Shown here piece by piece: positions 1 to 64,000 of a stretch of DNA of 64,000 nucleotides. Position numbers and translations under genes: made by a program. Location of the stretch: NCBI GenBank assembly GCA_016870325.1, contig VGBV01000001.1:3349-67348 (forward strand), in the 5' to 3' direction. The first letter of the stretch is position 1. Each line of letters starts with the position of its first letter. The notes under the pieces are model-generated. The model saw nothing but the letters and a program-made list of their open reading frames with translations. It had not been told where the DNA came from and did no database searches. This stretch comes from Actinomycetota bacterium (lineage in GTDB: Bacteria > Actinomycetota > Thermoleophilia > Solirubrobacterales > 70-9).

Positions 1-488
1 GCACGATGGCCGAGGCCGCCGCCCACGGCGAGCTGCTGGTGATGGCCGCCAAGGGCACCGAGGTCGAGAGCGCCGTCGCGGAGGGGGGCGCGGAGAGCTT
101 CGACGGCAAGGTGCTGATGGACGTCACCAATCCACCCGTCTTCGGCGAGGGAGTCCCCACCCTCGCCTGGGGCACGACCGACTCGGGCGGCGAGCGCCTG
201 CAACGAGCCGTCCTGGGCGCGAAGGTGGTGAAGACGCTCAACATCGTCAATGCCGGGCAGATGGTGGATCCCGAGGTGCCGAACGGCCCGGCGACCATGT
301 TCGTCGCGGGCGAGGACGAGGAGGCCAAAGCCGAGGTGACCGGGATCCTCGGCGACTTCGGCTGGTCCGGCGTCATCGACCTCGGCGGCATCGAGGCCGC
401 CCGCGAGCTGGAGTCCCTGTGCGTGCTCTGGGTCCGCTACGCGGTCCCGGCCCATGACTTCGGGGCGGCGTTCAGGCTGCTGCGCTGA
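1..488 (+). CDS. NADPH-dependent F420 reductase-like NADP oxidoreductase (5' end outside window)
   Basis: Frame is open from the window edge to the stop at 486-488. The tail ([46 protein letters not shown]) resembles the C-terminal half of NpdG-type oxidoreductases. Confidence 0.7.
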
Positions 489-570
489 CGCGGCTGCCGG
501 GCGGGTAGCTAGGCTCAGTGCTGACGCGCAGCGACGAGGCTGCGACCCGAGCGAGAAGGAGACGGCGCAG

Positions 571-1206
571 ATGCCCCTGGTACCGATGGTGGTCGAGCAG
601 TCAGCGCGGGGCGAGCGCTCCTTCGACATCTACTCGCGGATGCTGAACGAGCGGGTGGTCTTCCTGGGCTCGGAGATCGACGACCAGGTCGCGAACCTGA
701 TCGTGGCCCAGATCATCCACCTCGAGTCCGAGGATCCCGACAAGGACATCAGCCTCTACATCAACTCCCCCGGGGGCCAGGTGTACGCCGGGCTCGCGAT
801 CTACGACGCGATGCAGTTCGTGAAGCCCGATGTGGCGACCATCTGTTATGGCATCGGCATGTCGATGGGCGCGCTGCTGCTGGCCGGCGGAGCGCCCGGC
901 AAGCGCATGGCTCTGCCCAACTCGCGCATCCTCATCCACCAGCCCTCGGGCGGTTTCCAGGGCCAGGCCTCAGACATCGAGATCCACGCGCGCGAGACGC
1001 TGAAGCTCCGCGACCAGATCAACGAGATCTACGCCAAGCACACCGGCAAGTCGACGGAGCAGGTGCGCACCGACCAGGACCGCGACCGCTTCTTCAAGGC
1101 GGACGAAGCGAAGGAGTACGGCCTGATCGACCGCGTGATCGAGCACCGCGACCTGTTCGAGAAGCAGGCCGGCGCCTCTTCGAACGGGGCCGACGCGACG
1201 AAGTAG
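571..1206 (+). CDS. clpP: ATP-dependent Clp protease proteolytic subunit
   Basis: ATG 571 follows GAAGGAGA. ClpP hallmarks are present: [27 protein letters not shown] (Ser site), ILIHQPSGG (His site). The in-frame extension back to 454 looks non-coding. Confidence 0.95.
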
Positions 1207-1301
1207 CGCGACGCTCCGGGTTCGTCCAGAGGCCAGGATCCGGGCGTATCCTCATCACCGCCTACGAGGGTGGCGGCGGCCTGTCCGGCTGAGGCCCCGG
1301 G

Positions 1302-2114
1302 TCAGGCCCCCGCCAACGTCGACACGATCGCCTCGTAGACGCCATCCCCCATCGCGCCCTCGGTCACGGTGACGTTGGGGCAGCCGCCGATCGCCTCGCG
1401 CAGGCCGGCGTCGCGCTCGGGGCCGTTGGCGGGGACGAAGAAGCGGCCGACGACCTCGGCCACGGCCAGGTCCTCGACCGAGTCGCCGATCGCGATGCAC
1501 TCCTCGGGCGCGTAGCCGCGGGCGCGCATGTGGAAGACGACGGCGTTCGCCTTGCTCGCCGCCGCGGGCATCAGGTGGTAGGCGTGGGCGCGTCCCTCGA
1601 CCCCGTCCATCTGGCGCACGATCGCTCCGTTGTCGATCAGCTTCAGGGAGCCGTGGCCCTCGCGCTCGAGGATCGCGTTGGCCTCGGCGACGTCGATCTT
1701 GCCCCTGAACAGGTGCGAGTGCTTGCGGCCGGTGTGCCAGGGCTCGTGGTACTCGAGGGCCGGAGCGAAAGCCTCGAACAGCAGCTCGGGCAGCCCGCGG
1801 TCGACGATGGTCTCGTAGACCGTACGCCCGTCGTCGGAACGGAAGTCACCGATCAGGACCGTGTCCTCGCCGTCCAGCATCACCGCGCAGCCGGCCTCGT
1901 AGATGTAGGCGGTCTGCCCCATCAGCCGCGCGTCCTCGAGCACCTGCGGCTCGCGGCGGCCGGACTTGACCACGACCTCGACGCCCGCGCGGTGGCAGGC
2001 CTCCAGCGCTCGCGACTGCAGCATCGAGAAGTTGCCCTCGGCGTCGCGGAAGAGCGAGCCGAAGCGCCCGAGCAGGGTCCCGTCGAGGTCGGTGTAGACG
2101 CAGCGCAGAGCCAT
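1302..2114 (-). CDS. HAD-IIB (Cof-type) phosphatase
   Basis: ATG at 2114. Has the DxDGT motif (VYTDLDGTLL) and C-terminal IGDSVEDL. The part of track ORF 1302..2978 upstream of 2114 is Arg/Pro-rich shadow. Confidence 0.85.
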   Translation of the reverse strand: MALRCVYTDLDGTLLGRFGSLFRDAEGNFSMLQSRALEACHRAGVEVVVKSGRREPQVLEDARLMGQTAYIYEAGCAVMLDGEDTVLIGDFRSDDGRTVYETIVDRGLPELLFEAFAPALEYHEPWHTGRKHSHLFRGKIDVAEANAILEREGHGSLKLIDNGAIVRQMDGVEGRAHAYHLMPAAASKANAVVFHMRARGYAPEECIAIGDSVEDLAVAEVVGRFFVPANGPERDAGLREAIGGCPNVTVTEGAMGDGVYEAIVSTLAGA

Positions 2115-2183
2115 CGCCGCGAACGGTAGCCATCCCCGTGCCCGGCCACACCGCGCCCGCCGGCGACGCCGCGGGATACCGTA

Positions 2184-3044
2184 GTGCTGATGCCCTGCTG
2201 GAAGCTCGCCGACCGCTCGCTCGAACTCGACCGTCCGCTCGCGGCCGGGATCGTCAACGTCACCGACGACTCGATGTACGCGGGCGCGCGCAGCGGCACC
2301 GCCGAGCAGGCGGTCGCCGACGGCGAGCGCCTGGCCGGGGAGGGCTTCGAGATGCTCGATGTCGGCGCGGTCGCCGCGCGCAGCGGGCCGCCGGTGCCGC
2401 CCGCCGAGGAGGCGGCGAAGCTCGCCCCGGCGATCGCCGGGTTGGTCGAGCGCACCGGACTGCCGGTCTCGGCCGACACCTTCTCGACCGAGGTCGCGGC
2501 GGCGGCGCTCGGGGCGGGCGCGGTCGCGATCAACGACATCAGCGGCGGGCGCGACCCCGCCCTGTTCGAGCTCGCGGCCGAGAGCGGCGCCGGGCTGGTG
2601 CTGATGCACATCGAGGGGCCGCCGCGGGAGGACCGCCCCACCCCCCGCTTCCCCGATCCGGTCGACCACCTGAAGGGCTGGTTCGCGGAGCGGATCGAGG
2701 CCGCGCTCGCCAGAGGGGTCGCCGCCGAGCAGCTCGCGCTCGACCCCGGCATCGACTTCGACCTGGGCGTCGGCGACGGCCTCGAGGTGCTGCGCCGGCT
2801 CGGCGAGCTGGGCTCGCTGGGGCGCCCGCTCTACGTCAGCCTCTCGCGCAAGGACCTGCTGGGCGCCGTGCTCGGCGGGTCCTGGGACGCGCGCCTGAGG
2901 CCCGATCAGCGCGAATGGGCGACCTGCGCCGCGACCGCGCTCGCTGTGACCCGGGGGGGCGCGATCCACCGTCTGCATGACGCCAGCGCGCTGCAGGCGA
3001 TGCGGATCGCGGGCGCGGTGGTTGCGGGGGCGGGCCGTGGCTAG
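2184..3044 (+). CDS. folP: dihydropteroate synthase
   Basis: Pterin-binding motifs GIVNVTDDS, MLDVGA, VSADTF, AINDISGG, LVLMH. Start is GTG 2184 or ATG 2190. Confidence 0.9.
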   Translation: MLMPCWKLADRSLELDRPLAAGIVNVTDDSMYAGARSGTAEQAVADGERLAGEGFEMLDVGAVAARSGPPVPPAEEAAKLAPAIAGLVERTGLPVSADTFSTEVAAAALGAGAVAINDISGGRDPALFELAAESGAGLVLMHIEGPPREDRPTPRFPDPVDHLKGWFAERIEAALARGVAAEQLALDPGIDFDLGVGDGLEVLRRLGELGSLGRPLYVSLSRKDLLGAVLGGSWDARLRPDQREWATCAATALAVTRGGAIHRLHDASALQAMRIAGAVVAGAGRG

Positions 3045-5373
3045 CGGCTCGAACGTCTACGGCGGCGCCTGGGAGCCCGCGCTGTCGCCTGGGCGGGAGG
3101 ATGGGCGCCTGGTCGCGGAGAGCTCGGAGGCGGCGACGATGGCGAAGCTGACCGACCTGCCGGCCTCGCTGCACCCCGGGCTGGCCGAAGCGCTGGCGTC
3201 GGCCGGGATCGAGTCCCTCTACTCGCACCAGGCCGAGGCATACGAGCTGGCGAGGACCTCGGACCTGATCCTGACCAGCGGCACCGCCAGCGGCAAGTCG
3301 CTCAGCTTCAACCTGCCCGTGCTCGACGGGATCGCACACGAGCCCAAGCGCCGCGCGCTCTACCTCTACCCGACCAAGGCGCTGGCCCAGGACCAGGCCC
3401 GCAAGCTCGCCGCGCTGGGGCCGCCCGGCCTGCGCCACGCGATCTACGACGGGGACACGCCGCGCGAGGACAGGCCCTCGATCCGGCGGCGGTCGAACCT
3501 GATCCTGACCAACCCCGACATGCTCAACGTCGCCCTGCTCCCCCACCACGGGCGCTGGGCCGACTTCCTCGTCAACCTCGGCTGGGTCGTCGTCGACGAG
3601 GCGCACACCTACCGCGGTGTGTTCGGCTCCCACGTCGCCAACCTGCTGCGGCGGCTGCGGCGGATCGCGGGCCTCTACGGGGCCCAGCCGCGGATGGTGC
3701 TGACCTCGGCGACGATCGCCAACCCGGTCGAGCTGGCCGAGCGCCTGACAGGCATGCCCTTCGAGCTGCTCGACGGCGACGGCGCGCCGCGCGCGGGGCG
3801 AGAGATCGCGATCTGGAACCCGCCGGTGATCGACGAGCGCACGATGACCAGGCGCTCGGCCGTGAGCGAGGCGGCCGACCTGCTGGTCGAGCTGGTCAAC
3901 CGCGGGGTGCGGACCATCTGCTTCATGAAGAGCCGCCGCGGGATCGAGCTGGTCAACCGCTTCGCCTCGATCAAGCTCGTCGAGTCCGGCCAGGGCCACC
4001 TGGCCGACCGCATCGCCCCCTACCGCGCCGGCTACACCCCACAGCAGAGGCGCGAGATCGAGGCGGCGCTGGCGCGGGGCGAGCTGCTGGCGGTGAGCGC
4101 CACCAACGCGCTCGAGCTGGGCATCGACATCGGCGAGCTGGACGCCGCGATCTGCGTCAACTTCCCGGGGACCGTCGCCAGCCTGCGCCAGATGTGGGGC
4201 CGGGCCGGGCGCCGGCGGCGGGGGCTGGCGGTGTACGTCGCCGGCGAGGACGGGCTCGACCAGTTCTTCTGCCGCCACCCCGACGAGTTCCTCGGCCGCC
4301 CGGTCGAGGCGGCGATCCTCGACCACCGCAGCGAGCAGATCCAGATGCAGCACCTGACCGCGGCCGCGTACGAGGCGCCGCTGGGGTCGCTGCCGAGCGA
4401 CGACGAGATCCTGGGCGAGGGCTGGCGCGAGCCCGCCGAGCGCCTGGTGGCGATGGGCGAGCTGCGAAGAGCCCGCGGCGACCGCTACATGACCCGGGGC
4501 GGCGACTTCGTCGCGGGGCGGATCAGCCTGCGCTCGGCCTCGGCCCGGAGCGTCGCCGTGATCGACTCGAGCTCGGGCGAGATGATCGGCCGGGTCGAGG
4601 TTGAGCGCGCCTTCTCCACGGTCCACCCCGGCGCCGTCTACCTGCACCTGGGCCGCTCCTATGAGGTCACCGAGCTGGACGTCAGCCACGCCCGGGCGAT
4701 CGTGCGTCCCTTCGACGGCGACTACTACACGCAGGTGAAGAAGGAGACCGAGGTCTACATCGAGGAGACGCGGACGACGCGCGGCGTGCTCGGCGTCGAG
4801 CTCAGCTTCGGATCGGTGTCGGTCAGCGAGCAGGTGATCGCCTACCAGCGCAAGCGCCTGGGAGACAACGAGGTGCTCGAAATCATCGCGCTCGACCTGC
4901 CCGAGCAGGATTTCGTCACGCAGGCGCTCTGGTACGTGATCGGCGACCGCATGGCGGCCAGGCTGCCGGCCGAGGTGCTGCTCGGCGCCCTGCACGCCTC
5001 CGAGCACGGCCAGATCGCGGTGCTGCCCCTGATCGCGATGTGCGACCGCTGGGACATCGGCGGGCTCTCGACCAACGTCCACTTCCAGACCGGGTCGCCG
5101 ACGATCTTCATCCACGACGGGCACCCGGGCGGGATCGGGATCAGCCGCTGCGGCTTCGAGGAGTTCGAGCGCCTGGTCGGCGACGCCGACAGGCTGATCC
5201 GCGAGTGCCCGTGCGAGTCCGGCTGCCCCTCGTGCGTGCAGAGCCCCAAGTGCGGCAACCTGAACGAGCACCTGCACAAGGCCGGCGCGCTGGAGCTGAT
5301 GGGCTCGATGCTCGGGTCCGGAAGGGACGCCGGCAGGCGCGGGGCGGGGACGGGACGCAAGGCCGCGGGTTGA
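3037..5373 (+). CDS. DEAD/DEAH-box helicase with C-terminal MrfA-type zinc-ribbon (DUF1998) domain (YprA/MrfA-like)
   Basis: Walker A GTASGKS, VVDEAH, TSAT, ATNALELGIDIG, QMWGRAGR. C-terminal CPCESGCPSCVQSPKCGN. GTG 3037 overlaps the folP stop (GTGGCTAG); ATG 3139 is an alternative start. Confidence 0.9.
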   Translation: MASGSNVYGGAWEPALSPGREDGRLVAESSEAATMAKLTDLPASLHPGLAEALASAGIESLYSHQAEAYELARTSDLILTSGTASGKSLSFNLPVLDGIAHEPKRRALYLYPTKALAQDQARKLAALGPPGLRHAIYDGDTPREDRPSIRRRSNLILTNPDMLNVALLPHHGRWADFLVNLGWVVVDEAHTYRGVFGSHVANLLRRLRRIAGLYGAQPRMVLTSATIANPVELAERLTGMPFELLDGDGAPRAGREIAIWNPPVIDERTMTRRSAVSEAADLLVELVNRGVRTICFMKSRRGIELVNRFASIKLVESGQGHLADRIAPYRAGYTPQQRREIEAALARGELLAVSATNALELGIDIGELDAAICVNFPGTVASLRQMWGRAGRRRRGLAVYVAGEDGLDQFFCRHPDEFLGRPVEAAILDHRSEQIQMQHLTAAAYEAPLGSLPSDDEILGEGWREPAERLVAMGELRRARGDRYMTRGGDFVAGRISLRSASARSVAVIDSSSGEMIGRVEVERAFSTVHPGAVYLHLGRSYEVTELDVSHARAIVRPFDGDYYTQVKKETEVYIEETRTTRGVLGVELSFGSVSVSEQVIAYQRKRLGDNEVLEIIALDLPEQDFVTQALWYVIGDRMAARLPAEVLLGALHASEHGQIAVLPLIAMCDRWDIGGLSTNVHFQTGSPTIFIHDGHPGGIGISRCGFEEFERLVGDADRLIRECPCESGCPSCVQSPKCGNLNEHLHKAGALELMGSMLGSGRDAGRRGAGTGRKAAG

Positions 5374-5894
5374 GCGAGCGCCTGCCCCAGATCTCGGTGA
5401 TCGGCGGCGGCCGGGCCGGGCCGGAGCTGCTCGAGCTGGCCGAGGGGGTCGGCCGGGGCCTGGCCGAGGCGGGAGCGGTCCTCGTCTGCGGCGGCAGGGG
5501 CGGGGTCATGGAGGCCGCCTCGCGCGGCGCGCGCGGGGCGGGGGGCGTCGTGATCGGCATCCTGCCCGGCCTCTCGCCGAGCGAGGCGAACGAGTTCGTG
5601 ACGCACACGGTGGCGACCGGGATCGGGCACGCCCGCAACCTGGCCGTGGTCGCCTCGGGCGATGCGGTGGTCGCGATCGGCGGCGAGTGGGGAACGCTGT
5701 CGGAGATCGCGCTCGCGCGCCGCCTCGGCCACCCGGTCGTGGCGCTGCGCAGCTGGAGCCTCGATAACCCGGCCGTCGCCGAGATGGGCTTGACCGAGGC
5801 CGAGGACGCGGCCCACGCGGTCGAGCTGGCGCTCGCCGCCGCCGACGGGCCGGCGCCGTCCCCGCAGCGCGGCCGCGACCCGGTCGACCGGTGA
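5370..5894 (+). CDS. TIGR00725-type LOG-like (SLOG superfamily) Rossmannoid protein
   Basis: TTG 5370 overlaps the helicase TGA (TTGA). Motifs VIGGG, LVCGGRGGVMEAASRGA, GVVIGILP, VAIGGEWGTLSEIA are typical of the TIGR00725/LOG family. Confidence 0.8.
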   Translation: MSERLPQISVIGGGRAGPELLELAEGVGRGLAEAGAVLVCGGRGGVMEAASRGARGAGGVVIGILPGLSPSEANEFVTHTVATGIGHARNLAVVASGDAVVAIGGEWGTLSEIALARRLGHPVVALRSWSLDNPAVAEMGLTEAEDAAHAVELALAAADGPAPSPQRGRDPVDR

Positions 5895-5919
5895 GCACCG
5901 ACGGCCGCGCGGTGGCGCG

Positions 5920-6069
5920 CAGGTCTTTCGCATCGCCGCCGGCAGGATCGCCGAGGTCTGGGAGTTCCGCGGCCTGCCCGAGGCGACGGAGCTGTTGGCG
6001 GGCTCGGCGCCGGACCCTGCGAGAGACCCAGCAGCCCGTGCTGCCCGGCTGCACCCTCGCGGCCGGTGA
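5920..6069 (+). pseudogene. possible C-terminal scrap of a SnoaL/NTF2-like protein
   Basis: Reading from 5920 gives QVFRIAAGRIAEVWEFRGLPE, like the last strand of SnoaL-like proteins. There is no start codon or N-terminal part, and the remainder is low complexity. Confidence 0.25.
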
Positions 6070-6075
6070 GCGGGC

Positions 6076-6752
6076 TCAGCCGGTGAAGCGGCAGCCGAGG
6101 CCCGGGTCGGTCACGATCAGGGCCGGGCGGGACGGGTCGAGCTCGATCTTCTGGCGCAGGTTCATCATCTGCACACGCAGCAGATGGACGTCGTCGACCG
6201 ACTCGACCCCCAGACCTCGGCCAGCGGCTTGCGGTGGGTGAGCAGCCGCCCCCGCGAGTGGACCAGCGCCGTCAGCAGCCTCAGCTCCGTGGGCGTGAGC
6301 CGGATCAGCTCCCCGCCCCTGCGCACGGTGGTGCCGGCGAGATCGATTTCGAGGCCGTCGGGCGTCTCGATCCGATCCTCCTCGGGCTCCCCGCTGCGCC
6401 GCAGCAGCGCGCTGAGCCGGGCCAACAGATACTCGCGCCCGAACGGCTTGGTCACGTAGTCGTCGGCGCCCGCCTCGAGCGCGCGCACCTTCTCGCCCTC
6501 CTCGTCGACGACGGAGAGCACGAGGACGGGCAGCTCGCTGCGCTCGCGCAGGCGCTCGCAGAGCCAGATCCCGTCCTCCCCGGGCAGGCTCAGGTCCACC
6601 ACGGCGATGTTCGGGCGGGGAGCGGTGAACAGCTCGAGAGCCTCCTCCGCGCTGGCGGCGGCGGTCACCTCGTACCCCTCGGCGCCCGGCAGCAGCTCCA
6701 GCGAGCGCCTGATCCGGAGATCGTAATCGCAGACGAGGGCGCGTTGGCTCAT
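6076..6752 (-). pseudogene. OmpR/KdpE-family response regulator, frameshifted near the C-terminus
   Basis: Receiver domain (IAVVDLSLPGEDG, TKPF) plus a winged helix. The frame breaks in the C5 run 6207-6211. One frame ends in junk at 6165. The other continues VESVDDVHLLRVQMMNLRQKIELDPSRPALIVTDPGLGCRFTG to the stop at 6076-6078. Confidence 0.8.
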
Positions 6753-7470
6753 CTTCCCTGCGGGCGTTCCCCGTCGCCGTTGCTCGGCGACCGCTCGCCT
6801 CGGTTCGGGGGCGGCCGCTCGATCGGCAGCTCGATCACGAAGTCCGCCCCCGTGCCCTCCTGCCGCTCCAGCCGCAGTCGTCCCCCGTCGGCATCGCCTC
6901 GACGAAGCCACGGGCGATCGCCAGCCCGAGTCCCGAGCCCTCCGCCCCCCTTACGAGCGAAACGGCTCGAACGCCTCCTCGCCGAGAGAATCGGGGACGC
7001 CGGGGCCCCGGTCGGAGACGACGATGCGCACGGCCGTACCGTTGCCCGCCGTGCCGCTCAGCCGGACGCCGTGCCCGGCGGCGTGCCGGCGGGCGTTCTG
7101 CAGCAGGTTCGATAGCGCCCGTTCCAGCTGCACCGGGTCGGCCCGCACCAAGGGCAGCTCGCCGACGCTCAGCTCCACGTCCATGCCGGGCTCGCTCGCG
7201 AGCGCGTGCGAGATCACGGCGACGAGCGAGATCCACTCCCGCTGGGGCCCCCCAGTCCACCCTCCTCGAGCTGGGCCAGGTCGAGCACGTCGTCAACGAG
7301 CTTTCGCAAATCCGCCGTGGCCCCCGTCGCCATCTCACCATCTCGCCGCGCACCTCCGGGTGCAGGTCGGGATCTCCGAGCGCCTGCACCTATGTGTGGA
7401 GGGCGGTCAGCGGTGTGCGGAAATCGTGGGAGACCGCGCGCAGGACCGTGGCGAAGTGCAGCCCGCTGCG
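6749..7470 (-). pseudogene. KdpD-like sensor histidine kinase remnant (catalytic core only, multiple disruptions)
   Basis: H-box SHDFRTPLTALHT (7393-7431) is followed by an in-frame TAG (7390-7392). LRKLVDDVLDLAQLEEG, N-box LERALSNLLQNARRH, DRGPGVP and GSGLGLAIARGFVEAM lie in three different frames. The stop overlaps the regulator ATG (ATGA). No sensor or TM part is present; the sequence runs into tRNA-Phe. Confidence 0.8.
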
Positions 7471-7501
7471 CCCTCGCGGACGGCGGTACCCTTCGCGATC
7501 C

Positions 7502-7574
7502 GGCGAGGTAGCTCAGTTGGTAGAGCACACGACTGAAAATCGTGGTGTCGCCAGTTCGATTCTGGCCCTCGCCA
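7502..7574 (+). tRNA. tRNA-Phe (anticodon GAA)
   Basis: Cloverleaf: acceptor GGCGAGG/CCTCGCC, anticodon stem CACGA/TCGTG with loop CTGAAAA, T-arm GCCAG-TTCGATT-CTGGC, discriminator A. Confidence 0.93.
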
Positions 7575-7709
7575 CTCGGCTTCTACCCCGGCCGCGCGCC
7601 AGGCCGACGATCGGTAGCGGCCTTACCACGAGCGAATCCTGCACCCTGAGACCACTCCCGATCTCAGCACCCCGGTCGAGGCCGTCACGGCCGCCGACCT
7701 GGTGGAGAC

Positions 7710-7955
7710 GCCGAGCGGGTGCAGCTGACGATCCCCGAGGAGTGCTGGCGCCCCGCCCTCTCGCGCTCGCTGGCGCCGAAGATCACCGCCCTGCACCGCG
7801 ACCTCGACGAGTACCTGGGCTACTGCAACCACGACCGCGCCCATACCGGGCGCCTGGCGACGGGCAGGGTGCCGGCGGATGTCGTCTTCGGCGCCCGCAA
7901 GATGGGGAGCGTGGGATGAGGCCGAGTTGTTGGGAGAACTTCGGGAATAGGACGG
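7710..7955 (+). mobile_element. IS remnant copy A: 3' end of a DDE (rve) transposase gene plus the IS terminus
   Basis: Encodes ERVQLTIPEECWRPALS..YCNHDRAHTGRLATGRVPADVVFGARKMGSVG, then TGAGGCCGAGTTGTTGGGAGAACTTCGGGAATAGGACGG. By eye it differs at 4 positions from 30944-31189 (reverse strand). The catalytic part is absent. Confidence 0.8.
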
Positions 7956-8094
7956 ACCCCCCTCTCGCTTCCCGTTGGGCTTTCCTTTACGAAGACTCGA
8001 TCGGCGTTCGCCTGCTGCCCAGACGCACGGCCCGATAACGGTTCAGCGTTAGCCCACTGATATGCGAGAGGGGGGACGGACTAGAGTCCCGGCA

Positions 8095-8472
8095 ATGCGG
8101 CTGATCCACACCTGCTACCGAATCACCGACCCGGAGCGCTCGGTCGCCTTCTACGAGGCGCTGGGGCTGGAGAAGCGCCGCGAGATGCCGATCCGCGACG
8201 AGGCGGTCAACATCTTCATGGGCGTGCCGGGCGAGGCCCTGCCCGAGCTGGAGCTGACCTACAACCACGGCGTCGACAGCTACGAGCCCGGCACCGCCTA
8301 CGGGCACGTGGCCCTCGCGGTGGACGACCTCGACCGTACCCTCGAGCAGCTGAAGGGGATGGGGATCGAGCCTGAGCGGCCGCCGTATCAGCTGCGCGAG
8401 GGCGGCTCCCGGCTCTGCTTCGTCAGGGACCCCGACGACTACCGGATCGAGCTGCTCGAGCCGGGCTCCTAG
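8095..8472 (+). CDS. gloA: lactoylglutathione lyase / glyoxalase I (VOC family)
   Basis: MRLIHTCYRITDPERSVAFYE..ELTYNHG..YGHVALAVDD..YRIELLE matches the typical GloA pattern. Confidence 0.88.
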   Translation: MRLIHTCYRITDPERSVAFYEALGLEKRREMPIRDEAVNIFMGVPGEALPELELTYNHGVDSYEPGTAYGHVALAVDDLDRTLEQLKGMGIEPERPPYQLREGGSRLCFVRDPDDYRIELLEPGS

Positions 8473-8488
8473 GAGACGCCGCACCGAG

Positions 8489-8740
8489 ACGCCGGCCGGC
8501 ACCTACGAGGCCTTCCGCAAGGAGCTGAGCTCGCGGTCGGTTCCGTTCAGCACCTGGCTTCCCTACGCCTCCTACTTCAACAGCGGCATCGCCTTCCACG
8601 AGTACGCGCAGGTGCCGCCCTACCCGGCCTCACACGGCTGCGTGCGCGTACCGGCGCCCGAGGCGCCGTTCGTCTACGAGTTCGCTGCGATCGGACTACT
8701 GTGCGGGTGTTCTGAGATCGGCGAAGGAGCGCTGGGGTGA
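8489..8740 (+). pseudogene. L,D-transpeptidase (YkuD) C-terminal fragment
   Basis: A frame without a start codon reads TPAGTYEAFRK..YASYFNSGIAFHEYAQVPPYPASHGCVRVPAPEAPFVYEF, which includes the catalytic SHGC motif. No N-terminal or signal region is present. Its stop overlaps the GTG of the next gene. Confidence 0.6.
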
Positions 8741-10200
8741 GCGAGCAGCCGCTGGGAGGCAGCGAACGGGTTGACGCGGTAGTGGTTGGCGCCCGCTGCG
8801 CCGGCTCGGCCGCCGCCGCGATGTTGGCGGACGCCGGCCGCAGCGTCATCGTGCTCGACCGCGCCCGGTTCCCGGCCGACACCCTCTCCACCCACGCGAT
8901 GTTCCCGGCGGGGTGCGCCGAGTTCCAGCGGATCGGGGCGCTGCCCCGGATCCTCGACGAGCTCGATCCGCCCCGGCTCACTCACATCCAAATGACGTTC
9001 GGGGGCGAGACCGGGACGCGCGAGCGCTGGGAGCCGGTGGACGGGATCGACTACGGCGTCTCGCTGCCGCGCAACCTGCTCGACGTGCTGCTGGTCGAGA
9101 ACGCGCGGGAGCGGGGTGCCGACATGCGCGAGGGCTGCTCGGTGCAGAGCGTCGACTTTGAGCACGGCCGGGCCGCCGGCGTCAGCTACACCGACGCCGA
9201 CGGCGAGCTGCGCAGGATCCGGGCCCGGCTCGTGATCGGCGCCGACGGGCGGCGCTCGACGGTGGCGGCCCAGGTCGGCGCCTGGCGCCCCTATCGCGTC
9301 TCGCGAAACGGCCGCGGCCTCGTCTTCCGCTACATGGGCGACCCCGCGGCCGAGCACTCCTGGCAGCGCCGGACGATGTGGCAGTGGCGGGACGAGGACT
9401 CGCTCGCCTTCGCCTTCCCCAATCCCAACGGTCGCGTGCTCGGCCTCTTCATGGGGGACGCCGACGAGGCCTCCGAGGCTCGCGCCGACCCCGAGGCCTA
9501 CTGGGAGCGCAAGCTCCGGCAGCATCCCGGCTTCGCCGAGCGGATCGCGGGAGCCACCGCGCAGACCAAGATCCGCTCGACAGGCGACGTCCAGGCCTAT
9601 TGGCGCGCCGCCAGCGGCCCGGGCTGGGTGCTCGCGGGGGACGCCAACCACTTCAAGGACCCGGTCACCGGCCAGGGGATGGGCGACGCGCTGCGGATGG
9701 GGCGCACCCTCGGAGAGGCGGTGGCCCCTCTGCTTGACGACTATGCGGCGACCGACGCGGCGGCCCGGCGCTGGGAGCACGAGACGACCCGGCACTGCCT
9801 GCACGCCTACCACTTCGCCAACTCCGACACGATCGTGCGCCCGGCGCCCGCCACGTTCCGCGAGGCGGTGCGCCTGCTCGGCCCCGACGGGCAGCCGGGA
9901 CTGAGCCACGTGATCGGCCGCACCCGCACCTTTCAGCAGGTGATCACGCCACGGCTGATGCTGCGGGCGATGGCCCGGGCGCTGCGGCACGGCCCCGACC
10001 GCGGCCGCATCCTGCGCGAGAGCCTCGCCGACGCGGCGACGGAGCTCCGCGTGCGCAGGGAGCTGGCGCGCGACGCGTTCCGCCCGGCCGGACCGGTGAC
10101 GGGCTCGGACCACCCGCCGCTCGAGTGGTGGCGAGCGCCGGCCGGCCCCCGGAGTCCGCAGCAGGACCCCATCCCTGAGCGTGAGCGGGCCCCGACTTGA
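8737..10200 (+). CDS. FAD-dependent oxidoreductase (geranylgeranyl-reductase / flavin monooxygenase-like)
   Basis: N-terminal dinucleotide fold VDAVVVGARCAGSAAAAMLADAGRSVIVLDR, and a second motif LVIGADGRRS. Confidence 0.8.
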   Translation: MSEQPLGGSERVDAVVVGARCAGSAAAAMLADAGRSVIVLDRARFPADTLSTHAMFPAGCAEFQRIGALPRILDELDPPRLTHIQMTFGGETGTRERWEPVDGIDYGVSLPRNLLDVLLVENARERGADMREGCSVQSVDFEHGRAAGVSYTDADGELRRIRARLVIGADGRRSTVAAQVGAWRPYRVSRNGRGLVFRYMGDPAAEHSWQRRTMWQWRDEDSLAFAFPNPNGRVLGLFMGDADEASEARADPEAYWERKLRQHPGFAERIAGATAQTKIRSTGDVQAYWRAASGPGWVLAGDANHFKDPVTGQGMGDALRMGRTLGEAVAPLLDDYAATDAAARRWEHETTRHCLHAYHFANSDTIVRPAPATFREAVRLLGPDGQPGLSHVIGRTRTFQQVITPRLMLRAMARALRHGPDRGRILRESLADAATELRVRRELARDAFRPAGPVTGSDHPPLEWWRAPAGPRSPQQDPIPERERAPT

Positions 10201-10211
10201 GCCGCGATCGC

Positions 10212-11231
10212 ATGCTGCGGCTGGCCGCCGTTCAGCCGGCGCTGAGCCTGGGCGACGTCGAGGGCAACCTCGCCCGGGTCGAGGGACTGATCCGCGACGC
10301 CCACCGCGAGCACTCGCCGCAGGTGATCACCGTGCCGGAGGCGATGACCTCGCCGAACGTGTTCTCGCCGCTGCTGCACGGGGTCGCGCGGCCCGTCGAC
10401 GGCCAGCCCTTCCAGCTGCTGGCGCGGCTGGCGCGAGAGCTCGACTGCGTGATCGGGGGCGGCTTCATCGCCACCCGCGGCCGCGACGCCTACGGCACCT
10501 ACGTGCTGGCCGAGCCCGACGGCAGCGCGCACCTCCACGACAAGGACATCCCCACGGTCTGGGAGCACAACTACTACCGCGGCGGCGACGACGAAGGCGT
10601 CGTCGATTCCACCGCGCTGGGGCGGGTCGGCCTCGCCTGCGGCTGGGAGTGGGCGCGCTGCGGCACCGCGCGCCGGCTTCGCGCCGGGCGGGTGCGGCTG
10701 CTGCTGGGCGGGATGTGCTGGCCGTCGTTTCCGCTCAACTGGGGGCCGTTGGAGCCGCTGATGCGCCGCGAGCGCGGCGTCCAGCGCCAGCTCGCGCGCG
10801 AACTGCCGCGCCAGGTCGCCCGCATGATCGGGGCGCCGGTCTCGATGCCCTCGCACGTCGGGGACGTCTCGGCGGCGGCGCCGCTGATGCCGGGCGTGCC
10901 CTGGACGACCGAGATGGTGGGCGAGACCCAGATCGTCGAGCGCGACGGGACCGTGCTCGCGCGCCTCACCTACGAGGACGGCGAGGGGCACGTCGGCGCC
11001 GAGGTCGCGCTGGCCGATCCCGAGCCGCTCGATCCCGTCCCCGACCGCTTCTGGATCCCGGTGATGCCGGCCTCGATCCACGCGGTCTGGAACCCCCTGA
11101 ACCTCCACGGCGCCCTCCGCTACCGCGCCATGCGCGCCCTCCGGCGCCACCGCTGGCAGCACGAGCCCCCGGCCGACCTGCCCGACTCGATTCCGGCGAG
11201 CAGCCCCAGCGAGCAGGTTCCCGCGCTTTGA
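10212..11231 (+). CDS. carbon-nitrogen hydrolase family protein (nitrilase/amidase superfamily)
   Basis: LRLAAVQPALSLGDVEGNLARVEGLIRDA..VITVPE (catalytic Glu region) and ACGWEW (Cys region). ATG 10212; TTG 10197, which overlaps the upstream stop, is an alternative start. Confidence 0.8.
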   Translation: MLRLAAVQPALSLGDVEGNLARVEGLIRDAHREHSPQVITVPEAMTSPNVFSPLLHGVARPVDGQPFQLLARLARELDCVIGGGFIATRGRDAYGTYVLAEPDGSAHLHDKDIPTVWEHNYYRGGDDEGVVDSTALGRVGLACGWEWARCGTARRLRAGRVRLLLGGMCWPSFPLNWGPLEPLMRRERGVQRQLARELPRQVARMIGAPVSMPSHVGDVSAAAPLMPGVPWTTEMVGETQIVERDGTVLARLTYEDGEGHVGAEVALADPEPLDPVPDRFWIPVMPASIHAVWNPLNLHGALRYRAMRALRRHRWQHEPPADLPDSIPASSPSEQVPAL

Positions 11232-11345
11232 ACGCCTGATTCCGAGTCAGACACTGAGCACGCGCGAAACCGGCGGAGGGCCACCCCGCACCGGGGCCGA
11301 GCGAGTTGCGGGAGGAGGCTTCCGAAGAGGCTGAGCTCGCGACCG

Positions 11346-12650
11346 CTACCAGCGGACGGGCAGCGTCTTCAGCTGGTTGAGGAAGGCGCTGACGGCGGGT
11401 TCGGGGGTGCCGGCCAGCTCCATCTGCGGGAAGCGCTTCAGCGTCTCCTCGAACAGGATCTTCAGCTCCAGGCGGGCGAGCGCGGCCCCGAGACAGAAGT
11501 GCCGCCCGCCGGCGCCGAAGGCCTGGTGCTCGGGGTTTCGCAACACGTCGAAGCGGTCGGGGTCCTCGTAGCGGGTCTCGTCGCGATTCGAGGACAGGTA
11601 CCACATCAGCACCTTGTCGCCCTCGTGCACCGGGCAACCGCCGATCTCGGCGTCCTCGGTCGCCGTGCGGCGGAAGTGCGCGAAGGCCGGGTACATGCGC
11701 AGGCACTCCTCGACCGCCCCCTCGATCAGCGAGGGGTCCTCGACGAGCTTGCGCATCTCCTCGGGGTGCTCGATCAGGGCGCGCATGCCGCTGCAGTAGG
11801 TGGCCTTGGTCGAGTCGTTGCCGGCCGCCGCGAGCAGGAAGAAGCCCATCACGATCTCGTGCTCATCGAGCTTGTCGCCGTCGATGTCGGCGTGGACGAG
11901 CACGCTCGTCAGGTCGTCGGTGGGGTTCTCGCGCCGCTCGGCGATCATCTCGCGGCAGCGCTCGAAGATCTTGGGGATGTCCTCGTCCAGGATCTGATCG
12001 ATCCCGCCGGGATTGAGGTCGTCGTCTCCGAACCCGAGGGTTGAGTTGACGAGCGTCGCCCACATCTCGTCGTCGGCCTCGGGGACGCCCAGGAAGCTCC
12101 CGATCACCCGCGAGACGACGGGTTGCGCCACGTCGGTGACCAGGTCGCACTCGCCCCGCTCGGCGACGCCGTCGAGCACATTGGCGGCGATCGCCCGGAT
12201 CACGTCCTCGTGCTCGGCGATGCGCTTGGGCGTGAATCCGCGCTGGAACAGCGCCTTCAGCCGGTCGTGCTTGGGCGGGTCCATGGCGATTAACATCGCC
12301 TGCTGCAGCTCCAGCGGCACGGCGTGAGTGAGGCCGCTGATCCCTCCCTTCCCCGATGAGTAGGTCTGCCAGTCGAGACTCACCTCGCGTATGTCGTCGG
12401 CGCGGGTCACCGACCAGAAGCCCTCCTCGTCGGGGTACTCGTTGATCTCGCTCCACTGCACAGGGCACTTGCCGCGCATCGCCTTGAACAGCTCGTGCGG
12501 TGGGCCGTTCTCCCAGATTTCGCGGTCGGTGACGGAGAGCGCCTCGAGCTCGGCGACGCTGAGCTCGTCGGCGCTCTTCGCGGCGAGCTCGGCGGGATCG
12601 GGCTTGTGCTCGGTCAGCTCGCGCTTGCTGTCTGGGCGCGCTGCGATCAC
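11346..12650 (-). CDS. cytochrome P450
   Basis: Haem-binding loop FGAGGRHFCLGAALAR, an ExxR region and the I-helix AAAGNDST. The start is uncertain: GTG 12650 is chosen because the maximal ATG 12728 would collide with the divergent gene's ATG. Confidence 0.9.
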   Translation of the reverse strand: MIAARPDSKRELTEHKPDPAELAAKSADELSVAELEALSVTDREIWENGPPHELFKAMRGKCPVQWSEINEYPDEEGFWSVTRADDIREVSLDWQTYSSGKGGISGLTHAVPLELQQAMLIAMDPPKHDRLKALFQRGFTPKRIAEHEDVIRAIAANVLDGVAERGECDLVTDVAQPVVSRVIGSFLGVPEADDEMWATLVNSTLGFGDDDLNPGGIDQILDEDIPKIFERCREMIAERRENPTDDLTSVLVHADIDGDKLDEHEIVMGFFLLAAAGNDSTKATYCSGMRALIEHPEEMRKLVEDPSLIEGAVEECLRMYPAFAHFRRTATEDAEIGGCPVHEGDKVLMWYLSSNRDETRYEDPDRFDVLRNPEHQAFGAGGRHFCLGAALARLELKILFEETLKRFPQMELAGTPEPAVSAFLNQLKTLPVRW

Positions 12651-12727
12651 AGGACAATACTGGCTGGCCAGTGTGCGCCGTGACCCCCGGCTGCCTTTAT
12701 CGCACCCGTGACGTAGGGTCCGTCGCA

Positions 12728-13510
12728 ATGGAGGGAATCCGCAGAGAACGCCGGGGGCAGGTCTTGGAGGTGACGATCGATCGCCCCAAGGCGAACGCGA
12801 TCGACGCGGCCACCAGCCGCGAGCTCGGCCGGGCCTTCACCGAGTTCAGGGACGACCCGGGGCTCGCGGTCGCGATCGTGACCGGGGCCGGCGAGCGCTT
12901 CTTTTCGGCCGGGTGGGACCTGAAGGCCGAGGCGGCGCAGACCGGCGGGCCCGAGGACTACGGCCCCGGGGGCTTCGGCGGGCTGACCGAGATGTTCGAC
13001 CTGCAGAAACCCGTGATCGCGGCCGTCAACGGCTGGGCGGCCGGGGGAGGGCTCGAGATCGCGCTCGCCTGCGACCTGATCGTGGCCGCCGAGGGCGTCC
13101 GCTTCGCGCTGCCCGAGGTCAGGCGGGGCCTCGTACCCGACGCCGGCGGGGTGCTGCGACTGCCCGAGCGCCTGCCGCGCGCGCTGGCGATGGAGATGCT
13201 GCTGACCGGGCGCGAGATGGACGCCGCCGAGGCGCACGAGCGCGGGCTCGTCAACCGCGTCGTCGCGCCGGGCGAGCTGATGGCCGAGGCGCGCTCGCTG
13301 GCCGAGCGGATCGCGAGCGCGGCGCCGCTGGCGGTCCGGGCCGTGAAGGCGATCGTCGCCGCGACCGAGGGGATCCCGGTCCGCGACGGCTACGAGCTGC
13401 TGCGCCAGGGTGGGGTCCCCGCCTATGACCGCTCGAACTCCTCCCAGGACGCGACCGAGGGCCCCCGGGCCTTCGCCGAGGGGCGCGAGCCGGAGTGGAA
13501 GGGCGAGTGA
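12728..13510 (+). CDS. enoyl-CoA hydratase / carnitinyl-CoA dehydratase (crotonase family)
   Basis: VTIDRPKANAID, FSAGWDL, VNGWAAGGGLEIALACD, and a C-terminal EGPRAFAEGREPEW. Confidence 0.9.
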   Translation: MEGIRRERRGQVLEVTIDRPKANAIDAATSRELGRAFTEFRDDPGLAVAIVTGAGERFFSAGWDLKAEAAQTGGPEDYGPGGFGGLTEMFDLQKPVIAAVNGWAAGGGLEIALACDLIVAAEGVRFALPEVRRGLVPDAGGVLRLPERLPRALAMEMLLTGREMDAAEAHERGLVNRVVAPGELMAEARSLAERIASAAPLAVRAVKAIVAATEGIPVRDGYELLRQGGVPAYDRSNSSQDATEGPRAFAEGREPEWKGE

Positions 13511-14313
13511 CGGGCGTGCTCTCCCCCGAAGCGAACGCGGGCAGGGTGGCCCTGGTCACCGGCGGCGGCACCGGGATCGGGGCCGCGGCGGCCCGCGCCC
13601 TCGCCGCCAGCGGGGCCGCGATCGTGATCTGCGGGCGCCGGCCCGAGCCGCTCGAGGCCGTGCGCGCCGAGCTCGAGGCGGGCGGCGCCGGCTGCCTCGC
13701 GGTCCCCTGTGACATCCGCGAGCCCGCAGAGGTCGAAGCGCTGGTCGGCGCCGCGCTCGACCGCTTTGAGCGGGTCGACGTCCTCTTCAACAACGCCGCC
13801 GGCCAATTCGAGGCCCAGGCCGAGGACGTCTCCCCCAAGGGCTGGCGGGCCGTCCACAGGCTCACCGTCGATGCCGCCTGGGAGCTGACCCACCAGGTGG
13901 CGACGCGCTCGATGATCCCCCGGCGCGGCGGGCTGGTCGTCTTCAACGGCTTCTCGCCGCGTCGGGGCATCCCGGGCTTCGCCCACGCGACCGCGGCCCG
14001 CGCGGCGCTCGAGAACCTCGCCTCGGGGCTGGCCATGGAGTGGAGCCGCTACGGGATCCGCTCGGTCTGCCTCGCGATCGGGAACATCGAGACCGAGGGG
14101 CTCGAGGGCTACGGCCCCGAGTCGCTGGAGGCGTCGCGCCGCCAGGTGCCGCTGGGCCGGCTCGGCCGCCCCGAGGAGGTCGGCGAGGTCGTCGCCTTCC
14201 TCGCCTCGGACGGCGGCGCCTACATCACCGGCACCACGATCGTGATCGACGGCGGGGTGGATGCCTGGGGCCAGGGCGAGCCGCCGCCCCCGCCTGAGCC
14301 GCCCCCCGCCTGA
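13507..14313 (+). CDS. SDR-family oxidoreductase (enoyl/dienoyl-CoA reductase-like)
   Basis: VALVTGGGTGIGAA cofactor motif, NNAAG, and C-terminal YITGTTIVIDGG. GTG 13507 overlaps the upstream TGA (GTGA). Confidence 0.88.
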   Translation: MTGVLSPEANAGRVALVTGGGTGIGAAAARALAASGAAIVICGRRPEPLEAVRAELEAGGAGCLAVPCDIREPAEVEALVGAALDRFERVDVLFNNAAGQFEAQAEDVSPKGWRAVHRLTVDAAWELTHQVATRSMIPRRGGLVVFNGFSPRRGIPGFAHATAARAALENLASGLAMEWSRYGIRSVCLAIGNIETEGLEGYGPESLEASRRQVPLGRLGRPEEVGEVVAFLASDGGAYITGTTIVIDGGVDAWGQGEPPPPPEPPPA

Positions 14314-14349
14314 GCGGCCGGCCCCGCCCTCGCCTGGCAAGCTTGCGCG

Positions 14350-14703
14350 ATGGCGAAGAAGCGCAGGCAGCGCCGCCGCGAGCGCGAGCCGGCCCCGGTG
14401 GCGGACTACACCGATCCCGAGGGAGACGTGCTGCGCCTGCGCTGCTCGCTCAGCGCCAAGACGATCGCAAAGATCGGGGAGGGGCCGGCAACGGCCGCGA
14501 CCTCGGCCGACGACGCCTGGCGCCGGCGGGAGGAGATGCTGTTCGAGCGCCTCGCGGTGAGCTGGGAGATCGCCGGGCTCGAGCCCCTGACCGACCAGGC
14601 GATGCTGCTCGGCCGCTATCGCATGGCGGACTCGGGGACCCAGCGCTGGGTGCGCGAGACGATGGCGGCCCACCTCGAACAGCACATCCCCGAGCTGGCC
14701 TGA
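14350..14703 (+). CDS. hypothetical protein with a basic N-terminus
   Basis: ATG ORF of 117 aa with non-shadow composition. No family recognised. Confidence 0.5.
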   Translation: MAKKRRQRRREREPAPVADYTDPEGDVLRLRCSLSAKTIAKIGEGPATAATSADDAWRRREEMLFERLAVSWEIAGLEPLTDQAMLLGRYRMADSGTQRWVRETMAAHLEQHIPELA

Positions 14704-14719
14704 CCCCGAGCGGACGGGC

Positions 14720-15580
14720 TCAGGCGGCGGCGAGCAGCCGCTCGGCGAGGCGGTTCATGCCGCGCTCGCGCGCGGCCCTGGCGGCCGAGCGGTAGTCGGT
14801 GCGCTTGCTGCGCGGCCGGCCGACCTTGACCGGCTGCAGCTCGGCGATCCGCTTGAAGGCGAGCAGCTCCTCGCGCTGCTCGGTCAGCGCCTGGCGCAGC
14901 TTCGGGCGCGTCTCGCGGAAGGCGCCGTCGAGTATGGCCTCGAGCGAGCCGTGCTTCCGCAGCAGCTCGGCCGCTCCCTTCTCGCCGACCCCCTTCGCCC
15001 CCGGGAGCCCGTCGGAGGGATCGCCGCGCAGGGCGATGAAGTCGGGCACGAGCGCGGGCGGGAGGCCGTAGCGCTCCTTGACCTCGGCCGGGCCGATCAG
15101 CTCGCCCCCCTGCTTGCCGGTGCTGACGTAGAGAACCTTGGTCTTGGCGGTCGCGCACTGGAACAGGTCGCGGTCCCCGGTCATCACCAGCGTGCGCCCG
15201 CCCGCCTTCTCCTCCTTGGCGGCGTATGAGCCCAGCAGGTCGTCGGCCTCGAGCGAGTCGTGGTCGGCGACGGTCCAGCCGAAGGCCGAGAAGAAGTCGC
15301 CCGAGTCCTCCCATTGCGGTCCGAGCTCGTCGGGGAAGGCGGCCTCGCGGTCGGCGTGGTAGGCGGGGTAGAGCTCGACCCGGTAGGCGGCGGCGTCGGG
15401 GCCGAAGCAGAGCACCACCGCGCGCGGCTTGTGCTTCTCGACCTCGCGCAGGATCAGGTTGGCCGAGCCCAGCAGCGCGTTCACGGGCCTGCCGTCGGGC
15501 CCCTTGATCGAGGACGGGAGCGCGTAGAAGGCGCGGAACAGCATCGAGGGGGTGTCGACTGCGAGCAGGGGGCCGACCAC
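14720..15580 (-). CDS. 5'-3' exonuclease (FEN / Pol I N-terminal domain-like)
   Basis: LLAVDTPSMLFRAFYAL, SLEADDLLG, VMTGDRDLFQ and the H3TH motif LRGDPSDGLPGAKGVGEKGAAELL. Confidence 0.9.
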   Translation of the reverse strand: MVGPLLAVDTPSMLFRAFYALPSSIKGPDGRPVNALLGSANLILREVEKHKPRAVVLCFGPDAAAYRVELYPAYHADREAAFPDELGPQWEDSGDFFSAFGWTVADHDSLEADDLLGSYAAKEEKAGGRTLVMTGDRDLFQCATAKTKVLYVSTGKQGGELIGPAEVKERYGLPPALVPDFIALRGDPSDGLPGAKGVGEKGAAELLRKHGSLEAILDGAFRETRPKLRQALTEQREELLAFKRIAELQPVKVGRPRSKRTDYRSAARAARERGMNRLAERLLAAA

Positions 15581-15589
15581 CGCGCCACC

Positions 15590-16372
15590 GTACCGGTCGT
15601 CGGTGCCGCGGCGGGGGCGCCGATAGCGTGCGCTCGGAGATGACCGAGCACCTGCTCGTGGCGGCGGTCGTGCCGCCGGTGCCGGCGCCGCCGAGCTCGA
15701 TCGCGCTCAGCACGCTCTGCCGGTCGAGCGGTGTCTGGTCGAGGTCCGGCCCCACCGTGCCCTCGGTCCCGGCCTCCGAGAAGGTGTGACAGGAGCCGCG
15801 TTGCCTGTGAACAGCTCGCGCCCCTGCTCGGCCTCGGGCGAGAGCGGCTTCTCGGCGACCGCGGCCGGCGCCACGTCGGGGCGGGTCGGGAGCATCCGGT
15901 CGAGCGCGATGAAGGCGCCGGGCAGCAGCACCGCGACCGTGACCGCGAGGCTCGCGAGCCCGAGCTGGCGCGGGTCGACCAGGAAGGGCTCCGAGTCGTT
16001 CGCCCGCCGGCGACCGCGCACGGACTGGATCACGTTGTAGGCGAACACGAGCTGGCCCAGCGCCATCAGCAGCACGAACGGGACCGACAGCAGGGTCAGC
16101 GTGTCGTGGGCCTCGGGCAGGACCGAGAAGCGGTGCGGGCCCCCGTTCAGTCCCTGGATGTACCAGATGATCGCGTTGCCGTAGCCGCCGATCATCGTCA
16201 TCCACAGGTGCCACCAGCCCAACCGCCGCGAGTACCTGGGTTTCTTGATCAGCTCCGGCAGCAAGGCGTAGGCGGCGCCGAAGATGACGGCGCCGATGAG
16301 CAGCGCCATGTGTGGAAGTGGCCGACGATCCAGAGCGTGTTGTGGATGTCGACGTTGAGCGCGTGCCGGCGG
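15590..16372 (-). pseudogene. haem-copper oxidase subunit I C-terminal remnant with a decayed cytochrome c tail
   Basis: Minus-strand reading gives LNVDIHNTLWIVGHFHMALLIGAVIFG (helix-X His ligands) plus further TM segments. It is followed by ELFTGN and, in another frame, GSCHTFSEAGTEGTVGPDLD (first Cys of CxxCH lost). Homology stops at the IS-end fragment at 16363. Confidence 0.7.
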
Positions 16373-16447
16373 ATATCGTCTTCGGCGCCCGCAAGATGGG
16401 GAGCGTGGGATGAGGCCGAGTTGTTGGGGCAACTCGGGAATAGGACG
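16363..16447 (+). mobile_element. IS remnant copy B: terminal ~85 bp of the same IS end
   Basis: GTGCCGGCGGATATCGTCTTCGGCGCCCGCAAGATGGGGAGCGTGGGATGAGGCCGAGTTGTTGGGGCAACTCGGGAATAGGACG. By eye there are 3-4 differences from 7870-7955. Confidence 0.75.
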
Positions 16448-16523
16448 CTCTAGCCAGAAAAAATCCGACCGCGCGGGCCGAGATTACGCAGGGACGTTCG
16501 ACCGCGAACGGCCTCCCGGAGCC

Positions 16524-17894
16524 TCAGTAGCTGGTCGAGGTGTGGACCTTCTTGCGCTCGGACTCGTGCATGCCGCCCTTCTTGGCGAGGACCTCGCAGG
16601 CCTCGGCGAGGTCGTCGCCGAGCTTCTCGGCGAGCGCGTAGGGGAGCGTCAGCTTGACCAGCGCGCGCATCAGCTTCACGTCCTGGGCGTTGGGGGGCAG
16701 GTGATAGGCCGGGACCATCCAGCCGCGCACGGCCGCGAGCTGCGAGGCGAGGTCGAACTCGTCGTAGGGGTGATCCCCCTTTAGCCTCCAGGCGACCAGC
16801 GGCAGCTGCTCGCCCGAGCCGAGCTCCTCGAACTCCCCGATCGCCATGACCCGCTCCGCCAGCGCATCGCGGTTCGTCTGCATCACCTTCATCAGGTACT
16901 CGTAGCCTGAGCGGCCGAAGCGGATGAAGTTGTAGTACTGGGCCAGCACCATCGCCGAGCCCGTCGAGAAGTTGAGCGTGAAGGTGGCGTCGCGCTTGCC
17001 GAGGTAGTCCTCGTAGAAGACCAGGTCTTCCGGCAGGCAGTCCTTGTCGCGGAAGATGAGCCAGCCGATCCCCGGGAAGACGAGTCCGAACTTGTGGCCC
17101 GAGGCGTTGATCGAGCGCACCTGCTCGAGCCGGAAGTCCCATTCGCTGTCGGGATGGAGGAAGGGCCAGACGAACGCGCCGCTGGCGCCGTCCACGTGCA
17201 GGGGGATGTCCCAGCCGTGCTTCTCCTTCGTCTCCACCAGCAGCTTGTTGATGCCGACCACGTCGTCGGCGTGGCCGGTGAAGGTGGTGCCGACCACGGC
17301 GGCCACGCCGATCGTGTGCTCGTCCAGATGCTGCTCCACGTCCTCGGGGCCGATCACGAGCTTGTCCTCCTGCAGCGGCACGATCCGCGGCTCGACGTCG
17401 AAGTAGCGGCAGAACTTCTCCCAGACGACGTGCACGTCGCCGCCGAAGATCAGGTTCGGCTTCTCTGCGCCCTTCTTCTCGGCCTCGCGGCGCTGCCGCC
17501 ACTTCCACTTCATCGCCAGCGCGCCGAGCATGATCGCCTCGCTCGACCCCTGCGTGCGCGCGCCCGTCGTCTCGTCGGGAGCGTTGAAGAGGTTGGCGAG
17601 CATGCGGATGCAGCGCTGCTCGATCTCGGCCGTCTGCGGGTACTCGGCGTGGTCGATGAAGTTCCGGTGCAGGTTCTCGGCGATCAGTGCCCGCACGTCG
17701 GGCCCCATCCAGGTGGTGACGAAGGTCGCGAGGTTGCGCTCCGGCTCGCTGTCGAGCAGCAGCTCCTCCTCGATCAGCAGGCGCGCGTCCTGCGGGGCCA
17801 TCCCCTCGAGCGGGATCTCGTCGTCGGGCGCCGCCTCGGCGAGGAAGGCCCCGCGATGCATGCTCGGCGGGAACTCGGGCATCCGGTCCGTCAT
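16524..17894 (-). CDS. gad: glutamate decarboxylase (PLP-dependent, group II)
   Basis: 456 aa from ATG 17894. NLATFVTTWM, EYPQTAEIEQRCI, INASGHKFGLVFPGIGW (PLP Lys) and the C-terminal tail HTSTSY are typical of GadA/B-type enzymes. Confidence 0.92.
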   Translation of the reverse strand: MTDRMPEFPPSMHRGAFLAEAAPDDEIPLEGMAPQDARLLIEEELLLDSEPERNLATFVTTWMGPDVRALIAENLHRNFIDHAEYPQTAEIEQRCIRMLANLFNAPDETTGARTQGSSEAIMLGALAMKWKWRQRREAEKKGAEKPNLIFGGDVHVVWEKFCRYFDVEPRIVPLQEDKLVIGPEDVEQHLDEHTIGVAAVVGTTFTGHADDVVGINKLLVETKEKHGWDIPLHVDGASGAFVWPFLHPDSEWDFRLEQVRSINASGHKFGLVFPGIGWLIFRDKDCLPEDLVFYEDYLGKRDATFTLNFSTGSAMVLAQYYNFIRFGRSGYEYLMKVMQTNRDALAERVMAIGEFEELGSGEQLPLVAWRLKGDHPYDEFDLASQLAAVRGWMVPAYHLPPNAQDVKLMRALVKLTLPYALAEKLGDDLAEACEVLAKKGGMHESERKKVHTSTSY

Positions 17895-17973
17895 GGATAA
17901 GCACCCTAACCCGCTCGCCGTCCCGGCACCGCCCCGGTTAGGTGGTTTACTGCCGGGACCTATTCGGCGAGAG
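17895..17973. promoter_or_regulatory. divergent gad / ion-channel control region with a 7-bp inverted repeat
   Basis: A 79-bp spacer lies between the two start codons. It contains CCTAACC (17905-17911) and GGTTAGG (17936-17942). No consensus promoter hexamers were recognised. Confidence 0.3.
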
Positions 17974-19056
17974 TTGAACATCAGGAGAGGAAGCGGTGCC
18001 GCCTGTTCGCTCGCGCTGGTCGCGATGCTCGTCGCCGCCGCTCCCGCCCACGCGCAGGACGAGCTGAGCCCGGCCGAGACGGCCAAGGCCAAGCAGGCCG
18101 AGGAGGCCGCCAAGGCCGAGGAGGCCGCCAAGGCCGAGGAGAAGGCGCCGGCGCCGAAGCCCGACGTGGTCCGCATCGGGGCGCTGATCAACGACATCCA
18201 GCAGCTCGACCTGCAGTCCCACTCCTACAACGTCGACATGTACATCTGGTTCAAGTGGAAGAACCCGGAGATCGACCCTGCGTCGAGCTTCGAGTTCCTC
18301 AACGCCTTCGAGCTCTGGGGCCACATCCTCACGACCACGTACTCCGAGCCGCAGGTGCTTCCCGACGGCAGCCTCTACCAGGTGATCCGCAACCAGGGCA
18401 AGTTCAACGCCAAGCTGCCGCTGGAGGACTACCCGTACGACACCCAGGACCTGCAGGTGGCGCTGGAGGATGCGAACGCCGACTCCAGGCAGCTCGTCTT
18501 CGTTCCCGACGGCCCCGACCCGGTCGCGATCAGCCAGGACCTGGTGATTCCCGGCTACGAGATCGACGAGCCGACGCTGACGATCTCGGACAACCGCTAC
18601 GACACCAACTTCGGGGATCCCCGCTTCGACCGCGTCACCTACTCGCGCGCCGTCTTCGATCTGCCGGTGACCCGCCCGGAGGGGACCTACTCGCTGAAGC
18701 TGATGTTGCCGCTGCTGCTGGTGGCGCTGACCGCGTCGCTGGCGCTGCTGGTGCACCCGCGCTACGTCGAGGGCCGGATCGGGATCGGGATCACCGCGCT
18801 GCTCACCCTGGTCGCGCTTCAGATCACCAGCAACTCGAGCCTGCCGGAGGTGGACTACCTGATCCTGCTCGACAAGATCTACATCGCCTCCTACGCGTTC
18901 GTGGTGCTGACGATGGTGCTGATCGTGCGCAACTCCTGGGTCGACGCCGAGGGCGACTGGATCAAGGCCAAGGCGCTGGATCGCAAGAGCCTGCTCTGGC
19001 TGATGGTCGCCTACGTGCTGGTGATCGTCCTCCTCTTCATCCAGTCGCTGGCCTGA
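17974..19056 (+). CDS. prokaryotic pentameric ligand-gated ion channel (Cys-loop receptor superfamily, GLIC/ELIC-like)
   Basis: Signal peptide MNIRRGSGAACSLALVAMLVAAAPAHA/QDE (TTG start, uncertain). Ectodomain has IGALINDIQQLDLQSHSYNVDMYIWFKW and the Cys-loop-equivalent YPYDTQDLQVALE. M1 is RPEGTYSLKLMLPLLLV, M2 is RIGIGITALLTLVALQITSNSSLPEVDY, and M3 and M4 are also present. Confidence 0.85.
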   Translation: MNIRRGSGAACSLALVAMLVAAAPAHAQDELSPAETAKAKQAEEAAKAEEAAKAEEKAPAPKPDVVRIGALINDIQQLDLQSHSYNVDMYIWFKWKNPEIDPASSFEFLNAFELWGHILTTTYSEPQVLPDGSLYQVIRNQGKFNAKLPLEDYPYDTQDLQVALEDANADSRQLVFVPDGPDPVAISQDLVIPGYEIDEPTLTISDNRYDTNFGDPRFDRVTYSRAVFDLPVTRPEGTYSLKLMLPLLLVALTASLALLVHPRYVEGRIGIGITALLTLVALQITSNSSLPEVDYLILLDKIYIASYAFVVLTMVLIVRNSWVDAEGDWIKAKALDRKSLLWLMVAYVLVIVLLFIQSLA

Positions 19057-19089
19057 GGCCCCTGGCTCCTGGCACTACCCTGGGCGCCG

Positions 19090-20130
19090 ATGCCTGGGCA
19101 GCCAGAGAGCACGCCGGCCGACGTGGACGAGGTCCTCGACCCCGAGCCCGGACCGCTCGAGCCGCGCCGATCAGCGCCGCCCCGGCAGCGCTCGGCGATC
19201 GAGAGCGCCGCGGACGGCGTCGTCGACCTCGGGATTCGGGTGGCGACGCCCTTCGTTCGCTTCGGCTGGAACACGGCCCGAGGGATCGGCAGGCGCCTCG
19301 GCGTCAGTGACGCTGTCGAGCGCCAAGTGGGACGCGCGCTGGACAGCGACGCCGCGGCGCGCACGACCGAGCGCGTGCTCGAGACCCCGGCCGCCAACCA
19401 GGTCTGGGACACGGTGCTGGAGAGCGAGCAGGCGCAGAAGCTCGTCGAGCGCGTAGCCGAGGCGCCCGAGGTGCGCTCGGCGATCACCTCCCAGGGCCTC
19501 GGCCTGCTCGAGGACGTGCGCCAGACGGCGCGGCGCGCCGCGCGGCGCGCCGACGACGAGCTCGAGCGGCTGGTCCGCAAGGCGCTGCGCCGTCCGGCGC
19601 GGGGACAGCGCCCGGTTTTCGCCGGCGGCGCAACTCGTTTGCTCGCGATCGGCATGGACGCGGCGATCCTTTCCGGAATCCTGATGCTGATCGCTGCCGT
19701 GGTCTCGGCGCTGCTGAACGCCGTCTTCTCCCTCGGGGGCGACAACACCACTGCGGCGATCGCCTTCGGCGCGCTCGCCTGGTGGCTGTCGGCGGGCGTC
19801 TATCTGGGGATTTTCTGGATTCTCGCCGAGCGCACGCCGGGTATGACCTTCATGGCGCTGCGGATCTCGACCATCCGCGGCGCGCGCGTGGGGCCGCGGC
19901 AGGACTTGAAGCGCCTGATCGGCTTTGCGCTGGCTCTGATCCCGCTCGGGCTCGGATTCCTCGGGATTCTCACGAACGAGCGCCGTCGCGGCTGGCACGA
20001 TCGCTTCGCGGACACCGAGGTCCTCTACGCCGACCCCGAGCTGGACTCCGGCCTGCCCGGCTGGGTGCTTCAGCCGGGGACCCGGCCAGCGCCTGGGCCG
20101 GCGCGCTGGTCGGGCCATGGTGACGGCTGA
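19090..20130 (+). CDS. RDD-family membrane protein with a long soluble N-terminal region
   Basis: The C-terminal half has 3 hydrophobic segments flanked by ATRLLAIGMDAAI and RRGWHDRFADTEV (RDD signature). Confidence 0.75.
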   Translation: MPGQPESTPADVDEVLDPEPGPLEPRRSAPPRQRSAIESAADGVVDLGIRVATPFVRFGWNTARGIGRRLGVSDAVERQVGRALDSDAAARTTERVLETPAANQVWDTVLESEQAQKLVERVAEAPEVRSAITSQGLGLLEDVRQTARRAARRADDELERLVRKALRRPARGQRPVFAGGATRLLAIGMDAAILSGILMLIAAVVSALLNAVFSLGGDNTTAAIAFGALAWWLSAGVYLGIFWILAERTPGMTFMALRISTIRGARVGPRQDLKRLIGFALALIPLGLGFLGILTNERRRGWHDRFADTEVLYADPELDSGLPGWVLQPGTRPAPGPARWSGHGDG

Positions 20131-20749
20131 CGAGGCGGGGGGCGCGGCCCCTCGTGCGGTTCCCGTCACGCGTGAGCTGATGCGCGGCGCCGCGGAGGCG
20201 GCCGCGGAGGGCTTCCTCGACAACGAGATATGGGTCTGGATGCTGCCGCGTGAGTGGCAGCGCAGGCGCCTGCTGCCGCGCCACTACCGCTGGATGATCC
20301 GCAGCGTCTACATGCCGCGCTCCGCGGCCTGGACGACCCCCGACGCGGCGGGGACGGCGCTCTGGTTCCCGCCGGGGACGCTGTGGCTGCGGGGGTTCGA
20401 GCGCCTGGCCGAGGCCGCCTCGCTGCTGCCGGAGGGGATCGACTGCTTCCGCCGAGCGCTGCGCTGGGAGGAGCTCATCTCCGAACACCACCCGCGCGAG
20501 CGCTACTGGTACCTGCAGACGCTGTCGGTGCGCCCCTCCGCCCAGCGCGGCGGCATCGGCACCGCGCTGATCCGGCCCGGGCTCGATCGTGCCGACGAGG
20601 CGGGCGTCAGCACCTACCTCGAGACCCAGCGCTTCTCGAACGTCCCCTTCTACGAGCGCTTCGGCTTCGAGCTGACCGGCGAGGTCAGCCTGCCCGACTC
20701 CCCGCCGGTCTGGCTGATGTCGCGACCGCCCGGCGGCGGTGGCGCCTGA
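20117..20749 (+). CDS. GNAT-family N-acetyltransferase
   Basis: Acetyl-CoA motif LSVRPSAQRGGIGTALI, plus NVPFYERFGFE. Overlaps the RDD gene by 14 nt. Confidence 0.8.
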   Translation: MVTADEAGGAAPRAVPVTRELMRGAAEAAAEGFLDNEIWVWMLPREWQRRRLLPRHYRWMIRSVYMPRSAAWTTPDAAGTALWFPPGTLWLRGFERLAEAASLLPEGIDCFRRALRWEELISEHHPRERYWYLQTLSVRPSAQRGGIGTALIRPGLDRADEAGVSTYLETQRFSNVPFYERFGFELTGEVSLPDSPPVWLMSRPPGGGGA

Positions 20750-20817
20750 CGCTTACGTTGCGTTAGGCCCCGAGGTAAATGCTCGCGGGAGCCACGCCAA
20801 CCTCCGAAGGAGAGATC

Positions 20818-21315
20818 ATGCTGCGTCTGCTCACCATCTCAGCCGTGTCCGCCGCGCTCCTGATCGCCGGCTGCGGGGAAGACGACTCCTCCGGCTCCGG
20901 CGACACGGCGGCGGCGACCGAGGCGGCCGCGCCCGCGACGACAACCGAGAAGGCGGCGGCGACCGGAACCGAGATCAAGCTCGCCGGCTCGGATTTCGGC
21001 CAGATCCTCTTTGACGGAGAAGACCAGGCGATCTACCTGTTCGACAAGGAGAGCGGGCCGACGAGCGAGTGCTACGGCGAGTGCGCCGTGGCTTGGCCGC
21101 CCGTGCTGACCGAGGGCGACCCGCAGGCCGGCGCCGGCGCCAAAGCCGGCCTGCTGGGGACGACCGAGCGCGACGACGGCACTACGCAGGTGACCTACAA
21201 CGGCCACCCGCTCTACTACTACGTGGACGACCCGCCGGGCGAGGTCCTCTGCCACAACGTGGACGAGTTCGGCGGGCTCTGGCTGGTCGTGGACGGCGCC
21301 GGGAACGCGGTCTAG
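20818..21315 (+). CDS. secreted lipoprotein with tandem Yx(FWY)xxD repeats (COG4315-like)
   Basis: ATG follows GAAGGAGAG. Lipobox LLIAGC. Also YGECAVAWPP and HPLYYYVDD. Confidence 0.8.
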   Translation: MLRLLTISAVSAALLIAGCGEDDSSGSGDTAAATEAAAPATTTEKAAATGTEIKLAGSDFGQILFDGEDQAIYLFDKESGPTSECYGECAVAWPPVLTEGDPQAGAGAKAGLLGTTERDDGTTQVTYNGHPLYYYVDDPPGEVLCHNVDEFGGLWLVVDGAGNAV

Positions 21316-21327
21316 CCGCGAGCTGAG

Positions 21328-21630
21328 CTACGCGTCGTCGGCGGGGTCGAGCGCTTCCCGCGCCTCGGCCCAGCTGTCCGGCGGCACGCGCAGCGCGATG
21401 TCGCCGCGCCCGAACTCGTCCAGCGGCCAGTCCGAGGTCAGCACCGCCTTCACGCCGGCCTCGGCGAGCTGCTGGCGCCAGGCGCGGGCGGCGTCGAGCT
21501 CGCCGAAGTCCTCGACCACGGCCCAGTCGTCGAAGCGCGGGTCCGAGACGTGCAGCTCGGCGGCGCCGTCGATCGCGCGGGGACCGGCGACGCCCCTGGC
21601 GACGCGCCCGAACCCGTCGCGCAAACCCAC
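21328..21630 (-). CDS. hypothetical protein (DUF2007-like?)
   Basis: GTG ORF of 100 aa with acidic composition unlike a shadow ORF. Family call is tentative. Confidence 0.5.
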   Translation of the reverse strand: MGLRDGFGRVARGVAGPRAIDGAAELHVSDPRFDDWAVVEDFGELDAARAWRQQLAEAGVKAVLTSDWPLDEFGRGDIALRVPPDSWAEAREALDPADDA

Positions 21631-21637
21631 GGCGGAG

Positions 21638-22096
21638 CTAGTCGCTGAGCTCGACGCGCTCGATCAACTGGGGCTCGGAGGGACGGTCGCCGGGACCGGT
21701 CTCGGTGCTCTCGATCGCGTCCACGTTCTCCATGCCCTCGGTGACCTCGCCGAAGACGGTGTGCTTGCCGTCGAGCCAGTCGGCGGCCGGCGCCGTGACG
21801 ATGAAGAACTGAGAGCCGTTGGTGTTGGGCCCGGCGTTGGCCATCGCCAGCGCGCCGCGCACGACCTTGTGGTCGTTGAACTCGTCCTCGAAGGTGTAGC
21901 CCGGACCGCCGGTGCCCGTTCCCTCCGGGCAGCCGCCCTGGATCATGAAGTCGGGGATTACGCGGTGGAAGCTGAGCCCGTCGTAGAAGCCGTCGCCCGC
22001 GAGCTTGCGGAAGTTCTCGACGGTCTTGGGCGCGTCCTCGTCGAAGAACTCGACGGTGATCGGTCCTGCGTTCGTGTGAAACGTGGCCTTTGACAT
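21638..22096 (-). CDS. ppiB: peptidyl-prolyl cis-trans isomerase (cyclophilin type)
   Basis: [47 protein letters not shown]. Confidence 0.93.
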
Positions 22097-22133
22097 GGGG
22101 GTTCTAGCGGCGGCGGCGCGTCGCCCTACGCTC

Positions 22134-23579
22134 TCACACCCGGGAAGGGCTCGGCTCGCTGCCCCAGGGCTTGCGCCAGCCGCCGTGGCCGGCGGGCAGG
22201 TTGGCGGCGCTCTCGGGCCCCCAGGTGCCCTGCTCGTAGACCTCGGGGTCCGGCGGGTCGTTGATCAGCGGCTGCACGATCGCCCAGGACGCCTCGACCA
22301 TGTCCTCGCGGGCGAAGTGCTCGGGGTCGCCGCGCAGCGCGTCGCCGAGCAACCGCTCGTACGGCCCCGGCTCGCCGCCGAACTGCTCATCGAAAAGCAG
22401 GTCCAGGTGGACCGGGCGCAGCTCTTCCTGTCCGGGCTCCTTGGCCTCGAGCAGGATGCAGGCGCCCGGGTTGGGGTCGATGCGGAAGATGATCTCGTCG
22501 GCCTTCGGCACCGCGCCGCCCGCGATCCCGATCCGCGGCGGGTTGTTGAAGATGACCCGGACCTCGGTCGTCTTGGCCGGCATCGCCTTGCCGGCACGCA
22601 GATAGAAGGGCACCCCGCCCCAGCGCCAGTTCTCGACCTCCAGCCGCAGCGCCACGTACGTCTCGGTCGTCGAGCCGGCCGCGACCCCGTCCACATCGAG
22701 ATAGCCGTCGTACTGGCCGCGCACGTAGCGGCTCGGGTCGGAGGGATGGATCGCCTTGAACAGGTCCATCTTCTTGTCGCGGATCGGATCGGGGTCCGAG
22801 CCGCCCGTGGGCGGCTCCATCGCGATTAGGGCGAGGATCTGCAGCAGGTGGTTCTGGACGACGTCGCGCAGCGCTCCGACCGCGTCGTAGAAGTGGCCGC
22901 GGTCCTCGACCCCGAAGTCCTCGGCCATCGTGATCCGCACCGAGTCGATGTAGCGGCGGTTCCAGATCGGCTCGAAGATCGTGTTCGCGAAGCGCAGGTA
23001 GAGCAGGTCCATGACCGGCTCCTTGCCCAGGAAGTGGTCGATGCGGAAGATCTGGTTCTCGGACAGCACCTCGCTGAGCTCGGCGTTCAACGCCCGGGCC
23101 GAGTCCAGGTCGTGGCCGAAGGGCTTCTCGATCACGACCCTGCCCCCATCGGTCATCTTCGCCTCGGCCAGCGACTTGGCAACGAGCCCGAACAGCGAGG
23201 GAGGGATCTCCAGGTAGTAGACGGGGGTCTTCGCCTCGCCCATGGCCTTCTTCACCGCCTCGTAGGTCTTCGGGTCCTTATAGTCGCCCTGGACGTACGT
23301 GAGGCCGTCGGCGAGCTTGCGGAAGACCTTCTCGTCGAAGTCCTCGCCCTCCTCCGCCAGGCAACTCGTGATCGACTCGCGCGCCCGCTCGCGCAGTCCC
23401 TCGTCGTCCATCTCGTCGATGGCGACGCCGACGATCGGCACGTCCAGGGTCCCGACCTCGACCAGCTTGTAGAGCGCATTGAAGGTCATCTTCCTGGCAA
23501 GGTCGCCGGTGATCCCGAAGATCACGAGGATGTCGGCGGGCGGACCGGTGGGGGCGGCGTGGATCTTTGGGTCGGTCAT
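22134..23579 (-). CDS. zwf: glucose-6-phosphate 1-dehydrogenase
   Basis: [30 protein letters not shown]. Confidence 0.95.
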
Positions 23580-23651
23580 TGGTTCCGCACCGTATCGTCT
23601 GCGGGGCGTACGTAGTATTGCCCTGACCTGTCAGCGGTGAGGAGGGAACGA

Positions 23652-24680
23652 ATGGCTCAGCTTGGAATGGTCGGCCTGGGACGGATGGGCGCCAACATCG
23701 TGCGCCGCCTGATGAAGGACGGCCACGAGTGCGTCGTCTACGACATCAACGCCGACGCGATCAAGGATCTCGCCGGCGAGGGCGCCGTGGGCGCCTCGAC
23801 GCTGCAGGAGCTGGCCGAGAAGCTCGACGCGCCGCGCTCGGTCTGGGTGATGGTGCCCGCGGGGGAGATCACCGAGACCACCGTGCACGAGGTCGCCGAC
23901 GTGCTCGACAAGGGCGACGCGATCATCGACGGCGGCAACTCCCACTACCACGACGACATCCGCCGCTCGGCCGAGTTCGCCGAGCGCGGCATCGACTACA
24001 TCGACTGCGGCACCAGCGGCGGCGTCTGGGGGCTCGAGCGCGGCTACTGCCTGATGATCGGCGGCCCCGACGGCGCCGTCGAGCGCCTCGACCCGATCTT
24101 CGCCTCGGTCGCTCCCGGCATCGGCGAGATCGAGCGCACCCCGGGGCGCAGCGGCGACCCCTCGCCTTCAGAGCAGGGCTACTACCACTGCGGACCCTCC
24201 GGGGCCGGCCACTTCGTGAAGATGGTCCACAACGGCATCGAGTACGGGCTGATGGCCGCCTACGCCGAGGGCCTCAACATCATCAAGGGCGCCGACGCCG
24301 GCAAGCGCGAGCGCGACGCCGACGCGGAGACCGCGCCGCTCGAGCACCCCGAGCACTACCAGTACGAGATCGACCTCTCCGAGGTCGCCGAGGTCTGGCG
24401 CCGCGGCAGCGTCATCGCCTCCTGGCTGCTGGACCTGACGGCATCGGCCCTGCACGCCTCGCCGACGCTGGAGGACTTCGGCGGCCGGGTCTCGGACTCC
24501 GGCGAGGGCCGCTGGACCTCGCTGGCGGCGATCGAGGAGGGCGTGCCGGCGCCGGTGCTGACCACGGCGCTGTACGAGCGCTTCTCCTCGCGCGACCTCG
24601 GCGACTTCGCGAACAAGGCGCTCTCGGCGATGCGCAAGGAGTTCGGCGGCCACGACGAGAAGCCGCACGGCTCCGGCTGA
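23652..24680 (+). CDS. gnd: 6-phosphogluconate dehydrogenase (decarboxylating, short form)
   Basis: MVGLGRMGANIVRRL, IIDGGNS, CGTSGGVWG, HFVKMVHNGIEYG. RBS GAGGAGGGA precedes ATG 23652. Confidence 0.92.
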   Translation: MAQLGMVGLGRMGANIVRRLMKDGHECVVYDINADAIKDLAGEGAVGASTLQELAEKLDAPRSVWVMVPAGEITETTVHEVADVLDKGDAIIDGGNSHYHDDIRRSAEFAERGIDYIDCGTSGGVWGLERGYCLMIGGPDGAVERLDPIFASVAPGIGEIERTPGRSGDPSPSEQGYYHCGPSGAGHFVKMVHNGIEYGLMAAYAEGLNIIKGADAGKRERDADAETAPLEHPEHYQYEIDLSEVAEVWRRGSVIASWLLDLTASALHASPTLEDFGGRVSDSGEGRWTSLAAIEEGVPAPVLTTALYERFSSRDLGDFANKALSAMRKEFGGHDEKPHGSG

Positions 24681-24698
24681 GCGGCCGGGCCGCGCGCG

Positions 24699-25370
24699 AT
24701 GGGCGAGCACACGCTGCAGGTGCTTGACGACGCCGACGCGGTGGCCCGCCGCGGCGCCGAGGTGATCGCCGAGTCGGCTCGCGACGCGGTCGCGGCCCAC
24801 GGCTCGTTCGCGATGGCGGCCAGCGGCGGCCACACCCCGTGGGCGATGTACGGGCAGATCGAGGAGCAGGAGCTGCCCTGGGCGAAGACGCTGATCTTCC
24901 AGACCGACGAGCGCATCGCCGCCCCGGGCTCGGACGAGCGCAACCTGACCCACCTGGTCGCGGCGCTCTCGATCGGCGCCCAGGGCTCGCTGCGGCCGAT
25001 GCCCGTCAACGACGAGGACCCCGAGGCTGGGGCGGCGCGATACGGCGAGTCGCTGCCCGAGGCCTTCGAGCTGGTCCACCTGGGCCTCGGACCCGACGGC
25101 CACACCGCCTCGCTGACGCCCGACGATCCCGTGCTGGAGGTCAGCGACCGGCGGGTCGCGATCACCGGCAACCCCTACCAGGGCGTCCACCGGATGACCC
25201 TCACCTACCCGGTGCTCGACTCGGCGAAGCGCCTGATCTGGGTGATCACCGGCGAGTCCAAGCGCGAGCCGCTCCGCAAGCTGCTAGCGCAGGACCGGTC
25301 GATCCCCGCCGGCCGCGTCGAGCCCGCCGGCGAGTCGCTGATCCTCGCCGACCGCGCGGCGGCGCAGTAA
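24699..25370 (+). CDS. pgl: 6-phosphogluconolactonase
   Basis: FAMAASGGHTP, TDERI, HLGLGPDGHTASL. Confidence 0.9.
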   Translation: MGEHTLQVLDDADAVARRGAEVIAESARDAVAAHGSFAMAASGGHTPWAMYGQIEEQELPWAKTLIFQTDERIAAPGSDERNLTHLVAALSIGAQGSLRPMPVNDEDPEAGAARYGESLPEAFELVHLGLGPDGHTASLTPDDPVLEVSDRRVAITGNPYQGVHRMTLTYPVLDSAKRLIWVITGESKREPLRKLLAQDRSIPAGRVEPAGESLILADRAAAQ

Positions 25371-25376
25371 GGCCCA

Positions 25377-25425
25377 GCCGAGCGACGAGCTAAAGGCGCT
25401 GGGCGCCAACAAGTCGTCGCTCGGC
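25377..25425. terminator. bidirectional hairpin between convergent pgl and the protease gene
   Basis: 12-bp arms GCCGAGCGACGA / TCGTCGCTCGGC enclose an inner GGCGC-tgg-GCGCC stem. Confidence 0.5.
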
Positions 25426-25436
25426 GAGTGGCGGGC

Positions 25437-27008
25437 CTAGCGCCTGGTCGGCTCGAACTGCTGGGCCTCCCAGATGCAGTTCGCCTTCTTGCCGCCCTGC
25501 TTCGGCTTGCGCTTGCAGGCGTTGAGCTTCTTCTTGCGGCCCTTGCTGATGCCGCCGCCGGCCTGCTTCCAGAGCGAGAAGGCGGTGTCGCCCAGGTAGG
25601 TGCCGGCGATCAGGGTGCAGTTCGGGTCCGTGCCGCAGGCGGTGTGGCTGACGACCGAGTTGAGGATGCCGCCGCTGAGCACGTAGCCGCCGCCGCTGGA
25701 TCCCTCCTTCATGTTGCAGGGACCCGCCTTGGGGGAGTCGGTGAAGAGCTCGAATCCCTTGAACTTCGAGCGGCAGAGGATCGGTCGCTCGGCGTCGTAG
25801 AAGGCCGAGGGCTCGCCGGGGTAGCCGAAGATCTGGAACTCGGTCTTGTTCTTCTTGTAGCGGTCGCCCGGCCGGTTGAAGCTGATCCCGCGCGATCCGA
25901 GCACGTCCTCGATCTGCCCGCCGGGGCCGGCGGTGAGGTTGACGGTGCCGACGTCGAACTCGGGGAAGCCCTCGAAGCTCCACAGCGACGGCGCCCGCAG
26001 GACCGTGCCGGCGTAGGTCCCGAACGGGGTGGCGCCGTCGTAGTAGGCCGGAACGAAGATCACGTTCGTGGACCAGAGCGGTTCTGACGGGGTCGGGGTG
26101 ACGAGGCAGTGCCCCGCGGTGAGGATCACGTTGCGGTTGTGCGAGGTGACGACCGTCGCCGAGCAGGAGGCGTCGCTGGGCCCGATCTTGAAGAAGAGGC
26201 GCCCGTGGATCCGCTCGGGGTAGAGCGTGTCGAGCGAGGGAGAGATCTCCTCGTCGGGGAGGTCAGCGAACAGGGTGGGCCCGGCGGCCGCGCTCGCGCC
26301 GGAGTCAGCCGGTGCTGGAGCGGGCTCGACCTGGTCGGGGAACGCGGGGCCCTCAAGCGGCGTCGCCTCGCGCATGCGCTCGGGCGTCCAGTAGCCGCGC
26401 GCATCGGCGGGGCTCGACTCGACGCGGTCTGAGCTGATCGTCGAGGCGCCCGCCGGCGCCGCCATCAGGGCCAGCGCCGCGACCACCACCAGCGCCGGCA
26501 GCCAGGGCGTGAGGCGGGGGATCCAGCGGGGCACGTTGCGCTTGTAATCCAAGTAGTCCTCTCCGAATCTCTTGACCAGGCCGGGCTCCTCGGCGAGCGG
26601 CATGTAGATCGCGTTGACGGTGCCGAATGCCGCGGTCCAGACGGCGATCGCGGGAGAGCCGGTCGCGAGCGCCTCGCCGCACAGAAGAGTGAACACCCCG
26701 GTGATCATCGGGTTGCGGACCCGATGGTAGGGGCCGGTCACGACCAGGCGCCGGGTCGGGTCCCATGGAGCGAGCGTCCCCTCGCCCTCGCGTGCGAAGA
26801 GGGTGATGGTGCTGTGCATGAGCCGCAGCCCCAGGAACGCCAGCCCCAGGCCGGCGCCGACCGAGGCGGCGGCCAGCGGGGCGGGCAGGCCCCAACCGAG
26901 GTTGGTCCCCCAGGCCAGGCAGAGGGCGAGCGGGACCGCGAACGCCACGACCCCGGGCAGCGGGCCGATCGCGCGCAGCTGCCGCAGCGATGACCTGGGC
27001 GGCTCCAC
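25437..27008 (-). CDS. fusion: ICMT/PEMT-like membrane methyltransferase domain + trypsin-like (S1) serine protease with a Lys/Cys-rich tail
   Basis: N-terminal part has GPYHRVRNPMITG..AEEPGLVKRFGEDYLDYKRNVPRWIPR. A hydrophobic segment LPALVVVAALALMAAPAGA follows. The protease part has LTAGHC (His) and KEGSSGGGYV (Ser). A single frame runs from GTG 27008 with no internal stop. Confidence 0.75.
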   Translation of the reverse strand: MEPPRSSLRQLRAIGPLPGVVAFAVPLALCLAWGTNLGWGLPAPLAAASVGAGLGLAFLGLRLMHSTITLFAREGEGTLAPWDPTRRLVVTGPYHRVRNPMITGVFTLLCGEALATGSPAIAVWTAAFGTVNAIYMPLAEEPGLVKRFGEDYLDYKRNVPRWIPRLTPWLPALVVVAALALMAAPAGASTISSDRVESSPADARGYWTPERMREATPLEGPAFPDQVEPAPAPADSGASAAAGPTLFADLPDEEISPSLDTLYPERIHGRLFFKIGPSDASCSATVVTSHNRNVILTAGHCLVTPTPSEPLWSTNVIFVPAYYDGATPFGTYAGTVLRAPSLWSFEGFPEFDVGTVNLTAGPGGQIEDVLGSRGISFNRPGDRYKKNKTEFQIFGYPGEPSAFYDAERPILCRSKFKGFELFTDSPKAGPCNMKEGSSGGGYVLSGGILNSVVSHTACGTDPNCTLIAGTYLGDTAFSLWKQAGGGISKGRKKKLNACKRKPKQGGKKANCIWEAQQFEPTRR

Positions 27009-27096
27009 GAGCCGAAGCTTAGAAGAGCGCGCGTTTGGTTGGTCGCCGAGCCCGGGTCGGCGATCGTGGCCGGTTCGATCGGTCGCCTAAACGAGC

Positions 27097-27756
27097 TCAG
27101 GCTCTCTCGACCGCGTTGCCCCGGCCGACCAGCACCTCGGCCACCATCGCAGGCGGGAACAGCCCGTGGTCGACGACGCCGGGGATCGCCGACAGCCTCG
27201 CGGCCAGCTCGGCCGGGTCGCCGACGTCGCCGCGCAGGTCGGCGATCACACCGCCGTCGGGGCTGGGAGGGGTGTCGGGGCGCGGCGCGACCTCGCCCAG
27301 CTCGGCGCCGAGCCGGGCCAGGGTCGAGGCGAGGCCGAAGGCGTGCAGCTCGAGCGGGATCGGTGCCGCGATCCGCTCCACGGTCTTGGAGGAGTCGGCG
27401 ATGACGATGAAGCGCTCTGCGGCCGCGGCTACGATCTTCTCGCGCGTGTGGGCGCCGCCGCCGCCCTTGACCAGCCAGCGGTCGGGCGCGATCTGGTCGG
27501 CGCCGTCGATCGCGATGTCGAGCCGCTCCAGCGAGTCGAACTCCTCGACCGGGATCCCCAGCCCCCGTGCCTGCTCGGAAGTCGCGACCGAGGTCGCCAC
27601 GCAGCGGATCCCGATCAGGCCGCGATTCGCCACGGCCGGCAGCAGGTGGGCGACCGTGGAGCCCGTACCGAGGCCGACGGTCATCCCCTCCTCGACCAAC
27701 TCGGCGGCAGCCTCGGCGGCGAGTCTCTTCTCTGCGTCCAGATTCGAATCGTTCAC
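27097..27756 (-). CDS. rpiA: ribose-5-phosphate isomerase A
   Basis: VGLGTGSTV, AIDGADQI, KGGGGAHTREKI. GTG start at 27756. Confidence 0.92.
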   Translation of the reverse strand: MNDSNLDAEKRLAAEAAAELVEEGMTVGLGTGSTVAHLLPAVANRGLIGIRCVATSVATSEQARGLGIPVEEFDSLERLDIAIDGADQIAPDRWLVKGGGGAHTREKIVAAAAERFIVIADSSKTVERIAAPIPLELHAFGLASTLARLGAELGEVAPRPDTPPSPDGGVIADLRGDVGDPAELAARLSAIPGVVDHGLFPPAMVAEVLVGRGNAVERA

Positions 27757-27791
27757 GACGCCGGGGAATCTAAGCCTTAGGATCCACGCGC
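27757..27791. promoter_or_regulatory. 35-bp divergent rpiA/tkt spacer, possibly leaderless promoters
   Basis: Only 35 bp separate the two start codons. TAGGAT (27778-27783) lies 8 nt before the tkt ATG, and TAGATT on the other strand lies 10 nt before the rpiA GTG. A CTAAG-C-CTTAG inverted repeat is also present. Confidence 0.25.
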
Positions 27792-29858
27792 ATGAGTCCC
27801 CCCGACCCCGAGAGCCCGGCCGAGATCGACCAGCTCGCGATCAACACGATCAGGACGCTGTCGATGGACGCCATCCAGAAGGCGAACTCGGGGCACCCGG
27901 GGACGCCGATGGCTCTGGCGCCGCTGGCCTACGTGCTCTGGCAGCGCTACCTGCGCTTCGACCCCGCCGACCCGATCTGGCCCAACCGGGACCGCTTCGT
28001 GCTCTCGGCGGGGCACGCCTCGATGCTGCTCTACTCGCTGCTCTACCTGGCCCAGGTGAAGGCGGTCGATCCCGACTACGAGGTCGAGGGGACCCTGGCC
28101 GTCGGCCTCGACGACATCAAGCGGTTCCGCCAGCTCGACTCGAAAACGCCCGGGCACCCCGAGTACCGCTGGACCTCGGGGGTCGAGACCACGACCGGGC
28201 CGCTGGGCCAGGGCATCGCCACCAGCGTCGGCATGGCGGTCGCGGCGCAGTGGCAGGCCGCCCACTTCAACAGGCCCGGGTCCGATCTGTTCGGCTTCGA
28301 CGTCTACGCGGTCGCCGGCGACGGCTGCCTGATGGAGGGGGTCTCGAGCGAGGCGGCCTCTTTCGCGGGGCACCAGAAGCTCTCCAACCTCTGCTGGGTC
28401 TACGACAACAACCACATCACGATCGATGGGCACACCTCGATCACCTACGAGGACGACGTCCAGGCCCGCTTCGAGGGCTATCAGTGGAACGTGACCCGGG
28501 TCGAGGACGCCAACGACCTGGAGATGATCGCCCGCGGCTTCGACAACTTCCGCGCCGAGGAGCAGCGGCCGACGCTGATCATCGTCGACTCCCACATCGG
28601 CTACGGCTCCCCCCACAAGCAGGACACCGCCGAGGCGCACGGCGAGCCCCTCGGCGACGAGGAGGTGCGTGAGACGAAGAAGTTCTACGGCTGGCCCGAG
28701 GACGCCGAGTTCCTCGTCCCCGACGGCGTCATCGAGCACTTCGCCGATGGGATCGGCAAGCGCGGCGCCGAGCTCAACGCCGCCTGGGAGGAGCTGTTCG
28801 CCGCCTACGCGAAGCAGGAGCCCGAGGCGGCGGCGCACCTGGAGGCGATGCAGCGCCGCGAGCTCCCCGAGGGTTGGGACGCCGAGATCCCGAGCTTCGA
28901 GGCCGACCCCAAGGGGACGGCGACCCGCAAGGCGTCGAACAAGGTCGAGAACGCGGTCGCGGCCAGGATCCCCTGGCTGCTGCCGGGCGCCGCGGACCTG
29001 ACCGGGTCGAACGCGGTCGGGCTCGACGGCGCCAAGGCCTTCGAGCCCGAGAACCGCGACGGCCGCCAGTTCCACTACGGCATCCGGGAGCACGAGTCGG
29101 CGGCGATCTCGAACGGTCTCTCGCTCTCGAAGCTGCGGCCCCTGTGGTCCACCTACCTGACCTTCTCCGACTACGCCCGGCCCGCGATCCGGCTCTCCGC
29201 CTTGATGGAACTGCCGGTCATCCACCTCTTCACCCACGACTCGATCGGCCTCGGCGAGGACGGCCCCACCCACCAGCCGGTCGAGCAGCTCGCCTCGCTG
29301 CGCGCGATCCCTGGCCTCGACGTGATCCGGCCCTGCGACGCGAACGAGACCGCCGAGGCCTGGCGGGAGGCGATGGACCGCCGCCACCAGCCGGTGGCGC
29401 TGGTGCTGACGCGCCAGGACGTGCCCACGCTCGACCGCTCCAAGTACGGCTCGGCCGACGGCCTGCGGCGCGGCGGTTACGTGCTCGCCGACCATGACGG
29501 CGGAGGGGACCCCGAGGTGATCCTGATCGCGACCGGCAGCGAGGTGGCGCTTGCGGTCGAGGCCCACGAGAGTCTGCTCGCGGACGGGATCGCCTCGCGC
29601 GTGGTCAGCCTGCCGTGCTGGGAGCTGTTCTACCGCCAGGACGACGCCTACAAGGACGAGGTGCTGCCGCCCTCGGTGCGCGCGCGGGTCTCCGTCGAGG
29701 AGGCCTCTACCCTGGGTTGGGACCGCTGGGTCGGGCCCGACGGCACCAAGATCGGGATGCACACCTTCGGGTCCTCGGCCCCGCTCAAGGACCTGCAGTC
29801 GAAGTTCGGGTTCACGCCAGACAAGATCGCCGAGGCCGCCAAGGAGGTCATCGCATGA
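27792..29858 (+). CDS. tkt: transketolase
   Basis: [32 protein letters not shown]. Confidence 0.96.
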
Positions 29859-30943
29859 AGGCCACGCAGATGCTCCACGACCTGGGCCAGAGCCTCTGGC
29901 TCGACTACATCACCCGGGGGATCCTCGACGACGGCACCCTCGACGGCTACATCCGCGACCTCTCCGTCACCGGCCTCACCTCCAACCCGACGATCTTCGA
30001 CAAGGCGGTCACCGGCTCGGACGCCTACGACGATCAGATCGCCGAGCTGCGCGAGCAGGGGCTGGAGCCCGAGCCGCTCTTCTTCGAGCTCGCGATCGCC
30101 GACCTGCGCCGCGCCGCCGACTCGTTCAAGGCCGTGCACGAGCAGACCGACGGCGTCGACGGCATGGTCTCGCTCGAGGTCTCGCCGAAGCTCGCCTACG
30201 ACACCGAGGCCACGGTGAAGCAGGCCGCCGAGCTGCATGCAAGAGCCGAGCGCCCCAACCTGTTCATCAAGATCCCCGGGACGCCCGCGGGGCTGCCCGC
30301 GATCGAGCAGACGATCTACGCCGGCGTCCCCGTCAACGTCACCCTGCTGTTCGACAGCGAGGACCACTTGGCGGCCGCCGACGCCTACATGAAGGGGATC
30401 GAGCGGCGCATCGCCGACGGGCTCGATCCCGACGTGCGCTCGGTCGCCTCGATCTTCATGAGCCGCTGGGACGTCGCCGCCGCCAAGGACGGACAGCCCG
30501 AGGAGCTCACCAACCAGCTCGGGATCGCCGTCGGCCGCAAGGCCTACGCCGGCTACGTGGAGATGCTCGCCTCGGAGCGGATGCAGAAGCTGGAGAGCGA
30601 GGGCGGGCGGCCGCAGCGCCTGCTCTGGGCCTCGACCGGGACCAAGGACCCCGACGCCTCCGACACCCTCTACATCGAGGCCTTCGCCTCGCCCAACACG
30701 GTCAACACGATGCCCGAGGACACGCTGCTCGTCTTCGCCGACCACGGCACGGTCGGCGAGCCGATGCCGCCCGACGGCGGCGACGCCGACGAGGTGCTGG
30801 CCCAGTTCGAGCAGGCCGGGATCGGCGTGGACGCCCTGGCCGAGCGCCTGCAGAAGGAGGGCGCCGACGCCTTCGTCAAGTCCTGGGAGGACCTGATCGG
30901 ATCGATCAGCTCCGAGGCCGAGCGGCTGGCGTCGAAGGGCTAG
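29855..30943 (+). CDS. tal: transaldolase (long actinobacterial type)
   Basis: ATG overlaps the tkt stop (ATGA). QSLWLDYITR, TSNPTIF, FIKIPGT (Schiff-base Lys). Confidence 0.93.
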   Translation: MKATQMLHDLGQSLWLDYITRGILDDGTLDGYIRDLSVTGLTSNPTIFDKAVTGSDAYDDQIAELREQGLEPEPLFFELAIADLRRAADSFKAVHEQTDGVDGMVSLEVSPKLAYDTEATVKQAAELHARAERPNLFIKIPGTPAGLPAIEQTIYAGVPVNVTLLFDSEDHLAAADAYMKGIERRIADGLDPDVRSVASIFMSRWDVAAAKDGQPEELTNQLGIAVGRKAYAGYVEMLASERMQKLESEGGRPQRLLWASTGTKDPDASDTLYIEAFASPNTVNTMPEDTLLVFADHGTVGEPMPPDGGDADEVLAQFEQAGIGVDALAERLQKEGADAFVKSWEDLIGSISSEAERLASKG

Positions 30944-31440
30944 CCGTCCTATTCCCGAAGTTCTCCCAACAACTCGGCCTCATCCCACGCTCCCCATCTT
31001 GCGGGCGCCGAAGACGACATCCGCCGGCACCCTGCCCGTCGCCAGGCGCCCGGTATGGGCGCGATCGTGGTTGCAGTAGCCCAGGTACTCGTCGAGGTCG
31101 CGGTGCAGGGCGGTGATCTTCGGCGAGCGCGAGCGCGAGAGGGCGGGGCGCCAGCACTCCTCGGGGATCGTCAGCTGCACCCGCTCGGCGCAGCCGTTTG
31201 AGTTCGGCCGCCCGGCCTTGATCTTGCGCTGGGTGGCGCCCTCGGCCTCGACCGCCTGACCGAAGAGCCTCGAGCGGAACTCCGAGCCGTTGTCCAGGCA
31301 TGAAAGTCCCGGCGGTCCCGCCGCGAGGATCACGGTCCTCCGGGCAACGGGGCAGATAACGGGAGAGCAGGCAGGGCAGGCCGCTTTGCGCGATGGGCCG
31401 CGAGCCCGACCTTTCGGTGGCCGCCCCTGCGACCCGCCCG
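30944..31440 (-). mobile_element. IS remnant copy C: longest copy, DDE (rve) transposase C-terminal half plus the IS terminus
   Basis: The terminus CCGTCCTATTCCCGAAG starts immediately after the tal TAG. Encodes LDNGSEFRSRLFGQAVEAEGATQRKIKAGRPNSNGCAERVQLTIPEECW..GSVG. Upstream of about 31350 the frame decays. Confidence 0.8.
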
Positions 31441-31516
31441 GGTGTGCCGAGAGCACGAATCCGTCTGTGTCGTTCGCCCGCCGGTTCTCCACCGCAACCC
31501 GGCAAAGGAGGACCAA

Positions 31517-31690
31517 GTGGGAGATATCGGCCTGGACGTCCACCGCGACTTCTGCGAGGTCGCGATTGCCGAGGAGGGCGGGGTGAGAGCCGCGGGTCGG
31601 ATCGAGAGCCGTCCGGAGGCGGTCGAGCTCTTCGTCCAGAGCCTCGCAGCCGATGACCAGGTGGTGCTCGAGGCGACCTTCGGCGCGGCC
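31517..31690 (+). mobile_element. IS110-family transposase N-terminal fragment
   Basis: RBS AAAGGAGGA followed by GTG 31517. Reads VGDIGLDVHRDFCEVAIAEEGGVRAAGRIESRPEAVELFVQSLAADDQVVLEAT (DEDD N-terminal motif), then homology is lost. Confidence 0.65.
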
Positions 31691-31766
31691 GGGCGCCGCT
31701 GGCTCGCCGACGTCGAGCTGCCTGCAGGCCTCCGAGATGTTGCCCTTCTCCTCGGCGGGGCTCAGC

Positions 31767-31922
31767 GACTGGCCCGGCGGCGGCGTGATCGGGGTCCACG
31801 GCACCGACGAGCCGGGGCTGATCCCCGGCCGCGTCTCGCACGGCTGCGTGCGGCTGCGGAACGGTGACGTCAACCGCCTGCGGCGGCTGATGGGCCTCGG
31901 CACCCCGATCCTGATCCGCTGA
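31767..31922 (+). pseudogene. second L,D-transpeptidase (YkuD) C-terminal fragment
   Basis: DWPGGGVIGVHGTDEPGLIPGRVSHGCVRLRNGDVNRLRRLMGLGTPILIR, with the catalytic HGT and SHGC motifs. No N-terminal part is present. Confidence 0.6.
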
Positions 31923-31970
31923 CAGGATCTTGGCCGGCCGCGACCGGGGACGGATAGGCTACCGTCTCGG

Positions 31971-33644
31971 ATGTCCTCAGCGCCCGCCCCCGACCTGCGC
32001 AGCGCCGCCGCCTGGAAGGCGCTCGAGGAGCACTACGCGCAGATCGAGCCCCGCCACCTGCGCGAGCTGTTCGCCGAGGAGCCCGACCGCGGCGAGACGA
32101 TGGTCGCCGAGGGTGCCGGGCTGCTGCTCGACTACTCGAAGCACCGTGTCACCGGCGAGACGCTCGGGCTGTTGCTCGACCTCGCCGGCGAGCGGGGTGT
32201 GGAGCAGCGCCGCGACGCGATGTTCGCGGGCGAGCACATCAACGTCAGCGAGGACCGCGCGGTGCTGCACGTGGCGCTGCGGATGCCGAAGGGACGCTCG
32301 CTGATCGTGGATGGCGAGGACGTGGTCAAACAGGTGCACGAGACGCTCGACCGCATGGCGGATTTCTCCAACCGGGTGCGGAGCGGCGATTGGACCGGTC
32401 ACACCGGCAAGCGCATCCGCAACGTGATCAACGTCGGTATCGGCGGCTCGGATCTGGGCCCGGTGATGGCCTACGAGGCGCTGCGACACTACTCCCAGCG
32501 CGAGATGACCTTCCGCTTCGTCTCCAACGTCGACGGCACCGATTTCGCCGAGAAGACCCGCGACCTCGATCCCGAGCAGACGCTGTTCGTGATCTCCTCG
32601 AAGACGTTCACGACGCTGGAGACGATGACCAACGCCCACACCGCGCGCGAGTGGGCGCTGGCGTCCCTCGGCGACGAGGCCGCGATCGCCAGGCACTTCG
32701 TCGCCGTCTCCACCAACGCCGAGGAGGTGTCGAAGTTCGGCATCGACACCGACAACATGTTCGGCTTCTGGGAGTGGATCGGCGGCCGCTACTCGATGGA
32801 CTCGGCGATCGGGCTCTCGACGATGCTCGCGATCGGATCCGAGCGGTTCGCCGAGATGCTGGCCGGCTTCCACGCGGTGGACGAGCACTTCACCGAGGCG
32901 CCGCTGGAGTCGAACCTGCCGGCGCTGATGGGCCTGCTGAACGTCTGGTACGGCGACTTCTTCGGAGCGCAGACGGTCGCGGTGCTGCCGTACGACCAGT
33001 ACCTGCATCGTTTCCCGGCCTACCTGCAGCAGCTGACGATGGAGTCGAACGGCAAGCACGTCACTCTCGACGGCGCCCGCGTCGACTACGACACGGGAGC
33101 CATCTTCTGGGGCGAGCCGGGCACCAACGGTCAGCACTCCTTCTACCAGCTGATCCATCAGGGGACGCGCCTGATCCCCTGCGACTTCATCGGCTTCTAC
33201 CGCTCGCTGAATCCGCTGCCGGCCGACGCCGGCGCCTCGGGCGTCGTGGGCGCGAGCCACCAGGACCTGCTGTTCTCCAACGTGCTGGCCCAGCCCGAGG
33301 CGCTCGCCTTCGGCAAGACCCCCGAGCAGGTCAAGCGGGAGGGAACCCCCGACGCGGTGGTCCCCCACCGGGTGATGGAGGGGAGCAGGCCCTCTTCGGT
33401 GATCCTCGCCGATGAGCTCTCGCCGCGCACGCTGGGAAGCCTGATCGCGCTGTACGAGCACAGCGTCTTCACCCAGGGAGCGATCTGGGGGATCGACTCT
33501 TTCGACCAGTGGGGGGTCGAGCTGGGCAAGGCCCTGGCCAGGAACATCATCCCCGAGCTGACCGCCCCCGAGGAGCCGGACCTCGGCCACGACAGCTCGA
33601 CCAACGCGCTGATCCGCCGCTACCGCGCTAACCGCGCCGGCTGA
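31971..33644 (+). CDS. pgi: glucose-6-phosphate isomerase
   Basis: [38 protein letters not shown]. Confidence 0.96.
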
Positions 33645-33645
33645 C

Positions 33646-33936
33646 GTGCGCCGTGCCCTGACAGCGGGCATCGCGCTCGAGCTGCCGGTGGCGGCGTGCG
33701 GTGAGAAGACGATTGACTCCACCCGGGCCGAGGAGACGGTGACGGGGCTGATCGCCGATGAGTCGGGTTTCGAGGCCGAGGGCATGAGCCGCCCCGAGGA
33801 CGTCAAGGCCGAGGTCGGCGAGGAGTTCGAGTGCGAGTTCACCGGGCCCGAGGGCCCCTACGTCGCGTCCGTGGAGATCAGCGAGGCCGACGGCGAGGAC
33901 GCCGTCTTCCAGGTGGTCTCCCGCCGCGCCGACTGA
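33646..33936 (+). CDS. small lipoprotein (DUF4333-like)
   Basis: GTG start 2 nt after the pgi stop. Lipobox LPVAAC. Acidic mature part with ECEF. Family call is tentative. Confidence 0.6.
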   Translation: MRRALTAGIALELPVAACGEKTIDSTRAEETVTGLIADESGFEAEGMSRPEDVKAEVGEEFECEFTGPEGPYVASVEISEADGEDAVFQVVSRRAD

Positions 33937-33955
33937 GACGAGAAAGGAGCAGCAG

Positions 33956-34174
33956 GTGGCCGACGAACAGCTGCAGGGCTTCAAGGAGGGCGACCTGGTC
34001 TGGGTCGAGGACGGCGACGGCCGCCATCACCCAGGCGTCTACGTCGGCGAGAACGAGGCCTCCGGCTGGTTCGGCGGCGGCCCCAGCGCCTACGTCGCCC
34101 ACCCCGAGGCCCATCAGGCCGAGGTCGTCTCGACCTTCCGGATCACCCCGCGCAAGGAGGGCGAGACGCGCTAG
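33956..34174 (+). CDS. hypothetical small protein
   Basis: RBS GAAAGGAG followed by GTG; 72 aa. No family recognised. Confidence 0.5.
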   Translation: MADEQLQGFKEGDLVWVEDGDGRHHPGVYVGENEASGWFGGGPSAYVAHPEAHQAEVVSTFRITPRKEGETR

Positions 34175-34178
34175 CGAC

Positions 34179-34592
34179 TCAGGCGCCGGGGCTGACCCCC
34201 ACGACCTCGAGCCGGTCGATCGCCTCGAAGTCTCCCGGGTTGCACGTGTAGAGAGCGAGCCCGTTCGCCAGCGCCACCGCGGCGATCAGCGAGTCGAACG
34301 TTCGAGCGGCCGCCTTGCGGCCGGCTCGGCGAAGGGAGGCGCAGACGACGCCGAAGTACCGTGCCGCGGCCGAGTCCAGCGGCAGCGCCTCGAAGCTCGC
34401 CTCGGCGGTTTGCAGCTCGGCCAGGCGCCTCGATCGCTCCGCATCCTCCAGGGCGACCAGCGGGCCGACCGAGAGCTCGGCCAGCGTCACCGTGCTGATC
34501 AGCGGGGTGACGGGGAGATCCGCCGGATCGAGGGTCGGGAGGGCGATGACGACGCTCGTATCGAGCATGCCGCGGCTGTCGCCCGCGCTCAC
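34179..34592 (-). CDS. vapC: PIN-domain toxin VapC
   Basis: MLDTSVVI, TLAELS, FDSLIAAVALANG, LYTCNPGDF. GTG 34592 overlaps the antitoxin TGA (GTGA); ATG 34568 is an alternative start. Confidence 0.85.
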   Translation of the reverse strand: MSAGDSRGMLDTSVVIALPTLDPADLPVTPLISTVTLAELSVGPLVALEDAERSRRLAELQTAEASFEALPLDSAAARYFGVVCASLRRAGRKAAARTFDSLIAAVALANGLALYTCNPGDFEAIDRLEVVGVSPGA

Positions 34593-34855
34593 CCGGGGGG
34601 ATCCGTTCTCAGGTTCTTCCACAGGTCGGGCTCGAAGAGCTCGTCGATGTCGGCACGGAAGCGCTCGTAGTCAACCGGCTCGAGGTGGCGGAAGCGCTCC
34701 ACCAGCTCCCTGGAACTGAGTGGCCGGCGCGGCAGCGGCCGCAGTTCGGCGACCGGCTCTCCGTCGCGCGTGACCGTCAGGGTCTCGCCGCCGGCGACAC
34801 GCTCGATCACGGCGCCACCACGGTTTCGCAGCTCTCTGATCGTCACCTTGTCCAT
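34589..34855 (-). CDS. Phd/YefM-family antitoxin
   Basis: MDKVTIRELRNRGGAVIERVAGGETLTVTRDGEPVAEL is the typical Phd N-terminal fold. Located directly upstream of vapC. Confidence 0.85.
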   Translation of the reverse strand: MDKVTIRELRNRGGAVIERVAGGETLTVTRDGEPVAELRPLPRRPLSSRELVERFRHLEPVDYERFRADIDELFEPDLWKNLRTDPPG

Positions 34856-34867
34856 GCGATGGTCAGC

Positions 34868-34883
34868 GTATCACCGGTGATAC
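34868..34883. promoter_or_regulatory. perfect 16-bp palindrome, candidate Phd-VapC operator
   Basis: GTATCACCGGTGATAC lies 13-28 nt upstream of the antitoxin ATG (34855). Confidence 0.5.
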
Positions 34884-34931
34884 ACAAGTCGCGCGGGTCT
34901 GTGCCCAGCCGATCTCAATACGATCGCGGCC

Positions 34932-35612
34932 GTGTCACCGACCGAGGCGATCCTTTTCGACATCGACGGCACTCTGATCGAGAGCGGGGGGGCGAGCGAC
35001 CGCGCCTGGCACCGGGCCTTCTCCGAGCTGCAGGGCGTGGACGTGGAGATCGCCAAGGTGACCGGCAAGGGGGTTCCCGACCCGGCCGTCGGGCGCGAGG
35101 CCTTCGAGGCCGTGATCGGGCGCGAGCCCACGGACGAGGAGATGGAGGCGCTGATGGCCAAGCGCCTCGAGTACCTGCCAGAAGAGGTGGAGGGCTCCGA
35201 GGGCTATCGGGTGATGCCCGGCGTCGAGGCGATCCTCGACAGCCTGATCGAGGACGGGGTCCTGCTCGGCCTCGTGACCGGGAACGTGGAGCCGGCGGCC
35301 CACATCAAGCTCGCTCGGGTCAACCTCAACCGCTTCTTCTCCTTCGGCGGCTACGGCTCGGACTCGCCCGACCGCGGCGAGCTGACCAGGAAGGCGCTCG
35401 AGCGCGGCGGTCTTGTCGCCGGCCGCGAGCTCGATCCCGCCGCATGCTTCTCGATCGGCGACACCCCGCGTGACGTTGACGCCGGGCACTTCGCGGGCAT
35501 CCGCGTCACCGGCGTCGCCACCGGCCGCTACAGCGTCAAGGAGCTGCTCGACGCCGGCGCCGACGCAGCGATCGATAGCTTCGAGCACGGCCTGCCCCTA
35601 CTGAAAGGATGA
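34932..35612 (+). CDS. HAD-family hydrolase (phosphoglycolate phosphatase-like)
   Basis: ILFDIDGTLIES, LVTGN, IGDTPRDVDAG. Confidence 0.85.
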   Translation: MSPTEAILFDIDGTLIESGGASDRAWHRAFSELQGVDVEIAKVTGKGVPDPAVGREAFEAVIGREPTDEEMEALMAKRLEYLPEEVEGSEGYRVMPGVEAILDSLIEDGVLLGLVTGNVEPAAHIKLARVNLNRFFSFGGYGSDSPDRGELTRKALERGGLVAGRELDPAACFSIGDTPRDVDAGHFAGIRVTGVATGRYSVKELLDAGADAAIDSFEHGLPLLKG

Positions 35613-36025
35613 ACCGCATGGAACGAGGCACGAGTCACGGCGGCGCCTGGGCGACCTGGGTCGCCTTCGCCGGAATCATGATGATCACGCTCGGCATCTT
35701 CGACGTGCTCGGGGGCTTCACCGCCCTCGTCAGCGACGACTACTTCGCGGTCACCAAGGACGGGCTGCTGATCGAGAACTACAAGGTCTTCGGCTTCATC
35801 CACCTCGTCTTCGGCGTGCTGCTGGTCGCGGTCGGCTGGGCGCTGCTGCAGCTGCGCACCTGGGCCCGCATCACCGCGCTGGTCCTGGTCATCGCCAACG
35901 CCGCGCTCCACGTCGCCTTCCTCAACGCGCAGCCGATCTGGTCCCTGATCATGGTCGCGATCGACGTACTGATCATCTACGCGCTGACCGTCCGCTGGGA
36001 GGACGTCAAGCGCGCCGGAATGTAG
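35609..36025 (+). CDS. small integral membrane protein (4 predicted TM segments)
   Basis: ATG overlaps the upstream TGA (ATGA). Has four hydrophobic stretches. No family confidently recognised. Confidence 0.65.
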   Translation: MNRMERGTSHGGAWATWVAFAGIMMITLGIFDVLGGFTALVSDDYFAVTKDGLLIENYKVFGFIHLVFGVLLVAVGWALLQLRTWARITALVLVIANAALHVAFLNAQPIWSLIMVAIDVLIIYALTVRWEDVKRAGM

Positions 36026-36033
36026 GCGCGGGG

Positions 36034-36081
36034 CCGAGTGGACGTCGATCCGGGCCATGGCCCGGATCGACGTCCACTCGG
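36034..36081. terminator. 48-bp perfect palindrome (23-bp arms) between convergent genes
   Basis: CCGAGTGGACGTCGATCCGGGCC-AT-GGCCCGGATCGACGTCCACTCGG. Confidence 0.55.
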
Positions 36082-36104
36082 GGTGACGCCGTAGCTCTGA
36101 ATGC

Positions 36105-36761
36105 CTACCCGGTGAGGGTGTCCCAGCCTTCGGCTGAGCGCAGCGGCGCCAACTGCTCCTCTTCGCGGGCGCGCTCGCGCAGGGCGGGGTTCGCCTCGAT
36201 CGCCAGGCGCAGCTCCTCCAGGGCGACTTCCTCCTCGCCCAGCTGAGCGCGGCAGCAGGCCAGGCGATAGCGGACGAAGGGGTGCTCCCGCTGCTCCCCC
36301 GCCTCCGTCTCCAGGATCTCGGCGGCCTCGGCCCAGTCGCCGCGCAGCATCGGGTCCTGAGCCAGGTAGATCGGCTCCCACGGCAGCGAGTGGTAGGCGC
36401 GGTCGCTCCAGCCGCCCACGGCGAGCACCACCGTGCCGTCCTCGAGCGCCTCTCCGCGGCGGCGCAGGTCGGGGTCCCGCACCAAGCAGGCCGTCCCGGC
36501 CGGCGCGTCGAGCTGCTCGTCGCCCACGAAGATCCTGGCGCGCCGGCGAGCACGATGTAGAGCTCCTCCTGGCCGGGGGACTCGACGTGGTCCTCGATCA
36601 CGGCATCGCCGGCGCGCCGGCCGCGGTAGACGTTGGTGCCGAAGGCGCCTATCCCCAGCCGGCGCCGCAGCGGTAGCCAGTCGGGGGGAGCCGTCGGGGA
36701 GCGGCACGTAGTCCGCGTCGAAGACCGAGACGGTGCGGAACGGCGGCTCGTCTGCGCTCAC
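36105..36761 (-). pseudogene. cupin-domain protein with a TPR-like C-terminus, two frameshifts
   Basis: Three frames are needed. VSADEPPFRTVSVFDADYVPLPDGSP breaks in the G6 run at 36683-36688. GIGAFGTNVYRGRRAGDAVIEDHVESPGQEELYIVLAG breaks at about 36535-36548. The last part is RIFVGDEQLDAPAGTACLVRDPD..EELRLAIEANP. Confidence 0.65.
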
Positions 36762-36818
36762 GCGCCCATACTCCCAGCTTTCGACAATGCCGCCGGTCCC
36801 AGCGTGATACTTCCCCCG

Positions 36819-38198
36819 ATGCCGGACCTCCCACTGCTCCTCGCCGAGTCGTCGAACCTGCTGGCGGCGCGCAACCAGATGGCGCTGACGCTCGGGTTCC
36901 ACATCATCCTCGCCTGCCTCGGGGTGGCGTTCCCCGCGATCATGCTGATCGCCGAGTACCGGGGCCGCAAGCACGGCGACGAGGAGGCCCTGCTGCTGGC
37001 GCGACGCTGGTCGAAGGCGGTCGCGGTCCTGTTCGCGGTCGGGGCCGTCAGCGGCACGGTCCTCTCCTTCGAGCTGGGGCTTTTGTGGCCGGAGTTCATG
37101 GAGCGCTTCGGCGACGCCTTCGGGATCGCCTTCGCGATCGAGGGGCTGTTCTTCTTCACCGAGGCGATCTTCATCGCGATCTACATCTACGGCTGGGACC
37201 GGCTGCCCGGCTGGGCGCACTTCTGGAGCGGGGTGCCGATCGTGATCGCCGGGCTCGGCGGCGCCGCCGCGGTGGTGGCCGCGAACTCGTGGATGAATCA
37301 GCCCCAGGGCTTCGACCTCGACGCGCAGGGCAACGTCACGAACGTCTCGCCCTGGGAGGTGCTGACCAACCCCGCCGCCGGCTACGAGATCCCGCACATG
37401 ATCTTCGCGGCCTACATGGTCGCCGGCTTCGGCGTCGCCTCGGTCTACGCCGTCGGCATGCTGAAGGGCCGCCGCGACCGCTACCACCGGGTCGGCTTCC
37501 TGATTCCGTTCACGGTCGCTGCGATCGCCACCCCGATCCAACTCTTCGTAGGCGACACCGCCGCGCGCGGGATCGCCGACCACCAGCCGGCCAAGTTCGC
37601 GGCGATGGAGTGCGTGTACGAGACCGGGCCCGACCAGACCGAGTACATCGGAGGCATCTGCACCGACGGCGAGGTCAAGTTCGGGATCGGCATCCCCGGG
37701 CTCGACTCGTTCCTGGTCGGCTTCAGCACCGACACCGTCGTCAAGGGGCTCGACCAGATCCCCGACGACGAGGAGCCGCAGGCGCTGACCCTGCTGCACA
37801 CGTCGTTCGACGTGATGGTCGGGATCGGGACCGCGCTGATGCTGCTCGTGCTCTGGTTCGCCTGGGCCTGGTGGCGCAGGCGTGACCTGCCGGAGTCGGT
37901 CTGGTTCCTCCGGTCCTCCGCGGCCGCCGGCGTCGCCTCGGTGATCGCGCTCGAGGCCGGCTGGATCGTGACCGAGGTCGGGCGCCAACCCTGGATCGTG
38001 CAGGGCTACATGAAGGTGGAGGACGCGGTCACCGACGCCCAGGGGCTGTGGTGGGTGTTCGGCTTCACCTTCCTGCTCTACACCGTGCTCGGGGCCGGAG
38101 CGGTGATAACCCTCCGCATCCTCTCTCGCCGCTGGCGCGAGGAGGACGCGGCCGAGCCGACCGAGCCCTACTCGCCGAGGGAGAAGGGGGCGACGTGA
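36819..38198 (+). CDS. cydA: cytochrome bd ubiquinol oxidase subunit I
   Basis: ARNQMALTLGFHIILACLGV, FAIEGLFFFTEAIF, GWIVTEVGRQPW. Confidence 0.94.
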   Translation: MPDLPLLLAESSNLLAARNQMALTLGFHIILACLGVAFPAIMLIAEYRGRKHGDEEALLLARRWSKAVAVLFAVGAVSGTVLSFELGLLWPEFMERFGDAFGIAFAIEGLFFFTEAIFIAIYIYGWDRLPGWAHFWSGVPIVIAGLGGAAAVVAANSWMNQPQGFDLDAQGNVTNVSPWEVLTNPAAGYEIPHMIFAAYMVAGFGVASVYAVGMLKGRRDRYHRVGFLIPFTVAAIATPIQLFVGDTAARGIADHQPAKFAAMECVYETGPDQTEYIGGICTDGEVKFGIGIPGLDSFLVGFSTDTVVKGLDQIPDDEEPQALTLLHTSFDVMVGIGTALMLLVLWFAWAWWRRRDLPESVWFLRSSAAAGVASVIALEAGWIVTEVGRQPWIVQGYMKVEDAVTDAQGLWWVFGFTFLLYTVLGAGAVITLRILSRRWREEDAAEPTEPYSPREKGAT

Positions 38199-39214
38199 GC
38201 GAGGCGGAGGCGGTCGCGATCGTGCTCCTGGTCGGAGCGATGATGTACGCGATCTTCGGCGGCGCCGACTTCGGCGCCGGGCTGTGGCAGCTCCGCACCC
38301 CCTCGGGCAAGCTGGGCGAGCGGGTCACGCATCGGATCGACTACTCGCTCACCCCTGTCTGGGAGGCCAACCACGTCTGGCTGATCTTCATCCTCGTCGT
38401 CACCTGGACGGGGTTCCCCGAGGCGTTCGGAGCGGTGATGACGACGCTCTACATTCCGCTGGCGCTGGCCGCCGTCGGGATCGTGCTGCGCGGGTCCAAC
38501 TTCGCCTTCCGCCACGTGATCAGGGGCACCCCGCTGGCCTGGGCGACGCGGCTGTTCGCCGTCTCCTCGGTGCTGACGCCGTTCTTCATGGGCACGGTGG
38601 TCGGCGCGATCGCCTCCGGCGAGGTCCCCCCCGACGGCGGCGGCGACCCGATGGGCAGCTGGACCGGCACGCTGCCGCTGCTGATCGGCGCGATGTTCGT
38701 CGTCAGCGGCGCCTACGTCGCCGCCGTCTTCCTGGTCCGCGACGCGGGCGCCGCCGGCGAGGAGGATGTGCGCGCCCATTTCCGCCGCTGCGCCCTCGGG
38801 GCCGCGGTCGTCGCCGGCCTCGTCGCCGTGGCCGGGATCCTCGCCCTGCGCGCCGACGCCCGCTTCGTCTACGACGGGCTCACCGGACCGGGCCTGCCGC
38901 TGGTGATCGCCTCCGCGCTCGCCGGGCTCGGGGCGCTGGCTCTGCTCGTCCGCGACGCCGGCGACAGGCTCGAGGCGCGGGCGCTGCGCCCGCTCGCGGT
39001 CGGGGCGGTGGCGATGGTCGTCTGGGGCTGGGGGGTCGCCCAGCACCCCTACGTGCTGCCGCCAGAGGGCTCCGAGGGTCTGACGATCGACGCGGCGGCC
39101 GCGGCCACGGCGTCGCTGACCACGATCCTTGTCGTGTTCGGGGTCGCGGTGGTGCTGATCCTGCCCGCGATCGGCCTGCTCTACGCGCTCAGCCAGCGCA
39201 GCCTGCTCGAGTAG
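38195..39214 (+). CDS. cydB: cytochrome bd ubiquinol oxidase subunit II
   Basis: GTG overlaps the cydA TGA (GTGA). GGADFGAGLW, PVWEANHVWLIF, and multiple TM segments. Confidence 0.9.
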   Translation: MSEAEAVAIVLLVGAMMYAIFGGADFGAGLWQLRTPSGKLGERVTHRIDYSLTPVWEANHVWLIFILVVTWTGFPEAFGAVMTTLYIPLALAAVGIVLRGSNFAFRHVIRGTPLAWATRLFAVSSVLTPFFMGTVVGAIASGEVPPDGGGDPMGSWTGTLPLLIGAMFVVSGAYVAAVFLVRDAGAAGEEDVRAHFRRCALGAAVVAGLVAVAGILALRADARFVYDGLTGPGLPLVIASALAGLGALALLVRDAGDRLEARALRPLAVGAVAMVVWGWGVAQHPYVLPPEGSEGLTIDAAAAATASLTTILVVFGVAVVLILPAIGLLYALSQRSLLE

Positions 39215-39251
39215 CGGCCACGGGGCCCGCCTCGACTAAGGTTCCGCGTCG

Positions 39252-40187
39252 ATGAAGTGGAGGCCAGGCAAGGCGAACCCGCGGCTCGAGGATCGCCGCG
39301 GCCAGGGGGGAGGCGGCGGCTTCGGCTTCCCCGGCGGAGGCGGCGGCATGCGCCTGCCGATCCCCAGCGGGGGCGGCGGCAGGATGGGGATCGGCACGAT
39401 CCTGATCGTGATCGTGCTGTTCTTGGTGCTCCGCAGCTGCGGGGGCGAGGGCGGCGGCTTCAACATCCCGAGCCTGCCCGAGCAGACGCAGGTGCCGCCG
39501 GCCCAGCAGACCGACCCCGAGGCGCCTCCGGCGCAGGGCGGTGAGGCCCAGGACCAGGGCAAGCAGTTCGTCAACTTCGTGCTCAACGACCTCGACGCCT
39601 TCTGGCTCGCCCAGTTCGAGAGCTCGGGCAGGCAGCTGCAGCCCCCCGGACTGGTGCTGTTCAGCGACGCCGTCTCCTCCGGCTGCGGCCAGGCGAGCTC
39701 GGCGACCGGGCCCTTCTACTGCCCGCTCGATCAGAAGGCCTACGTGGACCTCACCTTCTTCAACCAGCTCGACAGGCAGTTCGGGGCTCCCGGCGACTTC
39801 GCCCAGGCCTACGTGCTCGGCCACGAGTACGGCCACCACATCCAGCAGCAGCTGGGGATCGAGCAGCAGGTGCGCGACCAGAGCCAGTCGAACCCCGGCG
39901 ACGCCAACGAGCTCTCGGTCCGGTTGGAGCTGCAGGCCGACTGCTTCGCCGGGCTCTGGGGCCGCTCGCTCTACGAGCAGGGCGTGCTCGAGGACGGTGA
40001 CCTCGAGGAGGGGATCACCGCGGCAGAGGCCGTCGGCGACGACCGCATCCAGCAGAAGACCCAGGGCCGGATCGACCCCGAGTCCTTCACCCACGGCACC
40101 TCCGAGCAGCGCCGCACCTGGTTCCGCAAGGGCTACGACTCGGGCGACATCCAGCAGTGCGACACGTTCAGCGCCGATTCGGTCTAG
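39252..40187 (+). CDS. ypfJ: YpfJ-family neutral zinc metallopeptidase
   Basis: Gly-rich N-terminus plus a TM segment, GPFYCPLD, VLGHEYGHHIQ, LELQADCFAGLW, HGTSEQR. Confidence 0.88.
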   Translation: MKWRPGKANPRLEDRRGQGGGGGFGFPGGGGGMRLPIPSGGGGRMGIGTILIVIVLFLVLRSCGGEGGGFNIPSLPEQTQVPPAQQTDPEAPPAQGGEAQDQGKQFVNFVLNDLDAFWLAQFESSGRQLQPPGLVLFSDAVSSGCGQASSATGPFYCPLDQKAYVDLTFFNQLDRQFGAPGDFAQAYVLGHEYGHHIQQQLGIEQQVRDQSQSNPGDANELSVRLELQADCFAGLWGRSLYEQGVLEDGDLEEGITAAEAVGDDRIQQKTQGRIDPESFTHGTSEQRRTWFRKGYDSGDIQQCDTFSADSV

Positions 40188-40277
40188 CCGGGCGTCGTCA
40201 GCCTCCTGAGCGGCCCGGCCCCCGGGGCGCGCGCGGCGGAGCTCGAGCCGACCATGTCCCCGGCGCGGCGAGGGAAC

Positions 40278-40313
40278 GCGAACGGCCGCCGGGCGAGCCC
40301 GGCGGCCGTTCGC
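40278..40313. terminator. strong bidirectional hairpin (16-bp perfect stem)
   Basis: GCGAACGGCCGCCGGG-cgag-CCCGGCGGCCGTTCGC lies between convergent ypfJ and the repeat-protein gene. Confidence 0.65.
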
Positions 40314-40348
40314 TTACCCGAGAGGCTGGGGCCGATGGCCCCCTGCCA

Positions 40349-40602
40349 TCAGGCGCGGATGTCCGCGGTCGCGAGCGTGGTCCCGGCGGTCTTGGCCGAG
40401 TCCTTGGAGCCGGTGCCGCGGGTGTCCGCGGAGTTGGCGTCGTCGCTGTTGCCCTTGGTCGCCCTGGTGGTCCCGGCCGTCTTGGCCGAGTCCTTCGAGC
40501 CCGTGCCCTTGGTGCGGGCCGAGTCGGCGCTGTCATCGGTGTCGGCGGTCGCGGCGGTGGTCCCGGCCGTCTTGGCCGAGTCCTTGGAGCCCGTCCCCTG
40601 GG
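40349..40602. repeat. 90-bp coding tandem repeat (about 2.7 copies)
   Basis: The core GTGGTCCCGGC(C/G)GTCTTGGCCGAGTCCTT(G/C)GAGCC recurs at 40377, 40467 and 40557. Confidence 0.8.
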
Positions 40603-41071
40603 TGGCCAGGGTGCGGCCGTCGTCGTCTACCTCGCCGGTGCCTGTGTTGGTGCCGGCGGACTTCTCCGACTTGGCGGTGCCGGTGCCGGCGGTGTTGGTC
40701 GAGGGCTCGTCGCCGTCGCTGGGGCTCTCAGAGCCCACGTCGCTGGCGGAGTCGTCCTCCTTGGCCGCGTCGCCGTCGCCGCCACCCTCACCGTCGTCGC
40801 CGCCACCCTCACCGTTGTCGTCGCCGCTCTCGCCTTCCTCGCTCTCGGACTCGGCCGAGCGCACGGCCTGGTCGTCGGTGCCGCCCTGGGCGGTGTTGGC
40901 CCAGATCAGAGGCACGGACATCAGGAACAGCGCCGCGAGCAGCAGCGTCACGGACTTGCGCAGCGGGGAGGGCCCGCCGCCGGCGAGCTCGTTGCCCTCC
41001 GCGAGATTCAGGAACGCGCGCGACGCTCCACCGGGGTCACGAGCTCCCTTCGGATGCTCTTGGTCGGACAT
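40349..41071 (-). CDS. membrane-anchored acidic Ser/Thr/Asp/Gly-rich repeat protein
   Basis: ATG at 41071. One TM segment (VTLLLAALFLMSVPLIWA). An acidic low-complexity region is followed by 2.7 copies of a 30-aa repeat starting GTGSKDSAKTAGTT. Confidence 0.65.
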   Translation of the reverse strand: MSDQEHPKGARDPGGASRAFLNLAEGNELAGGGPSPLRKSVTLLLAALFLMSVPLIWANTAQGGTDDQAVRSAESESEEGESGDDNGEGGGDDGEGGGDGDAAKEDDSASDVGSESPSDGDEPSTNTAGTGTAKSEKSAGTNTGTGEVDDDGRTLATQGTGSKDSAKTAGTTAATADTDDSADSARTKGTGSKDSAKTAGTTRATKGNSDDANSADTRGTGSKDSAKTAGTTLATADIRA

Positions 41072-41207
41072 CGCGATTCCTCTCTTCGGTCGGTTTCGTT
41101 GCCGGGCGGTAGCCCGCGTCCAGTTTCGGACCCGCCTGGTTAAGAGATCGTTCAGCCGGGGTAAGGCCTTGGCCCTGGATCCCGGAATGGACGTTCGGAC
41201 GAGGCGC

Positions 41208-42101
41208 TCAGGCGACGGTGCGCCCACGGCGGCTGAGCGTCAGCTTCGCCGGCAGCGCCGCGATCAGCGGTTCCAGCCGCTCGGCGACATCGGCGGCGCT
41301 GGGGCGGTCGGCGGGATCGGGGGCGAGGGTGTCGCCGATCAGCTCGCGAAAGGCGGCGGGCAGCTGTGGGGGCAGCTCGGCAGGGGCCTTGACGAGTTGC
41401 GGGAAGCGCAGCTCGGGATCCTCGCTGTCGCGGTCCTGCTCAGCGCGCGGAAAGGGGCGCTCGCCGGCGGCGGCGTGGAACAGGGTGGCACCCAGGCCCC
41501 AGACGTCGGATGGGGGTCCGATCTCGCCCTCGTAGCCCTCGGGGTCGCACTGCTCGGGGGGCATGTAGGCGTCGGTGCCGATCGGGCGCCGCACCCGGGC
41601 GGCGCGATCGAGGCTGCGCGCGATGCTGAGGTCGATCAGCCGGGGCGGGACGCCCATGATCGTGTTGTCGGGCTTCACGTCCAGGTGCACCCAGCCTTCG
41701 GCGGCCATGTAGTGCAGCGCGCCCGCGAGGTTGAGCGCGAGCGGCAGCAGCTGCTGCATCGGCAGGGCCCCGCCGCGCTTGATCAGACGGCGCAGCGAGG
41801 GACCCTCGAGATGCTCGATCAGCAGGTGGGGATGGGGACCGTCGGTGACGGCGCCGAAGCCGCGGACTATCACCGGGTGAGCGAGCGCGGCCAGCACCTC
41901 GGCCTCGGTGGCGACGTCCTTGCGCGCGCGCTCGTCCTCGGCCTGGTCGGGGCGCACCACCTTTGCGACCAGGATGGAGTGCATGTGCTCGTCCCAGACG
42001 AGGTGCACCTCGTACATGTTCCCGCCCCCGATCGCCTTCAGGATGGTGCGCCCGGGCGCGATCTCGTGGCCCTCGGGGAACTCCCAGCTGGCGTTGCTCA
42101 C
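41208..42101 (-). CDS. compact Ser/Thr protein kinase-like protein with non-canonical catalytic motifs
   Basis: IGGGNMYEV (Gly loop), VAKVV (Lys), AEVLAAL (alphaC Glu), VHLDVKPDN (HLD instead of HRD), IDLS (instead of DFG), GTDAYMPPE. GTG 42101. The upstream part of the track ORF is shadow. Confidence 0.8.
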   Translation of the reverse strand: MSNASWEFPEGHEIAPGRTILKAIGGGNMYEVHLVWDEHMHSILVAKVVRPDQAEDERARKDVATEAEVLAALAHPVIVRGFGAVTDGPHPHLLIEHLEGPSLRRLIKRGGALPMQQLLPLALNLAGALHYMAAEGWVHLDVKPDNTIMGVPPRLIDLSIARSLDRAARVRRPIGTDAYMPPEQCDPEGYEGEIGPPSDVWGLGATLFHAAAGERPFPRAEQDRDSEDPELRFPQLVKAPAELPPQLPAAFRELIGDTLAPDPADRPSAADVAERLEPLIAALPAKLTLSRRGRTVA

Positions 42102-42179
42102 CCGCGAATGGTCGCACCCGGAGGGGTTGGAGCGGGCAAGGCCACGGAGAACGCGACTGCCCTGGGCTAAGTTGAAGCC

Positions 42180-42440
42180 ATGCGTTGCCCTTCCTGCGGC
42201 GATGAGAACCGCGAGGGAACGAGGTTCTGCGACTCGTGCGGGGCCGAGCTTGTGGCGCGCGAGACCGAGCGGGAGAGGCCGGCGGCGGAGGTTCTGCCCT
42301 CCGACGTCCCCGCGGAGCTTGCCCGCGGCCGCTACCGGGTTCGCAGCTTCCTCGGGCAGGGAAGCCGAAAGCGGGTCTACCTGGCCGAGGACTCGGCCTC
42401 GGGCTCCGAGGTCGCCGTTGCCCTGTTCGACACCGAGGGC
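42180..42440 (+). pseudogene. zinc-ribbon + kinase-like N-lobe fragment (N-terminus of a large regulator)
   Basis: MRCPSCGDENREGTRFCDSCGAEL, then RYRVRSFLGQGSRKRVYLAEDSASGSEVAVALFDTEG. After about aa 90 the frame becomes Arg-rich junk. Confidence 0.55.
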
Positions 42441-42498
42441 GAGCGCGCCGAGCAGCCGCTCGCACAGCAGTACTACGCGCGCCGTCCGCGACCTCCGC

Positions 42499-43335
42499 AT
42501 GGACATCCCAGGCGTCCAGCCCGCCTCATGCGCCCTCAACCTGTTCTCGCCGACCTCGAAGGCGGAGCGGGTCGAGGTCTTCGCGGCGGGCGCGAGCGGT
42601 CCGTTCGCCGCGCGCGTGACCGGGGGCGCGATCCTGTCGGACTCCGTGCTGCGGGCCAGTGGCGATTTCGCCGTGGCCGTCGCCAGCGCCGGAAGTGGCG
42701 GCACTCTGCGCAACGTCACCGCCATCGCGTCGGGATCCGACTCCACGGGGCTGTTCACGAACGCGGTCTATCAGGGCGCGGCCCCGGTCCAGACGATCAC
42801 GGCGCAGAGCTCGATCTTCCGCGGCGACAACTACGGCATCGACGTCCAGGGCGACGGCAGCCACACCGTCTCCGTCGAGACCGACCACTCGATCACGTGG
42901 GACCTGAATTGGGCGATCCTCCCCGACGCGACCATCAGCGGGGACCCGCAGACCCCGACGCCGCTGTTCGTGAGCGGGACCGACTTCCACCAGCTCGCCG
43001 GCTCGCCGACGGTCAACGCCGGCGCCGCGGTTGCCGGCCTCAGCGCGACCGACCTGGACGGGCAGGCGCGCACCGTCGGCTCGCCCTCCGACATCGGCGC
43101 CGACGAGTACGTCCCCCCGGACCCGCCGGCGGCCCCCCAGCAGCCCGGCGCCAAGAAGAAGAAGGGCAAGAAGGGCAAGAAGCGCAAGGGGAAGGCATCC
43201 GCCAAGAAGAAGTGCAAGAAGCGAAAGGGCAAGAAGCGCCAGCAGCGCCGAAAGGGCAAGAAGCGCCAGCAGCGCCGATCCGGGCTTCTTCCTAGTCTTC
43301 GCGGATGCTCTCGGCCCTCCTCGCCGGCGCGCTGA
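42499..43335 (+). pseudogene. parallel beta-helix repeat protein, N-terminally truncated, with a Lys-rich tail
   Basis: The second frame reads ..TLRNVTAIASGSDSTGLF..SSIFRGDNYGIDV..FHQLAGSPTVNAG..DLDGQARTVGSPSDIGADEY, then KKKKGKKGKKRKGKASAKKKCKKRKGKKRQQRRKGKKRQQRR. No signal peptide is present. It may still be translated from ATG 42499. Confidence 0.5.
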
Positions 43336-45833
43336 TCGCCGCCGCCTCGCTCGTCTGCGGCCAGGCGGTGATGGTCGCCTCCGGCCGCGCGCGCTATTCG
43401 GCGGTCTCGCCGGCGGCCGGGCTCTCGGTGCTGCTGGTCGTCTGCGGGATCGCGATCAAGCTGCCCGGGCACGGGACCACCGCGGCCGTCGCCGCCGGGC
43501 TGGCGATCGCGGCGTCGCTATGGGTGCTGCACCGCGAGCGCGACGGCCTCGGCGAGATGCCCGTCTGGGGGATCGCCTCGGCCGCGATCGCGGTGCTGCT
43601 GGTCTCGATCCCGTTCCTGACCTCGGGCCGCGTCGGGATCCTCGGCCAGGGGCTGGTCAACGACGACATGGCCTCGCACCTGCTGTTCACCGAGTGGGCC
43701 GACACGCGCGAGGGCCCGGCGCCGGACCTGATCGCCGACGGCTACCCGCTCGGCCCGCACGCGGTCGTCTCGGCGACCTCGAAGATCGTCCCCGGCGCCG
43801 ACCTGGTCGAGACCTTCGCCGGCCTCACCGGCGCGATCGCGGCGCTGGCGGCGCTGACCGCGTTCGGCGCCCTCGGCGGCGTGCGGACGCGGCTGCGGGT
43901 ACCCGCAGCCGCTCTCGCCGCTCTGCCCTACCTCGGCACCGCCTACCTCGCGCAGGGCGCCTTCAAGGAGCCGATGCTGGCGCTTTCACTCGTCGGCTTC
44001 GCGCTCTGCCTGCCTGCCCTGCGCAAGAGCTGGAACGGGCTGCAGCCGACTTACGTCTCGACTCTGCCGGATCGCGGCCGCTCCTGGATTCGCAGGCAGG
44101 CGAGGCTGGCGATCCCGGCGGGCGTGATCGCCGCCGGCGCGATCTACAACTACAGCTTCCCGGGCCTGGCCTGGCTCGCGGTCGCGCTCGCGGCCTGGGC
44201 CCTGCTGATCGCCTGGCGAGACCGCGGGAAGCGCCAGGGCCTGGACCTGCGCAACCGCCTGCGCTGGGGGACGCCGGTGCTGGTGGCCGGATGCGCGATC
44301 CCGCTGGCGGCGGCGCTGCCGGAGCTGCTCAACCTTGTGCGCTTCGCCGGCTTCGAGGCCTTCAACCCGAGCGGGGAGGGCGGCAACACCGGCTTCGGCA
44401 ACCTGCGCCAGGCGCTGAACCCTCTGGAGGCGCTGGGAGTCTGGCCCTCGAGCGAGTTCCGGATCGCGCCCAAGAACTCGAGCACCCCCGAGCTCGCCTT
44501 CTACCTCGGCGGCCTGCTGGGCCTCGTCGCCTTCTCCTGGGGGCTCGGCCGCGCCGTCGCCCGCCGCGAGGAGGCGTTGCCCGCGGCGCTCGCCTCGGCC
44601 GCGGTCGGCTACCTGGCCGCACTCGCGGTCGGCACCCCCTACACCCAGGCCAAGGCCCTCGCCGTGGCCGCCCCGGTCGTGATGTTGATCGCGCTGCGGG
44701 GCCTGCTCTCGGCGGACTCGCTCGCGGGCGAGAGCGAGAAGGCCGCGAAGTGGTGGCCGCCCGAGCCGCTGCGCCCGCTGCTGCGCTGGGGCGTCCCGGC
44801 CCTGACCGCCGCCTTTGCGGTCGCAGCGCTGTTCTCGACCCTGCTGCCGCTGCGCCAGTCGGCGGTGGGGCCGACCGCGACCGCCGAGCGCCTGATCCGC
44901 GACTTCCGGCCGAGCCTGCAGGGGCAGGACGTTCTCTTCCTCGGTCGCGACAACTTCATCTCCTGGGAGCTGCTGGGCTCCGAGGTCTACACGCCGATTC
45001 GCAACCCCTATGACACCGAGCCGGTCTGGTCGCTCTACCGGGCGACCCCGATCAACGCCAAGTTCGACTGGGACAACGTCCCTCCCGACCTGCCCGACGA
45101 TCGTCGCTCCCTCGCCGACTTCGACTGGGTGATCACGACCAGCGCCGCGTTCAACAGCGAGGCGCCGCCCGAGTTCCGCCCCGCCGAGCGCAGCGGGGAC
45201 TTCGTGCTCTGGGAGCGGGTCGCCCCGACGCCGCCGCCGGGAGAACCCGGTGGCCGCCTCACCCTGCGGGAGCCGATCTACCCGGGTGCGACGGTGGACT
45301 GCTCGGACACCGCCACCGCGGCCCTCTCGAAGCTGGGGGGCACGGCCACGGCGTTGCCGTTGGCGCCCGTCATCGGCCAGGCCTGGGAGCCGAGCCCCGA
45401 CATCACCGATGCCGGCGCCGCCGTCGAGCAGCTGCGCCTGCGTAGGGGCGGGTGGATCCTCTCGATCCAGTACGCGAGCACCCAGAGCTTGACGGTCAGC
45501 GCCCCCGGCGCCTCGTGGGAGCTGCCGGCCAACCTCACCTTCAGGGGCCCGGCGCCCTACTACCCCCTCGGCGAGTACACGGTCGGGGGCGCCGCCGAGG
45601 ACGTGCGCTTCGAGGCGCGAGTGCAGCGCCCCCCGCTGCTCGGCCGCCTGCTCGGGACCGAGAGCCGGGCCTACCTCGGGCGGATCACCGCGGTGAGGGC
45701 CGGGGCCCGCGAGCGGCTGGCGCTGAGCGCGGCCTGCGGCCGCTACCTGGACTGGTTCACCGCGCCCGGAGCTTCCGAGCGGGAGCTCGCAGCGATCGAG
45801 GGGCCGACACCCGAGGAACCCGAGGAGGAGTGA
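43305..45833 (+). CDS. large polytopic membrane protein with a C-terminal extracytoplasmic domain (GT-C/ArnT-like topology, function unassigned)
   Basis: 842 aa. Many hydrophobic segments occupy the first ~480 aa, followed by a ~350-aa soluble part. No catalytic motif confidently recognised. Confidence 0.7.
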   Translation: MLSALLAGALIAAASLVCGQAVMVASGRARYSAVSPAAGLSVLLVVCGIAIKLPGHGTTAAVAAGLAIAASLWVLHRERDGLGEMPVWGIASAAIAVLLVSIPFLTSGRVGILGQGLVNDDMASHLLFTEWADTREGPAPDLIADGYPLGPHAVVSATSKIVPGADLVETFAGLTGAIAALAALTAFGALGGVRTRLRVPAAALAALPYLGTAYLAQGAFKEPMLALSLVGFALCLPALRKSWNGLQPTYVSTLPDRGRSWIRRQARLAIPAGVIAAGAIYNYSFPGLAWLAVALAAWALLIAWRDRGKRQGLDLRNRLRWGTPVLVAGCAIPLAAALPELLNLVRFAGFEAFNPSGEGGNTGFGNLRQALNPLEALGVWPSSEFRIAPKNSSTPELAFYLGGLLGLVAFSWGLGRAVARREEALPAALASAAVGYLAALAVGTPYTQAKALAVAAPVVMLIALRGLLSADSLAGESEKAAKWWPPEPLRPLLRWGVPALTAAFAVAALFSTLLPLRQSAVGPTATAERLIRDFRPSLQGQDVLFLGRDNFISWELLGSEVYTPIRNPYDTEPVWSLYRATPINAKFDWDNVPPDLPDDRRSLADFDWVITTSAAFNSEAPPEFRPAERSGDFVLWERVAPTPPPGEPGGRLTLREPIYPGATVDCSDTATAALSKLGGTATALPLAPVIGQAWEPSPDITDAGAAVEQLRLRRGGWILSIQYASTQSLTVSAPGASWELPANLTFRGPAPYYPLGEYTVGGAAEDVRFEARVQRPPLLGRLLGTESRAYLGRITAVRAGARERLALSAACGRYLDWFTAPGASERELAAIEGPTPEEPEEE

Positions 45834-45919
45834 TGCCGCGGCTGTGGCTGATCGCGACGGCGATCATCGTCATCTGCTGTCTCGCGTCGATGGTGATCGC
45901 CGTCACCAAGCTGACGTAG
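45833..45919 (+). CDS. 28-aa hydrophobic micropeptide
   Basis: MPRLWLIATAIIVICCLASMVIAVTKLT. The ATG overlaps the upstream TGA (TGATG) and is preceded by GAGGAGGAG. Confidence 0.55.
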   Translation: MPRLWLIATAIIVICCLASMVIAVTKLT

Positions 45920-46149
45920 CACGGTCCGAGGCGGTCTCAGTCCAAGCGGCGATGGCCGCGCAGGCCGCCGCCGCCGACAGGCCGTGCCCCTGATGCACGG
46001 CCCGAGGCGGTCTCAGTCCAAGCGGCGATGGCCGCGCAGGCCGCCGCCGACAGGCCGTGCCCCTGATGCACGGGGCGAGGCGGTCTCAGTCCAAGCGGCG
46101 ATGGCCGCGCAGGCCGCCGCCGCCGACAGGCCGTGCCCCTGATGCACGG
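45919..46149. repeat. tandem array of 76/73/76-bp units with embedded hairpins
   Basis: Units start at 45919, 45995 and 46068, with a fourth GCACGG at 46144. The units differ by one GCC triplet and a few substitutions. A hairpin GGCCGTGC-ccctgat-GCACGGCC lies at 45980-46002. Confidence 0.9.
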
Positions 46150-46198
46150 GGCGATAGGATCGCGGCGCAATCGACCTGCAGGCGGACCAGGAGACTGA

Positions 46199-46642
46199 AT
46201 GTTCGACCGCATCGTTGTTGGCACCGACGGCTCGGAAACCGCGGCTCAGGCGGTCAAGACCGCGATCGAGCTGGCCAAGCTGAACAAGGCGAAGCTCGAG
46301 ATCGTCAGCGCCTACGAGCCCGTGCCGCAGTCCCAGCTGCGCGAGGAGGGCGAGGGCATCAGCGGTGACGTCAGCCACGTGGTCAACCCCCGCGAGGAGG
46401 TCAGCTTCGTGCTGGACAAGGCGGCGGCCGAGGCGAAGAAGGCCAAGGTCGACGTCGTCACCCACCCGCGCGAGGGAGACCCCGCCGACGCCATCCTCGA
46501 CGTCGCCGAGGAGAACAAGGCGGACCTGATCCTGGTCGGCAACAAGGGCATGACCGGAGCGCGGCGCTTCCTGCTCGGCAGCGTGCCGAACAAGATCTCC
46601 CATCACGCCCCCTGCGACGTCTGGATCGTCCGCACGACCTAG
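46199..46642 (+). CDS. universal stress protein (UspA family)
   Basis: MFDRIVVGTDGSE, LILVGNKGMTGARRFLLGSVPNKISHHAPCDVWIV. RBS CAGGAGAC. Confidence 0.9.
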   Translation: MFDRIVVGTDGSETAAQAVKTAIELAKLNKAKLEIVSAYEPVPQSQLREEGEGISGDVSHVVNPREEVSFVLDKAAAEAKKAKVDVVTHPREGDPADAILDVAEENKADLILVGNKGMTGARRFLLGSVPNKISHHAPCDVWIVRTT

Positions 46643-46739
46643 CGGCTGTCAGGCCGCCCTCCGTGGGAGCAAGGGCGAAGCCCGCGGCGACTAGTGCCGG
46701 TGGCCGCTACAGCCGCGGCCTGATGGCGAAGCCCGCGCC

Positions 46740-48116
46740 CTAGCAGCCGGGAGCCCGCGTGCCCACGGCGCGCGCCGCGTCGATCAGGCCGGCGCCGAAG
46801 CTGACCGAATCATACGCCTGGCCCAGCTCGCCGGCGCCGCTGCGGGCGGTGGCCTCGAGCTGGCACTCGACTCGCGCCGGCTTCGGGCGCTTGGGGCCGA
46901 GCACGCGGCTCGCGATCACCATCGCCGCGACCCCGCTGACGTGGGCGGCCGCCATCGAGGTGCCCTCGTAGTCGGAGGGGTAGCCGAAGCGCGTGAAGCC
47001 GGGGCCCGAGAAGGTGAGCTGGAAGATTGGTTCGCCGCGGCCGAACAGCGGGTCGTTGTCCCCGCAGACGCCCAGCCGCGGGTAGCCGCCGCCCGGGGCG
47101 ACGAGGTCGAGGCCATCGCCGGTGCGGGAGTCGTTCGCGAGGCAGGCGTCCTTGGTCGTGCGCCCGACGCCGATCACCTTCGGGGCGCGGGCGGGGTAGG
47201 CGACCGGCTCGCCGTTGGTGTTGCCGGCGGCGGCGACCACGACCGCCCCGCGCTTGGCGGCGAACTTGATCGCCTCGCAGACGCTCTTGACCTTCGAGCA
47301 TGAGTCGACCGCCGCGCCGAACTCGAAGCTGAGGTTGATCACGTCGGCGCCGCGCTTGGCGGCGAAGCGGATCCCCTTGGAGATGTCGCTGGCGGTGCCG
47401 AACCCCTGCGCGTCGAGAACCCGCACGGGGATGATCTGGGTCTTCGGCACCAGCCCGGTGAGCCCGAGCTTGTTGCCCGTGCGCTCGGCGATCGTGCCGG
47501 TGACGTGGGTTCCGTGCCCGTCGCGGTCGAGCGGCAGCCCGTGTCCCTTCTTGCCCTTCGCGGGGTTGACGAAGTCCCTGCCCCAGACGAACTGTCCCGC
47601 CCCGAAATCCGGGCTGCGCTTGAAGCCCGGCTTGCGGGTGGTGAAGGCGACCCCGGTGTCTGCGACGGCGACCCGCGTGCCCTTGCCGAGCGAAGCGCCG
47701 CGCTTCCTCAGCTTCTTCCAGGCGCCGATCGCGTTGATCCCTCCTCGCGCCTCGAAGGCGAGCGGCGCGGCGGACTGCCCGCACCGCGAGCCGCAGGGCA
47801 GGAAGTTCCACTGGGTCAGCCGCCAGTCCCCGGCGGTCGAGGACAGTCCGTAGTCGTTGGGGACAGACGAGGTGTGGGCGATGTAGTTCGGGACCGCGTA
47901 GGCGACCTGCGGCCGCTCGCGCAGCTCGCGGACGCCCTCGCCGACCCCGACCGCGGGCGGCAGCTCGACCAGCTTCTGGCGGCCGTCCTCGAGCCCGACG
48001 ATGACCTCGCCGGGCACGAACTCGGGAGCTTCGGGCGCCCCCTCGGCCGGGGCGGATGCGGCCATGGTCGCGCTCACCGCGAGGGCCAGGGGGATTGTCG
48101 CCAGCAGTCGTCGCAT
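46740..48116 (-). CDS. secreted subtilisin-like (S8) serine protease
   Basis: Signal peptide MRRLLATIPLALAVSATMAASAPA. Catalytic triad VADTGV (Asp), HGTHVTG (His), GTSMAAAHVSG (Ser). Confidence 0.9.
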   Translation of the reverse strand: MRRLLATIPLALAVSATMAASAPAEGAPEAPEFVPGEVIVGLEDGRQKLVELPPAVGVGEGVRELRERPQVAYAVPNYIAHTSSVPNDYGLSSTAGDWRLTQWNFLPCGSRCGQSAAPLAFEARGGINAIGAWKKLRKRGASLGKGTRVAVADTGVAFTTRKPGFKRSPDFGAGQFVWGRDFVNPAKGKKGHGLPLDRDGHGTHVTGTIAERTGNKLGLTGLVPKTQIIPVRVLDAQGFGTASDISKGIRFAAKRGADVINLSFEFGAAVDSCSKVKSVCEAIKFAAKRGAVVVAAAGNTNGEPVAYPARAPKVIGVGRTTKDACLANDSRTGDGLDLVAPGGGYPRLGVCGDNDPLFGRGEPIFQLTFSGPGFTRFGYPSDYEGTSMAAAHVSGVAAMVIASRVLGPKRPKPARVECQLEATARSGAGELGQAYDSVSFGAGLIDAARAVGTRAPGC

Positions 48117-48254
48117 CTCCGATTCGGTTTTGACGCACGAGACCGGCGGCTGCCGGTCACTGTGTGAACACGATAGAGCGGGCGAAGTTCCACTCCGGCG
48201 CCTCGCGGCCGCGTCCGGCCCGTCCCCTTCGCGTCGTTGCCCGATACTCCGGCG

Positions 48255-48734
48255 ATGGCCGATCGGATCACTCGCGAGCGCGACGAGCGGCTGATGCGGG
48301 TCGCGCTGGAGCACGCCGAGCGCGCCGCCGGGCACGGCGACGTGCCGATCGGCGCCGTGATCGTGCGCGGCGAGGAGCTGCTGGGCGCCGCCGGCAACGA
48401 GCGCGAGCTGCGAGCCGACCCGACCGCCCACGCCGAGGTGCTGGCGCTGCGCGAGGCCGGGCAGAGGCTCGGCGGCTGGCGCCTGCCCGGGACGACTCTC
48501 TACGTGACCTTGGAGCCGTGCGTGATGTGCGCGGGGGCGATCTCGCTGGCGCGCGTCGCGCGGGTCGTCTACGGCGCCGCGGACCCCAAGGGAGGCGCCG
48601 TCGGGGGGGTGTTGGATGTCTACGCGGGTCCCTCCTCGGCCGCCCTCAACCACCGCCCCGAGGTGGACGGCGGAGTGCTGGCGGGGGAGTCGGGATTGCT
48701 GCTCCGGGGCTTCTTCGAGTCCCGGCGCTCATAA
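48255..48734 (+). CDS. tadA: tRNA adenosine(34) deaminase
   Basis: HAEVLALREAG and TLEPCVMCAGAI zinc motifs. Confidence 0.9.
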   Translation: MADRITRERDERLMRVALEHAERAAGHGDVPIGAVIVRGEELLGAAGNERELRADPTAHAEVLALREAGQRLGGWRLPGTTLYVTLEPCVMCAGAISLARVARVVYGAADPKGGAVGGVLDVYAGPSSAALNHRPEVDGGVLAGESGLLLRGFFESRRS

Positions 48735-48761
48735 GATGGGCGCTGTGAGCAGGAGGACCTG

Positions 48762-50129
48762 GTGAGCGAGATCGACCGCAGCTGGCTGCGCGAGCTGATG
48801 AGCCGCGAGCTGGCGAGCTTCCGCGAGTCCAACCCGCGCTCGTTCGAGATCTTCGAGCGCTCCCGAACGTCGCTGCTGGACGGGGTGCCGATGAACTGGA
48901 TGGTGCGGTGGCCGGGCGAGTTCCCGGTCTACGTAGCCGAGGCCTCGGGTGCGCACTTCAGCGACGTCGACGGCCATACCTACGTCGATCTCTGCCTCGG
49001 CGACACCGGCGCGATGGCCGGCCACAGCCCCGAGCCGGTCGTCCGCACGCTCTCCGAGCAGGCGGCGAAGGGGATCACGACGATGCTGCCGGCCGAGGAC
49101 GCCGGCTGGGTGGGCGAGGAGATGGGGCGGCGCTTCGGCCTGCCGCTGTGGCAGTTCTCGCTGACCGCGACCGACGCGAACCGCTGGGCGATCCGCCTCT
49201 GCCGCCAGATCACCGGCCGCCCCAAGATCCTGGTCCAGAACTGGTGCTACCACGGCTCGGTCGACGAGACCTTCACCCAGCTGGCCGAGGACGGGACGAC
49301 GGTGCTGCCGCGCGAGGGCAACATCGGCCCGCCCGTGGACCCCGCCGAGACGACCCGCGTGGTCGAGATCAACGACACAGACGCGCTCGAGCGCGAGCTC
49401 GCCCACGGCGACGTCGCCTGCGTCCTGGTCGAGCCCGCGCTGACCAACATCGGCATCGTGCTGCCGGATCCCGGCTACCACGACGCCCTGCGCGAGCTGA
49501 CCCGGAGGCACGGAACGCTGCTGATCATCGACGAGACACACACGATCTGCGCGGGCCCGGGCGGCTACACCAAGGCCCACGGCCTGCAGCCGGACCTGCT
49601 GACGATCGGCAAGACGATCGGGGGAGGCATCCCGATCGGCGCCTACGGCTTCACCACCGAGTTGGCCGAACGGATCGGCGACGCGATCGAGGAGGAGCTC
49701 TCGGACGTCGGCGGCATCGGCGGCACTCTCGCCGGCAACCCGCTGTCGCTGGCGGCCGCCCGGGCCTGCCTCGGCGAGGTGCTGACCGACGACGCCTTCG
49801 AGCGCATGATCGCGCTCGGCGAGCGCTTCACCGACGGCGTGCAGTCGGTGATCGACGAGCACGGCGCCCCCTGGCACGTGACCCGCCTCGGCTGCCGCGC
49901 CGAGTACCTGTTCAGCCCCGAGGTCGCCCGCGACGGCGCGCAGGCGGCGGCCTCGGGCGACGCCGAGCTCGACCGCTACATGCACCTGCACGCGCTCAAC
50001 CGCGGCATCCTGCTCACCCCCTTCCACAACATGGCGCTGATGAGCCCGGCCACGACCGAGGCCGACGTCGACCGTCACACCGAGATCTTCCGCGAGGGCG
50101 TCGGCGAACTCGTCGCGGGACCCGGCTAG
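48762..50129 (+). CDS. class-III PLP aminotransferase (glutamate-1-semialdehyde aminomutase-like)
   Basis: RBS GCAGGAGGA followed by GTG. LIIDETHT, TIGKTIGGGIP (PLP Lys). Confidence 0.85.
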   Translation: MSEIDRSWLRELMSRELASFRESNPRSFEIFERSRTSLLDGVPMNWMVRWPGEFPVYVAEASGAHFSDVDGHTYVDLCLGDTGAMAGHSPEPVVRTLSEQAAKGITTMLPAEDAGWVGEEMGRRFGLPLWQFSLTATDANRWAIRLCRQITGRPKILVQNWCYHGSVDETFTQLAEDGTTVLPREGNIGPPVDPAETTRVVEINDTDALERELAHGDVACVLVEPALTNIGIVLPDPGYHDALRELTRRHGTLLIIDETHTICAGPGGYTKAHGLQPDLLTIGKTIGGGIPIGAYGFTTELAERIGDAIEEELSDVGGIGGTLAGNPLSLAAARACLGEVLTDDAFERMIALGERFTDGVQSVIDEHGAPWHVTRLGCRAEYLFSPEVARDGAQAAASGDAELDRYMHLHALNRGILLTPFHNMALMSPATTEADVDRHTEIFREGVGELVAGPG

Positions 50130-50165
50130 CTGCCCGACTCACCGGCCTCCTCCGGCGTCCGAGCT

Positions 50166-50194
50166 GCGTTTGTCCGGCTATGCGCGACAAACGC
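50166..50194. terminator. hairpin downstream of the aminotransferase gene and tRNA-Ser
   Basis: GCGTTTGTC-cggctatgcgc-GACAAACGC (9-bp stem). Confidence 0.4.
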
Positions 50195-50209
50195 ATCCAG
50201 GACGGACAG

Positions 50210-50298
50210 CGGAGAGGGTGGGATTCGAACCCACGAGGCAACTTTCATCGCCCACTCGCTTTCCAAGCGAGCTCCTTAAGCCACTCGGACACCTCTCC
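50210..50298 (-). tRNA. tRNA-Ser (anticodon GGA)
   Basis: Reverse complement is GGAGAGGTGTCCGAGTGG..CTCGC-TTGGAAA-GCGAG, followed by a long variable arm, GTGGG-TTCGAAT-CCCAC and CCTCTCCG. Confidence 0.92.
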
Positions 50299-50409
50299 GG
50301 GCGACCGTGACTATAGAAGCCGGGGCGCTGCGATCGGCGGGGTCCTGGCGGCCGCCCCCATCAGTCGCGGCCGCAAGCGGCCGCTCGAAAGCCTGCGGCC
50401 TGGCGACCC

Positions 50410-51227
50410 CTACTCGATGAAGTAGAAGGGGTTCGGGAGCTTGAAGCTGCGGTCGGCGTAGCCGCCGGCCAGGTCGCTCTCCTGGTCACCGACGTTGGCG
50501 ATGATGCGGTAGCCCTGGCTCTCGATCTCGGCCCGGGCGCCGGACTTGAACGGGATCGTCTCCTCGTCGCTCGGCTTCATGTAGAAGCCGGCCGGGTCGA
50601 TGTAGCCGACGTCGCTCAGGTTCTGGGCGCTCAGGCCCTGCAGGCTCGGGAGCCGGCCCGTGACGAAGAAGACGGCGATGTTCATCTGCCTGGCGCGCTG
50701 GTAGATAGCGAGCGTTGGCGCGATCGCCGGCGAGTCCGCCTCGTTGATCGCGACCACGAGCGCCGCCCCGGCCGCCGCGAAGTCGGAGTCGTTCAGCCCT
50801 GGTAGTTCGAGAGCGAGGTCTCGTCGATGTCGAGCACGATCGCGAGGCGCTTGCTGCACTTGCGAGCTCCCGAGTTGGTCTTCTTCTTCTTGGCACAGCC
50901 CCTGCGGAAGGCTCAGCTGCGCAGCGCCCTGGCCTGCCGGACCATGAAGCTGAGCGCCTCGGCGCCGACCGCCTGCAGGTCCGAGGCGTAGGCGCCGCTG
51001 TCGTGGTAGCCGCGCACCGATGGCACGAACTCCCCGACCCCGAGCGTCCCGTGCGAGCCGATCCGGGGCAGGCCGACGCCCGTGGCACGGATCGAGTGGG
51101 GCGGGTCGGGGGCGTACCTGGCGGGCTTCGGCGGTTTCTTGGCGGCGACCACGAGCACGCTCGCGCCCAGCACGGCTCCCGCCGCGACCAGCGCCAGTCC
51201 CTTGGTGGTGCGCCTCGCTCGTCCCAT
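50410..51227 (-). pseudogene. class-B (HAD-IIIB, plant-type) acid phosphatase, split over three frames
   Basis: Frame 1 carries the signal/TM region and YHDSGAYASDLQAVGAEALSF, with a stop at 50913. Frame 2 carries CAKKKKTNSGARKCSKRLAIVLDIDETSLSNYQG followed by a stop. Frame 3 carries LNDSDF..VFFVTGR..IANVGDQESDLAGG..FKLPNPFYFIE. Confidence 0.7.
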
Positions 51228-51306
51228 CCCGCGGCGGCATCCTAGTCGCAGGCCGACCCGCAGAGCAAGCGCGCCAGCCGCGGATGGCCTCGGCTAGGAT
51301 CGCCCC

Positions 51307-51765
51307 GTGGCCACCTGGAACGTCTACCTCGCGGGCGAGATCCACAGCGACTGGCGCGAGCAGATCGCGGCGGGCGCGAAGCAGGCCGGCCTCGACGTCG
51401 CCTTCAGCTCGCCGGTCACCGACCACTCAGCCTCTGACGACGCCGGCGTCGCCATCCTCGGCGACGAGCCCGATTCCTTCTGGAAGGACCACAAGGGCGC
51501 CGGCGTCAACGCGATCCGCACCCAGACGCTGATCCGCAACGCCGACCTGGTCGTGGTCAGGTTCGGTGAGAAGTACAAGCAGTGGAACGCGGCCTTCGAC
51601 GCCGGCTTCGCCGCAGCGCTCGGCAAGCCGATCGTGACCCTGCACCCGCCCGAGCACGACCACACGCTGAAGGAGATCGACCGCGCCGCCCAGGCGACCG
51701 CCGAGTCCCCGGAGCAGGTCGTCGAGATCCTCCGCTACGTGCTCGAGGGCCAGCTCGCGCGGTGA
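51307..51765 (+). CDS. ytoQ: YtoQ-family protein (nucleoside 2-deoxyribosyltransferase-like fold)
   Basis: WNVYLAGEIHSDWREQI and FGEKYKQWNAAFDAGFAAALGKPIV closely match the B. subtilis YtoQ pattern. Confidence 0.85.
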   Translation: MATWNVYLAGEIHSDWREQIAAGAKQAGLDVAFSSPVTDHSASDDAGVAILGDEPDSFWKDHKGAGVNAIRTQTLIRNADLVVVRFGEKYKQWNAAFDAGFAAALGKPIVTLHPPEHDHTLKEIDRAAQATAESPEQVVEILRYVLEGQLAR

Positions 51766-51778
51766 GGGGCCGGGGCTG

Positions 51779-52093
51779 ATGGCGGCCGAGTGCCTCTGCG
51801 GCTGCGGGCGCGAGGTGGCGTTCCGCTGGCGCCCCGTCAACACCCGCGGCCGCGACCTGCGGGCGACGGTGACCGAGATCAAGAAGACCCCGGGCCGGGG
51901 ACGCAGCCTCGCCGACCGCGGGTACGTGAAGGAGGTCAACCGCGCCTGCGAGAAGCTCGCCGAGGCGGTCCACGAGCAGCTCCCCGCCGACAACGACCTC
52001 GAGCGCGAGACGCGGGACCTGCTGAAGAAGTACAGGGAGCGCTACGGCAAGCCGGGTTTCTCGCTCGGCCGCTGGCAGATCGCCCGCCGCTGA
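51779..52093 (+). CDS. hypothetical protein (N-terminal CLCGCG motif)
   Basis: ATG ORF of 104 aa with basic, helical composition. No family recognised. Confidence 0.5.
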   Translation: MAAECLCGCGREVAFRWRPVNTRGRDLRATVTEIKKTPGRGRSLADRGYVKEVNRACEKLAEAVHEQLPADNDLERETRDLLKKYRERYGKPGFSLGRWQIARR

Positions 52094-52110
52094 GCGCTTT
52101 CGGGCCGGTC

Positions 52111-52431
52111 CTAGCGAAGCCCCAGCAGCAGCCGCAGCGCCGCCTCGACTCCCTCGATCTCGTCGGGCCCCAGCCTGCCCACCCGCTTGCCGAGGCGGCC
52201 GCTGTCGACGGCCCGGAGCTGCTCGCAGAGGACGAGCGTCGGCTGGCGGCGGATGGTGACGGCGGGGTGGAAGTCAGCGGCCGGCGCGCTCCTCGACGTC
52301 GGCGCGACCACCACCGTCGAGAGCGGCATCAGGGAATCGGCCTGGAGCACGACCCCATAGCGCTTGCCCCGCTGCTCGTGGCCGCGTGCCTCGCGGCCGA
52401 GCCGCAGCTCGAAGACGTCACCACGGTTCAC
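52111..52431 (-). CDS. mazF: MazF/PemK-family endoribonuclease toxin
   Basis: NRGDVFEL..GHEQRGKRYGVVLQ..VVVAPTS..LCEQLRAVD. GTG start. Confidence 0.85.
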   Translation of the reverse strand: MNRGDVFELRLGREARGHEQRGKRYGVVLQADSLMPLSTVVVAPTSRSAPAADFHPAVTIRRQPTLVLCEQLRAVDSGRLGKRVGRLGPDEIEGVEAALRLLLGLR

Positions 52432-52648
52432 TGAGCTCGTCCATCACCGCTTGAATCTCCGCGACCTCGCGCCGGTACGTGGGGTCGGACGCGACCCGCT
52501 CAGCCTGCCGGCGCAGCGTCTCCCCCTGCTGCGCGGAGGAGAGCAGGGCCTCCCTGATCGCCTCCGAGCGGCTCCTGCCGCCGGCTTCCAGGCGCCGCAG
52601 CGCGCGCAGCGCCTCCTCGTCGAGCCGCACCGAGATCGTCTTCGTCAT
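52418..52648 (-). CDS. ribbon-helix-helix (CopG-type) antitoxin
   Basis: MTKTISVRLDEEALRALRRLEAGGRSRSEAIREAL. Overlaps the mazF start by 14 nt. Confidence 0.8.
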   Translation of the reverse strand: MTKTISVRLDEEALRALRRLEAGGRSRSEAIREALLSSAQQGETLRRQAERVASDPTYRREVAEIQAVMDELSEPW

Positions 52649-52658
52649 CTTCGCCAAC

Positions 52659-52678
52659 GTAATACGAAGTGTAATACG
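52659..52678. promoter_or_regulatory. direct 8-mer repeats in an AT-rich patch, candidate RHH operator/promoter
   Basis: GTAATACG occurs at 52659-52666 and 52671-52678, which is 11-30 nt upstream of the antitoxin ATG (52648). Confidence 0.4.
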
Positions 52679-52727
52679 CAGGACGCGTGAATCGAAACGA
52701 ATCGGTGTCGCTAGCCTTGCTCTTTCC

Positions 52728-52816
52728 GGAGGGGTGCCGGAGCGGTTGAACGGGGCGGTCTCGAAAACCGTTAGGGGCCTTCGGGTCCCTCGTGGGTTCG
52801 AATCCCACCCCCTCCG
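52728..52816 (+). tRNA. tRNA-Ser (anticodon CGA)
   Basis: GGAGGGGTGCCGGAGCGG.., anticodon loop CTCGAAA, long variable arm, GTGGG-TTCGAAT-CCCAC, CCCCTCCG. Confidence 0.92.
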
Positions 52817-52929
52817 CTTTCGGCTGCGAGTCGCTGCGCCGCATCGTGCTTCTGACGCTGCCACGCCGTGAAGGGAGCGCAGACGGTTCGTCGGCCCGAA
52901 AGCCGCGCGCCGGCCGCCGAAGCCGCCGT

Positions 52930-53316
52930 TCAGAGCTCGTCGATCAGAGCGGTGACCCTGCGCTCGATCTCGTCCCGCGTGGCCCGGACCTCCTCGATCG
53001 GCCTGCCCTTCGGGTCGTCGAGCCCCCAGTCCAGGTAGCGCCTGCCCGGGATGGAGGGGCACTCGTCGCCGCAGCCCATGGTTACGACGACGTCGGCCCA
53101 CTCGGCGTCGGCGCGCTCGAGCTTGCGTGGGACCCGGCCGGCGAGCTCGATGCCGAGCTCGCACATCGCCTCGACCACCTCGGGGTGGAGCCGCTCGCCC
53201 GGGGTCGTTCCGGCCGAGCGCGACTCGTGCCGTCCCCCGGCCGCGCGCTCGAACAGCGCCTCGCTCATCTGCGAGCGGCCCGCGTTGTGAAGGCAGACGA
53301 AGAGGACGTTCGCCAT
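52930..53316 (-). CDS. arsC: arsenate reductase (LMW-PTP type)
   Basis: VLFVCLHNAGRSQM (CX5R-S P-loop), VVTMGCGDECP. Confidence 0.88.
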   Translation of the reverse strand: MANVLFVCLHNAGRSQMSEALFERAAGGRHESRSAGTTPGERLHPEVVEAMCELGIELAGRVPRKLERADAEWADVVVTMGCGDECPSIPGRRYLDWGLDDPKGRPIEEVRATRDEIERRVTALIDEL

Positions 53317-53439
53317 CAGCGGGCCTCGACCGCCTCGCGCCGAGGCTGCCGCTCGCCCCTGACGAGCCGGCAGGCGAGTGCGCCGGCGGCGGCGCGGTGG
53401 CCGAGGGACACGTCGCGATCCATGCGTCGATGCTAAGGC

Positions 53440-53475
53440 TTGACGAACTTCGATTCAATCGATATACGTATATTG
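53440..53475. promoter_or_regulatory. AT-rich ars control region: -35-like TTGACG plus two palindromes
   Basis: TTGACG (53440-53445), TCGATTCAATCGA (53450-53462) and ATATACGTATAT (53462-53473) end 2 nt before the arsR ATG. A leaderless transcript is possible. Confidence 0.45.
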
Positions 53476-53829
53476 ATGAGCGTCGATCTGGAGTTGGCCC
53501 CGAAACGCAAGCGCCCCGCCGGCGAGCCCTGCTGCGAACCGGTCGCCCACCCCGATATCGAGCGCGAGCAGGCCGAGCGCATGGCCCGGACAGCCAAGGC
53601 GCTGGGCGACCCGATCAGGATGCAGCTCGTGGATGTGCTGCGCAGGCACGCCGGCAAGGTCTGCGTCTGCGAGCTCGTCCCCCTCTTCGACCTCTCCCAG
53701 CCGACCGTATCCCACCACCTCAAGGTGCTGCGCGAGGCGGGCATCGTCGGCTGCGAGCGCAAGGGTTTATGGGCCTACTACTACGTCAACCCCGAAGCAT
53801 TGGAGGAAGTCCGCCGATGGCTGAAGTGA
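53476..53829 (+). CDS. arsR: ArsR/SmtB-family metalloregulator
   Basis: LGDPIRMQLVDVL, metal site VCVCEL, HTH SQPTVSHHLKVLREAGIV. ATG 53476; TTG 53440 is less likely. Confidence 0.88.
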   Translation: MSVDLELAPKRKRPAGEPCCEPVAHPDIEREQAERMARTAKALGDPIRMQLVDVLRRHAGKVCVCELVPLFDLSQPTVSHHLKVLREAGIVGCERKGLWAYYYVNPEALEEVRRWLK

Positions 53830-53993
53830 CGACCTCGAGCTGCTGCGCGTTCGAAGCCCAGGAGGCCTGCTGCGAGCCCGAGGCGAAGGACGAGTGCCGC
53901 GGGGCCGGCGACGGCAGCTGCGGCTGCGGGGCGAGCGCACACCGCGGCGAGCCCGACGGATCCGCCGTGCGGGAGCGGGTCCGCGAGCGCTAG
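53817..53993 (+). CDS. 58-aa Cys-rich acidic protein
   Basis: MAEVTTSSCCAFEAQEACCEPEAKDECRGAGDGSCGCGAS.. has 7 Cys. The ATG overlaps the arsR 3' end by 13 nt. Function unknown. Confidence 0.45.
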   Translation: MAEVTTSSCCAFEAQEACCEPEAKDECRGAGDGSCGCGASAHRGEPDGSAVRERVRER

Positions 53994-54310
53994 CCCGCGT
54001 CGCGGATCGCGCGCTCGAGCTCGGCCTTGGTCATCTTCGAGCGGCCCTCGATCCCGAGCTCCTTCGCGCGCTCGTACAGCTCTGCCTTGCTGGGGGCGCC
54101 GGCGGCGCCGTTGGCCGAGCCCGCGGAAGGGGCGGGGCTCGCCGAGCTCGGCTTCGCGGCCGGGGCGGGTCCGCCCGGGCGTCGCGGTGCCTCGGTCGGA
54201 GGGAGATCGAGTGCGGGGGCGGGGCCCTGCCCATTGCCCGCCGAGCGCAAGAGGCGCCAGATGGCGTAGCCGGCGCCCGCCAGCGCCGCGGCCTTCAGCA
54301 GCTTCGACAC
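53990..54310 (-). CDS. membrane-anchored protein with a C-terminal Rho_N/SAP-like motif
   Basis: N-terminal TM segment (LLKAAALAGAGYAIWRLL), a Pro/Ala-rich linker, then SKAELYERAKELGIEGRSKMTKAELERAI. Confidence 0.7.
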   Translation of the reverse strand: MSKLLKAAALAGAGYAIWRLLRSAGNGQGPAPALDLPPTEAPRRPGGPAPAAKPSSASPAPSAGSANGAAGAPSKAELYERAKELGIEGRSKMTKAELERAIRDAG

Positions 54311-54351
54311 GCCTCCAGCCTACCCAGCCGCGGCCGGCTCGTGCTCGGGAG

Positions 54352-55917
54352 CTAGCGCGGCGCGGCGCCGTCGTTCAGGCGCGCGAACATCTTGCGCTGG
54401 GACTTGTAGAGGCCGGGGAACTCGGCGTAGAGGCGCTCGTAGGCGGCGTGGTTGGCGGGATCGGGCTTGAAGGTGCGCTCGACTCGGACCAGCTCGCGGA
54501 CCTGGTCGCGCTCGATCGCGCCCAGGATCAGTCCCGCGAAGAGGCCGGCGCCGCGGAGGTTGGTGTGAAGCGGCTCGGCGACCCGCTCGATCGTGCGGTC
54601 CATGACGTCGGCGTGGATCTGGCACCAGAGGTCGGCGACGGCGCCGCCGCCGAAGATGCGCAGATGGTCGAGACGGCCGCCCGCGAATCCCTCGACCGCG
54701 TCGTGCAGCCAGCGGCTGTTGTAGGCGACGCCCTCGAGCACGGCGCGAATCAGGTCGGCGTTGGTGGTCTCGACGGAGAGGTTGTGCCAGCCGCCGCGGG
54801 CTCCGCGGTCGTCCACGGGGGAGCGCTCGCCGGCGATCCAGGGCGTGAAGATGACGCCGCCGCTCCCCGCCGGCGCGTCCGCGGCGTCCGCGATCAGGTC
54901 CCCGAACGACCTCGGTTCGCGGGCGGCCAGCGCCTCGCGCGCCCAGAGCAGGGCGAGGCCCGCGGCCTCGTGGTTGTTGACGACCAGGTAGCTCCGAGAG
55001 TCGAGCCCCGGGACGGTCGCGATCGAGTGCTGGATGTCGGTCTTCTTTCGCGTGGTCACCAGCGAGATCCACGAGGTGGTCCCGATCGGCATGTGGGGCT
55101 CGCCCTCCCGGATCGAGCCGGCGCCGAGAGCCGCCGAGTGCAGGTCGGGGATCCCGGTCGTCACCTGAACCTCGGGGCCCAGGCCGAGCGCCGAGGCGAC
55201 CTCGGGGCGGAGCGGGCCGATCACCGACCCCGTCGCCTGCAGCGGCGCCAACTTCTCGGCCGGCAGACCGGTGCGGCGAAGCAGGCGGCGGTCGTAGGCG
55301 AGGCGGTCGAGGTGGCGGTTGTCGGTGAGCCACGCGCCGATCATCGAGGCGGGGGTGGCGCTCGCCCTGCCCGTCAGGCGCAGCGTCAGGTAGTCGACCG
55401 GCTCCAGGTACCAGCGGGCGCGGGCGGCGATCCCGGGCATCTCGCGCTCGATCAGCAGCATGTGGGCGAGCGGGTCCCCGCCCTGGTTGGAGGGGATGCC
55501 CGCGGTGAGCCTGATCCAGAGCGCCAGGGCGCGCGGCGAGTAGCCCATCAGCGGTCCCCCGACGACCTCGCGCGCGTGGGGGCCGCCGCGGGTGTCGAGC
55601 CACATCACGCAGGGCCCGACGGGCTCTCCGCCCTCGTCGGCGGGGACCGTGCTCGCCCACTGGCTGGTGCAGGAGACCGCGGCCACGCGGCTCGCGTCGA
55701 CGCTCGCGAGCGCCGAGCGCGACAGCTCCAGCACCAGCTCCCACCAAGCGGACGCGTCCTGGACGGCGCCGCCGCCCTCGAGGCGCTCGGTCTGCAGCGG
55801 CCGCTCCTCGAACGAGTGCACCTCGCCCGCCATCGAGACGACGCCCAGCTTCAGGGCGCTGCTGCCCAGATCGACGGCGAGGACCAGCTCGTCCGGCGAG
55901 CGCCCCCGGCCCGTCAA
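54352..55917 (-). CDS. FGGY-family carbohydrate kinase
   Basis: LAVDLGSSALKLG, TTSWIS and GGGA near the C-terminus. TTG 55917 overlaps the upstream TGA (TTGA). Confidence 0.85.
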   Translation of the reverse strand: MTGRGRSPDELVLAVDLGSSALKLGVVSMAGEVHSFEERPLQTERLEGGGAVQDASAWWELVLELSRSALASVDASRVAAVSCTSQWASTVPADEGGEPVGPCVMWLDTRGGPHAREVVGGPLMGYSPRALALWIRLTAGIPSNQGGDPLAHMLLIEREMPGIAARARWYLEPVDYLTLRLTGRASATPASMIGAWLTDNRHLDRLAYDRRLLRRTGLPAEKLAPLQATGSVIGPLRPEVASALGLGPEVQVTTGIPDLHSAALGAGSIREGEPHMPIGTTSWISLVTTRKKTDIQHSIATVPGLDSRSYLVVNNHEAAGLALLWAREALAAREPRSFGDLIADAADAPAGSGGVIFTPWIAGERSPVDDRGARGGWHNLSVETTNADLIRAVLEGVAYNSRWLHDAVEGFAGGRLDHLRIFGGGAVADLWCQIHADVMDRTIERVAEPLHTNLRGAGLFAGLILGAIERDQVRELVRVERTFKPDPANHAAYERLYAEFPGLYKSQRKMFARLNDGAAPR

Positions 55918-57314
55918 CTCTCGGGAACTGCCTGTTGCGCGTCGAGCAGCCGCTCCATCACCGAGCGGATCATGCCTTCCGCGTCGGGGTTGAGCCCACC
56001 GGGGACGCCCCCGTAGAGCGCCGCCGACTCGGCCGGCTCGTCACCGCGCTCGCGCGCATAGGCGACGGCGTCGGCGAGGTCGGCCGCGAAGGCGTCGGTG
56101 ACGCCGGGCTGGAGCTGGGGGCGGGTGACCGCGAAGTGCAGGGCGTTCGGGTACTGGAGCCCGTTGAAGCGCCAGCCCCGCCGCTTCATCTCGTCGTTGA
56201 CGTGGTAGATGTCGAACTCGTCGGAGGTGAAGGCGAAGAGGAAGGTCGGCTCGCCCAGGATGCGCAGCTCGGGGTGGGAGCGGACCGCGTCCCGCATCGC
56301 CGCCGAGGCCTCGAAGATCCCCCTCGCGTAGCCGCGGTATCCCGCGCGGCCGATCGTCACCAGCGAGGCCCAGGTCGCCGCCAGCAGCCCGTCAGAGCGC
56401 GAGCCCTCGATCCCCGGCGAGAAGTACTTGCCGCCGCTCCAGTCGGGCTGGAAGAAGTAGGCGTGGTTGCGAAGCTCGCGATCGCGGAAGAGCACCGTCG
56501 AGCTGCCCTTGAGCCCGTAGCCGTACTTGTGGGTGTCGGCGGAGATGCTGGTGACGCCGGGCAGGCGGAAGTCGAACGGGGGCACGTTGTAGCCCAGCTC
56601 CTCGCCGAAGGGCAGGATGAAGCCCCCCAGGCAGCCGTCCACGTGCATGCCGGCGCCGCGCTCTAGCGCCAGCTCCGCCAGCTCGGAGATCGGGTCGATC
56701 GTGCCGTAGCCGTAGTTGCCGGCCGAGCCCACGATCGCGACCGTGCTCTCGTCGATCAGCTCGGCCACGTCGGCCGGACGGACCAGCGTCGTCTCGGGAT
56801 CGACCTCGACCCGCCGCAGCTCGATCCCGTAGAGGTGGCAGGCCTTGTCGAAGGCGGGATGGGCGGTCTCGGGCTTGACGATGTTGGGACGGTCGATGCC
56901 GCGGCACTCGCGCCCGTGCTCGCGGTAGACCAGCATCGCCTGGCCGATCGAGCCGGTCCCGCCCGAGGTGACCATCCCCGCCGGGGTCGCGTCGGTGACC
57001 TCGCCGGCGTTGAAGAGGTCGAGCACCATGGCGATGATCTCGCCCTCGAAGCGGGTGGCGCTGGGGCACATGTCGCGCTGCAAGGCGTTCTGGTGGGCGA
57101 ACAGCCCGAACGCCTCCTTGAGGAAGGCGTAGTGGTCGCGGTCGCCGCAGTACATCGTCCCCGAGCAGCGCCCGTCCTCCCAGACCCCGTCCTCCTCGCT
57201 CGCCATCTGGCGCAGCTCGCCGAGCAGCTCCTCGCCCGAGCGGCCCCGCTCGGGCAGCTCCCGCGCGACCCCGAACCGCTCCGAGTAGGGATGGGAGTCG
57301 AACAGGTCGGCCAT
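55914..57314 (-). CDS. PLP-dependent group II decarboxylase/lyase, sphingosine-1-phosphate-lyase-like
   Basis: GMVTSGGTGSI, HVDGCLGGFILPF, SISADTHKYGYGLKGSSTVLFRD (PLP Lys). Confidence 0.8.
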   Translation of the reverse strand: MADLFDSHPYSERFGVARELPERGRSGEELLGELRQMASEEDGVWEDGRCSGTMYCGDRDHYAFLKEAFGLFAHQNALQRDMCPSATRFEGEIIAMVLDLFNAGEVTDATPAGMVTSGGTGSIGQAMLVYREHGRECRGIDRPNIVKPETAHPAFDKACHLYGIELRRVEVDPETTLVRPADVAELIDESTVAIVGSAGNYGYGTIDPISELAELALERGAGMHVDGCLGGFILPFGEELGYNVPPFDFRLPGVTSISADTHKYGYGLKGSSTVLFRDRELRNHAYFFQPDWSGGKYFSPGIEGSRSDGLLAATWASLVTIGRAGYRGYARGIFEASAAMRDAVRSHPELRILGEPTFLFAFTSDEFDIYHVNDEMKRRGWRFNGLQYPNALHFAVTRPQLQPGVTDAFAADLADAVAYARERGDEPAESAALYGGVPGGLNPDAEGMIRSVMERLLDAQQAVPES

Positions 57315-57472
57315 CCCCGCTCACGCTACGACATCGCCCCGCCACGCGAGCGACGAGATACCCGCCCCCTGCGCGGGGAACTCGTCGTTCGGCGGGGGAG
57401 TGGAGGGATACGATGGTCGCGACGAGCTGCAGAAGAGGCGAGAGGAGCACGGATGAAGCCCGAGGAGGATGG

Positions 57473-57697
57473 ATGAAGCCCGAGGAGTGGGTCGAGGCGT
57501 TCGCGCGGGCCCTGGGCGAGGAGCGGCCGAGCGAGGCGGAGTTCAACGCGATCCTCGAGCTGGCCGCGGTCGCGGCGCACTCCTCCGAGCGCACCGCGGC
57601 GCCGGTCGCCGCCTGGCTCGCCGGCAAGTCGGGCAAGCCGCTGGGAGAGGTCCAGGGGCTCGCTGAGGCCGTAGCCCCAGAGGGAGGGAGCAGCTGA
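57473..57697 (+). CDS. small protein of the type found next to mobA/molybdoenzymes (DUF6457-like)
   Basis: MKPEEWVEAFARALG..ILELAAVAAHSSERTAAPVAAWLAG. The stop overlaps the oxidoreductase ATG (ATGA-type overlap). Confidence 0.6.
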   Translation: MKPEEWVEAFARALGEERPSEAEFNAILELAAVAAHSSERTAAPVAAWLAGKSGKPLGEVQGLAEAVAPEGGSS

Positions 57698-59898
57698 TGG
57701 CCGCGGAGGAGAGGGTCACCTACTGCCGCATCTGCGAGCCGCTCTGCGGGATCGTCGCCACGGTCGAGGACGGCCGCGTCACCAAGCTGCGCCCCGACCC
57801 CGACAACCCGCTCTCGGCGGGCTTCGCCTGCCCGAAGGGGATCGCGATGGCCGACGTGCAGAACGACCCCGACCGGGTGATGCACCCGCTGCGCCGCCGC
57901 GATGACGGCTCCTTCGAGCGTGTCAGCTGGGACGACGCGCTGGACGAGATCGGGATCCGCCTGAAGCGGATAATCGACCAGCGCGGCGGCAAGGCGGTCG
58001 GCTGGTACATGGGCAACCCCGGAGCCTTCTCCTACTCGCACCCGCTCTGGGTGCTCGGCTTCCTCTCGGCGATCCGCTCGCGCCACTACTACACGGCTAG
58101 CGCCCAGGACGTCAGCAACCGCTTCGCCACCAGCGCGCTGATGTACGGCTCGCCCTTCCTGCTCCCGATCCCCGACCTGAAGCGGACCGAGCTGCTGCTG
58201 ATGGTCGGCGCCAACCCGCTCGTCTCGCACGGCAGCCTGATGACCGCGCCCCGGATCAAGGACCAGCTGCACGCGATCACCGCCCGCGGCGGGCGCGTCG
58301 TGGTCGTCGACCCGCGCCGGTCCGAGACCGCGCGCGAGTTCGAGCACATCCCGATCACTCCCGACACGGACGCCTGGCTGCTGCTGTCGCTGCTGAACGT
58401 GGTCTTCGCCGAGGGGCTCGAGGACGCCGGGGCGATCGCGCGCCAGTCGCGCGGCGTCGAGGCGCTGCGGGAGATGAGCGCCGAGGCGACGCCCGAGGCG
58501 ACCGAGGGTCGCACCGGCGTGCCGGCCGCCGATGCCCGCAAGCTCGCGCGTGACCTGGCCGCCGCCGAGGGCGCGGCGATCTACGGCCGCACCGGATCAT
58601 GCCTGGGCCGCAACGGCACCCTGGTCTCCTTCCTGCTCGACGCTCTCAGCCTCGTCACCGGCAACCTCGACACCGAGGGCGGCTCGATGTTCGGCAGCGG
58701 GCCGATCGACTTCGCCCGCGTCGCCGACCAGATCGGCGCCGGCACCTACGACGCCACCCGCACCCGCATCGGCGACCTGCCCGAGGTCCTTGGGCAGCTT
58801 CCCGCCTCGGTGATGGCGAAGGAGATGGACACCCCCGGCGAGCGCCAGATCCGGGCGATGTTCGTCTCGGCCGGCAATCCGGTGCTCTCGGTCCCGAACG
58901 GCGAGGAGCTATCGGCGGCGCTCGAGGGCCTCGACCTCTGCGTCGCGATCGACCTCTACGTCAGCGACACCGCGCGGCACGCCGACTTCGTGCTGCCGGC
59001 GACGACGTTCCTCGAGCGCGAGGACTTCCCGCTGCCCTTCCTGAACCTGCACACGACCCCTTACGTCCAGATGACCGAGGCCGTGGTCGCGCCGCGCGGA
59101 GAGGCCAGGCAGGAGTGGGAGATCATCGAGGCGATCTCGAAGCGGATCGGGGTCGTGCCCAGCCCCTCGGGTGCCGTGCGCGCCCTCCGCAAGTTCGGGA
59201 TCAAGCTGACCCCGCGGCGGCTGCTGGACCTGCTGTTGCGCACCGGGCCCGACGGCGACCGCTTCGGGCTGCGGCGGTCCGGCTGGAGCCTCGGCAAGCT
59301 GGCGCGCTCCCCGCACGGCGTGGTGCTCGACGAGTACCTGAGGGCGGGCGTGCTCGCGAAGGCGGTTCGCTTCGAGGACGGGCGGGTGCGGCTCGACCCG
59401 CCGCAGGTCCTGGAGGAGGCGGTGCGGATGAAGTCGCGGAACGGCGACGACCCGGAGTTCCCGCTGCGGCTGATCGGGCTGCGCGAGCTGCGCTCGCACA
59501 ACTCCTGGATGCACAATGCGGCGCTGCTGATGCGGGGCGGGCGCGAGCACTGCGCCCGGGTGCACCCCGAGGACGCTGCGGCGCACGGGATAGCCGAGGG
59601 TGAGCCCTGCCGGATCAGCTCCCCGCACGGCCAGATCGAGATCGTCGCGCGGCTCACCGACGAGGTCTCGCGCGGCACGATCGCCGTCCCCCACGGCTGG
59701 GGGCACCGAGGCGGCGGCTGGGAACGCGCCAACGAGGCGGGCGGCGTCAACGTCAACCAGCTCGCCTCCTCGGACCCCGCCGACCTCGAGCGGCTCGCGG
59801 GCATGGCCTTCCTGAACGGGATCCCGGTCAGGCTCGAAGCGGTGCGGGTGGACGGGAACGGCGCCGCGGCCCGGGCCGCCGAGCCCGCCGCCGTCTGA
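57697..59898 (+). CDS. molybdopterin-dependent oxidoreductase (MopB superfamily)
   Basis: N-terminal 4Fe-4S motif CRICEPLCGI..CPKG. Long MGD-binding core and a C-terminal beta-barrel (ISSPHGQIEIVARLTDEV). Confidence 0.88.
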   Translation: MAAEERVTYCRICEPLCGIVATVEDGRVTKLRPDPDNPLSAGFACPKGIAMADVQNDPDRVMHPLRRRDDGSFERVSWDDALDEIGIRLKRIIDQRGGKAVGWYMGNPGAFSYSHPLWVLGFLSAIRSRHYYTASAQDVSNRFATSALMYGSPFLLPIPDLKRTELLLMVGANPLVSHGSLMTAPRIKDQLHAITARGGRVVVVDPRRSETAREFEHIPITPDTDAWLLLSLLNVVFAEGLEDAGAIARQSRGVEALREMSAEATPEATEGRTGVPAADARKLARDLAAAEGAAIYGRTGSCLGRNGTLVSFLLDALSLVTGNLDTEGGSMFGSGPIDFARVADQIGAGTYDATRTRIGDLPEVLGQLPASVMAKEMDTPGERQIRAMFVSAGNPVLSVPNGEELSAALEGLDLCVAIDLYVSDTARHADFVLPATTFLEREDFPLPFLNLHTTPYVQMTEAVVAPRGEARQEWEIIEAISKRIGVVPSPSGAVRALRKFGIKLTPRRLLDLLLRTGPDGDRFGLRRSGWSLGKLARSPHGVVLDEYLRAGVLAKAVRFEDGRVRLDPPQVLEEAVRMKSRNGDDPEFPLRLIGLRELRSHNSWMHNAALLMRGGREHCARVHPEDAAAHGIAEGEPCRISSPHGQIEIVARLTDEVSRGTIAVPHGWGHRGGGWERANEAGGVNVNQLASSDPADLERLAGMAFLNGIPVRLEAVRVDGNGAAARAAEPAAV

Positions 59899-59912
59899 CC
59901 GCACCCGTCCGG

Positions 59913-60491
59913 TCAGCCCGGGCCCTCGGCGAGCAGGCGCTCGGCGGCCTGCAGGTCCTCGGGGGTGTTGACGTTGAACAGCAGCCGCCCGGGGTCGCCG
60001 AAGGGCTCGAGCTCGGACGCGGGGATCTCGTACGGCCCGAGGCCGGCGACCGTCTCCCGCAGCGGGCGCCGGGCCGCCAGGGCGGCCTCCAGCTCTCCCA
60101 GCAGCTCGGGCGGGTAGCGCCCCAGCAGCGGATGCAGGCGCCCCTCGAGCGCGGGCACCGCCAGCGGCTCGGGCAGTTCCGCGAGCCACGCGAGCAGGTC
60201 GTGGGTGACGAAGGGCATGTCGCAGGCGACCGCGAGCACCGGCAGCCCGCCCGAGTCCCGCAGCGCCTCGACGATGCCGGCCATCGGGTGCGAGGGCTCG
60301 GCCGGCTCCTCGAGCACCGGGACCGCGAGCGGCGGCAGCGCCGTGCCGGGCTTGGCGACGACGACCGCGTCGGGGCCGGCCGCGTCCAGCACATGCTCGA
60401 TCAGGGGCCGTCCGCCGAGCTCGGCCGTCGCCTTGGCGCCCCCCAGGCGGGTCGCCCGCCCGCCCGCGAGCACCGCGATCAGAGCCTGCAC
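59913..60491 (-). CDS. mobA: molybdenum cofactor guanylyltransferase
   Basis: LIAVLAGGRATRLGGAKATAELGGRPLIEHV. GTG 60491 is preferred; GTG 60545 is the maximal start. Confidence 0.82.
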   Translation of the reverse strand: MQALIAVLAGGRATRLGGAKATAELGGRPLIEHVLDAAGPDAVVVAKPGTALPPLAVPVLEEPAEPSHPMAGIVEALRDSGGLPVLAVACDMPFVTHDLLAWLAELPEPLAVPALEGRLHPLLGRYPPELLGELEAALAARRPLRETVAGLGPYEIPASELEPFGDPGRLLFNVNTPEDLQAAERLLAEGPG

Positions 60492-60568
60492 GGCCCGCTC
60501 CCCCTCCTCGCCGCTCCGCTGGGCGCCATCGGCCCAGTCTCCCACCGCGGGCGCCTAGCATCCTCGGC

Positions 60569-61288
60569 ATGGAGATCTCGGTGCGACTGTTCGCGGTGCT
60601 GCGCGAGCGCGCCGGCAGCGACTCGGTGCGATTGGAGCTGCCCGATGGCGCCACCGTCGCCGAGGCGATGGACGAGCTGCGCGCGCGGCCGGGGCTGGAC
60701 GAGCCGCTCGGGAGCATGAGCGTGGCGATGGCGGTCAACCGCGAGTACGCCTCGCCCGAGACCGAGCTCGCCGCCGGCGACGAGCTGGCGCTGGTGCCGC
60801 CGGTCAGCGGCGGCGCGAAGGATCCCCCGGCTGCCGCCGAGGTCCACGCACGGGTCAGCGAGGAGCCGCTCTCGCTCGAGGCGGTGACGGCGCTCGTCGG
60901 GCGGCCCGGAGCCGGGGCGATCGTCAGCTTCCAGGGCACCACGCGCGAGGTCGAGCGGCTCGACTACGAGGCCTACGGCGAGATGGCGACCGAGCGGATT
61001 GCGGCGATCCTGCGCGAGTGCGTGTCGGGCCACGGGCTCGAAGCCGCCGCCGCCGAGCACCGGGTGGGGGCGGTGCCGCTGGGCGAGCCGAGCGTGATCG
61101 TCGCCGTCTCGGCGGCGCACCGCGGCGAGGCCTTCGCCGGAGCCCGCGAGGCGATCGACCGGATCAAGGCCGAGGCGCCGATCTGGAAGCGCGAGACCGA
61201 CGGCGAGCGCTCGGAGTGGGTCGAGGGGACGCCGGTCGAGGGTACCCTGGCCGAAGGATCCTCGGCTGGTGGAGCAAGGGCCGAATGA
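60569..61288 (+). CDS. fused molybdopterin synthase MoaD-MoaE
   Basis: The MoaD part ends with LALVPPVSGG. After a short linker comes MoaE: GAIVSFQGTTRE, AEHRVGAVPLGEPSVIVAVSAAHR, APIWKRE. Confidence 0.88.
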   Translation: MEISVRLFAVLRERAGSDSVRLELPDGATVAEAMDELRARPGLDEPLGSMSVAMAVNREYASPETELAAGDELALVPPVSGGAKDPPAAAEVHARVSEEPLSLEAVTALVGRPGAGAIVSFQGTTREVERLDYEAYGEMATERIAAILRECVSGHGLEAAAAEHRVGAVPLGEPSVIVAVSAAHRGEAFAGAREAIDRIKAEAPIWKRETDGERSEWVEGTPVEGTLAEGSSAGGARAE

Positions 61289-61797
61289 GCGAGCGGTCGG
61301 AAGCGGGCGAGCGGCGCCTCACCCACGTCGACGAGTCCGGCAGCGCCCGCATGGTCGACGTAGGCGCCAAGGACGAGGGCGAGCGCCGCGCGCGCGCCGA
61401 GGCGCTGGTGCGGATGAGCCCCGGGACGGCGGGCGCCGTCGCGGCCGCCGACGGTCCCAAGGGCGACGTCGTCGGCCCGGCGCGGATCGCCGGGATCGCC
61501 GCCGCCAAACGCACCGGCGACCTGATCCCGCTCGCCCACCCGCTGCCGCTGACATTCGCCGACGTCGAGATCGAGGTGGACGAGTCCGAGGGCCTCGTAC
61601 GCATCACCTCAGAGGCCCGGGTGGTCGGGCGCACGGGGGTCGAGATGGAGGCGATGGCGGCCTGCGCGGTCGCGGCCCTGACCGTCTACGACATGGTCAA
61701 GGCCCTGGAGCGCGGGGTCAGCATCGAGCGCATCGAGCTGCTGGAGAAGACCGGGGGCCGGAGCGGCACCTGGACCCGCGACGGCCCCGACGTCTGA
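61285..61797 (+). CDS. moaC: cyclic pyranopterin monophosphate synthase
   Basis: ATG overlaps the upstream TGA (ATGA). LTHVDESG.ARMVDV, LIPLAHPLPL, GVEMEAMAA, YDMVKA. Confidence 0.92.
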   Translation: MSERSEAGERRLTHVDESGSARMVDVGAKDEGERRARAEALVRMSPGTAGAVAAADGPKGDVVGPARIAGIAAAKRTGDLIPLAHPLPLTFADVEIEVDESEGLVRITSEARVVGRTGVEMEAMAACAVAALTVYDMVKALERGVSIERIELLEKTGGRSGTWTRDGPDV

Positions 61798-62273
61798 TGC
61801 GAGCGGCGATCCTCACCGCCTCGACCTCGATAGCCGCGGGCGCCGGCGAGGACAGATCGGGCCGGGCCCTGGCGGAGTTCGCGACCGGGTTGGGCTGCGA
61901 GGTGGTCGCGACCGAGGTCGTGACCGACGATCGCGACCTGATCTCCGACCGCCTGCGTCATTTCTGCGACGAGGCCGGGTGCGAGCTGGTGCTGACCACC
62001 GGCGGCACCGGGATGGCGCCCGGCGACGTCACGCCCGAGGCGATCCGCGAGGTGATCGAGCGCGAGGCGCCCGGGATCGCCGAGGCGATGCGGCTTGCCT
62101 CCCGCGAGCACACGCCCAACTGGATGCTCTCCCGCGCCGTCGCCGGCATCCGCGGAACGACCCTGATCGTCAGCTTCCCCGGCAGCCCCCGCAGCATCGC
62201 CCAGGCGGGCGACGCGATCCGCGAGGCGCTGCCGCACGCGCTGGCGCTGCTCGCGGGCGAGCGCCCGCACTAG
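61797..62273 (+). CDS. moaB: MoaB/MogA-family molybdenum cofactor biosynthesis protein
   Basis: ATG overlaps the moaC TGA. LTTGGTGMAPGDVTPEA, SFPGSPRS. Confidence 0.88.
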   Translation: MRAAILTASTSIAAGAGEDRSGRALAEFATGLGCEVVATEVVTDDRDLISDRLRHFCDEAGCELVLTTGGTGMAPGDVTPEAIREVIEREAPGIAEAMRLASREHTPNWMLSRAVAGIRGTTLIVSFPGSPRSIAQAGDAIREALPHALALLAGERPH

Positions 62274-62275
62274 GC

Positions 62276-62473
62276 TCGGGTCCCAGCCTCGCCCAGAGCG
62301 GCGGCAGCACCTGCTCCTCGATCTCGAAGTGGCGCCGGCCCCTGTCCTCGAAGAACTCGCCGAACTCCGCCGCCGCGGCTCCCGCGTCCTCGGCCCGGCG
62401 CAGCCGCCGGGCGACGACGAGTGGCCTGGTGGTGGTCTCGCGAGAGCGAGGGCAGCGACTCGTCGCGCTTCAC
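62276..62473 (-). pseudogene. possible hemerythrin-like domain scrap
   Basis: Two frames together read VKRDESLPSLSRDHHQA / LVVARRLRRAEDAGAAAAEFGEFFEDRGRRHFEIEEQVLPPLW. The continuation runs antisense into moaB without homology. Confidence 0.25.
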
Positions 62474-62906
62474 GCCGGGACCTCTCGGGGGCGCGGCCGC
62501 ACGGTCACGCGATCAGGTCGGCGGCGAGCACGAGGATGACCAGGGTCAGGGCGAGGATCACGGCCTGGACGATCCCCGAGGCGACGCTCAGCCGGCGCAG
62601 CCCGGCCTCCGCCTCGTCATCGCCCGGGGAGGCGATCAGCGCCTGCCGCCGGCGCCTTATCCGGGGGCCCAGCACCAGCGCGTGGACCAGACCGACGTAC
62701 CCGAGTCGGCCGACTGGTGGAACTCCTCCTGAATGCTGCTCTGGGGCTCGAACATCCCGCCGACGCGGACGCCCGCGAGCAGGACTACCGCAGCGCCCCG
62801 CGCTGGCTCGACCTCGCCGAGGGCATCACCCTGGCGCTCCCGGAGGAGTGCGCGCAGAAGCGCCGCCGCTGGATCGACGCCGCCGGCCGGCGGGACTGAG
62901 CCCGCC

Positions 62907-63896
62907 TCAGCCGCCGATCGCGCTCATCGTGCGCTCGGGCTGGATGAAGCCGGGCTCGTTCACCCGGTGCTTCAGCTCCTTGCGCGCGACGGCGCCGCGG
63001 ATCAGCCGCTCCAGCTCCTCGTCATCGGCCCCGTCGCGCAGCGGCTCGCGGAGGTCGGTCTCGTTCAGCGAGAAGAGGCAGGTGCGCAGCTTGCCCTCGG
63101 ACGTGAGGCGGATGCGGTTGCAGTCGGCGCAGAAGGGCTCGGAGACGGGGTTGACGAAGCCGACCGTGCCCTCGCCGTCGGCGAAGCGGAACACGCGGGC
63201 CGTCGCCGAGGGTTCCCGCTCCAGCTCGATCAGGGGGAAGTGGCGCTCGATCTCGGCCCTGACCTCGGCGCCGGTCAGCACCTTGTCGGGCTCCCATTCG
63301 TGGTCGGCGTCGAGCGGCATGAACTCGATGAAGCGGACCTCGAAGCCGGTCTCGCGCGCGAACTCGGCGAAGGGCAGGATCTCCCGCTCGGTGAAGCCGC
63401 GGATCCCGAGCGCGTTCACCTTGACCGGGCGCAGCTCGGGATGGGCGGCGACCGCCTCGAGGCCGGCGAGCACGCGGGGCAGGGCGTCGCGGCGCGTGAT
63501 CTGAAAGAAGCGGTCGCGCTGCAGCGAGTCGATCGAGACGTTGACGCGGTTGACCCCCGAGGCCGCCAGCGCCTCGGCGTCGCGCTCGAGCAGGTAGCCG
63601 TTGGTCGTCAGCGCCAGGTCCCGCAGGCCGGGTATGCGGCCGAGCATCGCCGCCAGCGTCGGGAAGTCGCGGCGCACAAGCGGCTCGCCGCCGGTCAGGC
63701 GCACGTCGGCGACGCCCATCCGCACCATCAGCCCGACCAGGCGCTCGATCTCCTCGAAGCTGAGGATCTCGGAGCGCTCGAGCCAGGGCAGGCCCTCCGC
63801 CGGCATGCAGTACTGGCAGCGGAAGTTGCAGCGGTCGGTGACCGACACGCGCAGGTCGCCGATCAGGCGCCCGTGGCCGTCGCGAAGCGGTTCCAT
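62907..63896 (-). CDS. moaA: GTP 3',8-cyclase (radical SAM)
   Basis: LRVSVTDRCNFRCQYCMP, LTGGEPL, and the C-terminal CADCNRIRLTSEGKLRTCLF cluster. ATG 63896. Confidence 0.94.
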   Translation of the reverse strand: MEPLRDGHGRLIGDLRVSVTDRCNFRCQYCMPAEGLPWLERSEILSFEEIERLVGLMVRMGVADVRLTGGEPLVRRDFPTLAAMLGRIPGLRDLALTTNGYLLERDAEALAASGVNRVNVSIDSLQRDRFFQITRRDALPRVLAGLEAVAAHPELRPVKVNALGIRGFTEREILPFAEFARETGFEVRFIEFMPLDADHEWEPDKVLTGAEVRAEIERHFPLIELEREPSATARVFRFADGEGTVGFVNPVSEPFCADCNRIRLTSEGKLRTCLFSLNETDLREPLRDGADDEELERLIRGAVARKELKHRVNEPGFIQPERTMSAIGG

Positions 63897-64000
63897 ACGA
63901 TGATTCTGGCAGGCGGCCGCGCTGTGGGCGAGGGTGCGGTAGGCTCGTCGGGCCGTGGGCGTGTTCCTCTGGCACGTCAAGATCTCGCACTACAACGAGA

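Follow-up and report, generated by a model that had tools for sequence, protein, structure and literature searches.

Divergent genes for a glutamate decarboxylase and a pentameric ligand-gated ion channel in a restricted clade of Solirubrobacterales

The locus described here lies in a 64,000-nucleotide stretch of Solirubrobacterales DNA (the window), the host of which is a soil actinobacterium. At its centre are two divergent genes. [quoted passage not shown] The spacer between them (17895..17973, not assigned to a strand) is 79 bp long; the ORF list agrees with the initial annotation on both genes and on this distance. The same annotation had placed two further genes on the channel strand, and their coordinates and a PF06271 match bear this out: an RDD-family membrane protein of 346 aa (19090..20130) starts 33 nt after the pLGIC stop codon, and a GNAT acetyltransferase of 210 aa (20117..20749; PF00583, 39.6 bits) overlaps it by 14 nt. 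The RDD domain occupies residues 180-307 (PF06271, 59.8 bits against a cut-off of 24.1), and the N-terminal region of about 170 aa has no Pfam match; just one RDD protein has been characterised, and it works as a Na+(Li+,K+)/H+ antiporter (PMC5996927). The closest solved homologue of the GNAT protein is puromycin N-acetyltransferase (7k09, E 8.5e-26). A secreted Lipoprotein_15-repeat protein (20779..21315, plus strand; PF03640, 75.7 bits) is a possible fourth member of the string. Its gene occupies the same position in loci L081, L083, L085 and L171 and in the P0015 contig, and an RDD gene lies directly 3' of the pLGIC gene in L001, L081-L086 and L171.

The assignment of gad as a glutamate decarboxylase was upheld by the TIGR01788 equivalog model (552.9 bits, cut-off 380.4), together with a PF00282 score of 203 bits and the PLP-lysine motif NASGHKFG in the translation. 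Since no signal peptide is seen in that translation, the enzyme is presumably cytoplasmic. A terminator scan detected a hairpin followed by a T-run just 3' of the gad stop codon (16465..16481, minus strand); this is the sole terminator-like site between 16300 and 21700, which suggests that gad is monocistronic. Self-comparison of the window showed that the IS-end remnant reported beyond gad is real: 85 bp long (16363..16447, no strand assigned), it lies between a COX1-like gene fragment and the gad terminator and shares 95% identity with the termini of two IS copies elsewhere in the window (7709-7955 and 31190-30944; 247 bp, 98% identical to each other). As the remnant is absent from L082 and L083, it post-dates the pairing of gad with the channel gene. 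The reported lack of a GadC-type antiporter in the window also held, as neither the gene calls within 8 kb on either side nor the TM-rich ORFs tested across the window included an amino-acid permease or Glu/GABA antiporter. Among the 80 nearest relatives of gad, the commonest neighbour is a YrhK-like membrane protein (18 of 80).

The channel subunit begins with a signal peptide (residues 1-27) and a low-complexity helical linker (about residues 33-57), followed by a beta-sandwich ectodomain with the Pro-loop YPYD and by M1-M4, the M3-M4 loop being 3 residues long. All of the sequence features first described for it are present in the translation, namely the signal peptide AAAPAHA/QDE, the Ala/Glu/Lys-rich linker and the ectodomain signature YPYDTQDLQVALE, and the four hydrophobic segments coincide with helices predicted by AF2 (residues 238-259, 265-289, 293-325 and 329-359). 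In the AF2 monomer model (pLDDT 77), beta-strands over residues 64-233 precede the four TM helices, and all 50 listed Foldseek matches in the PDB are pLGIC chains (best E 2e-19). In the phmmer search, residues 60-354 aligned with GLIC chains (E 1e-11 to 1e-16), and ELIC was matched with E 1e-11; hhalign against the ELIC family gave a probability of 99.6%. A search of the ORF with curated profiles, proposed in the initial annotation, was less favourable than these PDB matches to pLGICs: the scores fell below the cut-offs of PF02931 (18.8 bits against 26), TIGR00860 (52.6 against 280) and NF033918 (44.4 against 500), and a Pfam profile search gave no match to PF02932. Most pLGIC homologues also lack a precomputed Pfam match, and on these scores the channel family has diverged too far to be captured by the curated Pfam and NCBIfam models. 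The Pro-loop YPYDTQ (residues 153-158) fits the motif [FY]P[FY]D, and P154, D156 and Q158 are invariant both in the channel family and in an alignment with ELIC, GLIC and their relatives. Judged by sequence and predicted fold, the product is a genuine member of the pLGIC superfamily, and its uncharacterised family has members in Thermoleophilia and Alphaproteobacteria. In support of the TTG start, it aligns with the ATG with which an 81%-identical orthologue in L171 begins; in a public gene call on a near-identical contig, the ORF begins 23 codons further in and the signal peptide is missing. Within the linker, an 18-bp perfect tandem repeat found by TRF (2.6 copies; 18095..18141, plus strand) encodes AAKAEE units, and one unit fewer in that public contig is the only difference between the two channel proteins.

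The spacer was said to carry the inverted repeat CCTAACC (17905-17911) / GGTTAGG (17936-17942). The repeat is indeed there, but it is not conserved in L082, L083 or L171, and is thus not a conserved operator as judged from the alignment. A stronger 9-bp palindrome in that spacer, GTCCCGGCA/TGCCGGGAC, outdoes the 7-bp one, is reached by 33 of 2000 shuffles and is likewise not conserved in these three relatives. Only two blocks are conserved in the spacers of four lineages. One of them, TAGGGT (17908-17903, minus strand), resembles a -10 box of the TANNNT type and ends 8 nt before the gad ATG; the other, GGTGGTTTACT (17941-17951), lies on the pLGIC side, upstream of the channel gene, and in L002 and L004, two loci that lack gad, a similar box, GTGRTTGAAT, precedes pLGIC. 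From these blocks we infer that gad and pLGIC have separate promoter-like boxes of the -10 type; a scan for consensus promoters found none, so the promoter assignment is putative for both.

Alignment with GLIC places the M2 pore helix at residues 265-289 (18766..18840, plus strand), reading V-E(-2')-G-R(0')-IGIGI-T(6')-AL-L(9'), with E266 on GLIC E222 (-2'), T274 at 6' and L277 at 9'. E266 and the stretch ITALLTLVAL are invariant in 31 homologues. Given this GLIC-like -2' Glu, with Thr at 6' and Leu at 9', the channel is most likely a cation-selective homopentamer. The position of GLIC His235 (11') is occupied by L279, and that of GLIC Ile131 by E165. The binding pocket was mapped with the residue roles given for ELIC (PMC3119659), the amine site being taken as ELIC Glu77, Glu131, Phe133, Tyr174/175, Phe187/188, Tyr38 and Asn103. 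The equivalents of ELIC Glu131, Tyr175, Phe188 and Tyr38 are E165, Y209, Y223 and Y90, consistently in BLAST, MAFFT and hhalign, and ELIC Glu77 of loop A maps to E107 by MAFFT or to E113 by hhalign, a conserved Glu in either case; ELIC Phe133 corresponds to A167 (Ala, Ser or Thr in the family) and ELIC Asn103 to V137 (Val). The loop-B Glu, both loop-C aromatics and the loop-D Tyr are invariant or at least 90% conserved in the aligned Solirubrobacterales homologues, whether or not gad is nearby. A single column, I302 in M3, tells channels linked to gad from those that are not, and no residue of the ligand-binding domain does so in this comparison. The ELIC amine-site residues that are kept, together with the GLIC-like -2' glutamate, make a cation-selective, amine-gated channel plausible, and a small primary amine is the probable ligand of the extracytoplasmic domain.

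Conservation of the gad-pLGIC adjacency beyond this genome had been proposed as a check, and was found within narrow limits. The pairing occurs in five distinct Solirubrobacterales lineages (the window with L081, L171, L082, L083 and the P0015 contig), so that four lineages join that of the window, all in one shallow clade, and their pLGICs are 74-98% identical. In reciprocal surveys, gad was found within 8 kb of the channel in none of 80 species-representative genomes carrying the channel, and the channel near gad in none of the 80 nearest gad relatives, for 49 of which the upstream flank reaches 1.2 kb or more, enough to show it. L001, L084, L085 and L086 have pLGIC-RDD(-GNAT) but no gad, L088 and L089 have gad-RDD in the same synteny but no pLGIC, and in an NJ tree the gad-less clade is nested among gad-linked ones; by this evidence, gad and pLGIC have each been lost without the other inside the clade. 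The junction itself, with a spacer of 79-86 bp, is kept in all five gad-linked lineages, and the far flank of gad varies (L082 and L083 have exo53 there, L171 a gene for a VTT-domain protein, the P0015 contig one for a GGDEF protein, and the window IS/COX1 debris). That junction and spacer length stay constant while this flank changes hints at selection for the junction. Across Solirubrobacterales the channel is a long-standing resident between 5'-3' exonuclease and PPIase/G6PD genes; RDD and GNAT, and then gad, are confined to nested sub-clades.

The combination of genes had initially been proposed as a GABA/acid sensing-response module of a kind not known to have been described. This novelty does not hold: ELIC, the Erwinia/Dickeya pLGIC, opens in response to primary amines, GABA among them (PMC3119659), adjoins a gene annotated as glutamate decarboxylase, and in 2011 GABA was proposed as its natural ligand (Zimmermann & Dutzler 2011, PMC3119659). 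The ELIC operon, Pyridoxal_deC - pLGIC - unknown protein - MFS, is found at loci L167-L170 in four gammaproteobacterial genera, from Dickeya to Saccharobesus. Its decarboxylase scores best on a histidine-decarboxylase model (190-230 bits, below the cut-off of 305) and reaches just 21-38 bits on the GAD model; the ELIC precedent thus supports an amine as ligand and not GABA specifically. In both systems a prokaryotic pLGIC with cation-type pore features and the four conserved pocket positions immediately adjoins a group-II PLP amino-acid decarboxylase. They differ in that the channels are 23% identical and belong to different families, that the ELIC operon is co-directional with overlapping or nearly abutting genes while gad here is divergent, and that the companions here are RDD and GNAT, with no MFS gene. 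Moreover, the pairing here does not extend beyond one sub-clade, its enzyme is a genuine GAD (TIGR01788), and ELIC Phe133 and Asn103 are not conserved. The presence of an independent, non-orthologous ELIC family in a conserved decarboxylase operon makes a decarboxylase next to a pLGIC a recurring theme. With GLIC, the proton-gated pLGIC of Gloeobacter, the channel shares full-length sequence similarity, the (here predicted) fold, a short M3-M4 loop, the absence of the Cys-loop cysteines, the -2' Glu and the character of two further pore residues, polar at 6' and hydrophobic at 9'. It differs from GLIC in sequence (about 20% identity), in a deletion of roughly 25 residues before loop A and in its extra low-complexity N-terminal helix; ELIC and this family carry Glu at the positions of GLIC Arg77 and Ile131, and of the GLIC-specific residues compared (these two, His235 and the -2' Glu) only the last is shared. 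Classical GAD systems are acid-resistance systems. Like GadB/GadC, the locus has a genuine GAD of the TIGR01788 family; unlike it, it has no Glu/GABA antiporter beside gad or among the scanned TM-rich ORFs, and in the nearest gad relatives the commonest neighbour is the YrhK-like protein and not GadC.

The account we favour, to which we give about an even chance of being right, is that of two separate units, with an old resident channel that would be amine-binding and cation-selective and a lineage-restricted pairing that is not an obligate module. One unit is gad alone, with its own -10-like box and terminator-like hairpin; the other is the same-strand string of pLGIC, RDD, GNAT and possibly the secreted lipoprotein. 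The channel is the old resident of the site, RDD and GNAT, and then gad, occur in nested sub-clades only, and gad and channel have each been lost alone. Any functional interaction, such as exported GABA serving as one agonist, would be an accessory feature of the sub-clade and would not define the channel family. Several points count against this account: the junction and spacer length kept in all five lineages beside a varying far flank, the recurrence of a decarboxylase next to a pLGIC in the ELIC family, a pocket that is ELIC-like and not GLIC-like at the amine-contacting loop-B Glu, the two alternative mappings of loop A, and promoters that are only putative. Restricted as it is to one shallow clade, in which either partner has been lost, the pairing does not qualify as a conserved module.

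One alternative, which we regard as possible but hold only tentatively, is an ELIC-like amine module, in which GABA made by the GAD and exported, or coming from neighbouring cells or roots, opens the cation pore and shifts the membrane potential. The exporter might then be the RDD protein, and the pair would, in this sub-clade, be a working unit for making and sensing GABA, equivalent in actinobacteria to the decarboxylase operon of ELIC. The true GAD, the junction kept in five lineages at constant spacing beside a changing outer flank, the GABA-opened ELIC in its own conserved operon (PMC3119659), and a pocket with E165, Y209, Y223, Y90 and a loop-A Glu under either alignment all speak for it. 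Yet both reciprocal context surveys came back empty (0/80 and 0/80), each partner has been lost independently inside the clade, and the pocket is identical in gad-less orthologues. The genes are also divergent and not co-transcribed, they share no conserved operator, neither the nearby gene calls nor the TM-rich ORFs tested in the window include an amino-acid permease, and the GAD is presumably cytoplasmic while the binding domain is outside the cell. Two ELIC pocket residues are replaced, Phe133 by Ala/Ser/Thr and Asn103 by Val, and the precedent, with an enzyme nearest to a histidine-decarboxylase model, is not GABA-specific. The lack of context conservation counts equally against an acid-response pair, a proton-gated GLIC-like channel and a proton-consuming GAD that would jointly detect acid stress and act against it. 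GLIC ranks with the top full-length PDB sequence matches, the -2' Glu is common to both channels, and acid resistance is what classical GAD systems serve; but Leu279 stands at GLIC His235 (11'), the orthosteric pocket has an ELIC-type Glu and aromatics absent from GLIC, no GadC-type antiporter was found, and a cation channel opening at low external pH would be of no obvious help to acid tolerance. We consider this explanation highly improbable.

It is also unlikely, in our judgement, that gad has its functional partner in the RDD membrane protein, acting in transport or ion homeostasis, with the pLGIC an older resident in between. RDD proteins of the same type, with a long N-terminus, do lie beside or near gad without pLGIC in L088 and L089 (divergent, 111 bp apart) and in L095 and L109, and the family's one characterised protein is a cation/proton antiporter (PMC5996927). 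This arrangement, however, accounts for just 4 of the 80 gad loci, against 18 for the YrhK-like protein, RDD also follows pLGIC in gad-less genomes, and the function of the family is known from one distant member only. The occurrence of the pairing in one small group and its echo of the ELIC case make it a testable lead and not a proven GABA-sensing module.

To our knowledge, the link between ELIC and its decarboxylase has so far been the sole genomic hint to the native ligands or roles of prokaryotic pLGICs. The locus described here is a second, independent decarboxylase-channel case, with another channel family and an enzyme that is unambiguously a glutamate decarboxylase. This second case, the true GAD and the presence of several ELIC amine-contact residues make the channel a concrete candidate for one with GABA as native bacterial agonist. 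A speculative reading, which we think may but probably does not apply, is that in this sub-clade the GAD and a cation channel with an ELIC-like pocket form a bacterial 'GABAergic' unit, and that, taken with the conserved ELIC operon, prokaryotic pLGICs are generally receptors for amines that a linked enzyme makes by decarboxylation. If so, GABA, whether the cell's own or made by its neighbours, would gate the channel and set the membrane potential, and the old puzzle of the function of bacterial pLGICs would be solved.

The gene anatomy of the locus is solid. The ORF map and the raw sequence bear out the ORFs, coordinates, spacer, inverted repeat and gene overlap of the initial annotation: the glutamate decarboxylase gene gad (16524-17894, minus strand; 456 aa) is separated by a 79-bp spacer (17895-17973), with CCTAACC at 17905-17911 and GGTTAGG at 17936-17942, from a divergent 360-aa ORF with a TTG start (17974-19056, plus strand), which is followed on the plus strand by an RDD gene (19090-20130) and a GNAT gene (20117-20749) overlapping by 14 nt. 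The decarboxylase identity also holds, as the gad product exceeded the cut-off of the NCBIfam GAD equivalog TIGR01788 (552.9 bits against 380.4) and contains the PLP-lysine motif NASGHKFG; on PF00282 it scored 203 bits. The absence of a GadC-type antiporter was confirmed among the gene calls around gad and the TM-rich ORFs tested in the window, the latter being cytochrome bd subunits, a TgpA-like protein and unknowns. A domain search with the N-terminal half of the RDD protein returned zero matches. The nearest solved homologue of the GNAT protein is puromycin N-acetyltransferase, and an amine-pathway role for it, as a GABA or polyamine acetyltransferase, is unsupported. Elsewhere in the window, a second PLP-dependent decarboxylase gene (55914-57314, minus strand; PF00282 74.7 bits) has a 4-nt overlap with the start of the downstream FGGY-family kinase gene (54352-55917, minus strand), and a class-III aminotransferase gene (48762-50129, plus strand) lies about 30 kb from gad.

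[quoted passage not shown] In the profile search it fell below the curated cut-offs (PF02931, 18.8 against 26; TIGR00860, 52.6 against 280), and the identity stands on other evidence. A PDB sequence search matched the proton-gated Gloeobacter channel GLIC over residues 60-354 (E 1e-11 to 1e-16) and the amine-gated Erwinia/Dickeya channel ELIC at E 1e-11. In the AlphaFold model (pLDDT 77), a beta-rich ectodomain precedes four helices, the M3-M4 loop being 3 residues long, and among the Foldseek matches listed only pLGIC chains occurred (best E 2e-19). Since sequence matches, predicted fold and structural matches agree despite the missed cut-offs, the protein is a genuine, divergent pLGIC. Its N-terminal linker contains AAKAEE units encoded by an 18-bp perfect tandem repeat (18095-18141); in an otherwise identical public contig (L081) the repeat is one unit shorter, so its copy number varies between near-identical strains.

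In an alignment with GLIC, the invariant E266 falls on GLIC E222 (-2'), T274 on 6' and L277 on 9'. Glu at -2', Thr at 6' and Leu at 9' form a pattern typical of cation-selective members. Taking the roles of the ELIC agonist-site residues from Zimmermann and Dutzler 2011 (PMC3119659), BLAST, MAFFT and hhalign agreed in mapping Glu131 to E165, Tyr174/175 to Y209, Phe187/188 to Y223 and Tyr38 to Y90, all four invariant or nearly so across the channel family. ELIC Phe133 and Asn103 are instead A167 and V137 in the window channel, and the loop-A Glu77 falls on E107 by MAFFT and on E113 by hhalign. The predicted pocket is therefore described as ELIC-like, and would suit a small, cationic amine as ligand throughout the channel family. 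No ectodomain column of the alignment separates gad-linked from gad-unlinked channels; the sole discriminating column is I302, in M3, and a gad-specific change in the binding domain was accordingly rejected.

The homologue search returned a family of 669 mostly unnamed members, with relatives encoded in 193 species-representative genomes; it comprises Solirubrobacterales/Thermoleophilia sequences and an alphaproteobacterial branch 41-53% identical. The plasmid collection held only distant Azospirillum and Streptomyces matches (25-32% identity). In Azospirillum sp. B510 (plasmid pAB510b, 4779-10744), the gene for a distantly pLGIC-like 'hypothetical protein' lies upstream of same-strand genes annotated as CheW, an MCP four-helix-bundle-domain protein and a mechanosensitive ion channel family protein, which is suggestive of a different, sensory context for a bacterial pLGIC. 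No decarboxylase was visible at the one annotated plasmid locus inspected.

Adjacency of gad and channel was surveyed in 80 channel-bearing species-representative genomes, in the closest metagenomic relatives and in the 80 nearest gad relatives. In the first set (identity 41-72%), none of the 80 genomes had gad within 8 kb of the channel. RDD and GNAT genes followed the channel at a single locus of this set (L001), and an HMM of the RDD subfamily found no RDD gene adjoining the other 78 pLGIC loci, so that an association of RDD with the channel beyond the close clade was rejected. At many Solirubrobacterales loci the channel is retained between the 5'-3' exonuclease and PPIase/G6PD genes, and the channel is thus an old resident of its chromosomal position. 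Among the closest relatives, the complete arrangement of gad divergent from pLGIC-RDD-GNAT was present in L081 (the same strain as the window), L171 (81%), L082 (79%) and L083 (76%); the same gene order was called on a further contig (P0015, 74%), with an unannotated 245-aa ORF at the RDD position. Three loci (L084, 74%; L086, 72%; L085, 71%) have pLGIC-RDD(-GNAT) and no gad. Reciprocally, a channel lay beside gad in none of the 80 nearest gad relatives from JGI metagenomes (identity 68-79%), 49 of which had at least 1.2 kb of upstream flank. In the two closest of these (L088 and L089), gad is directly divergent to RDD within the same G6PD-PPIase synteny, and neither channel nor GNAT is present. 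In an NJ tree of the channels, the gad-less L001/P0017/P0013 clade falls among gad-linked channels; the most parsimonious account has gad gained once and lost at least once afterwards, with the channel itself lost in the L088/L089 lineage.

The pairing of gad with a pLGIC, which the initial annotation took to be undescribed, has a published precedent: Zimmermann and Dutzler (PLoS Biol 2011, PMC3119659) showed ELIC on one operon with an adjacent gene that carried the annotation glutamate decarboxylase, and proposed GABA as a likely natural ligand. Our search of the literature on pLGIC gene neighbourhoods found nothing relevant, and Jaiteh et al. 2016 mention neither decarboxylases nor operons. 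In four ELIC-family loci (Dickeya, Vibrio, Marinomonas and Saccharobesus; channel identity to ELIC as low as 44%) the operon is tight and co-directional, running Pyridoxal_deC, pLGIC, an unknown protein of 429-517 aa lacking a Pfam match, and MFS; in Saccharobesus one additional gene separates decarboxylase from channel. The linked decarboxylase scored best on the histidine decarboxylase model (190-230 bits, under the 305 cut-off) and reached no more than 21-38 bits on the GAD model; it is not a GAD, and the published label is doubtful. In the window, by contrast, the enzyme is a true GAD, the two genes are divergent, RDD and GNAT replace the unknown protein and MFS as companions, and the pairing is far more weakly conserved than in the ELIC family. 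Because the channels are 23% identical, the decarboxylases share only 28% local identity and the ELIC-linked enzyme is not a GAD, the window locus is, judged by these comparisons, an independent, non-orthologous variant of a known decarboxylase-pLGIC theme.

Alignment of the spacer across four lineages revealed only two conserved blocks. The first, TAGGGT/TAGGCT on the gad strand, stops, in the window, 8 nt short of the gad ATG and may be a TANNNT-type -10 box, a position that would imply a near-leaderless gad mRNA. The second, GGTGRTTWACT, lies some 25-35 nt upstream of the channel start; as a similar box (GTGRTTGAAT) precedes the channel at two gad-less loci (L002 and L004), this block belongs to the channel. 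A terminator-like hairpin is found downstream of gad. Zero matches were obtained in a scan for consensus sigma-70 promoters, so both boxes are argued from conservation alone, and we infer that the two units look independently transcribed. The spacer also contains a stronger, 9-bp palindrome (GTCCCGGCA/TGCCGGGAC; equalled in 33 of 2000 shuffles). Neither this nor the 7-bp repeat is conserved in L082, L083 or L171, and a palindrome acting as a shared operator was rejected. The two inverted repeats of the spacer (17920-17928/17951-17959 and 17905-17911/17936-17942) are interleaved (A1-B1-A2-B2), the layout of an H-type pseudoknot if transcribed; as they are unconserved in relatives, this is probably chance. 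A structured RNA was likewise discounted, Rfam returning nothing at E<=1 over 16300-21700.

The solo 85-bp IS-end remnant noticed beside gad (16363-16447) is real and shares 95% identity with the ends of two IS copies that the window contains. These two copies (7709-7955 and, in opposite orientation, 31190-30944; 247 bp, 98% identical) each include the 3' end of a transposase/integrase ORF, at one of them an rve_3-type match (30980-31903, minus strand). Lying about 23 kb apart in inverted orientation, the two copies flank the entire gad-pLGIC region, whose inversion they could mediate. Next to gad, a minus-strand gene remnant (15707-16309, reaching about 16432) aligns only with the final helices of cytochrome oxidase subunit I (positions 348-433 of PF00115), followed by an extra TM segment and a cytochrome-c-like CxxCH stretch continuing in another reading frame; it is missing from L082 and L083, where exo53 abuts gad. 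Self-comparison of the window also revealed tandem direct-repeat arrays at 45919-46154 and 40354-40625 (units of about 75-90 bp; identity 94-98% and 78-81%).

How gad and channel relate may be read in several ways. The initial annotation proposed a GABA/acid sensing module, and a real relation of GABA production and sensing within this Solirubrobacterales sub-clade is possible, if rather doubtful. All five gad-linked lineages retain the gad-pLGIC junction and a 79-86 bp spacer, while the far flank of gad changes (exo53, IS/COX1 debris, a VTT-domain gene or a GGDEF gene), which favours selection on the junction; the adjacency is thus upheld within one clade, but not in the wider channel and gad sets, and comparison across loci gives weak evidence of coupling. 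We give about an even chance to the reading that these are two independent units, neighbours in one clade, and that the channel is an amine-type cation channel with or without gad.

That the RDD protein is the actual partner of gad seems improbable. The same long-N-terminus RDD subfamily adjoins or is near gad on contigs without a pLGIC (L088, 4014-4946, minus; L089, 195-1181, minus; L095, 2765-4210, plus; L109, 928-2280, minus), which suggests a gad-RDD association independent of the channel, and the one RDD protein that has been characterised functions as a Na+(Li+,K+)/H+ antiporter (PMC5996927). Among the 80 nearest gad relatives, however, the neighbour met most often is a YrhK-like protein of about 240 aa with multiple TM segments, encoded about 160 bp upstream of gad on the same strand at 18 loci (e.g. 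L099, 572-1312; L095, 4241-4909). A GLIC-like, proton-gated acid module is the least probable, and very much so; GLIC lacks the ELIC-type acidic pocket residues that the window channel has. For experiments on a native GABA-gated bacterial channel, a concept that already has precedent, the locus offers a good and inexpensive candidate.
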